Assembly (NCBI GenBank): GCA_013817545.1
Contig: JACDCM010000001.1
Coordinates: forward strand, 1 to 52,422
DNA from: Gemmatimonadaceae bacterium
GTDB taxonomy: Bacteria > Gemmatimonadota > Gemmatimonadetes > Gemmatimonadales > Gemmatimonadaceae
Reading direction: 5' to 3'
Length of the DNA stretch: 52,422 bases
The stretch's first letter is position 1; the number at the start of each line of letters is the position of its first letter. The notes under the pieces are model-generated. The model was given only the letters and a program-made list of their open reading frames with translations. It was not told the DNA's origin and searched no databases. This document shows, piece by piece, positions 1-52,422 of the stretch. The position numbers and the translations under genes were made by a program.

Positions 1-1
1 T

Positions 2-523
2 GAGCTGAAAAATTACGTGGTATCGAAACTTGGTGAAGCCGGCTGGGCTTCACTGGTGGCCGAGGCTGGCCTGGAATCGAAAGCGTATTTTCCAAGCGAG
101 ACCTATCCCGACGAAGAGATCAGGGCAATCGTGTCGACGGCGGCACTCCGGACCGGCGCTTCGGAACAGGACATCCTTCAGGAATTCGGTATTTTTCTCG
201 CCCCGACACTCTTGAGCGTGTACAAGCCTCTCGTGAAGCCGGAATGGCGCACTCTCGATCTGATTGAGCGTACGGAGCAAACGATACACAAAGTGGTGCG
301 GAGAAAGGATCCCGGAGCGCTGCCTCCAGAGCTGAGGGTAGCGAGGATGTCCAGGAGCGAAGTGATCATCACTTACACGTCGCGACGCCGCATGTGCTCC
401 GTGGCCAAAGGCATCGCAGCGGGCGTCGCGAGACACTATGGAGAGACCGTGAACATCACCGAGCTCGAGTGCATGCACAACGGTGCTGGACAGTGCAGGA
501 TCTCGGTTACGCTGGTGAGCTGA
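2..523 (+). CDS. H-NOX (heme NO/O2-binding, HNOB family) protein; 5' end cut by the window edge
   Basis: The frame is open from nt 2 (ELKNYVVSKLGEAGW...). A candidate proximal His sits in TIHKVV. The Y-x-S-x-R heme-propionate motif (YTSRR) lies 29 residues downstream, with DPGALPPE between them. The C-terminal ELECMHNGAGQCRISV is typical of the family. Confidence 0.8.
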   Translation, partial: ELKNYVVSKLGEAGWASLVAEAGLESKAYFPSETYPDEEIRAIVSTAALRTGASEQDILQEFGIFLAPTLLSVYKPLVKPEWRTLDLIERTEQTIHKVVRRKDPGALPPELRVARMSRSEVIITYTSRRRMCSVAKGIAAGVARHYGETVNITELECMHNGAGQCRISVTLVS

Positions 524-587
524 TCCGGAGATTCGTGGCCCGTCGTGGCCGCTCGATGCCGTGGTATCCGCACACGACGCACTCTTC

Positions 588-2087
588 TCAATACACCATC
601 ATAAGCGGGTTCTCCAGCAATCGACGCAGGGTCTGCAGGAATTTCGCGCCGGTCGCGCCATCGATCACCCGGTGGTCGCAGCTCATTGTGACGCGCATTC
701 GCTTGCGCACAACAACTTCTCCGCTCACAACGACCGGCTTTTCCTCCACGGATCCAATGGCGAGAATGCCTGCCTCGGGAGGATTGATTATCGCCGTGAA
801 TTGATCGATTCCGAACATACCCAGGTTCGATACTGTAAATGTTGAACCCGTGTACTCCTCCGGTTTGAGTTTTCGATCGCGTGCGCGCTTTGCCAGCTCC
901 CTGGCTTCGACAGAGATTTCGCTCATTCTCTTCCTGTCCGCATCGAAGATCACCGGTGTGATAAGCCCCTCCGGGATTGCGACTGCCATGCCCAGATGCA
1001 CGCGACTGAAGACACGAATCCTGTCGCCGAGCCAGTGCGCGTTTACCTCCGGATGCCGTGACAATGCGATGGCAACGGATTTCATCACGATGTCATTAAC
1101 CGAGACCTTGAACTCATCCCCCAATTCCAGCATAGCCGAACGCATCTCGCCGACTCGCTCCATGTCGAACTCGGAGGTCAGATAGAAAGTCGGGATTGGT
1201 CCGATTGACTCCGCGAGCCGCCTGGCAATTGTCTTTCTGATTGGGGAGAGTGGGATATCCTCGTAGTCGAACTGGCCCTCGGATTGTCCCGCTGAGACGG
1301 CTGCCGTGCCAGCAGCCGCTGTTGTCTGCGCGGTGGCCGCGGCCTCGATATCCCGCTTTATGATTCGGCCGGCTGGGCCGCTCCCTTGGACGTTGTGTAA
1401 GTCCATGCCCTTCTCGGAGGCCAGTCGCCGCGCCAGCGGTGAAGACCTCGGCCGTTCTCCCTCGGTTTCCGCATGTGGCGGTTGCTCGGTGGCGGGCTGC
1501 GGCTCTGATGGTGGGCGGTACCGCGGGGCGGCGTTGCCCATTAGTTTTGGGGCACTCTGTGCGCCATTACCCGTGGACACCGATTTGGGCGCTTGCTCCC
1601 GTGCCGCGTTGGGGGTATCTGACTGGGCAGCAGCGTCCGGCTCGCCAGCATTACCTTCTGGCTGATCATCGGGTGGCGTATCCGCTTTCTCGGCCTGCGG
1701 GGGTGCAACGCTTGCGGCTGCGGCTGAAGGCTTGGAGGATTTTGAAGCATCGCCCGTAGATTGTTCCTTGGGGGGGCCCCCCGCAGCCTCTCCTCCCGAG
1801 CCAGCGTCCGTCCCCGTGGACGCCCCAACCAGCGCTCCGATGTCTTCGTCCGCTCCCCCTACAACTCCAATGAGCGAGCCAACCGGAACTGTCTGACCCT
1901 CTGACGCCAACCTCTTTCTAAGTACGCCATCGCCCCTGGCCACTATCTCCATTACCGCCTTGTCAGTCTCGACTTCGGCAAGCGGCTCGCCGCTCTTGAT
2001 CTGATCCCCCTCGTTCTTGAGCCACTTGACCAACCGACCCTCTTCCATGGTCGGTGACAGTGCCTCCATAACGATTTTAGTAGCCAT
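588..2087 (-). CDS. pdhC: Dihydrolipoamide acetyltransferase, E2 component of the pyruvate/2-oxoacid dehydrogenase complex
   Basis: N-terminal lipoyl domain (EVETDKAVMEI). A long Ala/Pro/Gly/Ser linker follows, then an E3-binding segment (SPLARRLASEKGMDL). The C-terminal catalytic domain carries DHRVIDGA. Confidence 0.95.
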   Translation of the reverse strand: MATKIVMEALSPTMEEGRLVKWLKNEGDQIKSGEPLAEVETDKAVMEIVARGDGVLRKRLASEGQTVPVGSLIGVVGGADEDIGALVGASTGTDAGSGGEAAGGPPKEQSTGDASKSSKPSAAAASVAPPQAEKADTPPDDQPEGNAGEPDAAAQSDTPNAAREQAPKSVSTGNGAQSAPKLMGNAAPRYRPPSEPQPATEQPPHAETEGERPRSSPLARRLASEKGMDLHNVQGSGPAGRIIKRDIEAAATAQTTAAAGTAAVSAGQSEGQFDYEDIPLSPIRKTIARRLAESIGPIPTFYLTSEFDMERVGEMRSAMLELGDEFKVSVNDIVMKSVAIALSRHPEVNAHWLGDRIRVFSRVHLGMAVAIPEGLITPVIFDADRKRMSEISVEARELAKRARDRKLKPEEYTGSTFTVSNLGMFGIDQFTAIINPPEAGILAIGSVEEKPVVVSGEVVVRKRMRVTMSCDHRVIDGATGAKFLQTLRRLLENPLMMVY

Positions 2088-2214
2088 CGATTTCTCTCTG
2101 AAAACAGGTTGCTGTGATCGACTGCGCGGCGCCAGAAATTGTGAAGAACGAGGTCTGGAGCACCAGGAACCGGCCGCTAATCACGCGATTGGAAGGCTGC
2201 GCAAACTCGTCTCG

Positions 2215-3198
2215 CTAAGATTCGAGGTACATGACGCGCTTGACCGCCTCGACTGTCTTCCGCGCATCGGGCTTTGCCGCTTTTTCTATGGCTTTGGCAT
2301 ATGGCATCGGCACGTCGGCCTGGTGGACGCGCAGGACTGGCGCATCCAGATCGTCAAAGCACTCGCGCTGGATGTAATCCGCCACCTGAGCGCCAACGCC
2401 GCAGAACTCCCAACCCTCTTCAACGACCACGGCACGATTGGTCTTCCGTACCGACGTCACGATTGTCTCAACATCCATCGGTCGAATGGTGCGCAGATCG
2501 ACGACGTCGATATTGATGCCTTCCTTGGCGAACTGATCCGCAACCTGCATTGCGACGAGCACCATCTTGCCATGCGACACGATCGTGCAATGCTCTCCCT
2601 CTCGCTTGAGCTCCGCCTTTCCGATAGGCACCATGAAGTCTTCTTCGGGCACTTCGCCCTTTGTGTTGTACAACATCTCTCCTTCCAGGAAGATCACGGG
2701 GTTATCGTCCCGTATCGCGCTCTTGAGAAGCCCCTTGGCATCGTATGGCGTAGCAGGCGCAACAACCTTGAGACCGGGGATGTGCGCAAGCCAGGACTCC
2801 CATGCCTGGGAGTGCTGAGCGGAGAGCTGAAGAGCTGCGCCATTCGGGCCCCGAAATACCATCGGCATGGGATACTGGCCCCCGCTCATGTAAAGCATTT
2901 TGGCGGCGGCGTTCACCACCTGGTCGAGCGCCAGGAGCGCGAAATTCCACGTCATGAATTCAATGATCGGCCGAAGTCCCACCATGGCGGCCCCAACGCC
3001 GACACCAGCGAAGCCGAGCTCCGTTATCGGAGTGTCCACAACACGCATCTCGCCGAATTCCTGCAGCAAACCCTTGGACACCTTGTACGCACCCTGATAC
3101 ACGCCGACCTCTTCCCCCATCAGGAAAACCCTGTCATCCCTCTGCATCTCCTCTCGCAGAGCCTGATTGAGCGCGTCGCGATATGTGATAACAGGCAT
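2215..3198 (-). CDS. pdhB: Pyruvate dehydrogenase E1 component, beta subunit
   Basis: The 327 aa translation is typical of transketolase-like E1 beta (MPVITYRDALNQALREEM, VVDTPITELGFAG). It lies between E1 alpha and E2. Confidence 0.95.
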   Translation of the reverse strand: MPVITYRDALNQALREEMQRDDRVFLMGEEVGVYQGAYKVSKGLLQEFGEMRVVDTPITELGFAGVGVGAAMVGLRPIIEFMTWNFALLALDQVVNAAAKMLYMSGGQYPMPMVFRGPNGAALQLSAQHSQAWESWLAHIPGLKVVAPATPYDAKGLLKSAIRDDNPVIFLEGEMLYNTKGEVPEEDFMVPIGKAELKREGEHCTIVSHGKMVLVAMQVADQFAKEGINIDVVDLRTIRPMDVETIVTSVRKTNRAVVVEEGWEFCGVGAQVADYIQRECFDDLDAPVLRVHQADVPMPYAKAIEKAAKPDARKTVEAVKRVMYLES

Positions 3199-3204
3199 TG
3201 CTCG

Positions 3205-4329
3205 TCAGTCTCCGGCGACGGCGGCGCTCTCTACAGCGTCGCTGGTGGTATCAACGAGAACATCCTCATACAGCGCGTCTCCGGACGGTTCCGGACTATT
3301 GTCCGCGAAATTCCAGGAGTCTTCCACTACTTCCCTCACTTCCTTGTCCATGGCAGTCATACTTTCGTCATTCCAATCGCCCATCTCCTCCATCTGCCCA
3401 CGAAGCACCATGATGGGATCGCGCTTCATGTGCTCTTCCAGCTCTTCCTTGGTTCGGTAGGTGCCGCTTACCGCATCGGACATGGAGTGGCCCATGAATC
3501 GATACGTGCGCATCTCGAGCAATGTCGGAGTGTGCTCTTTGCGGGCGCGTGTCACCGCGCGCGCAATAGCTTCGCGCACAACGAACACATCCTGTCCATC
3601 AACTACTTCGTTTGGCATGTCGTACGAGCAGGCCCGCTCGGCGATGTCGTTAATTGCGGACGCGCGCTCCAGAGCCGTACCCATCCCATAGCGATTGTTC
3701 TCAATGACGTATATGACGGGAAGCTTCCACAGGGCCGCCATGTTGAGCGCCTCATGGAACGCGCCGTTGTTTACGGCTGCCTCGCCAAAAAAGCAGAGGC
3801 AGACCTGATCACCCCCTCGATATTTGATCGCGAACGCCACGCCTGTCGCCAGCGGGATGTGTCCACCGACTATTCCATGGCCGCCTAGAAAGTTTGTGTT
3901 ACGGTCGAAAAGGTGCATGGATCCACCCTTTCCCTTGCTGCAGCCGTCCGAGCGTCCGAACAACTCTGCCATTACCGCGCGCGGAGTCACCCCGCGGGCG
4001 AGCGCCTGACCGTGGTCGCGATAGCTGGTGACCACGTAGTCGTCCTCACGCAGAACACTGATAGCGCCTGTTCCAACTGCTTCCTGTCCGATGTACAGAT
4101 GGCAGAAGCCCCCGATTTTTCCCAGAGCATACGCCTCGGCCACCTTTTCCTCGAAACGTCGTTGCAGCAGCATCGAGCGGAGCAGGCTTTGTCTCAGGTC
4201 AGCGTCTTCCCGACCTGTGAGTGCAGGCTTTGTCTGTCTGGATTGGCTTCGGGCCGGCGCGTTATTATCGGAGCGCTTTTTGGACACTGAGTAGTGAGAG
4301 GGTGGGAGGTGAGTGTTCGAGTGTCGCAA
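3205..4329 (-). CDS. pdhA: Pyruvate dehydrogenase E1 component, alpha subunit (TPP-binding)
   Basis: Contains LLQRRFEEKV, GFCHLYIGQEAV and the TPP-binding region GDQVCLCFFGEAAVNNGAFHEALN. The stop is 6 nt before the pdhB start. The true start may lie downstream of 4329. Confidence 0.92.
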   Translation of the reverse strand: MRHSNTHLPPSHYSVSKKRSDNNAPARSQSRQTKPALTGREDADLRQSLLRSMLLQRRFEEKVAEAYALGKIGGFCHLYIGQEAVGTGAISVLREDDYVVTSYRDHGQALARGVTPRAVMAELFGRSDGCSKGKGGSMHLFDRNTNFLGGHGIVGGHIPLATGVAFAIKYRGGDQVCLCFFGEAAVNNGAFHEALNMAALWKLPVIYVIENNRYGMGTALERASAINDIAERACSYDMPNEVVDGQDVFVVREAIARAVTRARKEHTPTLLEMRTYRFMGHSMSDAVSGTYRTKEELEEHMKRDPIMVLRGQMEEMGDWNDESMTAMDKEVREVVEDSWNFADNSPEPSGDALYEDVLVDTTSDAVESAAVAGD

Positions 4330-4367
4330 ACTGAGGGAATTTGAGCGACGGCTGTGGGGAATCGTTT

Positions 4368-5327
4368 CTAACGCCGCGAAGAAGCGATCTCACTCGCAGC
4401 TTCCAACTGGGCGCTCCCCACGGTCTGAGCGCGCTGGGCCTGCTCCCACGCATGATAACTCGACCGAACGAGCGGGCCGCTCTCAACGTGCTTGAAACCC
4501 ATACCCATGCCCTCGTCTTTCAGCATGCGAAATTCGTTTGGGGTCACGTAGCGGTCGAGTTTGATGTGGCTGTTCGATGGCCTGAGGTACTGGCCTAGCG
4601 TGAGGATATCGACGTCCACTGTTCTAAGGTCCCGCATGACCGCGAGGATCTCCTCATTGGTTTCGCCCATTCCAAGGATGAGGCCTGTCTTGGTGGGCAT
4701 CTCGGGAGCTTCGCGCTTGACGAAGCGGAAAATGTTCAGCACGCGCTCGTAGCGACCGCCTGGCCGGCAACGCTTGTACAGGCGCGGCACGGTCTCGGTA
4801 TTGTGGTTGTAAATGTCCGGGCCGGCCGCGAGCACCGTGCTAATGCTTGTTTCGCGTCCCTGGAAATCAGGGACCAGTACCTCGATGGAACACTCCGGAA
4901 GGCGCGCCCGAATCTCGCGTATTGTTTCGGCGAATATGTAAGCACCGAAGTCGGGAAGATCATCACGGTCCACGGACGTGATGACGGCATGTTGCAGTCC
5001 CATCTCCGCAATCGCCCGAGCTACCCTCGACGGCTCTTCCATATCATAAGCAGGAGGCCTGCCGTGCGAGACGGCGCAATACGCGCAATTCCTCGTGCAG
5101 ACGTCGCCAAGAATCATGAATGTCGCGGTTCCGTGCTCCCAACATTCTCCTACGTTGGGGCAGTGCGCCTCTTCGCAAACGGTGTGCAGCCCGAGTTCCC
5201 GCATGAGATTCTTGAGGCGTACGTAGTTTTCCCCTCCAGGCGCGCGCACTTTGAGCCAGGAAGGCTTTCGCTCCGGAAGCGGCTCCGCGCGGTGGCGGCC
5301 AAGTATTTGGTAAAGAGTATCCTGCAT
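4368..5327 (-). CDS. lipA: Lipoyl synthase (radical SAM)
   Basis: Radical SAM cluster CTRNCAYC plus the auxiliary cluster motif CEEAHCPNVGEC. The C-terminal RSSY motif is present. It ends 38 nt upstream of pdhA. Confidence 0.95.
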   Translation of the reverse strand: MQDTLYQILGRHRAEPLPERKPSWLKVRAPGGENYVRLKNLMRELGLHTVCEEAHCPNVGECWEHGTATFMILGDVCTRNCAYCAVSHGRPPAYDMEEPSRVARAIAEMGLQHAVITSVDRDDLPDFGAYIFAETIREIRARLPECSIEVLVPDFQGRETSISTVLAAGPDIYNHNTETVPRLYKRCRPGGRYERVLNIFRFVKREAPEMPTKTGLILGMGETNEEILAVMRDLRTVDVDILTLGQYLRPSNSHIKLDRYVTPNEFRMLKDEGMGMGFKHVESGPLVRSSYHAWEQAQRAQTVGSAQLEAASEIASSRR

Positions 5328-5690
5328 TGACTAGAGCTCTGAGTGTGTCCTAACGTATCGATTTAATGCAGTCGCCAGCGCCGGCGATTCAGGCGGACTG
5401 ACAGGAGTTCGGCATCTGGTAATCAGCATTCGATCGGTCGATACGGCGAGAGTGGTTGGTGCCCAGGCAACTTTCCCTGCGGCTCACGATTTCCCGGCGC
5501 GTCACGACACCCTGGTCGTTCCTCGGTATTTCAGACTATGCCGCCTTTGGCCATCCGGCATCGCGGCGCCGGCTTCCAAGCGTCGGTCTCAAATTGTGCG
5601 TGTGAATATTACCCCGATCGACCCCGAAAGGTAGACCGTGGTAACTGTTCATTCCAGCTTTGCCGGTTAGCGCTTTGAACTGAACAGCAA

Positions 5691-6845
5691 TCAGCATTTC
5701 CCTCGAAATCGTTCAATTGAAAATGGTAGTACGTCTGGCTGCGCAGCTTCGCCGTCAGCCAGCGATGCTATTATTTCGCCCGTAATTGGTGCCAGGAGGA
5801 TGCCGTTGCGCGAGTGCCCGCAAGCATAGAGAAGCGAGGCGTGTGCTGGGTCTCGGCCGATGATGGGAAGAAGATCGGGTGTCATGGGGCGCAGGCCGCA
5901 CCATCGAGCGACTTCAGGCGCCACGCGGAGAGGCGGACAGAGGGATAATGCCGCCGCGGCTATTGCGGAGGTGCCTTCTTCCGTTGTGGCCACATCGAAA
6001 CCCGAAAGTTCCATGGTGCTGCCGGCGACACTGTTTTCCCCGCGCGGGACGATGTAACCCCGGGGGCCGTAGGCGACATGTGTCAGTGGATGGGCGCCAA
6101 GCGCTAACATTTGCCCTCGTACTGGTGTGACGGGGATTTTTCGCGGCAGGCCGGCAAGCAGCGGTGTCCATGAGCCGGCAGCGAGCACCACTACATCGCC
6201 TTCGTGCAAGCCATGCCGGGTACGTATCCCGATCGATGCTGTCCCAGCGCGCGTCAGCAGCTCCATCGCCTTGACGTCCGCGAATTCGACAGAGGGGTCA
6301 ACAGCAAGAGCGCGGTTAAGCGCGCTCAGCAGGAGAACATTGTCTACCGCGCCGTCGCCGGGATGATATAATGCGCCGCTGGCGTGGCCGAGCGCAGGCT
6401 CCATATCGCGCAGACTTTCCGGCGTTAGCCATTGCGATCCTATGGGAGCTTCGCGCTCCAGCCTTGCCGCCTCTTCCGCGGTCAGAGCGACTTCCAGAAT
6501 TCCGTTACGCAACAGCGAAACGTGAATACCGGTGCGGTCCTTCAGATCGTCGATGAGTTCGGGGTACCGATCCCGGGCTTTTACGCCGAAGGCATGCGTC
6601 CACCCCACGGCACTTTCGACACTCGGTCCAAGTATGCCTCCCGCAGCCAGCGAGGCCTCTCCAGGCTGACGTTCCGCTACGATCGTAACGGCCCACCCAC
6701 GTCGCGAGAGCGCGTTCGCGCAGCAGAGACCGATAAGTCCTCCACCTACAACGACCGCTCGGGACGATGCTCTGTTCCGCGGTGATTTCACTGGAATCAG
6801 ATCAACTGAAACCCACGAAACCCGCGTCCGTAAGGTAGCCAGCAC
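5691..6845 (-). CDS. FAD-dependent oxidoreductase, DAO family (glycine oxidase ThiO-like)
   Basis: N-terminal dinucleotide fold VVVGGGLIGLCCANAL. The C-terminal GHSRNGILLAP is typical of DAO/ThiO-type oxidases. The start is uncertain and an internal GTG is possible. Confidence 0.75.
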   Translation of the reverse strand: MLATLRTRVSWVSVDLIPVKSPRNRASSRAVVVGGGLIGLCCANALSRRGWAVTIVAERQPGEASLAAGGILGPSVESAVGWTHAFGVKARDRYPELIDDLKDRTGIHVSLLRNGILEVALTAEEAARLEREAPIGSQWLTPESLRDMEPALGHASGALYHPGDGAVDNVLLLSALNRALAVDPSVEFADVKAMELLTRAGTASIGIRTRHGLHEGDVVVLAAGSWTPLLAGLPRKIPVTPVRGQMLALGAHPLTHVAYGPRGYIVPRGENSVAGSTMELSGFDVATTEEGTSAIAAAALSLCPPLRVAPEVARWCGLRPMTPDLLPIIGRDPAHASLLYACGHSRNGILLAPITGEIIASLADGEAAQPDVLPFSIERFRGKC

Positions 6846-6865
6846 CCGACCGGAGAATACAAGAG

Positions 6866-7081
6866 ATGCTGCGCACCATTTTCGCTGTAGGAGCCATGGC
6901 GCTCCTGGGACTGTTTCTGCTCAAGTTTGCGTTTGGAATTTTTGGGGGCTTGTTCGCCCTCTTGTTCGTGCTACTCGGTTTGGCGATCAAGATCGCGCTC
7001 GTCGGGCTTGTCGTGTATCTGGTAATCAGGATAGTCAGTCCGGATACCGCTAGACGCCTGCGGAATCGCTGGGGCACTTAA
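6866..7081 (+). CDS. Small hydrophobic membrane protein (two predicted TM helices)
   Basis: The 71 aa ORF is almost entirely hydrophobic (LLGLFLLKFAFGIFGGLFALLFVLLGLAIKIALVGLVVYLVI) with a basic C-terminus. I recognise no family. Confidence 0.45.
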   Translation: MLRTIFAVGAMALLGLFLLKFAFGIFGGLFALLFVLLGLAIKIALVGLVVYLVIRIVSPDTARRLRNRWGT

Positions 7082-7218
7082 TCGATTCCTGAAGCACGTA
7101 TTCGTGTAGCGACAGGATCATGGCACGGCGGCGAGCGCGCAGTTTGGCGCCGGCGCACCGCGCCTGAAGCAACCTGACAGGAGTGTGGTTGTCGCTGCCG
7201 GAGGCAATTGTCAGATTT

Positions 7219-8184
7219 CTAGAATCCAGCGTGGTTGTTCGCCAGCATCTCCCGGACGGCCCAACTGAGGAGCGGCACCATGATTTCATGGTGTCCCGTT
7301 ATTTCGAAACCCTCGCCTCCTTCGAGTATCGGCCGTTGAACGACGTTCACTCTCGGGCGATAGTGGCGAACCATGTCCATATCGCAGGTGGTAAACGTCG
7401 TGGGCTTTCCGCCGCCGATGTTTCGCGCGATGGTGAGGGCCTTGAGAAAAACTTCCGGCATGACGACAGCACTGCCGAGGTTGAGGACAACGCCACCGTC
7501 ATGCAAGGCGGGTAGCGAGGCGGCGAGCCGGCGGAAATCTCTATGGCTGGTTTCCCCTATGGCGGCACCGTCAGCGGTTGGGTGCTGGTGAATTATCTCC
7601 GCGCCGATGGCCGCGTGAACAGTCGCGGGCACACCGGCGCGGTGAGCCGCGAGCAGCATCGACAGATCGGGATAAGCCAGTTCGCGCAACTCGAGACCGC
7701 GCGCCACAGATTCGCCCATGCCCCACCGTTGCGACAATCCGAGCCGGAAAGCGTCGTTCATCTCGCGCCCCGTTTCTTCCGCCATGCCGAACGTTCCGTC
7801 ACGGAGACCAAGCGCGACATCCTCCGACGTTCCCCCCCACCGAGCGACTTCGTAGTCGTGAATTGCGGCTGCGCCGTTCATCGCGAGGTGGGTGACGATG
7901 CCCTGGCGAATGAGGTCGATGATGATCGGAGAAAGGCCGGTTTTGATGACGTGACCACCCAGCATGATGACGACCGCGCGTTTCGAGCTCGCGGCCCCTG
8001 CGATCGCGGCTGCCAGGCGGAGGAAGTCACGCGCAACGAGCACATCCGGAAGCGAGCGCAAAAAAGCGCCGAAGGAATGATCTTCACCCGGTGGTGAAGC
8101 GCACTCCTCAGCGCGTAGCTTGTTCGCTCGTTGCGCGATGGGAACAGTCCGGACCGCGGATAGATCCGCCTCCGCAGGAGTCAC
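7219..8184 (-). CDS. Deoxyhypusine-synthase-like (DHS-like NAD-binding fold) protein
   Basis: The pattern VVIMLGGHVIKTGLSPIIIDLIRQGIVTHLAMNGAAAIHDYE and the C-terminal GHHEIMVPLLSWAV resemble the DHS family layout. The call is by pattern recognition only. Confidence 0.5.
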   Translation of the reverse strand: MTPAEADLSAVRTVPIAQRANKLRAEECASPPGEDHSFGAFLRSLPDVLVARDFLRLAAAIAGAASSKRAVVIMLGGHVIKTGLSPIIIDLIRQGIVTHLAMNGAAAIHDYEVARWGGTSEDVALGLRDGTFGMAEETGREMNDAFRLGLSQRWGMGESVARGLELRELAYPDLSMLLAAHRAGVPATVHAAIGAEIIHQHPTADGAAIGETSHRDFRRLAASLPALHDGGVVLNLGSAVVMPEVFLKALTIARNIGGGKPTTFTTCDMDMVRHYRPRVNVVQRPILEGGEGFEITGHHEIMVPLLSWAVREMLANNHAGF

Positions 8185-8960
8185 TGGCCTTTCGTCTGGC
8201 TCCCCGATCCAGCTTGGTACGATCTCAGGTACAGGTTGAGAGATCCGAAGGACAGTGTCGATTTCATTTGCACCATGATGCGTTTGTCATCATCGCTGAG
8301 CCAGATCTCCGCACGCCCCTTTTCCGAGAAGATGCCGCGCGTCTTGATGATCGGTTGAATGACAATAGTGTTGAACGTGCCACCAGGTACCTCGATCCGC
8401 TCCTTTCGCAGCACGCGGATTTTGACCGGGTTCCGGTCCGGACGAAAGTAGCGTCCGAACTCATATGTCTGGCCTACGCTGAAAGGGACCGTGCGGATGA
8501 AGTACAGAAAAGATCCATCGTCGAGAGGATCCTTGACGGTCGGCATCGGGGCCTCGTCGTTTTCGACATACACGCCGCGTTCCGGAAAAATTTCATAGGT
8601 GCGAGTGCGCTCGCGCTTTCCCTCGTCGATGTCCTGAATGTGACGGAGCGACGCGAGGCTGCGCGTATCGAACCAGCTTTCGAACTTGTCATCGACCTTG
8701 TAAAAAAAAGTACCGCCCTTGACACTGAAAACGGTGTGCCAGGCCTCGATGCCACGAATGGATTCGATGCCTTCAACGCGCATGGCTCCTGTCCCAACCC
8801 TGAGTGGCCCGAAGCGGACGTCGTAAGTCAATCGTTCCCCGACGGAAAAGGGAACCAGCGCGCGTCCAGCCTCGCGTTCCTCAACGACGTTCTGCGCAGA
8901 AATGGTCACTGCAAACAGTATCGACAAAAGATAGGTGAGCGACAGTCTGGACATCTTCAT
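8181..8960 (-). CDS. DUF3108-like secreted/envelope protein
   Basis: The start was chosen at MKMSRLSLTYLLSILFAVTISAQN (signal peptide), which gives an ATGA overlap with the upstream glycosyltransferase stop. The GERLTYDVRFGPLRVGTGAMRVEG motif is typical of DUF3108. The longer ORF to 9140 is rejected. Confidence 0.55.
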   Translation of the reverse strand: MKMSRLSLTYLLSILFAVTISAQNVVEEREAGRALVPFSVGERLTYDVRFGPLRVGTGAMRVEGIESIRGIEAWHTVFSVKGGTFFYKVDDKFESWFDTRSLASLRHIQDIDEGKRERTRTYEIFPERGVYVENDEAPMPTVKDPLDDGSFLYFIRTVPFSVGQTYEFGRYFRPDRNPVKIRVLRKERIEVPGGTFNTIVIQPIIKTRGIFSEKGRAEIWLSDDDKRIMVQMKSTLSFGSLNLYLRSYQAGSGSQTKGQ

Positions 8961-9703
8961 GTCGTGTTCATGCCAACGACTCGTGCAGTGCGCCCGAAGC
9001 GGAATAACTCCATCACGCCCGCCCACGGCCTGACGCGACTTTCCCGGGGACGCAAGTCGTAACTTACACGGAGCTCTACGGTTTCCACGCGCCTGGCAAA
9101 ACGCGCCACCTTCGTGAGCATCTGCACGTTGGCCGCCCAACCCTCTGCCGTAACGAGTGGTTCCTCCCCACTCTCGCGCAATGCGTCGCGAAGAGAAGAG
9201 ATACGGTAAAGCCGCAAGCTGCTTAGCGGATCAGTCACTCCCTCCACCTTTACGAACATTCGAAGCAGGCGGGGCGCTACCCTGCGCAGTCGGCGCACCG
9301 ATGCAGGGGCGTTTTCAGGCAGCGGACCCTGTTCCGCAACAACGATATCGGCGCCTCCTTCAAAGCGCTTCATCAGTTCGGGAATATGTTCCGGCTGATC
9401 CGTGAAATCTCCCTGCATTACAATCATGCCGTCACGACGTGGATATCGCGTACGGCCGGCGACGGTACGTACCAGGGTGTCGAGCGCGGCACCGTATCCC
9501 TTGCGAGTGTCGTGGCGGACGATCGTGAGCGGCATAACCTCACGATAGCCTTCCAAAGTCTCCAGCGTAGCATCAGTGCTGCCATCATCGACCACCACCA
9601 CCTCGTATTCTCGCGGGAACTGCCCCAGCACTCTCCGGATCCGCCAGATAAGCGGCCCGATCGTCGGGGCTTCGTTGTACACAGGAATGCATATGTAAAG
9701 CAT
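8957..9703 (-). CDS. Family 2 glycosyltransferase (polyprenol-phosphate sugar transferase-like)
   Basis: The N-terminus ICIPVYNEAPTIGPLI ... VVVVDDGSTDATLETL is the classic GT2 signature. Confidence 0.85.
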   Translation of the reverse strand: MLYICIPVYNEAPTIGPLIWRIRRVLGQFPREYEVVVVDDGSTDATLETLEGYREVMPLTIVRHDTRKGYGAALDTLVRTVAGRTRYPRRDGMIVMQGDFTDQPEHIPELMKRFEGGADIVVAEQGPLPENAPASVRRLRRVAPRLLRMFVKVEGVTDPLSSLRLYRISSLRDALRESGEEPLVTAEGWAANVQMLTKVARFARRVETVELRVSYDLRPRESRVRPWAGVMELFRFGRTARVVGMNTT

Positions 9704-9925
9704 TAAGAGCTAATACCGTGTCGAAGGGGAAGCTGTTCCGTTCGGGACTCTGCTAGGTGACGATTGCAAGCGTGTAAGAGTAATAGAAACCGCAATTCAC
9801 AATTCAGAAAGGTGGGGTCGACAATGGCGGCATCAATGGGCTGCTTGTAGACATGCGGACGTGATATTAGCGTCCACGAGTGGTGCAACCAGCTCCCTCT
9901 TTCCAGTCGCAAACCTAATCATCAC

Positions 9926-11497
9926 ATGACTTCCAAACATCGTGCACGCTTCGCATTCGTCGCCGGATGGGGGCTGCTCGTGTCCTGCGCGCAGTCTCCG
10001 CCTTCGGCTTCGGCTCCCGTTCCCGCGAGGTCCGAAACGCCGTCGGATGGCGCCATCTCCGTGGATCAGCTTCGCAGCGATCTCTCGGTTTTCGCTTCCG
10101 ATTCCTTTCTGGGAAGGGAAGCCGGGACGCCCAATTCCGTGCGCGCGGCGCAATTCATAGCGTCGCGTCTTGGAGAACTGGGTCTGGAGCCGGCGGGGGA
10201 CAGTGGCTATCTCCAGAGAGTGCCGCTCGTTCGTGAGACCTTGTCCGCCTCATCGACCTTTCGCGTCACGACACCAAACGGATCCACAGATCTTGTTCTG
10301 TGGAATGATCTCATACCGATTCCGTCGCTGGGACCACAAATTCCCCTTCCCAGCCTCAATGCGGCAGGGGATCTGGTCTTCGCAGGCTACGGCGACGATC
10401 CGTCCAAACTGAATGTCCGCGGCAAGGTCGTGGTGGTGGTGAACGGCGGGCCTGCAACCCTCGACTCACTGCGGCGCGCTGAGGCTGAGGCGGCGGACAA
10501 GATTCCCGAGCGGCTTGGCAAACTCGTTCCACTTGAGCCCGCAGCGATCGTCATTCTTCTTCGGGAATCGCTCTTCCGCGAGTATAGCGCAAGAGCGATG
10601 CAGGCGGCGAACCAGGGCGAACCGACGCCAGCATGGAATGCCTCGGAGACCGCCAAGCGTCCCCTTCCGATGATTCTTCTGGGCGTTGCGCGGGAAGGGT
10701 CTCCACTATTGCCAGGCAATTGGCCCAAGGCAGGTGCAGCTTCCTCGTTAACGGGTCGGCGGTTCAGCGGACGTGCGGTTCTGGAAAGAGCCGATGTGCC
10801 TGCTTACAACGTTGTCGCCATTTTGCGAGGGCGGGACGCCTCGCGCGCTGGAAGCTTCGTCGCGTTTGGAGCGCACCTCGATCACGTTGGAATTCAAAGG
10901 GGCGTAAGCGGCGGCGACTCTATCGCTAATGGAGCCGACGACGATGGTTCGGGAAGCATGGCTTTGCTCGGCGTCGCCCGCTCCCTGGTCAAGCGCGCCG
11001 AAAAACCAAAGCGGTCAACGCTTTTCGTTTGGCACACGGCGGAGGAAAAAGGACTTTGGGGATCGGAATACTTCACGCAACATCCGACAGTGCCAATCGA
11101 CTCAATTGTCGCCCAGCTTAACGCGGACATGATCGGGCGCAACGACCCGGATTCATTGTATCTGGTTGGCCCGAGCGCGGCGCCAAATGGCCAAAGCAGG
11201 CAACTTGGCGCCGTGGCGGACTCGGTGAACGCCAAATTAGCGCGCCCCTTTAAAATCAATCGTGAATGGGACTCGCCCACTCATCCAGAGCAGATCTACT
11301 TCCGTAGTGACCATTACAGCTACGCTCAGCGCGGTATCCCGATCGTCTTTTTCACCTCCGGCCTCCACGCTGACTACCACAAGGTATCGGATGAGGTGTC
11401 GCGAATCGATTTCGGGAAACTGGCCCGGGTAGCGGAGTTCATGATGGAAACGGGAGTCGCCGTGGGTAACATGGATACGCGGGTAGGGAAGCGCTGA
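9926..11497 (+). CDS. M28 family metallopeptidase with PA domain, secreted
   Basis: Signal-like N-terminus. PA-domain segment VRGKVVVVVNGGP. Metal-binding motifs AHLDHVG, DDDGSGSMALLGVARSL, HTAEEKGLWGSEYF and SDHYSYAQRGIPIVFF. Confidence 0.85.
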   Translation: MTSKHRARFAFVAGWGLLVSCAQSPPSASAPVPARSETPSDGAISVDQLRSDLSVFASDSFLGREAGTPNSVRAAQFIASRLGELGLEPAGDSGYLQRVPLVRETLSASSTFRVTTPNGSTDLVLWNDLIPIPSLGPQIPLPSLNAAGDLVFAGYGDDPSKLNVRGKVVVVVNGGPATLDSLRRAEAEAADKIPERLGKLVPLEPAAIVILLRESLFREYSARAMQAANQGEPTPAWNASETAKRPLPMILLGVAREGSPLLPGNWPKAGAASSLTGRRFSGRAVLERADVPAYNVVAILRGRDASRAGSFVAFGAHLDHVGIQRGVSGGDSIANGADDDGSGSMALLGVARSLVKRAEKPKRSTLFVWHTAEEKGLWGSEYFTQHPTVPIDSIVAQLNADMIGRNDPDSLYLVGPSAAPNGQSRQLGAVADSVNAKLARPFKINREWDSPTHPEQIYFRSDHYSYAQRGIPIVFFTSGLHADYHKVSDEVSRIDFGKLARVAEFMMETGVAVGNMDTRVGKR

Positions 11498-11520
11498 AGT
11501 TCAAGACGGAACTGTAGTGC

Positions 11521-11562
11521 GAGTGGCAGTGCCAGTAGCCAGTGGTGGTGGCCTTGCCACTC
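11521..11562. repeat. Hairpin built from GCCAGT units, downstream of the M28 peptidase gene
   Basis: GAGTGGCA (11521-11528) pairs perfectly with TGCCACTC (11555-11562). The interior holds GGCAGT-GCCAGT-AGCCAGT, the reverse complement of the ACTGGC units at 17675-17728. Confidence 0.6.
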
Positions 11563-11774
11563 CCTGGCATGCCATAGACACGCCGTTCCGTGCGTCACCG
11601 GATGTTACGCACACGAAGTTGAATCGGTCAGAAAAGCAGAGGGTGTTGCGTCTCTTTACGAGAGAACTGCAGGTCACTTCAGTTCGCTCGCACCTCGGCG
11701 TGGTTAGTCACCCTGTCTTTACCGCATCCAACTCTGCAACTTCGGTGTACGACTAACGAGAACACGGAGGACCG

Positions 11775-12503
11775 ATGATTCTCGCAAACGTAAGGGCTTC
11801 ACTCAGTCGCAACGATGCGCAACTTGTACTTCAGCTCGTAGGCCGGCGTTCGCGCCTGGATCTCGAGGCAGCCGAAGCCGGCTTGCGCAACGAAGGAATT
11901 GACAGCCTGCTTGATGATCCGCGTCTTCTCGCTGCGCTAATGGAAGCGCAACTCGGCGCGCTGGCATCGCTCCCGCTTTTCTGCTACGTCGTCGTGCGTA
12001 ACGCGCTCAAGAAAGTAGGGGAGCACGATCGCGTGCTGGCGGACTACACTTCCGCGATTCTGCTGCATTTCGGGCTTCGGAATCGCTCAACGCGGATTGG
12101 CACGGCCGACGACGGGCAATACGATACGCTCGCGGCTCTAGTCGACTCCCTGGACGGCCCGGACGCGCAACGCAACTTCCTCGTGCGCGTGCATCTCGGA
12201 AACTACGCACTGTGGGTTAGCGGGATTTTTCCGGACATGATAGAACACCGGCGCTGGCGGCGCGGCGGCCCCAATCTGGACTATTACGAGGAGCTCGGCC
12301 GTCTCGGCTTTCAGCTTGCCGCTGATCACCGTCTCGCACAGGAGCATGGGCTTGCGACGTTGTATCACGAGGCCGCGCGGCGCTTCGCTGCCATGCGGTT
12401 GGCGCTCAATGCAGTAAGTGACTCGCTCTTTTTTCCCAACAACAACTCTCCCGACCGTTTGATGAGGCAAGTTAGGGACGAGGGAAGGTGGCGAGTTAGC
12501 TAG
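11775..12503 (+). CDS. Hypothetical protein (family not recognised)
   Basis: A 242 aa ORF in a gene-dense context. GGAGGA lies 5 nt upstream of the ATG. It overlaps the convergent downstream gene by 4 nt. Confidence 0.5.
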   Translation: MILANVRASLSRNDAQLVLQLVGRRSRLDLEAAEAGLRNEGIDSLLDDPRLLAALMEAQLGALASLPLFCYVVVRNALKKVGEHDRVLADYTSAILLHFGLRNRSTRIGTADDGQYDTLAALVDSLDGPDAQRNFLVRVHLGNYALWVSGIFPDMIEHRRWRRGGPNLDYYEELGRLGFQLAADHRLAQEHGLATLYHEAARRFAAMRLALNAVSDSLFFPNNNSPDRLMRQVRDEGRWRVS

Positions 12504-13288
12504 TTCCTCGCTTTCTCGAGGAGTGCGCCAAAAAGCGATCTGTCCCATCGCTCTGGAGTGAGCGTCAGCTCCTCCGGATGCCATTGCACCGCGAGAGCCC
12601 ACCAGTCATCACCGCTCCACTCAGCGCCTTCGACAAGGCCGTCGGGGGCCCGCGCGACAATGTTCAGCCCCTCGGCGACGCGGTCTAGCGCCTGATGGTG
12701 AAAGGAGTTGACACGAATTAGTGTCTCTCCCAACGCGGCTGCGAGCCGGGAGCCTGGCTCCAGCGCGACATCGTGCACTCGCGCCTGGCGACTCGACTGT
12801 GAGTTGTGGTCCAGCGAGCCTGGCCGCTCGGCCGGAATATCCTGAACGAGCGTTCCGCCCAGCGCTACGTTAACGATCTGGATTCCACGGCATATCGCCA
12901 GCATCGGGAGTTTCCGCGCTCGAGCCGCGAGCACAAGGCCGATCTCAGTGGCGTCGCGAGCCGGGTTGATAGCTCCTAGCTGAGGATGCGCCGCCGCGTA
13001 GTAGCAAGCAGGGTCGACGTCCTCACCGCCGGTTAGTACCAGGGCATCTACCCCATCCAGAATCCTGCGGAATGCCTCTGGGCCGAGCGCAGCAGCACCC
13101 GACAGCGGCGGAAGGATCACAGGTAACGCGCCAGCATGCTCGAGGGCCTCCGTGTAGGCAGCGTTGACTCGAACTCTGAGGGCACCACGGACGACCTCCG
13201 TGGTAGAAGTAAGGGCGATAAGGGGTAGCACGCTGGAATAGTTCGGGTTCGCGGTAGACAGCAGACAATGTGAAGCGGGGTCAATCAC
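12500..13288 (-). CDS. Gamma-glutamyl-gamma-aminobutyrate hydrolase family protein (peptidase C26, class I glutamine amidotransferase)
   Basis: Nucleophile elbow AICRGIQIVNVALGG, plus FHHQA and VQWHPE motifs. Confidence 0.85.
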   Translation of the reverse strand: MIDPASHCLLSTANPNYSSVLPLIALTSTTEVVRGALRVRVNAAYTEALEHAGALPVILPPLSGAAALGPEAFRRILDGVDALVLTGGEDVDPACYYAAAHPQLGAINPARDATEIGLVLAARARKLPMLAICRGIQIVNVALGGTLVQDIPAERPGSLDHNSQSSRQARVHDVALEPGSRLAAALGETLIRVNSFHHQALDRVAEGLNIVARAPDGLVEGAEWSGDDWWALAVQWHPEELTLTPERWDRSLFGALLEKARN

Positions 13289-13441
13289 GCTTGCGTGGCC
13301 GGATTGACGCTCACATTATGCAAGGAGGATACGCGGTCTTCGACACGGACCCGGTAAACTCGGAAGTTGGCGTGCCGCGGCCTCATTTGAAACCTCCTGC
13401 TATCGACGCTTTTCACACGAGTCATTCTCCCTGAAACAGCA

Positions 13442-13606
13442 ATGCCAACCTACGAGTATCAGTGCCGCGAATGCGGAGAAACGTTCTCGCGCCGCGAGAA
13501 CATTGCGGATCATGGGTCAGGCGCTGTTTCATGCCCCAAGTGCCAGTCAGCCAAAGTCGACCAACGTCTGACTGCGTTTTATGCGAGGACTCCCAGAAAG
13601 TCCTAG
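13442..13606 (+). CDS. FmdB-family zinc-ribbon protein (54 aa; absent from the ORF track because it is under 60 aa)
   Basis: My own translation is MPTYEYQCRECGETFSRRENIADHGSGAVSCPKCQSAKVDQRLTAFYARTPRKS. It shows the MPxYEY start and paired CxxC...CxxC characteristic of the family. Confidence 0.7.
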   Translation: MPTYEYQCRECGETFSRRENIADHGSGAVSCPKCQSAKVDQRLTAFYARTPRKS

Positions 13607-13661
13607 TGGACGCTGCTTGCCGCAATCCCCTCCATCGCGTGACAATTCTGACCATATATGA

Positions 13662-14192
13662 ATGTTTGACGAACTGAAGCAATCGCTACGTGAGGCGATG
13701 GGCCGCGTGTCTTCCCCTGAAGAGAATCGCGCGATCGTTGTGCTCATGCGCGACGCCATAGTTGAGGCCAAGATGTCTGCCGCCTCCATGCGAGATGGCA
13801 TTGCCGAGACGCGCAAGAGACTTAGTCTGGAGCGCCAGACATTGGAGACCACGCGACGGCGCGGGCAGTTGGCGGCAGGCATCAATGACGCGGAAACCGC
13901 TCGCATTGCCGTGGAGTATGAATCGAAGCACGCTGAGCGAGTGACGGTTCTGGAACGCAAACTGGCGGCGCAGGAAGAAGAGCTCGCGCTCGCGGAGCGA
14001 GAGATCGGCGGCATGACTCAGCAACTCAAGGCGGCTGGCGCGGGAGTTCCGCCGGCAGGCGCGTCCCCGCGCGTTTCAGAAACCGAAAGCGATGCCGATG
14101 TATCGCAACTCAAGCGCGACATCGACCGCGCCGCTCGTACCGCGCAGGCGGAAGATCAACTCGCTGAGCTCAAGCGCCGGATGAAGAAGTGA
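13662..14192 (+). CDS. Coiled-coil protein, PspA/IM30-like
   Basis: Heptad-rich 176 aa protein. LMRDAIVEAKMSAASMRDGIAETRKRL and the C-terminal QLAELKRRMKK parallel the PspA layout. The resemblance is weak and pattern-level only. Confidence 0.45.
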   Translation: MFDELKQSLREAMGRVSSPEENRAIVVLMRDAIVEAKMSAASMRDGIAETRKRLSLERQTLETTRRRGQLAAGINDAETARIAVEYESKHAERVTVLERKLAAQEEELALAEREIGGMTQQLKAAGAGVPPAGASPRVSETESDADVSQLKRDIDRAARTAQAEDQLAELKRRMKK

Positions 14193-15949
14193 GCATCAAT
14201 CGCGGCTCCTGGATTGAGGGATGCCGGCTCCGAGCGACGAAGATACCCGTCCTGCGGCCGCGTTCGAGAAGCGTCGTGTTCGTCATCGCGCTGAATGCAC
14301 TGTCCGCGCGGGAGACGAACGCCCAGGCGGAAGGTGAAAAGGTCGTTTGCAACGGTCAGATCATCAGTGATATCCAGGTCAACACCCGAGCTCCGTACGA
14401 TCCGAAGAGCAGGAAGTGGTGGACGTTCCCGGTAAGGGTAGCCAACTCACTCCATGCAACAACCGACGAGTCCGTTATCCGCCGGTATCTCATTCTTGAA
14501 CGTGGCATGCAGTGTAGTGAATTTCGGCGCGCGGAATCGGAGCGCATACTGAGAGTTCAACCGTACCTTGCGAGCGCTGAAATCCGAACGATATCCGACG
14601 GCCAGGGCGGAGTAGTTCTTCGCGTTGAGACAGTGGACGAGTTGACGACGATTGTGAGCGCGGGCGCGAGGGGCGCTCACCTTACTGGACTCAGGCTCGG
14701 CGACAGGAATATTGCTGGCAGCGCGACCTCCATTACCGCGCAGTGGCGCCAGAGCGATATACGAGACATATACGCTATCGAGTTTACGGATTATCAGTTT
14801 CTGGGACGCCGCTATATCCTCGATGCCGATATTTCTCGTCGAGAGATCGGGTCACCCAACTGGTCGGCCGACGTGCGGCACCCGTTCTTCACGGACCAGC
14901 AACGCTTTGCCTGGCGTGTAAAGGCTGAGGACACACGGGAGCTGTTTCACTTCCTGCGTGATGGCGAGGTGCCATCGGCGGTGATCGGAATTGAACGGTC
15001 GTTTGTGGACGCGGGCGCGGTGGTTCGCATCGGTCTTCCAGGTCGTCTCAGCCTCTTTGGTATCTCGTTTTCCAGAGAGACCGATGCAGCCGTGGAGCCG
15101 CCGATCGCGGATACCACCGTCAATTACTCAGCGCTTCTAGCGCCCTATAAGCGAAGGAACAACTCTCGAATAAACGCTCTCTGGGCGATACGCAACATTT
15201 ACTTCAGACGCGTGGAGCGTTTCGATGCGCTAAACGCGGCGCAGGATATCCGGCTGGGGTTTCAGGCCGGCACGCTTTTCGGAAGAAGTCTCGCGCTCGG
15301 CGGCGCCACGGATGACGACATACTTGTCGCGGCGGACATCTACGGCGGTCTCGGGGGCGAGCGCACTTTCGTGCGAATGAATGTTCGCGGGGAGGGACAC
15401 CAGAATTACGACAATAACGAATGGGATGGAATTCTGGGCAGTGGTAATCTGGCGGCCTATCGACGCCTGGGCGACAAGCACACCGTCAAGCTGAATGTTG
15501 ACTGGAGCGGTGGCTGGAAGCAGCGGACGCCATTTCAACTTTCGCTGGGCGACAGCCGTGGGGGAGTGCGAGGGTATCGCAGGTCGCGCGCTGGGGGCGG
15601 GCGACGTGCCGTGTTGCGGTTGGAGGAACGTTGGTACGTTGGCGACTTTCGCGAGCAGGCAGGTTTGGGACTCGCCTTTTTCGCCGATGCGGGCCGGCTG
15701 TGGGCAGGCGACGTACCTTATGGCGTCGACACACCGGTCAAGCTCGGCGTTGGGCTGGGACTTCTTGCGGCTGTGCCGAAGGGCTCGAAGCGAACGTGGC
15801 GGCTCGACGTCGCCTTCCCCGTTAGTGCCGATGGAAAGGCCAAGTGGGAATTCCGATTGTCCAGCGTGAACGCGAACCGTGTAGAGTGGCGCGAGCCGCA
15901 GGATCTTGCCCGAAGCCGTGAACGAGCGGTTCCAAACAACGCGTTCTAG
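14189..15949 (+). CDS. Omp85/BamA-superfamily outer-membrane beta-barrel protein with one POTRA-like domain
   Basis: POTRA-like segment IISDIQVNTRA...VIRRYLILERG...VLRVETVDE. The rest shows beta-barrel-like alternating sequence with a terminal aromatic residue (..NNAF). It overlaps the upstream gene by 4 nt. The exact start is uncertain. Confidence 0.6.
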   Translation: MSINRGSWIEGCRLRATKIPVLRPRSRSVVFVIALNALSARETNAQAEGEKVVCNGQIISDIQVNTRAPYDPKSRKWWTFPVRVANSLHATTDESVIRRYLILERGMQCSEFRRAESERILRVQPYLASAEIRTISDGQGGVVLRVETVDELTTIVSAGARGAHLTGLRLGDRNIAGSATSITAQWRQSDIRDIYAIEFTDYQFLGRRYILDADISRREIGSPNWSADVRHPFFTDQQRFAWRVKAEDTRELFHFLRDGEVPSAVIGIERSFVDAGAVVRIGLPGRLSLFGISFSRETDAAVEPPIADTTVNYSALLAPYKRRNNSRINALWAIRNIYFRRVERFDALNAAQDIRLGFQAGTLFGRSLALGGATDDDILVAADIYGGLGGERTFVRMNVRGEGHQNYDNNEWDGILGSGNLAAYRRLGDKHTVKLNVDWSGGWKQRTPFQLSLGDSRGGVRGYRRSRAGGGRRAVLRLEERWYVGDFREQAGLGLAFFADAGRLWAGDVPYGVDTPVKLGVGLGLLAAVPKGSKRTWRLDVAFPVSADGKAKWEFRLSSVNANRVEWREPQDLARSRERAVPNNAF

Positions 15950-15954
15950 ATAGC

Positions 15955-16015
15955 GAGTGGGGGTTGGGGGATGGGGAGTGCGTTCTACTCCCCATTCCCG
16001 ATCCCCGCAGTCCCC
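15955..16015. repeat. G-tract/C-tract inverted repeat (hairpin) between convergent genes
   Basis: GAGTGGGGGTTGGGGGATGGGGAGTG (15955-15980), a 6-nt spacer, then ACTCCCCATTCCCGATCCCCGCAGTCCCC (15987-16015). GGGGAG pairs with CTCCCC around a 9-nt loop. Confidence 0.8.
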
Positions 16016-16018
16016 GAT

Positions 16019-17623
16019 TCACGTCTGTGCGGGCCGGTCCGTGCCCACCATCATGCGGCGGATAGGTATGATGAGGGCAGCGAGTACGGCGGCAGCAACG
16101 ACGAGCGCAATCGTCGTCCAGGTGAACAGCTTCGGCATTTGTTGAAGATTGTTGGGATCGACATGCCCACCGACGAGGCCCCCAACAAGGTTGCCTAGCG
16201 CCGAAGCGAGGAACCAGATCCCCATCATCTGCCCAACGTACTTTCTTGGCGAAAGTTTGGTCATTGACGAGAGGCCAACCGGACTCAGGGATAGCTCGCC
16301 AAGCGTCTGGAAGAAATAACTCCCGACCAGCCACCAGGGAGAAACCTTCAGCGTGCCGCCGCTCGATACGACGGCGTTCGCAGCGTAGATCATGATGAAA
16401 AAACCAACGCCCGCGAGCAGGAGGCCGACAGAAAACTTTGCGGGGCTCGAGAGGTCGCCCCCCCGCCTCGCCAGTCCAACCCAGATAGCGGCGAAGACGG
16501 GAGCGAACAAAATGATGAATGCCGAATTGATCGACTGAAACCATGTGGCCGGAACCTCAAAGCCTCCCATCTGCCGATCCGTGAAATCCCGCGCGAACAA
16601 ATTGAGCGAAGTCGGCGCCTGCTCGAAGGCTGACCAGAAGATTATCGCAAAGAGGAAGAGAATGAGGATAACTCCCACCCGCTTCTTCTCATCGCGGTCG
16701 AGCCCGCCAGCCGAAAAAACGAAGAGAAAAAAGGCGACCGCCATCGCGAGCATAACGCCCGCCATGTATCTCCCGATCACCTGCGCTTGGATTGTTATCG
16801 TTCCAGTCGCGGTCAGAACAACCACGAGCGCCAGGATTGCCAGACCGGCTCCCACCACAGTCTTGACGGTGCGTACCTGGCGGTCCTGGGTCGCAGGGTC
16901 GGCGTGCCGCGTCGGCGCCATTCCGATATCACCGAGCGTGGCACGCGCGCGCATGCTGAATATCGCGAGTCCAAATAGCATCCCAACGCCCGCCGCGCCG
17001 AAACCAAAGTGCCAGCCCACCTGCTCTCCGAGGTAACCCGTGATGAGCTGTCCGGCGAAAGCCCCGATGTTGATTCCCATGTAGAAGATGGAGAAGCCGG
17101 CGTCTCTACGAGCGCCGCCTTCGGGGTACAGGTCTCCCACAATCGCCGAGATGTTGGGCTTCAGCAGGCCGGTTCCAAGGACGATCAGTATCAGTCCGAG
17201 GAAGAAGGGCACCTTACCACCAGCGAATGCCGAGAGACCGATCGAGATGTGTCCAGCCGAGATCAGTACGGCGCCGAACATGATGGCGCGGCGCAGGCCC
17301 AGCAGGCGATCCGCCACCCAGCCGCCTGGAAGCGAAGCGAGATAGACGCAGGCCCCGTAGATGCCCACGATCGCTGACGCCTCGCCCGTGTCGAAGCCGA
17401 AGCCACCGTCCAGGAGCGCAGCAGACATGAAGAGAACGAGCAGCGGACGCAGCCCATAGTAGGAAAACCGCTCCCACATTTCAGTAAAGAAGAGAGTCGA
17501 AAGCCCCCGCGGATGACCGAAAAAGCTGCGGTCAGCTGAAGGTGTAGGTGTGTCGGTAGCTGTCGACGCGATATTGGCTGCTAGCTGACGGTCGGGCTGC
17601 TCGCGATTGTTGGCCACAGACAT
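16019..17623 (-). CDS. POT/PTR2 family di-/tripeptide:proton symporter (MFS)
   Basis: Signature FGHPRGLSTLFFTEMWERFSYYGLRPLLVLFM, followed by multiple TM segments. Confidence 0.92.
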   Translation of the reverse strand: MSVANNREQPDRQLAANIASTATDTPTPSADRSFFGHPRGLSTLFFTEMWERFSYYGLRPLLVLFMSAALLDGGFGFDTGEASAIVGIYGACVYLASLPGGWVADRLLGLRRAIMFGAVLISAGHISIGLSAFAGGKVPFFLGLILIVLGTGLLKPNISAIVGDLYPEGGARRDAGFSIFYMGINIGAFAGQLITGYLGEQVGWHFGFGAAGVGMLFGLAIFSMRARATLGDIGMAPTRHADPATQDRQVRTVKTVVGAGLAILALVVVLTATGTITIQAQVIGRYMAGVMLAMAVAFFLFVFSAGGLDRDEKKRVGVILILFLFAIIFWSAFEQAPTSLNLFARDFTDRQMGGFEVPATWFQSINSAFIILFAPVFAAIWVGLARRGGDLSSPAKFSVGLLLAGVGFFIMIYAANAVVSSGGTLKVSPWWLVGSYFFQTLGELSLSPVGLSSMTKLSPRKYVGQMMGIWFLASALGNLVGGLVGGHVDPNNLQQMPKLFTWTTIALVVAAAVLAALIIPIRRMMVGTDRPAQT

Positions 17624-17674
17624 TCTCGAAGGTGTGATTTTCTACTGGCGGACAGTCCGATCACTGATCACTAG

Positions 17675-17728
17675 GACTGGCACTGGCACTGGCGACTGAG
17701 ACTGGCGCTGGCGACTGAGACTGGCACT
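17675..17728. repeat. ACTGGC-based microsatellite-like tandem repeat
   Basis: GACTGGCACTGGCACTGGCGACTGAGACTGGCGCTGGCGACTGAGACTGGCAC. GGCGACTGAGACTGGC occurs twice (17691-17706 and 17710-17725). Confidence 0.85.
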
Positions 17729-17838
17729 AACCCGCCAAACTCAGGCAATGCCATGACCGTTTCAATTTTCAGTATGAGTGCCGGGTCCTGTCAGACTCTG
17801 ACTTATCAACAAGAATGAGCAAAATCAAGATGGCACGC

Positions 17839-18933
17839 TCACGTGGGCGCCATCATCGGAACGTGACGCTCTGGCTGCCGAGTCCCTCCAGCCTCCTTCT
17901 GCGACTCCCAACTTACCATTGACGGTGGCTGCTTGATGCACGCGACCCAGTGACCCGACGCTTTCTCCTCAAGTGGCGGAACAATCACTGAGCACGCAGC
18001 GTCTCTGGAGGGGTGATGACAGCGTGGGTGAAAAGGGCAACCAGGCGGCGGATTCGCGGGCGAGGGCACGTCGCCGCTCAGGACTATGCGGCGTCTCCGT
18101 GTCTTTGGATCGGGAATCGGAATCGCCGAGAGAAGCGCCTGCGTGTACGGCATCACAGGCTCACGGTAAAGATCCTCGCGCGAAGCAAGCTCTACGATCC
18201 TTCCGAGATACATGACCGCCACCCGGTCAGCGATGTGTTCGACGATCGAAAGGTCGTGTGCGATGAAGAGGTACGCGAGTCCGCGATCGCGCTGAAGGTC
18301 CTGCATGAGGTTGATGACTTGCGCTTGTACCGACACATCCAACGCGGAGACCGCCTCATCGCAAACGATGAAGCGCGGCTCCACACTCAACGCGCGGGCG
18401 ATTCCGATGCGCTGTCTCTGCCCGCCTGAGAATTCATGTGGGTAGCGCGACGCATATTCGGGGCGGAGACCGACTTCCTCGAGCAGCTTCCGCATGCGCG
18501 CGTCAGCGGCTGCGCCCTCTGCGATTGCGTGGATAATGAGCCCTTCTCGCACGGTGGCACCGACCGTCATGCGGGGATTCAGGCTCGAGAATGGGTCCTG
18601 AAAGACGATCTGCATCTGCCGGCGCATCGCTCGCATGGCGCCGGCATTGAGACTGAGAACGTTTATGCCATCAAAAGTGACGTCGCCCGAAGTAGGCTCG
18701 ACAAGCCGCAGTATCGCGCGACCAGCCGTTGTCTTTCCGCATCCCGACTCTCCTACGAGGCCGAGCGTCTCACCAGAAGCAATGTCGAATGAAATTCCGT
18801 CCACAGCGCGGAGGTTTCCCGCCACTCGTCTAAAAAGGCCGCTCTTGATGGGGAAATGCTTGGCGAGATTCCGGACGGACAAAAGAGGCTGAATGGAGGG
18901 CGGGGGGTGGGAGTTTGGGAGTGGTAGTGTCAT
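17839..18933 (-). CDS. Oligopeptide/dipeptide ABC transporter ATP-binding protein (OppF/DppF type)
   Basis: Walker [10 protein letters not shown], signature FSGGQRQR, Walker [13 protein letters not shown], and the C-terminal oligopeptide-type Cys/His segment CPFHPRCHH. Confidence 0.9.
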
Positions 18934-19015
18934 TGCGAACCTTTCGACAACGCACTGGCACCAGCACCAACCTCGCTATTCGGCACTCCCCAACCCCTAT
19001 CTCCCACTCCCCGCC
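18895..19015. repeat. G-tract/C-tract inverted repeat embedded in the junction of the two ATPase genes
   Basis: GGAGGGCGGGGGGTGGGAGTTTGGGAGTGG (18895-18924) and CACTCCCCAACCCCTATCTCCCACTCCCCGCC (18985-19015). GGCGGGGGGTGGGAG matches the complement of CTCCCACTCCCCGCC at 14 of 15 positions. Confidence 0.8.
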
Positions 19016-19991
19016 TTTCTGGCTCCTCCGCCAAATGACACCTCGACACATGCCCCTCTCCAATCTGGTAGAGCGGAGGATGCTCGGTGGCGCAGCGCTC
19101 CCATGCATACGGACACCGCTCGCGAAACCGGCAGGCAGTTGGCCAGTGCGTCGGCGGGGGAACGGTTCCGGGAATGACAGCGAGTCGCTCCTTCGCGTGT
19201 CCCACCCTTGGCATTGCATTGAGAAGCCCTTCCGTGTAGGGATGGTGCGGAGCTGAAAAGAGGTTGTCCACGGATGCTTCTTCGACTACCTCTCCAGCGT
19301 ACATCACAATGACACGCGTGGCGACCTCCGCGATAACGCCGAGATCGTGGGTGATGAGCAGGATGGACATTCCGACGCGCCTCTGCAGATCGGCGAGCAG
19401 TTCGAGAATCTGCGCTTGAATCGTGACGTCGAGCGCGGTCGTTGGTTCGTCGGCAATGAGAAGCGCGGGATTCATCACAAGCGCCATCGCGATCATCACT
19501 CGCTGCCGCATTCCGCCCGAGAGCTGATGTGGATACGACTTGGCGCGTTCCTCGGGATCGCCGATACCAGTGAGACGCATCATCTCTACAGCTTTCGCCC
19601 ACGCGTCCCGCCGTGATGCGCGCGCATGAATGCGCGCGACCTCTGCGATCTGATCACCCACGGTGAATACGGGGTTGAGCGCCGACATCGGCTCCTGGAA
19701 GATCATCGAGACACGGTTGCCGCGAATGCGACGCATCTCACCTTCGTTGAGCGAAAGGAGATCGCGTCCCTCGAGCTCGATTCTGCTCCCCGCCTCAATG
19801 CGCCCGGGCCGCGCGATGAGTCTCAGAATGGAAAGTGACGTGACGGACTTTCCGCATCCCGACTCTCCGACGATACCCACTGTCTCCCGCTCATTGACCA
19901 CGAACGACACACCATCTACCGCGCGCGCGACGCCGGCGTCGGTGTGGAAGTAGGTGCGAAGATCGGAGACTGACAGGAGGGAGCTCGTCAT
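18930..19991 (-). CDS. Oligopeptide/dipeptide ABC transporter ATP-binding protein (OppD/DppD type)
   Basis: The start was chosen at [15 protein letters not shown], giving an ATGA overlap with the upstream permease stop. Walker A GESGCGKS, signature LSGGMRQR, Walker [13 protein letters not shown]. The longer ORF to 20276 is rejected. Confidence 0.9.
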
Positions 19992-20932
19992 TGCGACGGA
20001 AGCTGACGGGGGTCGAGGGCATCGCGCAAGCCATCGCCGACGATGTTGAACGCCATCACCGTCAAAACTATCATGAGACCGGGAAAGACCGACAGCCACC
20101 AGAACATAGCCACCGAGCCCGACCCGTCCTGCATGATATTGCCCCAGCTTGCGGTCGGCTGCTGAACCCCCATACCGAGGTATGAGAGCCCCGCCTCGAG
20201 AATGATGAGGTTCCCGATCCCAAGAGTCGCGGCGACGATCACGGGGGAAAGCGTATTGGGGAGGATGTGGCGCCAAAGAATACGCGTGTTACGCACACCC
20301 AGCCCTCGCGCCGCCAGTGCCCACTCTTCATCGCGTAGCACCATTACCTGCGCGCGCACGATGCGGCTTACGCCAAACCATCCAGTGAGCCCCAGAACCA
20401 GCACGAGCGTTGTAAGCGAGACGTGTCCCCACAGCGCAAGAATCGCAAGCAGCAGCAGCACGCGGGGAATCGACAAAGCGGCGTCAATGGCGCGCATCAT
20501 TACACCGTCCAGGTTGCCGCCGTAATAACCAGCGATAGCTCCGTAAGTCGTGCCGAGCGTGACGGAGACAGTCACGGCAAGGAGCGCAATGCCGAGCGAA
20601 ACGCGCGTACCATGAATGACCCTGCTGAACACGTCGCGACTGAAGGGATCGGTGCCAAAGGGAAATGCGGACGATGGTGGAAGGCTGTTGAGCACCGCGA
20701 TATCGAGCAGCTCGGTTGGCGCATGCGGTGCAAGCCATGGTGCAAGGATGGCAAAGGACGCAAGCACGCATATCAGCCAGAGGCCAGCGAGCGCGCTCCG
20801 ATCGCGCGCGAGACGTCCAAGCGCGAATGCCCATGGCGACTCGTGCAGCGAGCGAAGCTCGCGTGACCTGGCGATAACCAATACGGTCGCCGCGGGAAGA
20901 ACGATTACGAGAAACCAAGCCACAACGCGCAT
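19988..20932 (-). CDS. Oligopeptide/dipeptide ABC transporter permease (OppC/DppC type)
   Basis: Multi-TM protein with the binding-protein-dependent transport EAA-type loop region (ARGLGVRNTRILWRHILPN). Confidence 0.9.
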   Translation of the reverse strand: MRVVAWFLVIVLPAATVLVIARSRELRSLHESPWAFALGRLARDRSALAGLWLICVLASFAILAPWLAPHAPTELLDIAVLNSLPPSSAFPFGTDPFSRDVFSRVIHGTRVSLGIALLAVTVSVTLGTTYGAIAGYYGGNLDGVMMRAIDAALSIPRVLLLLAILALWGHVSLTTLVLVLGLTGWFGVSRIVRAQVMVLRDEEWALAARGLGVRNTRILWRHILPNTLSPVIVAATLGIGNLIILEAGLSYLGMGVQQPTASWGNIMQDGSGSVAMFWWLSVFPGLMIVLTVMAFNIVGDGLRDALDPRQLPSQ

Positions 20933-20934
20933 GT

Positions 20935-21906
20935 CTAACTTCGGCGCAAACGGGGATCGGCAATGGCGTAAAGAATGTCCGCCAGCAGGTTGCCCGCGCT
21001 CACGAGCATGCTTCCAACTATAACTACAGCCATCACCAGCGGATAATCACGCGTTAGAATCGCATCCGCGGCGAGTCGCCCCATTCCTGGCCACGAAAAA
21101 ATTCTCTCAATGAATACGCTGCCTCCCAGGAGCAGCGGGAAAGCGAGGCCCAAGAGCGTGATCGTCGGAAGGAGCGCGTTACGAAAGATGTGCTTGATAG
21201 TGACGCGGTGCTCCGACGCTCCCTTCGCGCGCGCAGTACGAACGAAATCCTGTCGAGCGACATCGATCATTGCCGCGCGCTGGTAGCGAGCAACCGCGGC
21301 CGAGACGAGAAGAGTAAACGACGCCACCGGAAGGACGAGGTGGAGCGCCCGGTCCTGCATACGTCTTGCAAAAGGCCAGTATTCGTACATCAGCGGATCC
21401 GTCATGCCCCCCGCTGGCAGCACTCCAAGCCACACCGAGAATACGAGTAGCATGACCAGGGCGAGCCAGAAATCCGGCATTGAGTAGAAAAAAAGAGAAA
21501 CTCCGCCCAGCACTCTATCCAGCGCGGTGCCGTGCGCGCGAGCCTGCAGCACACCCAGAACGATACCGATAATGAAGCTCGCGCTTAGAGCCATGCCCAT
21601 AAGCAGCAACGTATTCGGGATCGCATCGGCCAGTGCGGCGCTAACCGGTCGATGCTGCGAAAACGAATGACCAAAGTTGCCGCTAGCTATGTTGGCCATA
21701 TACCGGACGTACTGCTCAGGAATTGGCCGGTCGAGAGCATACTCCGCTCGCCATTGAGCCTGGATCTCTGGCGTGACACGAGAGTTCTCGGCGGCCCCGG
21801 AAAAGGGGTCGCCGGGTGCGAGATGGATCAGGACGAAAGTGAAGGTCGCCGCGAGGAATACCACGGCGACCGACGCCAGCAACCGGCGCGCAATATGGCG
21901 CCACAC
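20935..21906 (-). CDS. Oligopeptide/dipeptide ABC transporter permease (OppB/DppB type)
   Basis: The N-terminus MWRHIARRLL...LIHLAPGDPF is typical of OppB/DppB. The EAA loop is FVRTARAKGASEHRVTIKHIFRNALLP. Confidence 0.9.
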   Translation of the reverse strand: MWRHIARRLLASVAVVFLAATFTFVLIHLAPGDPFSGAAENSRVTPEIQAQWRAEYALDRPIPEQYVRYMANIASGNFGHSFSQHRPVSAALADAIPNTLLLMGMALSASFIIGIVLGVLQARAHGTALDRVLGGVSLFFYSMPDFWLALVMLLVFSVWLGVLPAGGMTDPLMYEYWPFARRMQDRALHLVLPVASFTLLVSAAVARYQRAAMIDVARQDFVRTARAKGASEHRVTIKHIFRNALLPTITLLGLAFPLLLGGSVFIERIFSWPGMGRLAADAILTRDYPLVMAVVIVGSMLVSAGNLLADILYAIADPRLRRS

Positions 21907-21911
21907 GTTAA

Positions 21912-23621
21912 CTACCGGGCGACCGGCCGCAGTCCGATACTGTCGCGAGCTATGCGCTGATCAGCGCGAATGGACCAGTCCGCAATTCCCGCCCACCATG
22001 CGTCAGCGCGAATGCCTACCGGCTGGATTCGGCGATCAATTCCCGCAACGCTGACCAGTTCGTACAGCCAGATTGCCGGTACATCCTTCATCATCATTTC
22101 GTGCGCCTGCCGGTAGAAGCGCCGAGCGTTAACCGGATTCATCTGCGCCGATGCGCTGTCTATCAGCGCATCGAATGCGGAGTTCGCGTAGCGGCCAAAG
22201 TTGCGTGATTTGGGATTGCGCGCCGACTCTGCGCTCCACGACTGCCGTATGCTGGCCGGACTCGGGTCGAGATGCGCGGCATTCATGCCGGCATCAAATT
22301 TTCCGCTCTGCATGCCTTCCATCCAGGTGGTCATTTCGTTGTTACTGAGTTCCACCTGCGCCCCCACCTGCTTGAACATGTTCTGCAGCAGCACTGCCAT
22401 GCGCACGCGATTGCTGCTGGACGAAGGCGCGCCAATGGTAAAGCTCAACAGCTTCCCATTTTTCTCCCGCACGCCGTCGTTGTTCGAATCCTTCCAGCCG
22501 AGCGAGTCGAGTAGCCGCCGGGCGCCATCAGGGTCGTATGCAATTGGTGTAATTGTTGTGTCTGCGAGCCCTTGCGAGCGTACCATTGGGCCCTTGGACA
22601 CCAGCCCGAGAGAGTCGAAGATGTTTTCCACGGCGCCTTTCCGATCAACCGCCATTGTCAGAGCGCGGCGCACACCAGCGTCGCCAAAAATGGGATGCGG
22701 CCGGTTGCGGTTGTTCTGATCACGCAAGTTGAAGTGCAGATAGGCGTGATCCAGGGACGGCGAGGTCAAAGTCCGAAGCCGGGGATATTTCGCCATCTCG
22801 GCGATCTTGTCACCAGCGAGGTATTCGATGTAATCCGCCTCGCCGGCAAAAAGCTTGGCCGCTGACGCATTGTAATCGGGCGAGATAGTCCAGATCAGAC
22901 GATCGAGCTTGGCGCGCCCTCTATGATGTGCAGTGTCAGCCACCAGCTCCACGAGCGAACCCGGCACCCAGCGCACGAAACGGAATCGGCCGCTACCAAC
23001 GGGGCTTCGAATGAGCTCGGATTTGCGTAACTCGGACAGCTTGACTCCCGACAGGATGTGCTCAGGGAGAATGCGCATTTGATACGCCGCATCAAAGAAC
23101 TGTTCAGGATAACGCTTCTTGTACCAGAAGACGGCCGTCATCGAGTCGCGCGCGGTGACGGAATCCATTTGCGATAGCAGCGGTGCATCGGCAGACGCAG
23201 TCGCCGGATCGGATGTAAGATCGTAGGTGAAGACAACGTCACGTGCCGTTACCGGGCGACCGTCATGCCAGCGCGCCCGTGGATGCACTGCGAATGCAAT
23301 CGACAGAGAATCCGTGCTCCAGGTCCACTTTTCCGCAAGCTCGCCCGTGAAGCCATCGTCACCAACCGTGTTGAGGGCGGGGCCTGGTTCCGCCAGTCGC
23401 TCGTACACGATATCGGCGATCTGATTTCCCTGTACCGTGCCGACGAACGGCGGCAGCAGGAAATCGGCGTCCGCGCCAACCGTAATGACCATCGTTCCGC
23501 CGGCGGTTTCTGCCGCACTGCCTGCGGCCGGGCCTTGCCGGTTCGTATCGTCGCCCTGGCATCCGAGTGCTATCAGCGCCAAAAATGCCGGAAGCAGCCT
23601 GTTTGATTGGTATGAGCTCAT
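21912..23621 (-). CDS. ABC transporter substrate-binding lipoprotein, family 5 (OppA/DppA type)
   Basis: The start was chosen at MSSYQSNRLLPAFLALIALGC (lipobox LGC). The body is typical of family 5 SBPs. It is the first gene of the five-gene operon. Confidence 0.88.
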   Translation of the reverse strand: MSSYQSNRLLPAFLALIALGCQGDDTNRQGPAAGSAAETAGGTMVITVGADADFLLPPFVGTVQGNQIADIVYERLAEPGPALNTVGDDGFTGELAEKWTWSTDSLSIAFAVHPRARWHDGRPVTARDVVFTYDLTSDPATASADAPLLSQMDSVTARDSMTAVFWYKKRYPEQFFDAAYQMRILPEHILSGVKLSELRKSELIRSPVGSGRFRFVRWVPGSLVELVADTAHHRGRAKLDRLIWTISPDYNASAAKLFAGEADYIEYLAGDKIAEMAKYPRLRTLTSPSLDHAYLHFNLRDQNNRNRPHPIFGDAGVRRALTMAVDRKGAVENIFDSLGLVSKGPMVRSQGLADTTITPIAYDPDGARRLLDSLGWKDSNNDGVREKNGKLLSFTIGAPSSSSNRVRMAVLLQNMFKQVGAQVELSNNEMTTWMEGMQSGKFDAGMNAAHLDPSPASIRQSWSAESARNPKSRNFGRYANSAFDALIDSASAQMNPVNARRFYRQAHEMMMKDVPAIWLYELVSVAGIDRRIQPVGIRADAWWAGIADWSIRADQRIARDSIGLRPVAR

Positions 23622-23680
23622 GGTCCAATTGACAGTGCAAGTGGCGTGCGCCATTCCGGGGCGCTCCAAAAGAAAAGAAA

Positions 23681-24469
23681 TCAGCGCCGCCACGTCCAGT
23701 CACTGTTCTCGTACTTCAGCTGTAGTTCAGACGCTGTTTTCGTGAGCGGTGCGTCGATTTCCAGGGGACAAACGGCTCGCGCGGTTAATGCTACAAGAGC
23801 CGCTACCATCGCCTCCGCCAGCTCGGTAGCTGCAGGCACTCGGCCAAGCTGTTCCCGCAGGGTCGCCGGCTTGTTAGCCAACGCCGCAGGAAACAGGACA
23901 AGCTGAGCTGCCAGATCCTGATCGTCCTCGATGAGGATTGAGCCGTGCTGAAGTAAAGCGCCCCCCTCTTGAATCTGAGCACTACCGACGAGCTTGCGCC
24001 CTCCAGCAACGATTTCGCCCTGCGCGGCGACGTCGAAGCAGGGGAGCGTGTCTGGTGCGGGGGTGCGTCCGGCTGGCTTTGCTATTCTGACTGCTACACC
24101 AATGTGCGTGAGAGCGTGTACCAGGATTCTGTTGAGTGCTCCGTAGGATCCGCGCAGATCCCCGATTCCCTCAACTGGTGCGGTGAAGCTGTAAGTGATT
24201 TCGCGGTGATGCAACACTGCTCGTCCGCCGGTCGGCCGGCGCACGATGTCGATGCCCAGCTCACGCGCCCGACCGAGGTCATACTTACCGCGCGCAGTCT
24301 GATTTCGCCCAAGCGACAGAGTTGGCCGCGCCCATTCATACACGCGCACAAAGCACTCGCGTCGCTCCCTCGCGCGGTGCATTAGAGCCTCATCCAGCCC
24401 CATATTCCCAGCGCCAGACAGGGGAGGAGTGAGCAACCACCGCCAGGGAAGGTCAAACCCTGCGGTCAT
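23681..24469 (-). CDS. Lipoate-protein ligase / octanoyltransferase family protein (BPL_LplA_LipB domain; LplA/LipM/LipL-like)
   Basis: WRWLLTPPLSGAGNMGLDEALM, PTLSLGRNQ, RRPTGGRAVLHH and GRKLVGSAQ (conserved Lys). The start is either 24469 (MTAGFDLPWRW) or 24511. Confidence 0.8.
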   Translation of the reverse strand: MTAGFDLPWRWLLTPPLSGAGNMGLDEALMHRARERRECFVRVYEWARPTLSLGRNQTARGKYDLGRARELGIDIVRRPTGGRAVLHHREITYSFTAPVEGIGDLRGSYGALNRILVHALTHIGVAVRIAKPAGRTPAPDTLPCFDVAAQGEIVAGGRKLVGSAQIQEGGALLQHGSILIEDDQDLAAQLVLFPAALANKPATLREQLGRVPAATELAEAMVAALVALTARAVCPLEIDAPLTKTASELQLKYENSDWTWRR

Positions 24470-24754
24470 CTGCAGCAACGATAGTTTCCGCCATTGGGGG
24501 CAAGGTAGCAAAGGCTACAGCCTGATTTGACAACTGCATCGGTCCTGATGAATCGCCGGCCGGCGGGCCAGGACATGCCAGGCTGGCGTCGGACGCCTTA
24601 GTATTCCTCGCGGCGACCTTCACGTTCATCCTTACTCATCTCTCACCAGGCGCTCGCAGCTTCGTTCCGGCATGCCGTCGCTCGCATTAACTTTGAGACA
24701 CCACAATGCACGGCCCGTCCCAGTCGCGCCCTTCAGGGGGCGCCGAGAGATAAT

Positions 24755-27661
24755 ATGACCGCACCTGCCACCGCTTCGCACCCGCACACTCGAGCCGCCA
24801 CGCAGAGCTTCGTGCCGCGTCACATCGGGCCCAACGAAGAAGCCATCAGTGAAATGCTCGACACGCTGGGATACGCTTCGCTAGCTGACTTCATCGACGC
24901 TACGGTACCTGAAAAGATCCGCCTGCGGCGTCCACTGGCAATCGCGGAAGGATTGAGTGAATACGAGGCGCTCGCCGCGCTCCGCAAAATCGCTTCCAGA
25001 AATCATATCACCCGCTCCTATCTCGGAATGGGATATAATGACTGTATTACGCCGCCGGTAATTCAGCGCAATATCCTTGAGAATCCTGGGTGGTACACGG
25101 CTTACACGCCGTACCAGGCTGAGATCGCGCAAGGACGCCTGGAAGCGCTTCTCAATTTCCAGACGATGGTGATAGACCTGACGGCGCTCCCGATCGCGAA
25201 TGCTTCGCTGCTGGACGAGGGCACGGCTGCAGCCGAAGCTGTCGCGATGAGTTATAGCAGCAAGGGGAAAGCGGGGAAGGAGGTCTTCTTCGTTTCGCGG
25301 GACTGTCATCCGCAGACGATCGAAGTCGTGCGCACACGAGCCGAAGCGCGGGGGTTCCGAATCGTGCTTGGGGATTGCAGTGATTTCACCCCCGGACCCG
25401 AGCTGTTTGGTGCGCTGATTCAGTATCCGGCGACCGACGGCGGAATTCATGATTATCGCGAATTCTGCGAGCGCATTCACGCGGCGGACGCGATTGTGAC
25501 GGTGGCGTCTGATCTGCTGAGTTTGACTCTGCTGACACCGCCGGGCGAGTGGGGCGCCGATGTCGTGGTCGGAAATACACAGCGTTTCGGAGTACCGCTC
25601 GGGTTCGGCGGGCCTCACGCCGCTTTCTTTGCTACGCGGGACGAGTTCAAGCGACAGCTACCCGGCAGAATCATCGGTGTGTCGCGAGACGCGGATGGCA
25701 GGCCGGCATTGCGCATGGCCCTCCAGACCCGTGAGCAGCACATCCGCCGAGAGAAGGCCACGAGCAACGTCTGCACAGCTCAGGTCCTTCTCGCGGTTAT
25801 CGCCAGCATGTACGCCGTCTGGCACGGACCGGACGGACTCAAGCGCATCGCCTCGCGCGTAAGGCGTCTCACGGCGATGCTCGCGTCCGCGCTGGAAGGC
25901 TCGGGTTACGAGCTGGTGCACGAGGTGTACTTCGACACGCTCCGCGTCAGACTAGGGCGTCAATCGCTGGATGCGCTGCTTGCACGCGCGCTGGACCGGC
26001 GCATCAACTTGCGGCCCTTTGACGACGGCTCGGTGGGAATCTCGCTCGACGAGACGGTGACGGAGAATGACGTCGCTGCACTCCTCGCAATATTTCGCGA
26101 CGAGAAGACTGAAGCAAACGACCAGATGCTGGAAGGAGCGGATGTGGATGATCTCCGATACGATGCACCCTTCGAGCGCACCAGCCCGTACCTGCTGCAC
26201 CCCGTTTTCAGCTCGCATCACTCCGAGACGGAGATGCTCCGATATCTCCGGCTGCTCGAGTCGCGCGATCTCTCGCTGGTGCACTCCATGATTCCACTTG
26301 GTTCATGCACGATGAAGCTCAACGCGACGGCGGAGATGCTGCCGGTGACTTGGCCCGAGTTCGGGAAAATGCACCCATTCGCTCCTTCCGAGCAGACGGC
26401 GGGATACCGGGAAATGTTCGAGCGGCTCGAGGCTGATTTGGCTGAAATCACGGGCTTTGCCGCTGTGTCGCTACAGCCGAATGCGGGCTCGCAGGGCGAG
26501 TATGCGGGTCTGCTTGTCATCAGGAAGTACCACGAGTCGCGCGGGGACTCACACCGTACGATTTGCCTCATACCGCAGTCAGCACACGGAACGAATCCCG
26601 CCAGCGCCATCATGGCCGGCATGAAGGTTCTGGTCGTCAAGACAGATGAGCGCGGCCATATGGATATGGCTGATCTCAAGACGAAAGCCGAAGCACACCG
26701 GAATGACCTGGCTGCGCTCATGGTGACGTATCCGTCGACCCATGGCGTCTTTGAGGAGGAGATCCGCGACGTTTGCAGCGTCGTGCATTCTCATGGCGGC
26801 CAGGTGTACATGGACGGCGCGAACATGAACGCGATGGTCGGTGTGGCACGGCCTGGCGACATCGGCGCCGATGTCTGCCATCTCAATCTGCACAAGACGT
26901 TTTGCATCCCGCATGGCGGCGGCGGTCCAGGCATGGGACCCATCGGCGTTGCCGAACATCTGGCACCTTTTCTTCCGGGGCATCCTGTCGTTTCACTTGG
27001 CCGCGACAACGCAGTGGGAGCTGTGTCAGCGGCGCCCTGGGGAAGCGCGAGCATCCTTCCAATCTCCTACATGTACATCTCGATGATGGGAGGCGAAGGG
27101 CTCACGCGCGCGACGGAGGTTGCAATCCTCAACGCCAATTACATCGCAAAGCGGCTGGAGGAACACTACCCGGTTTTGTATAAGGGTCAGAACGGGCTGG
27201 TTGCGCACGAGTGCATTATTGACCCGCGCCCACTGCGGTCTTCGGCCGGCATCGAAGTCGAGGACATCGCGAAACGCCTGATGGACTACGGATTCCACGC
27301 TCCAACGGTCTCATTCCCGGTCGCGGGTACACTCATGATCGAGCCGACCGAGAGCGAAAGCAAAGCGGAGCTGGACCGCTTCTGCGAAGCGATGATTTCC
27401 ATACGAGAAGAGATCCACGCGATCGAGCTCGGGATCAGCGATCGGCAGGACAACGCTCTCAAACATGCGCCCCACACACTCCGCCGCGTTACAGCCAACG
27501 AGTGGTCGCACTCCTACACGCGCGAACAAGCTGCGTTTCCCGCCCCATGGACACGCGACCGCAAGTTTTGGCCGTCAGTTGCCCGCATCGAGAGCGCGTA
27601 CGGCGATCGGAACCTGGTGTGCTCCTGCTTGCCAGCGGATGCGTATGTGGAGGCGGAGTAA
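24755..27661 (+). CDS. gcvP: Glycine dehydrogenase (decarboxylating), single-chain P protein of the glycine cleavage system
   Basis: The 968 aa protein contains [28 protein letters not shown] and the PLP-lysine motif [16 protein letters not shown]. Confidence 0.97.
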
Positions 27662-27666
27662 GGGCT

Positions 27667-27808
27667 GGATTGCGGACTGCCGATTGCGGACAACGACCCT
27701 GAGGTCCGTGGTGCCGGACTTGGCGCTCCACCATAATTGCCGCGAGGCAGGCGAATTTCTCACCTCAGTTTGATTCGCAATCCAATCCGCAATCCGCAAT
27801 CGGTTGTC
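27667..27808. repeat. GGATTGCGG-type inverted repeat pair between convergent gcvP and gcvH
   Basis: The left arm is GGATTGCGGACTGCCGATTGCGGACAACG (27667-27695). The right arm is GATTCGCAATCCAATCCGCAATCCGCAATCGGTTGTC (27772-27808). CCGATTGCGG and CCGCAATCGG are complementary. Confidence 0.85.
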
Positions 27809-28198
27809 TCACTCCCCGATGTGCGCCCGATACTTCTTCGCTGAGAGCAGCTTGGCCTCTTCGCTCGCATCCTTGACGCGGAGCTTTATCATCCAGCCGG
27901 CTCCATAAGGATCGCTGTTCACGAGGCTCGGCTCCTTATCCAGACGCTCGTTCACTTCGACGATTTCGCCCGACAGAGGGCAGAACAGCTCGGATACAGC
28001 CTTCACGGCTTCAATGGTGCCGAATACATCCATTCTTCCGTAGCTGGATCCCACTTTAGGCAGCTCGACGTAAACGACATCTCCGAGTTCGCCCTGCGCA
28101 TAATCAGTCACCCCAATTTGCACCACGTCGGACGCGTCTGATTTCTTGATGTATTCATGTTCTTCGGTGTAGTGAAGACCGTCTGGTATCTGGGCCAC
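27809..28198 (-). CDS. gcvH: Glycine cleavage system H protein (lipoyl carrier)
   Basis: Lipoyl-lysine motif IEAVKAVSELFCPLSGEIVEVN in a 129 aa protein. Confidence 0.95.
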   Translation of the reverse strand: MAQIPDGLHYTEEHEYIKKSDASDVVQIGVTDYAQGELGDVVYVELPKVGSSYGRMDVFGTIEAVKAVSELFCPLSGEIVEVNERLDKEPSLVNSDPYGAGWMIKLRVKDASEEAKLLSAKKYRAHIGE

Positions 28199-28254
28199 TC
28201 GCCGCTCCTGGCGTTAAGGAAGGCGCCTGGAAAGCGGGCGCCTGAGAGAAGCTG

Positions 28255-35355: not shown

Positions 35356-37811
35356 TGCGCCTGCACACCCTCAAGCTCGAAAACTTCCGTCAGCACGCGG
35401 ACACGCAGATCGACTTTCATTCCGGCCTCACCGGCATCATAGGACCTAACGGGTCCGGTAAGAGCACAATCCTGGAGGCGATTGCCTGGGCAATCTATGG
35501 CAACGCAGCGGCGCGTGGCACACGTGACAGCATTCGATTCTATCGCGCCAAGCCCCGGGCCTCCGTTCGGGTAACGCTCGACTTCGAGCTTGGTGGACAT
35601 GGGTATCGCGTTGTGCGGGGGCTCACGACTGCCGATTTGTATCTCGACGGGGGGTCCGCCTCCATCGCTACAACCACCACAGGCGTAACGGAGCTGCTTC
35701 GCAAGCGAATCGGTATGTCGCGCGATGAGTTCTTCAGCACGTACTTCACGGGCCAGAAAGAGCTTAGTGTGATGGCCGCGATGGGTCCGTCCGAGCGCGG
35801 CCAATTTCTCTCTCGCGTGCTTGGTTACGAGCGGCTGCGAGGAGCTCAGGACCTTGCGCGGCGCCGTCGGCAGGAGTTCGTGGCCGAGATCGGCGGCCTG
35901 CGGCAGGGAATGTCGGATGCGGTTCAGATAACGGCGCGTGTTGGCTTTGCGAGGAAGGCTTTGACGTCGGCGGAGCAGCTTGCCGCCGCGGCGGAGAGAC
36001 GCAAGCAGGAGGCGGATCGGGCTCTCTCGGCCATTCGTCCCACATGGGAGTCATCGCAGCAGGAGCGCGAGCGGCTTCAGGCCCTGCTGGTTGACTTGCG
36101 CCTGGCAGAGGCGGAGCACGCCGCTCATCGGCGCGAACTGGAACGCCTCGATCGCGATTTCGCAGAGACCGCCGCCGCACGAGAGACGCTGCAGCCTCTC
36201 GAGGAGGGTCTTCTCTCGTTCAATAGTCTCGTAAGCGAATTCCAGCGGCAGGACGCGCTGGCACGGGAGGAGGGGCGCCGCTCCGCACTTATTCGGGAGC
36301 GGGGCGCGCTATCGGAAGAGCTTCGCGGTCTCCAGGAACGGCAACGAAGGATGGAACAGGCACCCGCGCTCGAAGGGGAAACGATCGAGGCACTCAAAAC
36401 GAAGCGCGAGCAAGCCGTAAATACCGATCGTGAACTCGAGGTCAGGCGTACTGACTGGACGCGCGATCAGCAGGAAGCATCGACGAAACGGGAAACGCTA
36501 CGAAAACAATACGCCGAGCTCAAGGAACAGCGAGAGCAGCTGAAGCGCGCCGGGCCCGATGGCATTTGCCCCACGTGCATGCGGCCGCTTGGCACCAATT
36601 TTCAGTCAGTGCTTGAGCTACTTGGCGACCAGATGGAAACCGTGCTGGTGGATGGGCGGTACTACAAGGACCGGCTTGAGCAGCTCACGCAGCGTCCGGA
36701 GGAACTGGTTGTGCTCGAGGAGCGACGGCGCGCACTATACGAGGACCTCACCAGCGTCGAGCGCCGCTTGACGAAAATTCAGGTCGCGATTCAAGAGAAA
36801 GCTCAACTCTCGGCGGAACTACAGGCCAAGGAGAAGCGAGAGGCGCTTCTTACCAGCGAGTTGGACACAATACCCGCGGGCTACGATGCCCATTCCCACC
36901 AGAGCATCCGTGTGGAATTGGAACGCCTTGGACCGATCGACCAGAAGGCCGCGCGCCTTCGCATGCAAATCGAGCGAGAGCCGCAAATAATCTCTGAACG
37001 GAACAGAGTGGCTGCAGCGCTTGCGCACTCAGCCGAGCTCGTCAGCGTTCTGAGCGCGGAGCGCGCGACAGCCGCATTCTCGGAGGACGTATTTCTCAGA
37101 CTCCGGGATGCGCACGCAAAAGCAGCTGCGGAGTTGCATGCCGCCGAGCTGCAGGCGGCATCGGTGACTAGCACAATGCAGGGTGCACAGGCTGCGCTCA
37201 CCGCCGCCGAAAATGCGGCGCGCGAGCTTTTGGAACGACAGAAACTCCTCGATGAGCTGAACATACAACGCCGCCTGCATGAAGAGCTCGACCGCGCGTT
37301 CAGTGACCTGCGCGGCGATCTCAACGCCGAAATGGGTCCCGAGCTTTCCGACATAGCCAGCGCGTTGCTCGGCGAGCTCACGGATGGGCGGTATACTCGC
37401 CTGCAGCTGGACGAGCACTACGACGTCATCGTACACGAAGATGAAATTGCCAAGCCGGTGATCTCGGGAGGTGAGGAGGATCTGGCGAATCTCGTCCTCC
37501 GCCTCGCTGTCTCTCAGATGATCGCCGAACGTGCGGGGCAACCGCTGTCGTTGCTTATTCTCGACGAGATATTCGGCTCTCTCGATGAAATGCGGCGCGC
37601 AAGTGTGCTCGCGCTGCTGCGCCAGCTCAAGGACCGGTTCGAACAGGTGATTGTCATCACTCACATCGAATCCGTGCGCGAGGCACTCGATCGCATGATT
37701 ACAGTGAGGTACGATGATACGACCGGATCGTCGGTCGTTGAGCAATCACGCTCGACCGGACGTGGAAAGCCGGAGACCCGGCGGACCGAAGAAGCGGGAG
37801 CGGCGGACTGA
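35355..37811 (+). CDS. sbcC: Rad50/SbcC-family ATPase
   Basis: The N-terminus is LKLENFRQH...GPNGSGKSTILEAIAWAIYG. A long coiled coil carries the zinc hook GICPTCMRP. The C-terminal signature is SGGEEDLANLVLRLA and Walker B is LLILDEIFGSLD. The GTG start overlaps the sbcD stop by 1 nt (TAGTG). Confidence 0.88.
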   Translation: MRLHTLKLENFRQHADTQIDFHSGLTGIIGPNGSGKSTILEAIAWAIYGNAAARGTRDSIRFYRAKPRASVRVTLDFELGGHGYRVVRGLTTADLYLDGGSASIATTTTGVTELLRKRIGMSRDEFFSTYFTGQKELSVMAAMGPSERGQFLSRVLGYERLRGAQDLARRRRQEFVAEIGGLRQGMSDAVQITARVGFARKALTSAEQLAAAAERRKQEADRALSAIRPTWESSQQERERLQALLVDLRLAEAEHAAHRRELERLDRDFAETAAARETLQPLEEGLLSFNSLVSEFQRQDALAREEGRRSALIRERGALSEELRGLQERQRRMEQAPALEGETIEALKTKREQAVNTDRELEVRRTDWTRDQQEASTKRETLRKQYAELKEQREQLKRAGPDGICPTCMRPLGTNFQSVLELLGDQMETVLVDGRYYKDRLEQLTQRPEELVVLEERRRALYEDLTSVERRLTKIQVAIQEKAQLSAELQAKEKREALLTSELDTIPAGYDAHSHQSIRVELERLGPIDQKAARLRMQIEREPQIISERNRVAAALAHSAELVSVLSAERATAAFSEDVFLRLRDAHAKAAAELHAAELQAASVTSTMQGAQAALTAAENAARELLERQKLLDELNIQRRLHEELDRAFSDLRGDLNAEMGPELSDIASALLGELTDGRYTRLQLDEHYDVIVHEDEIAKPVISGGEEDLANLVLRLAVSQMIAERAGQPLSLLILDEIFGSLDEMRRASVLALLRQLKDRFEQVIVITHIESVREALDRMITVRYDDTTGSSVVEQSRSTGRGKPETRRTEEAGAAD

Positions 37812-37827
37812 TGCAGCAACCGGCTTG

Positions 37828-38802
37828 ATGGCCGTCTCGAGAGTACGTAGCCATGCTCGCGTTACCGGGCCTGTAATTGCGCGCGCCGCCGATATCCCCG
37901 CTCTCAACACCGTCTTCAGTGACGCGTTCACCGAGCGGTATCGCAGGGATGGAATGACGGGAGTCCGTGTTCCCTTTCTGAATCCGAGCATCTGGTTGTA
38001 CTCGGTCGAGGATGCTGCTGGAGGCGCGCTGGTATGGCGGGATGAGCGTGACGAAATCATTGCGTTCAACATGGTCCACCAATCCGGCGTTGAGGGCTGG
38101 ATGGGACCGCTGTCCGTACGTCCCGAGCGGCAGGGGCGCGGGCTGGGCAAGGAAATCGTGCGGGCGGGGGTAGAGCGTCTCAAGGCTAACGGTGCGACGA
38201 CCATTGGTCTGGAAACGATGCCTCGAACGATGGACAACATTGGCTTTTACTCGAGCCTGGGCTTTATCCCAGGGCCGTTGACGATCACGCTTACGCTGGA
38301 AGCGATGGTGAGCGAGAGGGCACCATACCTTCTGGGAAGTTTGTCGCGCCATGACAAGAGGGCGGCGATCGCTCAATGCGGCGCGCTGACGTCCGCGCTC
38401 ATGCCTGGATACGACTTCGGACGCGAGCTGTTGATTACAGACACCCTTGGCATTGGTGAGACTGTGCTGATGTGGCGAGCGGACCGCATCGTTGGCGTCG
38501 CGCTGTGCCATTCGGCGTCGCTCGTCGAAGGAAGGGCCGGCGAGGAAATGCGAGTGCTCAAGTTGGTGCTCGAGCGGGAAACTGACCTCGAGCAATTTGC
38601 GCGCACTCTTGCCGACTTCGCGCGGCGGCGCTCCGCTCAGCGAGTCGCCTTTCGAGTACAGACGGAGTATCTGTCGGCGTATGAGCGACTGGTAGCGATG
38701 GGCGCCCGGGTGCGCTGGACGGACCTCCGAATGACACTCAAAGGGTTTGGGGAAGCCAAGGCGAAGGGAGGGGGTTTGGTGTGGTCTAATTGGGAGATAT
38801 AG
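37828..38802 (+). CDS. GNAT family N-acetyltransferase with an additional C-terminal domain
   Basis: Acetyl-CoA motif RPERQGRGLGKEIVRAGVERLKANG. The start was chosen at MAVSRV (37828). The ORF is open from 37714 but would then overlap sbcC. Confidence 0.75.
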   Translation: MAVSRVRSHARVTGPVIARAADIPALNTVFSDAFTERYRRDGMTGVRVPFLNPSIWLYSVEDAAGGALVWRDERDEIIAFNMVHQSGVEGWMGPLSVRPERQGRGLGKEIVRAGVERLKANGATTIGLETMPRTMDNIGFYSSLGFIPGPLTITLTLEAMVSERAPYLLGSLSRHDKRAAIAQCGALTSALMPGYDFGRELLITDTLGIGETVLMWRADRIVGVALCHSASLVEGRAGEEMRVLKLVLERETDLEQFARTLADFARRRSAQRVAFRVQTEYLSAYERLVAMGARVRWTDLRMTLKGFGEAKAKGGGLVWSNWEI

Positions 38803-39128
38803 CAGGCCTCTTCGGCCGCGTGCGTATCTCGGTTACCAACGGGCTTATATGTAGGACTACAGCATTTTGACGTCGCACAGAAACACAGCTAAAATTATAC
38901 AGAAGCTGTGCCTTTTCCTCCGGAGTCTTCGCCCTGATGACACCGCGCCGTAAACGGACGATCGCTGGCTCTCCCGCGGTAAAGCAATCACGACGGGCCC
39001 CGAACGCCGGGGATACGGCACTGTATAAGCGCCGGGTTGCGGAGGGCCTCGGCGGTCTTGTTTCGTACGGGGCATCAGCGGGTGTTTTTGCCCCGACAGG
39101 ACGGCACGACGACTGGACCCGCAAAAAC

Positions 39129-39302
39129 ATGGATATGGATCAGAACAAGCTCGATGCCGCCAAGAAGATCCTTGGTGTGAGAACCGAGACCGACGCCGTT
39201 GATGCGGCGCTCGACCTCGTGCTGTTCCATAGCGAGGTGCGCGCCGGCATCGACCGCATGGTGGCCGCTGGGGGGATCGGCGACGTCTATGAGCGCGGGT
39301 AG
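39129..39302 (+). CDS. vapB: Type II antitoxin, VapB family (57 aa)
   Basis: MDMDQNKLDAAKKILGVRTETDAVDAALDLVLF resembles the VapB-type antitoxin N-terminus. The stop is 3 nt before the PIN-domain gene. Confidence 0.6.
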   Translation: MDMDQNKLDAAKKILGVRTETDAVDAALDLVLFHSEVRAGIDRMVAAGGIGDVYERG

Positions 39303-39305
39303 GTC

Positions 39306-39739
39306 ATGCCGAAGTACGCGCTCGATATCAATGTGTATATCGATGCATTCAGGAATGAAGGAAAGGCCGCGGAGCTGAAGAGTTTCTCGCGGCCTTTCTG
39401 CCATTTACCTATCTCAACGCAATCGTCATTATGGAACTACGCGCTGGAGCACGCACGCGGCGCCAGGCGGCTGCGCTCGAGATGAGCGTCATCGCGCCCT
39501 TTGCTCGGCGGCGGCGCGTCTTCGCGCCATCAGCTGGCGCGTTTCAGGAATGCGGTCGTGTGCTCGCGGACGTGGCAGCGGATGGTCTGACCGTGGATAG
39601 TAGACGGTCGCTGATCAGCGACGTCCTACTCGCCGCTTCCTGCAAAGAGGTTGGTGTAACGTTGGTAACTCACGATGCGGACTACCGCGTGATCGGACGC
39701 CGGCTCAAGGGATTTGGCTTCGTAAAGCCATTCCCCTGA
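39306..39739 (+). pseudogene. vapC: PIN-domain toxin VapC, disrupted by a frameshift
   Basis: ATG 39306 gives MPKYALDINVYIDAFRNEGKAAEL (first acidic residue D7), then runs into a stop. The rest (EEFLAAFLPFTYLNAIVIMELRAGAR...SDVLLAASC...LVTHDADY...) is in the -1 frame, open from 39359 to 39739. The frames join near 39375-39380. Confidence 0.7.
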
Positions 39740-39791
39740 AATCGAAGGCATCGCGTGCCGGAGCGGGACCGATCACGCTTCGTGAACGCTA

Positions 39792-40031
39792 CTACCCCCG
39801 ATCACTCCGCTTCCGCTTTGGCACCCCCTCCTCCCGATCACCCGGCGTTCCTCGCGCCACGATTCCCCAGATTACGCAAAAAACTCCCAGCGTGAGAAAA
39901 AGATGAACCCATCCTGGCCCCTCGAAAGCGAACGTAGCCACCGCCCATCCAATCAGCATAACCACACCAGCAGGGATGGCTGACTTCTCGATGTAACGTT
40001 CTCGTTCGCTGCGCGTCTCTCTAGTGTTCAT
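39792..40031 (-). CDS. Small membrane protein (two TM helices)
   Basis: A 79 aa ORF: IPAGVVMLIGWAVATFAF and VHLFLTLGVFCVIWGIVA flanked by charged termini. I recognise no family. Confidence 0.4.
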   Translation of the reverse strand: MNTRETRSERERYIEKSAIPAGVVMLIGWAVATFAFEGPGWVHLFLTLGVFCVIWGIVARGTPGDREEGVPKRKRSDRG

Positions 40032-40035
40032 GTGA

Positions 40036-40064
40036 TTGACTCACCTCTGAGCGATATCTAAATT
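40036..40064 (+). promoter_or_regulatory. Sigma70-type promoter candidate (TTGACT-N17-TAAATT)
   Basis: The -35 TTGACT is at 40036-40041, followed by a 17-nt spacer and the -10 TAAATT at 40059-40064. The predicted start near 40071 is just 5' of the long-range helix. Confidence 0.5.
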
Positions 40065-40070
40065 GCATTC

Positions 40071-40272
40071 CAGTTGGGAACGAAGAGCCTTAATTTTTGA
40101 GCCAACAAGTCCACCGGGTGGGTTCGACAAACCATATTGACGTCATGCCCCAGTGCGGGGAAGGCGGAAGGTGTGGTGAGGACCTCATACATTCGACTGG
40201 GCTTCAAAAAAACCTCTTCGTTCCTTCTTTTTCGGGGGCCCCGCCGCAAGGCGGGGCTCTCGTGTTTTCTGC
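40071..40272 (+). ncRNA. Unclassified structured RNA candidate (riboswitch-like leader of folE, or an independent 6S-like sRNA)
   Basis: A perfect 11-bp long-range helix joins 40077-40087 and 40214-40224. It is extended by 7+3+4+4 further base pairs. An apical hairpin CCCC/GGGG sits at 40148-40160. A terminator hairpin sits at 40238-40257 and is followed by a U-run. Confidence 0.4.
40235..40272 (+). terminator. Intrinsic terminator/attenuator candidate upstream of folE
   Basis: An 8-bp GC stem, GCCCCGCC and GGCGGGGC, closes a GCAA tetraloop (40238-40257). It is extendable by G-U and G-C pairs. CGTGTTTTCT follows. Confidence 0.5.
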
Positions 40273-40352
40273 CACAAGCCGACCGACTCAGCGATCGAAC
40301 AAGTTAGATTCCCACCGCAATCGCTACAAGCACCACAGTGAAAGGGACGACG

Positions 40353-41084
40353 ATGACAGATGCCAAAATGAAGTACGGCCGGGACCCCGAAGGAGATGGT
40401 TCCAACGCGTCCGAAGCTGACCCGCCCGCGAAAGGAATTGTGGCGCGCCGCCGAACGTCGAGCGAGATCGCGTCACCCACCGCTGGTTGGGGGCTCGACC
40501 TCGACGACGCCCCGGTTCGCGACGCCGAATTCGAGGATGTCGTCCGTCGCATGTTGGAGCTCGTGGGGGAAGATCCCGATCGGGAAGGACTTCTGCGAAC
40601 TCCACAGCGCGTTGCGAACGCCCTCACCTGGCTCACGCGCGGCTATGAGACCGATGTCAAGGACGTTGTTGGCAACGCGATATTCGAAGAGACTCATGAG
40701 AACATGGTTCTTGTGCGCGACATCGACCTGTATTCGCTCTGCGAGCATCACATGCTGCCATTCTTCGGCAGAGCTCACGTCGCGTACATCCCGGACGGCA
40801 AGATCGTGGGCTTGTCCAAACTGCCCCGAATAGTCGATGTCTTCGCTCGCAGGCTCCAGGTCCAGGAGCGCCTTACCGAGCAAATCGCGCAGGCAATACA
40901 GGATGTTCTTCAGCCGCGCGGCGTCGGTGTGGTAATCGAGGCGAACCATCTCTGCATGATGATGCGCGGCGTAGAGAAGCAAAACTCCAGAACCATCACG
41001 TCGGCGCTTCGCGGCGCATTCCGGACCGATGCGAAGACTCGCGAGGAGTTTCTCCATCTCGCGCACAACTCGTCCATGCGGTGA
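40353..41084 (+). CDS. folE: GTP cyclohydrolase I (FolE type I)
   Basis: [55 protein letters not shown] and HLCMMMRGV. The ATG at 40353 is preferred. The ORF is open from GTG 40338. An N-terminal extension of about 55 aa precedes the conserved core. Confidence 0.93.
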
Positions 41085-41794
41085 TGGGAGGGTTGGAGGG
41101 GCGGAGCGCAGTCGTTACCGGAGCATCGCGAGGTATCGGCCTCGCGACTGCGCGCGCGCTCGCCGACGCTGGTGCGCGCGTCGTGATGCTGGCGCGCGGA
41201 GCGGACGCGCTTCGTGAACGCGCCGCCGAAATCGGAGCATCGGCGGTTGACCTGCCGTGCGACGTCGCCGACCAGACCGCCATCGTGCGCGCCGCGCAAC
41301 ATATTCTGACCGAGCTCGGCGGCGCGCCCGATATTCTGGTCAACAATGCCGGCCTGTTCATGCTCGGCAAAATCGATGCGATTTCGCAAGCTGACTTTAC
41401 CGCCTCGGTCGAGGTGAATCTCATTGCGCCTTTCGTGCTCGTCAGAGCCTTTCTTCCGGCCATGCGCGAGCGCGGGAGCGGCCATCTCATCACGGTCGGC
41501 TCGATCGCCGACAGACAGATCTTTCCCGAGAACGCGGCTTATGCCGCGAGCAAGTTCGGAGTGCGCGCCCTGCATGAAGTCGTGCGGGCCGAGCTTCGCG
41601 GCACGGGCATTCGGGCCACGCTGGTTTCGCCAGGACCAACGGACACACCGCTGTGGGATCCTATGCATGCGCGCGCCGATCTTGCGCCGCGCACGGCCAT
41701 GCTATCCGCCGAAGCGACGGCCGACGCGATCATGTACGCGGTGACGCGCCCCGCGACTGTCAATGTCGATGAGCTGCGCCTCACTAGATCCTAG
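41081..41794 (+). CDS. Short-chain dehydrogenase/reductase (SDR)
   Basis: Cofactor motif [27 protein letters not shown], plus NNAG and the catalytic YAASK. ATGA overlap with the folE stop. Confidence 0.88.
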
Positions 41795-41822
41795 TTCGAA
41801 GTCCGCCATCCGCGTCTGAACG

Positions 41823-42497
41823 ATGCACGTTGATCTGCTCGAGTTTCTTCGCTGCGTGAGGCCTCACGAACCGAGCTGGCTCGTTGCGACGGTGGATCGC
41901 GTCGAGGAACGTGACATTTTGTTAGGCCGCCTTGGCTGTCCCGTATGTGGCACCGAGTATTCGATAGATAGGGGCGTCGCGGATTTTAGAGGCGATGCGA
42001 GCCAAAGCGCTACCCGCGCGGCAGCCACTTCACCCATCTCACCGTACATTGATCCGCCCGCGACCAACGATCTCGCCTTACGCGCCGCCGCTCTTCTCGA
42101 TCTCACCACGCCAGGTGGTTTTGTGCTACTGGCTGGAGCCTGGAGCGTGGCTGCATTCGAGTTGGTCGCACTCCTGGATAGCGTCCACGCACTGGTCCTG
42201 AATCCCGCAACGCATGTCGCTTCTGGGTACGGTGTCTCAGTCGTATTGTGCGACGATGACGTCCCGATTCGGCCAGGCTCCTCGCGAGGCGCGGCGCTGG
42301 ACGCCAGGCATTCAACCCCCGAATGGATCGCTGAAACCACTGCGGCAGTCCGGGCTCACGGAAGGATAGTGGCGCATGCGGATGCCCAAATTCCCGGCGA
42401 TGTGACCGTTCTTGCCCGCGATGCGCGCAACTGGGTAGCGGAAACAACTCGGGCGTCCGCGAGCATTGTTCAGATCACTCGCACCCGCCCGGCTTAA
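41823..42497 (+). CDS. Hypothetical protein with an N-terminal Trm112-like zinc-ribbon segment
   Basis: LLEFLRCV...GRLGCPVCGTEYSIDRGVADF resembles the Trm112/DUF343 fold. I do not recognise the C-terminal ~150 aa. Confidence 0.4.
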   Translation: MHVDLLEFLRCVRPHEPSWLVATVDRVEERDILLGRLGCPVCGTEYSIDRGVADFRGDASQSATRAAATSPISPYIDPPATNDLALRAAALLDLTTPGGFVLLAGAWSVAAFELVALLDSVHALVLNPATHVASGYGVSVVLCDDDVPIRPGSSRGAALDARHSTPEWIAETTAAVRAHGRIVAHADAQIPGDVTVLARDARNWVAETTRASASIVQITRTRPA

Positions 42498-42510
42498 AGC
42501 GTAGCCTCGG

Positions 42511-42569
42511 TCAGCCATCAGCCATCAGCCATCAGCCATCAGCGATCAAACCATCGGCCATCAGCCATC
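42511..42569. repeat. CAGCCAT heptamer tandem array
   Basis: (CAGCCAT)x4 CAGCGAT CAAACCAT CGGCCAT CAGCCAT CA. It lies between convergent gene ends. I found no inverted partner nearby. Confidence 0.9.
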
Positions 42570-42572
42570 ATT

Positions 42573-43082
42573 TCACGGCTTCGCAACCTTGGGATCGACG
42601 CTCTGACCAGCCGCTTTAGCGGCCGCCTTCCTGTGCCACACCGAAGTTGGTCGAATTGATTCCCCCCGCGAGTCGGCGAACAACATGGAGTTGTCGGCTG
42701 CTGTTGCGATTACCGAGACCGGTGTGCCGACCGGCATTACGGGGTCGGAGCTTCCGCCCTGCGCGCGGCTGTTCGTCCGTGGCGTGAGAGTCAGCGGTCC
42801 TCCGCTTGGGTCAGCGAAAGCGTCGCCCGCGATCACGAGCGGCTGTTGAGCGGTATAGTGCGCGGTTAGCGCGAATCTTCCGGGCGAAAGATTGAGTTCA
42901 ACGATACGAGCACCCACAAAAGCGGTCGAATCGGAAGACGTCGCAAGTATCCAGTCTCCGTAAATGCTCGCGCTCTGTGCCGGCGTGTGGGCTGGATTCC
43001 TCTCCTGCAAGCGCCCGCGGCGCTGGCCACCGCAAGCGCCCGCCAGAGCAACGATCGCCAGCAACTTTACTATTCGATACAC
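42573..43082 (-). CDS. Hypothetical lipoprotein
   Basis: The GTG start is preceded by GGAGGA with a 6-nt spacing. Signal peptide with lipobox LAGAC. The 169 aa protein belongs to no family I recognise. Confidence 0.5.
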   Translation of the reverse strand: MYRIVKLLAIVALAGACGGQRRGRLQERNPAHTPAQSASIYGDWILATSSDSTAFVGARIVELNLSPGRFALTAHYTAQQPLVIAGDAFADPSGGPLTLTPRTNSRAQGGSSDPVMPVGTPVSVIATAADNSMLFADSRGESIRPTSVWHRKAAAKAAGQSVDPKVAKP

Positions 43083-43207
43083 AGCTTATCCTCCCCTGAG
43101 TCTGACAACAATTCCTGGGACACCATTTCGCCAGCCGCATTCACGTTCGGATACCGGGGGCCCGAGCGCAAGGTTCCATGTGTTTGTGACTCTGCAACCA
43201 GGAGCCT

Positions 43208-45067
<1,860 letters not shown>

Positions 45068-45097
45068 TCTCCAGTGGTACGTGGTGTGGAGTCGATT

Positions 45098-45922
45098 CTA
45101 CGGCTGCCGAACAATTTGGACGACAAAACGTACCGGGCTCCCGGGCACCAGCGAGTTATCCGGCCGAGTCGCTGTCGCTTCGACGACGACAGAATCGGGT
45201 ACGATCCTGACTGCGGCCGAAAAGCGAAGGCGTCGCGCGGCAACGCCCTGCGCGTCCGTCGTGTCTACGACCGACGGCCGATCCGCTTCGTTCGTGAGAA
45301 CCACTCGCGTGGTGTCAGTCACCGAAGCGGAATCACCAGTAGGTGCGGCAATTCGAAAACGCACCAGGTAATTCGGAACAGCCACTGAGGTATCCGCACC
45401 GCCCACTGTAAGGCTGTCATGACCCAGAAATACGCGCAGGTCTCCACTGTTTGTGGCTCCCTGCAGGGAGAATGGCATGGACCTGCGAAGGCTGTCGAGT
45501 CCGAAAAGCGTGTCGGGGCGCAGCGTTACGCGAATCGTAATTCGCTCGGATTGAAGCCCGCCTATGCTGGCGATCACTGTAGCCTGTCCGGACCTCCGTC
45601 CGAAGATTCGGCCCGTAATGCTGTCGACCGTTACGATACCGGTGTCGAGGATGTAGAAGCGGATCGGTGCGTCCGAGATGACATCGTTGCTCGAGTTGAA
45701 TGCGCGGGCACTGAGTGAAACTACCTGGCCCGAGCTGTCGCGTAGCGAGTCGCCAACAACGATGGCCGGTAATTCAACAGGGTCAATCTCGATCGCCACT
45801 GCCGCGTCCGGATCGGTTCCGAACTCGCTGCATGACAGAAGCACTGCTCCCATGGTGAGCGAAGTCAGAGCGAATGATGCAAGCGAGAACACCCACCGGT
45901 TCACGAAGCTTCCTGAAGTCAT
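45098..45922 (-). CDS. Hypothetical lipoprotein with bacterial Ig-like (Big_2-like) repeats
   Basis: Signal peptide with lipobox LLSC. Segments such as GQATVIASIGGLQSERITIRV resemble Big_2 domains. It overlaps the ParA-like gene by 4 nt. Confidence 0.5.
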   Translation of the reverse strand: MTSGSFVNRWVFSLASFALTSLTMGAVLLSCSEFGTDPDAAVAIEIDPVELPAIVVGDSLRDSSGQVVSLSARAFNSSNDVISDAPIRFYILDTGIVTVDSITGRIFGRRSGQATVIASIGGLQSERITIRVTLRPDTLFGLDSLRRSMPFSLQGATNSGDLRVFLGHDSLTVGGADTSVAVPNYLVRFRIAAPTGDSASVTDTTRVVLTNEADRPSVVDTTDAQGVAARRLRFSAAVRIVPDSVVVEATATRPDNSLVPGSPVRFVVQIVRQP

Positions 45923-46686
45923 TGAAACCTTTCCTGTAACTCAGTCACCAGTTGGGCGTACGCTCGCGCCGAAGCATCGGAAGCATTTCGCACAACAACT
46001 GGCTGGCCGGCCGCGAACGCTTCCGCGGCGGCCGCCGAACGGGGCACAACAACGTCGAACACCATATCCGGGGGAAGGTGCCGCCGCACATAGTCGGCAA
46101 CGCGAGTACAGACTTCGTTGTTCTCATCGAACATTGTCAGGACGATACCATCGAGTGTGAGCTCTTCGTTGTCGAGGGAAATGTTCTCCAGGGCTCGCAG
46201 GATCTGTGGCGTGGTCTGTAGCGCAAGGGGCTCGCATTGAAGCGGAACGATGACATGCTGGCTTGCCGACAACACCTGCCGCACAATGCCACCAAGACCG
46301 GGAGGAGTGTCGACGATCACGACATCGCAGCGCGCCCGCGCGCTGGCAAGCAGCGCAGGAAGCAGATCCGTCTCGACCATCAACTCCTGAAATGCACTCT
46401 GATCACTTTCATTGGTAACGGTCCCCACCAGAATGACCCTGAGCCAGGGTAGAGTGGTGGGCAGGACTATCTCCCGGAGTGTACGGGTTCCGGCGATATA
46501 ATCCGCCAGACCGTACGCTGTGTGATTCGGGCGCAGTCCCGCACCATACTTTACCGCGCCCTGAGGATCACAATCTACCAGGAGCGTCTTCACGCCACGT
46601 AGCGCGAACTCCGCGGCCAGGTTCACGGCGGTGGTCGTTTTGCCGACGCCCCCTTTCTGACTGACTACGGCCAGGACATGCCCCAC
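45919..46686 (-). CDS. ParA/Soj/MinD-family ATPase (orphan; no parB adjacent)
   Basis: Deviant Walker A VVSQKGGVGKTTTAVNLA, plus LLVDCDPQG and Walker B VVIVDTPP. Confidence 0.88.
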   Translation of the reverse strand: MGHVLAVVSQKGGVGKTTTAVNLAAEFALRGVKTLLVDCDPQGAVKYGAGLRPNHTAYGLADYIAGTRTLREIVLPTTLPWLRVILVGTVTNESDQSAFQELMVETDLLPALLASARARCDVVIVDTPPGLGGIVRQVLSASQHVIVPLQCEPLALQTTPQILRALENISLDNEELTLDGIVLTMFDENNEVCTRVADYVRRHLPPDMVFDVVVPRSAAAAEAFAAGQPVVVRNASDASARAYAQLVTELQERFQ

Positions 46687-46689
46687 CTG

Positions 46690-47145
46690 TTATTCGCGTT
46701 CCGGCACGGCGCCGGCATCGCTGTCGGTCTTGATGTGCTCGAGGGTCTCGCGCGCGTGCCTGACCCACCTTTCGCCCTCTTCACCCGCGGGCGCGTTCGC
46801 GAGAAACGCGTCGAGATGTTCGCCGGCGGCGGACGAATCCCCGCGTTTGAGTAATAGGAACGCCAGGCCATAGTGTGCTCCGGATAGCCCTGCATCAAGC
46901 TCGAGAGCACGTTGATAGGCACGGATCGCGTCGTCCATGCGGCCGGTCCTTGAAAACGCGATCGCCATATTCTGGAGAATGCGCGGATCGTTGGGGCGAT
47001 CACGCAGCGCGAGACGATACGACGTGAGGGCGGCGTCAAAGTCTCCCTGGCGCTCGAGCGCCAGAGCTTCACTCAGGTAGTCCAGCCGCTGCGGCTTTGC
47101 GGCGCCGCGCGGGTTATCGCCGAAAAAGCGGCGCCACCAGGACAT
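46690..47145 (-). CDS. Tetratricopeptide-repeat protein
   Basis: A 151 aa protein with repeated A-x-x-x-Y-x-x-A-L-x-x-x-P patterns (ALTSYRLALRDRPND, AIRAYQRALELDAG). The stop is 3 nt before the ParA-like start. Confidence 0.7.
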   Translation of the reverse strand: MSWWRRFFGDNPRGAAKPQRLDYLSEALALERQGDFDAALTSYRLALRDRPNDPRILQNMAIAFSRTGRMDDAIRAYQRALELDAGLSGAHYGLAFLLLKRGDSSAAGEHLDAFLANAPAGEEGERWVRHARETLEHIKTDSDAGAVPERE

Positions 47146-47371
47146 GCGTTTGTGTCGAGTGTTCGGAGACTGATGGGCGGAGCGAGGGAAAGTGACGGCG
47201 CGAACCTTCTACGCGGCATCTCTTGGCGACCGCCAAGTTACCGTCTTCACCACCCGGCGGCAACCGCGCTTCCGTGCACTGCGCGAGGTGGATATTTTGG
47301 ATGCGCGGCTCTCGGCCGCCCGCGACTTTGGCCGCTCGAAGCCGGAGACTCAGTCCACCAGGAGCAGCCAC

Positions 47372-47899
47372 ATGTCACCACGCCGCCAACCGATCGACCG
47401 AAGCCGCGGAATCTTCGAGGTGGACTGGCAACTCTTCGGCGAGTTGTCTCGGGCGCTCGCACTCAAGGTCGCGCGCGGGTACGACCCAGAACTGGTTGTA
47501 GGAATCGCCACGGCTGGTGTAATTCCCGGCGCGACGATCGCGGCGATCCTGGGCCGAGAGTTTCACTCCATCGTCGTCAGCCGCCGCATAGGCTCGGAGC
47601 GTGTGCGAGCGACCCCTGCGGTTCTCGGCGCCGCCCCCGCGGAAGTGCGCGGCCGCCGCGTGCTGATTGTCGACGAAACCTGCGATAGTGGCGATACGCT
47701 CCGTCTGGCGGTCGCGTCGGTGGTTAACGCGGGAGCATCCGACGTCCGCACCGCGGTAGGATTTCAGACCGGAGGTTATGCAGCGGACTTCTCCGCGCTG
47801 GAGACTGAGAGTGTCATCATCCTCCCGTGGGATCGCGAGATCCTGAAGGACGGGAATCTGGTGCTACGGCCGGAATATGCGGAGGTGCTTGGGGAGTAG
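47372..47899 (+). CDS. Phosphoribosyltransferase-domain protein
   Basis: PRPP-binding motif RRVLIVDETCDSGDTL. The start was chosen at MSPRRQPIDRSRG. The ORF is open from 47192. Confidence 0.75.
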   Translation: MSPRRQPIDRSRGIFEVDWQLFGELSRALALKVARGYDPELVVGIATAGVIPGATIAAILGREFHSIVVSRRIGSERVRATPAVLGAAPAEVRGRRVLIVDETCDSGDTLRLAVASVVNAGASDVRTAVGFQTGGYAADFSALETESVIILPWDREILKDGNLVLRPEYAEVLGE

Positions 47900-48007
47900 C
47901 GGATTGCGGGCTACGGATCGGACTGACCTGACTCCTCTCCTGCACAATACCGGCGTTGAATTACGAATAGCGAGTCGGAAGTCCGCAATCCGCAGTCCGC
48001 AATCCGG
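47899..48007. repeat. GGATTGCGG-type inverted repeat pair (second copy of the family at 27667-27808)
   Basis: The left arm is GCGGATTGCGGGCTACGGATCGGACTG (47899-47925). The right arm is AGTCGGAAGTCCGCAATCCGCAGTCCGCAATCCGG (47973-48007). It lies between convergent gene ends. Confidence 0.85.
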
Positions 48008-48011
48008 TTTC

Positions 48012-48572
48012 TTACGCCGCTTGCACCGCTGCTTCGTACTCCATTCCACGCTCGATTCCCTCGTAGATATTCCCAACCACTTCGCTGGCGCCGAGTAGAA
48101 ATCTGCAGCGAGAAGCGCCCATTGTACGGCACTCGACCTCGAGCACCGCGATCGGCGTATCCGCCAGCTGGCCGAAGAATCCCGCCAACATTCCGGTGGT
48201 AAGAAAACACGCTGGCTGCGGCAGGTGCACAGCGGGGTCAACCTCACGCCAGTCACCTGAGTCGACAGTAGCTACAGCGTCTCCGATAGACCCGAGTGTG
48301 AACGATCCCCAACCTGCGTCGCTGAAATAACCTGAGGCGAGTTCGCCAAACTCCTCAAGGTCGAGTTCTCCAGGATCACCATCGATTCGGCCTTTCGCCC
48401 ATTCCTTGAAGGACTGAAATACGCTTTCACTCCCGGCGTATCCGGCTTCCTGCAGATGCGAGGCGCCCGAAATGGCGGCATCGTTAAGAAGGGTACCCCT
48501 GAGCGAAGCAAGCGCGGTCCGGCTCAGTGCGACCATCTGGTGATCGTTGAGATCAATCGAGGTATGTGGCAT
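48012..48572 (-). CDS. V4R (4-vinyl-reductase-like) domain protein
   Basis: The C-terminal CFLTTGMLAGFFGQLADTPIAVLEVECRTMGASRCRFLLG matches the V4R pattern. The start was chosen at MPHTSIDL, 4 nt after the ligA stop. Confidence 0.65.
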   Translation of the reverse strand: MPHTSIDLNDHQMVALSRTALASLRGTLLNDAAISGASHLQEAGYAGSESVFQSFKEWAKGRIDGDPGELDLEEFGELASGYFSDAGWGSFTLGSIGDAVATVDSGDWREVDPAVHLPQPACFLTTGMLAGFFGQLADTPIAVLEVECRTMGASRCRFLLGASEVVGNIYEGIERGMEYEAAVQAA

Positions 48573-48576
48573 GAGA

Positions 48577-50628
48577 CTATTCCGTTGTTTGTGAGCGTCC
48601 GACCCGGCGTAACAATTCCGCCTCATCGATGACGGTGGCACCAAGATTTCTTGCCTTTTCCAGCTTGCTTCCAGCATTATCACCAGCCACCACGAAGCTC
48701 GTCGATTTGGATACCGAACTCGTGACGTGGCCGCCGTGCGCTACAACCAGCTCTGTTGCCTGCTCCCGCGAGAGCGTCGGCAGGGTTCCGGTAATGACGA
48801 CCGTAAGTCCCGCGAGGGCACCATCGGTCGCCGCGAAGCCGTGCTCTGCAAACTCAACGCCGCGATCGCGGAGCTTCTCAACCAGCACTTGTGTAGTGGG
48901 ATTCGAGAAATATGCCCTCACCGCATGCGCTATGATCTCGCCTATTCCGCGAACTCGGAGGATGTCCTCTTCAGAAGCGGAGGCAAGAGCGTCGAGCGAC
49001 CCGAAATGATGCGCCAGAAGCTGCGCTGCACCCACGCCGACGTGACGAATGCCCAGCCCGTTAAGCAAGCGTGAAAGCGGTTGCTTTCTCGAGCTCGCTA
49101 TCGCCGCGATCAGGTTATCCGCGCTCTTCCGGGCATAGCGCTCGAGCGCCAGGAGCTGATCGGCGGTCAAACTGAAGATGTCCGCGACGTCGTGGACGAG
49201 ATCGGCGCTGATGAGCTGTTCTATGCGCGCGTAACTGAGCCCGCGGATGTCCATGGCACCCCGCGAGGCGAAGTGAACGATCCCCTCGAGTTGCCGTCCC
49301 GGGCACGCGACGTTGGGACAGTAGATGGCCACCTCCTCTTCGTCCCGTTCGGCTGCCGTTTTGCACGCCGGGCATTGACGGGGCATCCGCCATGCTTGCT
49401 CAATGCCGGTTCGTCGCTCCGGAAGGGGCGCAATGATCTGTGGAATGACTTCGCCGGCCCGCTTTACCTGCACCCAGTCGCCGATCCGGAGATCCTTGGT
49501 CACGACAAGATCTTCGTTATGCAGGGTAGCGAGTTTTACCGTAGTGCCGCCAATCTCCACCGGCTCGAGAACGGCGTAGGGGTTGAGGGCCCCAGTACGG
49601 CCGACATTCACACGAATGTCAAGCAGTCTCGTCACGGCGATGTCTGGCGCAAACTTCCGCGCTATGGCCCAGCGCGGCTCGCGGCCTCCCACTATGCCCA
49701 GTTCATCCTGAAGAGCGAGGGAGTTCACTTTTAATACGATGCCGTCAATTCCGAAGTTGAGAGACGCGCGTCCACTTCCTTCAATTCGCGCCACGAACTC
49801 ACTGGCGCTCTCGATGTCCGCGCACCAATTGCGGTGTGACTCGACCGGAATTCCCCAACGCTCCAGCGTGTCAAGCAGATCCCACTGCGATGCGAAGGGA
49901 AGGTCGCTGCCCGATGGCGCGGCTGCGGCAAAGCCGTAAAAGCGGAGCGGACGAGAAGCAGTCACTGACGGATCCAGCTGCCGAAGCGCTCCTGCCGCGG
50001 CGTTACGGGGATTCGCGAATAGGGATTGCCCATCACGCGCGCGTGCCTCGTTCATGCGTTCGAAGCGATCGAACGGCATATAGACCTCGCCCCGGACCTC
50101 GATGATCTCGGGAGGATTGGAGTCGAGAAGCCGGAGTGGAATGTCACGGATAGTCCGGATATTCGGCGTCACATCCTCCCCGATTACCCCGTTACCACGA
50201 GTTGCGCCGCGCTCGAGTACGCCGCGGCGGTAAGTCAGAGCTATCGCGGCTCCGTCTATCTTGAGCTCTGCCGTGTAGCCAAGGGCGCGCACATCGTCAC
50301 CCGCTACACGAAGCAGGCGGCCCTCCCAGTCCCGCAACTCGTCATCGGTGAAGGCGTTGCCAAGCGATAGCATTGCGGTGAAGTGCTGATGCTTGGCAAG
50401 AAGGCTTTGTGGGGGCGCTCCAACTCGCGCAGTAGGAGAATCGGGTACTCGGAGCTCGGGAAAGTCGCGCTCGAGGTCCAGAAGCTCGCGGAACAGGCGG
50501 TCGTATTCGAGGTCCGAGATCTCCGGGCTATCAAGCACGTGATACTGGTGATTGGCGCGCTCGATACGTTGGCGAAGATCATCCGCGCGAGCTGAATTCT
50601 CATGAATCGAGAGGCTCATTGCTGGCAC
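48577..50628 (-). CDS. ligA: NAD-dependent DNA ligase
   Basis: Adenylation Lys in ELKIDGAAIAL. Zinc finger CPACKT...CPNVACP. An HhH region and a C-terminal BRCT segment (GLTVVITGTLPTLSREQA) are present. Confidence 0.97.
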   Translation of the reverse strand: MPAMSLSIHENSARADDLRQRIERANHQYHVLDSPEISDLEYDRLFRELLDLERDFPELRVPDSPTARVGAPPQSLLAKHQHFTAMLSLGNAFTDDELRDWEGRLLRVAGDDVRALGYTAELKIDGAAIALTYRRGVLERGATRGNGVIGEDVTPNIRTIRDIPLRLLDSNPPEIIEVRGEVYMPFDRFERMNEARARDGQSLFANPRNAAAGALRQLDPSVTASRPLRFYGFAAAAPSGSDLPFASQWDLLDTLERWGIPVESHRNWCADIESASEFVARIEGSGRASLNFGIDGIVLKVNSLALQDELGIVGGREPRWAIARKFAPDIAVTRLLDIRVNVGRTGALNPYAVLEPVEIGGTTVKLATLHNEDLVVTKDLRIGDWVQVKRAGEVIPQIIAPLPERRTGIEQAWRMPRQCPACKTAAERDEEEVAIYCPNVACPGRQLEGIVHFASRGAMDIRGLSYARIEQLISADLVHDVADIFSLTADQLLALERYARKSADNLIAAIASSRKQPLSRLLNGLGIRHVGVGAAQLLAHHFGSLDALASASEEDILRVRGIGEIIAHAVRAYFSNPTTQVLVEKLRDRGVEFAEHGFAATDGALAGLTVVITGTLPTLSREQATELVVAHGGHVTSSVSKSTSFVVAGDNAGSKLEKARNLGATVIDEAELLRRVGRSQTTE

Positions 50629-50655
50629 CGCGGTCTCGCCGCTAACGGCGCCTTA

Positions 50656-51174
50656 CTAGGCGTCGTTGTCCTTCGAACCCGCACCACCGTGGTCGCTCCT
50701 GGCGAGATAATTCTCCACGAATAGCAATCCGTTTTCACCCGCCCGGCGAACCATCTTGAGCAGCGTATCCATGCTCGACACCTCCTCGAGCTGCTCGCTC
50801 ACGAACCACTCGAGAAAGTTCTTGGTCATGTGATCGTTTCCCTTTATGGCGAGATCCATGATGCCGTTGATCTGCTTGGAAACGCTCATTTCCCAGTTGA
50901 GAGAAAGACTGACCGCCTCATCCGCGGAAGTGAACTTGCTTTTGGGGGCCGGAATCGCCGGAATCTCGATGCGTCCGTCGGCGTCGACGACGAACTTCAC
51001 GAAGCGCATGGCGTGCTCGCGCTCCTCGAGAGCCTGTTTGTAAAAGTGCTTGGATAGGGCCGGCAGTCCTTCGCAATCGAAGTAAGCCGCGATGGCAACG
51101 TATTGGAGAGACGCGCCAAACTCGTGGCCTATCTGCTCGTTGAGAATGCCGTTTATTTCGGGACTGATCAGCAT
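50656..51174 (-). CDS. ftn: Bacterial non-heme ferritin
   Basis: The start was chosen at MLISPEINGILNEQIGHEFGASLQY. Ferroxidase-centre residues appear in EQIGHE, EEREHA, NWEMSV and SEQLEE. The ORF extension to 51423 runs through a terminator and a repeat, so it is rejected. Confidence 0.9.
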   Translation of the reverse strand: MLISPEINGILNEQIGHEFGASLQYVAIAAYFDCEGLPALSKHFYKQALEEREHAMRFVKFVVDADGRIEIPAIPAPKSKFTSADEAVSLSLNWEMSVSKQINGIMDLAIKGNDHMTKNFLEWFVSEQLEEVSSMDTLLKMVRRAGENGLLFVENYLARSDHGGAGSKDNDA

Positions 51175-51268
51175 CGTGCTATTCTCCGGTCGATCTGTGG
51201 GTCGTTCTGAAGCTCGTGCTGCTGAAAGGTAGCGAAGTGCGGGACGACGGACGAGGGATGTGTTTTTT

Positions 51269-51431
51269 GGGAGTGGGGGTTGGGGGTTGGGGAGTGAACA
51301 AGCACTGCGAAGACTTGAGAGGGGAAGCGGAGATGAGAAAAAAAAAGAGCAGCGTCGCGGCTGAGGCCGCTCGGCTGCTCCACTTAAACTCCCCATCCCC
51401 CATCCCCCATCCCCCATTTCCACTCATCCCC
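51269..51431. repeat. G-tract/C-tract inverted repeat flanking an intrinsic terminator
   Basis: GGGAGTGGGGGTTGGGGGTTGGGGAGTG (51269-51296) and ACTCCCCATCCCCCATCCCCCATCCCCCATTTCCACTCATCCCC (51388-51431). Confidence 0.85.
51338..51380 (-). terminator. Rho-independent terminator downstream of the GAF-domain gene
   Basis: The minus strand reads GAGCAGCCGAGCGGCCTCAGCCGCGACGCTGCTC followed by nine T. The outer 7-bp stem is GAGCAGC/GCTGCTC and the inner stem is GCGGC/GCCGC. Confidence 0.8.
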
Positions 51432-52247
51432 CTACGCGGTTCCTTCCCGTCCTATCGCTGCCCAGGCAAGCGATGTCATCCTGTCCAGTTCGTCGTGCGC
51501 CGCATCGGGCAGGAGTGTCTCCGCGACGCGGTGCTCGGGTCCTTTCAGATAGCCATCGAGCAGTCGGCGCATGAAGGCGATGAGCATCAACCTTTCGCGT
51601 TCCGCACCACGCTGCGCACCCTGCGTCTCCGCATGAACACGCTTCAGTGCCTCGAAACGATGAGCATTGCGAAGGGCACTCGCCGTTAGTGATGCAATCA
51701 CCTGGCAGAATCGAACATCGTGATCGGAGAAGGGCACTGCGGCCCTTTCGCCACTTCTAAGGAAAATTGCGCCGATCGTCGCGCCGTGCCACATAATGGG
51801 AGCAACAATTATCGAGCGGACATTGCGACCCTCCAGCGCGGCGCGCGCCGAGCGAAGCATCGGATCCGTTGCTGCGTCCGGTATAAACACCGCCTTGCCG
51901 GATTCGAGCGCCTGCTTGAGCTCCGGATAACGCTCCAGATCCACAATCAGATTTCGTACTGTCGGATCCTCATACGTGGCGACGAGACGTGCTTCGCGAG
52001 CATCGGCCGCAAGGTAGATGGAGCTTCGGTCGAGTCCGAAGGTTTCACCGAGCTTACGGGCTATGGTCTGGAGAATTTCCTCGAAGTGCAGGGATGTGGA
52101 GATGCCCTGGAGGATGTCAATTACGGCCACCAACTGGTCGCGCTCACGCTCCAGTTCGGCGATTCGCGCCTGCAGGCGCTCAGCTTGCTCGGTGCTCTCC
52201 TGGAACGACTCTTCCCGCACCGGCAGTAGTTGCGGCATGCTCATCAT
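51432..52247 (-). CDS. GAF-domain protein with an N-terminal coiled coil
   Basis: Coiled coil AERLQARIAELERERDQL, then a GAF-like region (SSIYLADAREARLVATYED...VFIPDAATDP...RSIIVAPIMWHGATIGAIFL). The start is uncertain: Met codons at 52247, 52244 and 52238, and the ORF is open to 52331. Confidence 0.7.
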   Translation of the reverse strand: MMSMPQLLPVREESFQESTEQAERLQARIAELERERDQLVAVIDILQGISTSLHFEEILQTIARKLGETFGLDRSSIYLAADAREARLVATYEDPTVRNLIVDLERYPELKQALESGKAVFIPDAATDPMLRSARAALEGRNVRSIIVAPIMWHGATIGAIFLRSGERAAVPFSDHDVRFCQVIASLTASALRNAHRFEALKRVHAETQGAQRGAERERLMLIAFMRRLLDGYLKGPEHRVAETLLPDAAHDELDRMTSLAWAAIGREGTA

Positions 52248-52422
52248 CACTCTCGTCTTGCGCGTTGAATTCAGCGCCATCGAAGCGGACCGCGCAGTTG
52301 CGTCCCTGCTCCTTGGCCATGTAGAGGGCATCGTCCGCAGCCTTCACGAGTTGCTCGCGATGCTTTATCTGCGGATGCGGCCACGCCGCCACCCCGCAGC
52401 TCATCGTGCGGCGCAGTGTGCC
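52180..52422 (-). CDS. GGDEF-domain (diguanylate cyclase) protein, C-terminal fragment; the 5' part lies beyond the window
   Basis: The frame is open to the window edge. TMSCGVAAWP...LVKAADDALYMAKEQGRNC is the typical end of a GGDEF domain. Confidence 0.7.
   Translation of the reverse strand, partial: GTLRRTMSCGVAAWPHPQIKHREQLVKAADDALYMAKEQGRNCAVRFDGAEFNAQDESDDEHAATTAGAGRVVPGEHRAS

Follow-up and report, generated by a model that had tools for sequence, protein, structure and literature searches.

6S RNA is a small RNA that mimics an open promoter and so blocks RNA polymerase; it is described as nearly universal, and its Rfam model, RF00013, is presumably also the model used by genome-annotation pipelines. 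In E. coli, the 3′ end of 6S RNA is made by processing, and U44 is the position at which its product RNA starts. In proteobacteria, the gene downstream of ssrS is ygfA, which encodes 5-formyl-THF cyclo-ligase.

In structural terms, a 6S RNA is defined as a rod of ~160–200 nt in which irregular closing and apical stems flank a largely unpaired central bubble (PMC8876501, PMC4064990). Release of polymerase by a "central bubble collapse helix" has been proposed for B. subtilis 6S-1 and for the 6S RNA of Aquifex aeolicus (PMC8876501), and cotranscription of E. coli ssrS with ygfA is described in a passage of PMC8414754 that cites Hsu et al. 1985. Ms1, which binds the polymerase core, is restricted to Actinobacteria and was found by structure and synteny (PMC9130861). 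Among the papers covered by our literature search, none mentions 6S RNA together with Gemmatimonadetes or Gemmatimonas.

A conserved structured RNA upstream of folE

The locus considered here comes from a Gemmatimonadaceae bacterium (assembly GCA_013817545.1, contig JACDCM010000001.1); the window is the whole stretch of 52,422 nt that was analyzed. A sequence-only reading of the gap upstream of folE had reported a promoter, a rod-like structured RNA, and a terminator, had proposed an unclassified riboswitch or small RNA, and had added in an aside that a 6S-like RNA would also be compatible. The features of the region are as follows (coordinates within the window).

40036–40064, + strand: sigma-70-type promoter (−35 TTGACT 40036–40041, 17-nt spacer, −10 TAAATT 40059–40064)
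40076–40087, + strand: 5′ strand of P1, the closing stem (GGGAACGAAGAG), partner 40214–40225 in the minimum-energy fold; outer helix core of GGAACGAAGAG (40077–40087) with CTCTTCGTTCC (40214–40224), plus G40076–U40225
40094–40103, + strand: 5′ strand of P2 (UUUUUGAGCC), the helix adjoining the bubble, partner 40200–40210; TTTTTGA (40094–40100) with TCAAAAA (40204–40210) and GCC (40101–40103) with GGC (40200–40202), U40203 bulged
40104–40117, + strand: 5′ strand of the central bubble (AACAAGUCCACCGG)
40118–40188, + strand: apical (internal) arm, made up of P3, P4, and P5, with loop AGUGC
40118–40125 with 40180–40188, + strand: P3, GUGGGUUC with GGACC-U-CAU
40131–40138 with 40170–40177, + strand: P4, ACCAUAUU with GGUGUGGU, a helix predicted for the window sequence
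40141–40166, + strand: P5, CGUC (40141–40144) with GGCG (40163–40166), U40146–A40161, and CCCC (40148–40151) with GGGG (40157–40160)
40138–40145: TGACGTCA, in the apical region
40189–40199, + strand: 3′ strand of the central bubble (ACAUUCGACUG), which the family model leaves unpaired
40200–40225, + strand: 3′ strands of P2 (GGC-U-UCAAAAA, 40200–40210) and P1 (CUCUUCGUUCCU, 40214–40225)
40233–40270, + strand: intrinsic terminator, a 13-pair G+C-rich stem (40233–40262) with a GCAA loop, then TGTTTTCT
40353–41084, + strand: folE (GTP cyclohydrolase I), first gene of the linked pterin cluster; like the two genes after it, it is neighborhood and lies outside the RNA
41081–41794: SDR gene, after folE
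41823–42497: conserved ORF, after the SDR gene

There is indeed a structured RNA upstream of folE, and its conservation is strong. Homologues numbered 104 (61–150 bits) from Gemmatimonadota genomes and soil metagenomes, 24 of them found beside folE in genomes and 80 by a scan of metagenomes for the RNA pattern. Each of 98 loci, given as stretches of ~1–14.6 kb rather than whole genomes, holds one copy, as does the 52-kb window; a second paralogue of the 6S-2 kind was not seen in the loci examined (~1–14.6 kb each).

The promoter is the sole sigma-70-like match between 39500 and 40800, where 0.3 would be expected, and a TTGA[CT]-N16-19-TAnnnT element stands at the same place in 73 of the 104 homologues, compared with 0.2 expected from shuffles. 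The end of the −10 element in these homologues lies mostly 6–16 nt before P1; in the window, the position of the promoter suggests a transcription start near 40071, 5 nt before the closing stem. At the other end of the rod, a terminator hairpin of −15 kcal/mol or lower (median −27) was found by a hairpin scan in all 101 homologues with enough downstream sequence, ~4 nt after the rod, and is followed by a mean of 3.8 T in 8 nt (1.7 expected); the sequence of its stem is not constant between members. The G+C-rich stem, GCAA loop, and U-run first noticed in the window are borne out, with 13 pairs in the stem, and the terminator ends ~90 nt upstream of the folE ATG at 40353, roughly the ~80 nt given by the sequence-only reading. 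A primary transcript of ~200 nt, from a putative start at ~40071 to ~40270, would enclose the 150-nt rod (40076–40225), and the terminator hairpin may or may not remain on the mature RNA.

Covariation defines the helices of the rod

The + strand of the region folds at −89.5 kcal/mol, compared with a shuffle mean of −68.6 ± 4.4 (z = −4.76; 0 of 200 shuffles as good), and the − strand reaches z = −2.15. Rod and terminator both form in one minimum-energy fold. A covariance model was built from the fold of the window sequence and the homologues were realigned to it: 86.7–86.9% of cells are paired versus 74.9–78.3% in shuffles (0 of 500 reach it) and 46–60% in slid controls, with compensatory changes at 30–33 of 46 pairs. 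Because a model derived from the fold carries a risk of circularity, pairs were also counted on a plain MAFFT alignment unfitted to structure, where 80.5% are paired versus 74.4% in shuffles (0 of 500). RNAalifold applied to the raw MAFFT alignment missed the outer stem because MAFFT misaligns it, hence the realignment to a covariance model.

The covariation backs four of the five helices: P1, P3, P5, and, at one position, P2. Compensatory changes occur at all 12 pairs of P1 (94–95% of cells paired), the outer helix of the sequence-only reading, and its frequent G–U pairs place the RNA on the + strand. P2, whose two segments were likewise recognized correctly, covaries at a single pair (column 25: UA/AU/CG), and its G–C, C–G, and C–G pairs beside the bubble (GCC/GGC) are invariant in 25 of 25 and in 77 of 77 sequences. 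Within the apical arm, P3 shows compensatory changes in 6–7 of 7 pairs, and its side of the bubble is G–C in most sequences (44–50 of 77). P5, which contains the CCCC/GGGG hairpin (40148–40160) already noted, is paired in 94–95% of cells and has a CG/UA swap at its base; the apical palindrome TGACGTCA is also present as described. P4 covaries in 7–8 of 8 pairs but is paired in just 57–63% of cells, because this region varies in length.

Two further helices drawn across the center of the rod by the sequence-only reading, AGTC (40108–40111) with GACT (40195–40198) and CACC (40112–40115) with GGTG (40175–40178), are complementary in the window but are not conserved structure: in 25 homologues their pairs occupy 53.3% of cells versus 53.2% in shuffles, with no covariation, and CACC/GGTG competes with the P4 helix ACCAUAUU/GGUGUGGU. 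Since pairing across the center stays at the shuffle level, we model the center as an unpaired bubble, with 14 nt in its 5′ strand and 11 nt in its 3′ strand, between a closing stem (P1 plus P2) and the apical arm. The sequence and length of the 3′ bubble strand differ between clades.

Resemblance to 6S RNA

We think it likely that the element is a divergent 6S RNA gene (ssrS-type) of a Gemmatimonadaceae bacterium, the product of which would bind RNA polymerase. Its architecture agrees with the 6S definition, with both stems and the bubble present, a rod of 150 nt, and ~200 nt from the putative start to the terminator. The Rfam scan proposed by the sequence-only reading (6S, THF, THF-II, ZTP, preQ1) was run: at gathering thresholds, nothing relevant appears in the window or in 18 related loci, and 19 folE loci from other phyla yield tRNAs alone. 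Below threshold, RF00013 is the sole Rfam family that aligns end to end, covering 40075–40227 with model positions 1–187 (its full length) at 21.0 bits and E = 0.031, the lowest E-value of the window scan, tied with a match to the terminator. Relatives behave similarly (L031, 28.9 bits; L100, 19.5 bits; L116, 23.4 bits for a partial match to positions 33–154 of 187), and most members gave no reportable 6S match in larger Rfam scans. All of these scores (19.5–29 bits) are far under the gathering score of 46.4, so the element is not a member of RF00013 as currently thresholded, and what we propose is a divergent homologue that would work as 6S RNA does. For the same reason, Gemmatimonadota, a common soil phylum, would be expected to appear to lack 6S RNA; our 98-sequence alignment and model would permit annotation across the phylum and extend the 6S seed.

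The reverse comparison, made against a single reference 6S RNA (E. coli ssrS) with modest scores and rough E-values, gives a concordant picture. With a first family model (R1), annotated ssrS is the top match (14.3 bits) whether 1.7 kb or 50 kb is searched; with a second (R2, 98 sequences), it scores 21.2 bits (E ~0.003) and the next match 10 bits in 50 kb searched on both strands.

The agreement extends to sequence. The most conserved positions of 6S RNA have counterparts in the family blocks UGAGCC(A/G)A(C/U)A, GCC...GGAAGGC, and GGGCUUCAA, and the Rfam conserved blocks C-GA-CC-A, GCC, GGAAG-C, and GG-UC-A are matched in order. Specifically, in the alignments the 5′ strand of P2 corresponds to CuGAgCC in the Rfam 6S consensus and to CUGAGCC in E. 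coli ssrS; the conserved GCC and GGAAgC of Rfam 6S have their equivalents in the apical blocks CAUGCCC and GGGAAGGC; and GGGCUUC on the 3′ side of P2, invariant or nearly so across all members, corresponds to GGuUCaA in Rfam 6S and to GGGUUCAA in ssrS. Many family members share the 10-mer UGAGCCGAUA unchanged with E. coli. P2 would be placed as the counterpart of the 6S "downstream helix", which the product RNA would unwind.

Side by side, then, the Gemmatimonadota RNA and E. coli 6S RNA (ssrS, RF00013) share a rod in which a central bubble separates the closing stem from the apical stem. In both, the bubble is bordered by UGAGCC(G/A)A(U/C)A on its 5′ edge and GG(G)(C)UUCAA on its 3′ edge, the apical arm carries GCC...GGAAGC, and each is matched by the model of the other. 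They differ in that the rod here is short for a 6S RNA, at 150 nt without the terminator hairpin as against 183 nt, with shorter arms; in the strong intrinsic terminator that directly follows the Gemmatimonadota RNA; and in the extended 3′-bubble hairpin, which is the refolding outcome in just 2 of 25 members.

An alternative that we regard as unlikely is a 6S-like but distinct RNA class, which would either bind polymerase with another partner (compare Ms1) or have an unrelated function and resemble 6S RNA by convergence. Such a class would account for the fact that every Rfam 6S score is below threshold, for the shortened arms, for the dedicated intrinsic terminator, and for a pterin neighborhood unlike the described 6S syntenies (PMC9130861). 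Convergence in shape would leave unexplained, however, that the blocks of 6S sequence recur in the same order and structural positions, and that E. coli ssrS leads the next match by 11 bits (family model, 100 kb of searched strand). Like the element described here, Ms1 is rod-like, 6S-shaped, and missed by Rfam 6S, but RNAs of its type have been described only in Actinobacteria (PMC9130861), and the Gemmatimonadota element, unlike Ms1, keeps the 6S sequence blocks and has E. coli ssrS as its reciprocal best match. The 6S reading, raised only in passing by the sequence-only reading, is therefore the one that fits best, given the end-to-end sub-threshold alignment of RF00013, the reciprocal match, and the central bubble.

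Linkage to pterin genes

Examination of gene neighborhoods was based on 64 loci from an RNA-anchored, gene-blind metagenome scan, each with at least 700 nt downstream. PTPS, folE, or SDR genes lie downstream on the same strand in 59 of the 64, and in 41 of the 59 they come directly after the RNA; the linkage is kept in Gemmatimonadales and Longimicrobiales alike, also at loci with different genes upstream of the RNA. In 21 of the 64 loci (18 + 3), a gene of the Na/Ca-exchanger family (Pfam Na_Ca_ex) intervenes on the opposite strand between the RNA and the pterin genes, with the RNA, its promoter, and its terminator unchanged. In the genome L024, the RNA itself lies on the strand opposite folE.

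This arrangement bears on the possibility, quite improbable in our view, that the element is a cis-acting leader or riboswitch that responds to a pterin, folate, or purine metabolite by regulating terminator read-through into the PTPS–folE–SDR genes. A near-universal same-strand position upstream of pterin genes (59 of 64, 41 directly), kept across two orders despite differing upstream genes and with a terminator between RNA and genes, is also what a cis-regulatory leader would be expected to show. A leader would nevertheless share a transcription unit with the gene that it regulates, which is not the case in the 21 loci or in L024; at those 21 loci, the intervening opposite-strand gene makes attenuation in cis impossible. 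An expression platform would set the terminator against a conserved alternative pairing, and here the terminator, present in all 101 homologues, does not overlap the rod, and the two form together in the minimum-energy fold. The antiterminator suggested by the sequence-only reading, in which CCCCGC of the terminator would pair with apical GCGGGG, occurs at the level of chance (perfect complements of at least 6 nt in 28 of 101 homologues, compared with 21.6 expected from shuffled terminator halves) and is not conserved.

Rfam riboswitch families including THF, THF-II (the folE motif), ZTP, and preQ1 give no match in 39950–40420, whether gathering thresholds are applied or E-values up to 10 are allowed, and the conserved blocks and two-way model matches point instead to 6S RNA. 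The THF-II riboswitch and other folate, purine, or preQ1 riboswitches resemble the element in lying upstream of folE and being followed by a terminator; the element differs in being much larger and rod-shaped, in having a terminator that does not compete with its structure, and in being often separated from folE by an opposite-strand gene. In sum, the promoter, the rod-like RNA, and the terminator are real, and the 6S-like aside has been strengthened, whereas the two innermost helices and the alternative pairing are not conserved, and a riboswitch controlling folE is not supported; a known RNA class accounts better for the candidate "novel riboswitch".

Taking the element as a 6S RNA, its neighborhood can be set beside that of E. 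coli, in which ssrS lies just upstream of fau/ygfA on the same strand. In both cases a folate- or pterin-related gene is downstream on the same strand (fau/ygfA in E. coli, PTPS–folE–SDR here), but the linked gene here is not ygfA, and no fau/ygfA homologue was detected in any fetched locus by tblastn with E. coli Fau as the query, a search of limited sensitivity. The PTPS–folE–SDR linkage would provide a second, independent case of the long-noted and unexplained association of 6S RNA with ygfA (folate), making the 6S–folate association easier to test. We suggest, tentatively and as something rather less than probable, that the attachment of 6S RNA to folate and pterin genes is functional rather than historical, reflecting recurrent coupling of a growth-phase polymerase regulator with pterin and one-carbon metabolism. 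Such coupling might arise if read-through of the 6S terminator were regulated, or if promoter control were shared; in a bolder version, the RNA may have a second, cis-regulatory role on pterin genes that lie adjacent to it.

Other RNAs and open reading frames

It is very improbable that the element acts in trans as a base-pairing small RNA, or that it encodes a small protein (ORFs 40097–40420 and 40137–40307): the element has its own promoter and terminator, as is typical of small RNA genes, and ORFs of 56–107 codons overlap the region, yet ~60% of the rod is paired (92 of 150 nt) and its conserved single-stranded stretch is a bubble of the 6S type, while the coding reading is ruled out by helix substitutions that are compensatory, by insertions and deletions that are not in multiples of three, and by ORFs that cross the terminator and enter folE in other frames.

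Several other Rfam families gave sub-threshold matches. Those to F6, Bp1_162, BjrC68, and CC0196 all fall on the terminator, that to whalefall-1 falls on the apical hairpin, and rnk_pseudo was matched at one locus alone; as such matches are either short G+C-rich hairpins, on either strand, or isolated, we treat them as chance.

A possible route of polymerase release

For the proposed 6S RNA, a working cycle can be outlined by analogy, its steps being taken from established 6S RNA behavior. When nucleotides return, the bound polymerase would make a short product RNA with the 5′ bubble strand and P2 as its template. Model alignment places C40106 opposite E. coli U44, and synthesis may therefore start opposite C40106, giving a product that would begin 5′-GUUGGCUCAAAAA. 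Synthesis of the product would unwind P2, and the freed GGGCUU (40199–40204) could then pair with AAGUCC (40107–40112) in a "collapse helix", so that the bubble would collapse and polymerase would be released.

Such product-induced release may be possible, to judge from predictions in silico. The pairing AAGUCC/GGGCUU is available in 83% of cells, compared with 82% in the shuffle control, and covariation offers no proof of it because the 3′ strand (GGGCUU) is invariant. When refolded with the 5′ strand of P2 blocked, 18 of 25 members form a collapse helix of 5 bp or more, versus 13% of shuffles of the 5′ bubble strand. The logic is that proposed for B. subtilis 6S-1 and Aquifex 6S RNA: once P2 opens, its 3′ strand would be free to pair with the distal part of the 5′ bubble strand. 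Unlike in those systems, the collapse helix here is an in silico prediction, and no 6S-2 paralogue was seen in the loci examined. The predicted helix takes the form of two different sequence solutions in two clades, AAGUCC/GGGCUU as in the window and, in Longimicrobiales-type members, UUGAAGCC/GGCUUCAA.

A structured RNA encoded on the forward strand

The region at 40036-40352, upstream of folE, had been proposed from sequence alone to hold a riboswitch or sRNA candidate, and that description of the sequence is correct. Folding of 40070-40275 on the + strand yields a long rod and, apart from it, a G+C-rich hairpin of 13 pairs with TGTTTTCT behind it. The fold energy is -89.5 kcal/mol compared with -68.6 +/- 4.4 for dinucleotide shuffles (z = -4.76; 0/200 shuffles as stable), and the reverse-strand fold is weaker (z = -2.15). 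The outer helices lie exactly where the sequence-only reading placed them, at 40076-40087/40214-40225 and 40094-40103/40200-40210. The two innermost helices that it proposed (AGTC/GACT and CACC/GGTG) are paired in 53.3% of cells vs 53.2% in shuffles, and the central region is therefore an unpaired bubble.

Elements of the rod inside the outer helices
40104-40117, + strand: 5' side of the central bubble, 14 nt, unpaired
40118-40188, + strand: apical arm, three short helices with the cap CCCC-AGUGC-GGGG
40189-40199, + strand: 3' side of the central bubble, 11 nt, unpaired

The RNA family in Gemmatimonadota

The gene downstream of the RNA encodes GTP cyclohydrolase I, with its closest named homologues in Gemmatimonadaceae. 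In our first search set (80 folE loci from species-representative genomes), the RNA was detected at 20 loci by nhmmer and at 24 by R1, a covariance model of the family. These 24 loci are unclassified or belong to Gemmatimonadota (Gemmatimonadales and Longimicrobiales). A single copy is present at each, on the folE strand in 23/24; L024 (2121-2281) is the sole genome locus with the RNA opposite in strand to folE. No RNA was found within 4 kb upstream of folE at seven Gemmatimonadota loci (L010, L012, L014, L017, L020, L023 and L041); in those genomes it must be either elsewhere or absent. Because a folE-anchored search is biased, metagenome contigs were scanned with a pattern derived solely from the RNA; at least 120 stretches matched, from at least 80 loci, and among the matches listed 80/80 loci contain true members (78-150 bits), one copy per locus. 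The 52-kb window likewise has one copy (147 bits), the next matches being hairpin-sized and below 18 bits.

Pairing was counted in two alignments fitted to the model, one of 25 sequences and one of 80. Standard pairs fill 86.7% and 86.9% of cells, respectively, vs 74.9% and 78.3% in column shuffles, which never matched the observed pairing (0/500); slid controls reached 46-60%. Both-sided changes occur at 33/46 pairs (25 sequences) and 30/46 pairs (80 sequences). Since model-fitted alignments are biased towards the model, we repeated the count on an unfitted MAFFT alignment, where pairing (80.5% vs 74.4%, 0/500) again exceeded every control. Comparison with homologues, which the sequence-only reading had recommended, bears out its outer helix: P1, in the closing stem, covaries at 12/12 pairs. 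The frequent G-U pairs of P1 would be C-A mismatches if read on the other strand, and thus identify + as the RNA strand.

A self-contained gene

The promoter noted earlier is present: TTGACT-N17-TAAATT (sigma-70 type, 40036-40064) is the sole such match in 39500-40800, with 0.3 expected. Among the matches listed, TTGA[CT]-N16-19-TAnnnT occurs at the same position in 73/104 members (0.2 expected), its -10 element mostly ending 6-16 nt ahead of P1. A strong hairpin (median -27 kcal/mol) follows the rod by about 4 nt in 101/101 of the listed members with enough downstream sequence; its sequence varies from member to member, and its tail is T-rich (3.8 T per 8 nt, 1.7 expected). The suggested alternative pairing between terminator and apical region is at chance level (28/101 members among the matches listed vs 21.6 in shuffles). 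With promoter and terminator kept and this pairing attributable to chance, the element is a self-contained gene, whose primary transcript would measure about 200 nt, rather than an attenuator with competing structures.

Relationship to 6S RNA

At gathering thresholds, Rfam gave no match in the window or related loci. In a permissive scan, the 6S family (RF00013) outscored all others over the element, and its E-value was the lowest there (0.031, tied by a terminator match). Model positions 1-187 align end to end with 40075-40227; the score is 21 bits, where the threshold is 46.4. Relatives gave RF00013 matches to this element, on this strand, as well: 28.9 and 19.5 bits over the full model in two of them and, in a third, 23.4 bits over model positions 33-154 of 187 only. 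No other family recurred across the whole element in permissive scans of the window and relatives. The match falls on those blocks of the 6S consensus that have the highest conservation.

Conserved 6S blocks matched by the RNA
C-GA-CC-A: 5' edge of the bubble, window sequence UUGAGCCAACA
GCC...GGAAG-C: apical arm
GG-UC-A: 3' edge of the bubble, window sequence GGGCUUCAA

The E. coli 6S sequence UGAGCCGAUA is identical in many family members. In the reciprocal search, annotated E. coli ssrS was the top match of the family models, which covered its full length on the strand expected: R1 scored 14.3 bits in both 1.7 kb and 50 kb, and R2, built from 98 sequences, 21.2 bits (E ~0.003; runner-up 10 bits). 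The passing remark that size and rod shape are compatible with a 6S-like RNA is the reading that fits best. The published definition of 6S, in which a closing stem and an apical stem enclose a central bubble flanked by G-C pairs within a rod about 200 nt long (PMC8876501, PMC4064990), also fits the shape of this RNA. Taken together, these comparisons indicate that it is very probably a divergent 6S RNA, homologous to 6S and working like it; because it falls below the RF00013 threshold, we claim 6S-like working and very probable homology rather than membership of that family.

On present evidence, the finding of a probable divergent 6S RNA is real and well supported, and is not a new RNA class. 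In the literature set that we searched, 6S RNA was never named together with Gemmatimonadetes or Gemmatimonas. The finding improves annotation across an entire phylum, and adds a second case of the unexplained association of 6S with folate or pterin genes.

Linkage to pterin genes

The 6S gene of proteobacteria, and of some other groups, lies upstream of ygfA, encoding 5-formyl-THF cyclo-ligase (PMC4064990; PMC9130861), whereas here the RNA lies upstream of other pterin-pathway enzymes; tblastn with E. coli Fau, a query of limited sensitivity, found no ygfA homologue near the RNA loci. In E. coli K-12 (3031000-3080999), fau/ygfA is directly downstream of ssrS, and other one-carbon genes, ygfZ (a folate-binding protein) and gcvTHP, lie within 15 kb, which bears on the 6S-folate association.

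At the listed metagenome loci (L082-L161) and in the window (40353-42497), what follows the RNA is nearly always a pterin set that could be a tetrahydrobiopterin-like pathway: a PTPS/queD-type synthase, folE and an SDR reductase, together with a conserved ORF whose N-terminus is weakly Trm112-like. PTPS stands between RNA and folE in many relatives; neither the window nor L106, a relative 98% identical to it, has this gene. At L084, L121, L122 and L141 the order is RNA, PTPS, SDR with no folE between, so the linkage is to the pterin cluster, not to folE specifically.

Such linkage would suit a cis-acting riboswitch controlling the downstream genes: among the matches listed, PTPS, folE or SDR follows on the same strand at 59/64 RNA-anchored loci that have 700 nt or more of downstream sequence. 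At 18 of these 59, however, an opposite-strand Na/Ca-exchanger-family gene intervenes, as it does at 3 more listed loci whose contigs end there, and RNA, promoter and terminator are unchanged at all of them. With the RNA on the opposite strand in L024, no conserved alternative pairing and no match to known riboswitch models, we consider the riboswitch originally proposed very improbable. The intervening gene (about 400 aa, membrane, Pfam Na_Ca_ex) occurs at L002, L013, L018 and L019 and at 21 of the listed metagenome loci (e.g., L082, L083, L088). Because this gene converges on the terminator of the RNA, that terminator may act in both directions.

Proposed mechanism

By analogy with the 6S family, the RNA would bind polymerase and support product-RNA synthesis. 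Our alignment sets U44, the product-RNA start in E. coli 6S, opposite C40106. The predicted product RNA would begin 5'-GUUGGCUCAAAAA, and its synthesis would unwind P2, the other closing-stem helix; GGGCUU (40199-40204), once freed, could pair with AAGUCC (40107-40112) as a collapse helix. Complementarity of the two segments holds in 83% of cells (slid controls 15-58%, shuffle control 82%); covariation is absent, as one strand does not vary. When members were refolded with the P2 5' strand blocked, the helix formed in 18/25, vs 13% when the 5' bubble strand was shuffled; Longimicrobiales-type members form it from a different, more distal segment, UUGAAGCC. The predicted helix is similar to the one described as a 'central bubble collapse helix' in 6S-1 of B. 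subtilis and in Aquifex 6S (PMC8876501), and may be taken as supportive, not conclusive, for the 6S reading.

Neighboring features

In the folE product, the GTP cyclohydrolase I domain starts at residue 61, behind an N-terminal extension (about 55-60 residues, 40353-40530) that differs in length among relatives. Upstream, about 1270 nt (38803-40072) separate a GNAT acetyltransferase gene from the RNA, compared with about 200-350 nt in relatives, and the extra sequence looks like an insertion. It contains a VapBC-like toxin-antitoxin pair (38937-39739) and, on the minus strand, a small membrane ORF (39792-40031) that starts 5 nt from the -35 element of the RNA promoter. The vapC gene is apparently split by a frameshift, its N-terminal (39306-39485) and C-terminal (39431-39739) parts lying in different frames; the latter weakly matches NCBIfam VapC (profile positions 40-121 of 125).
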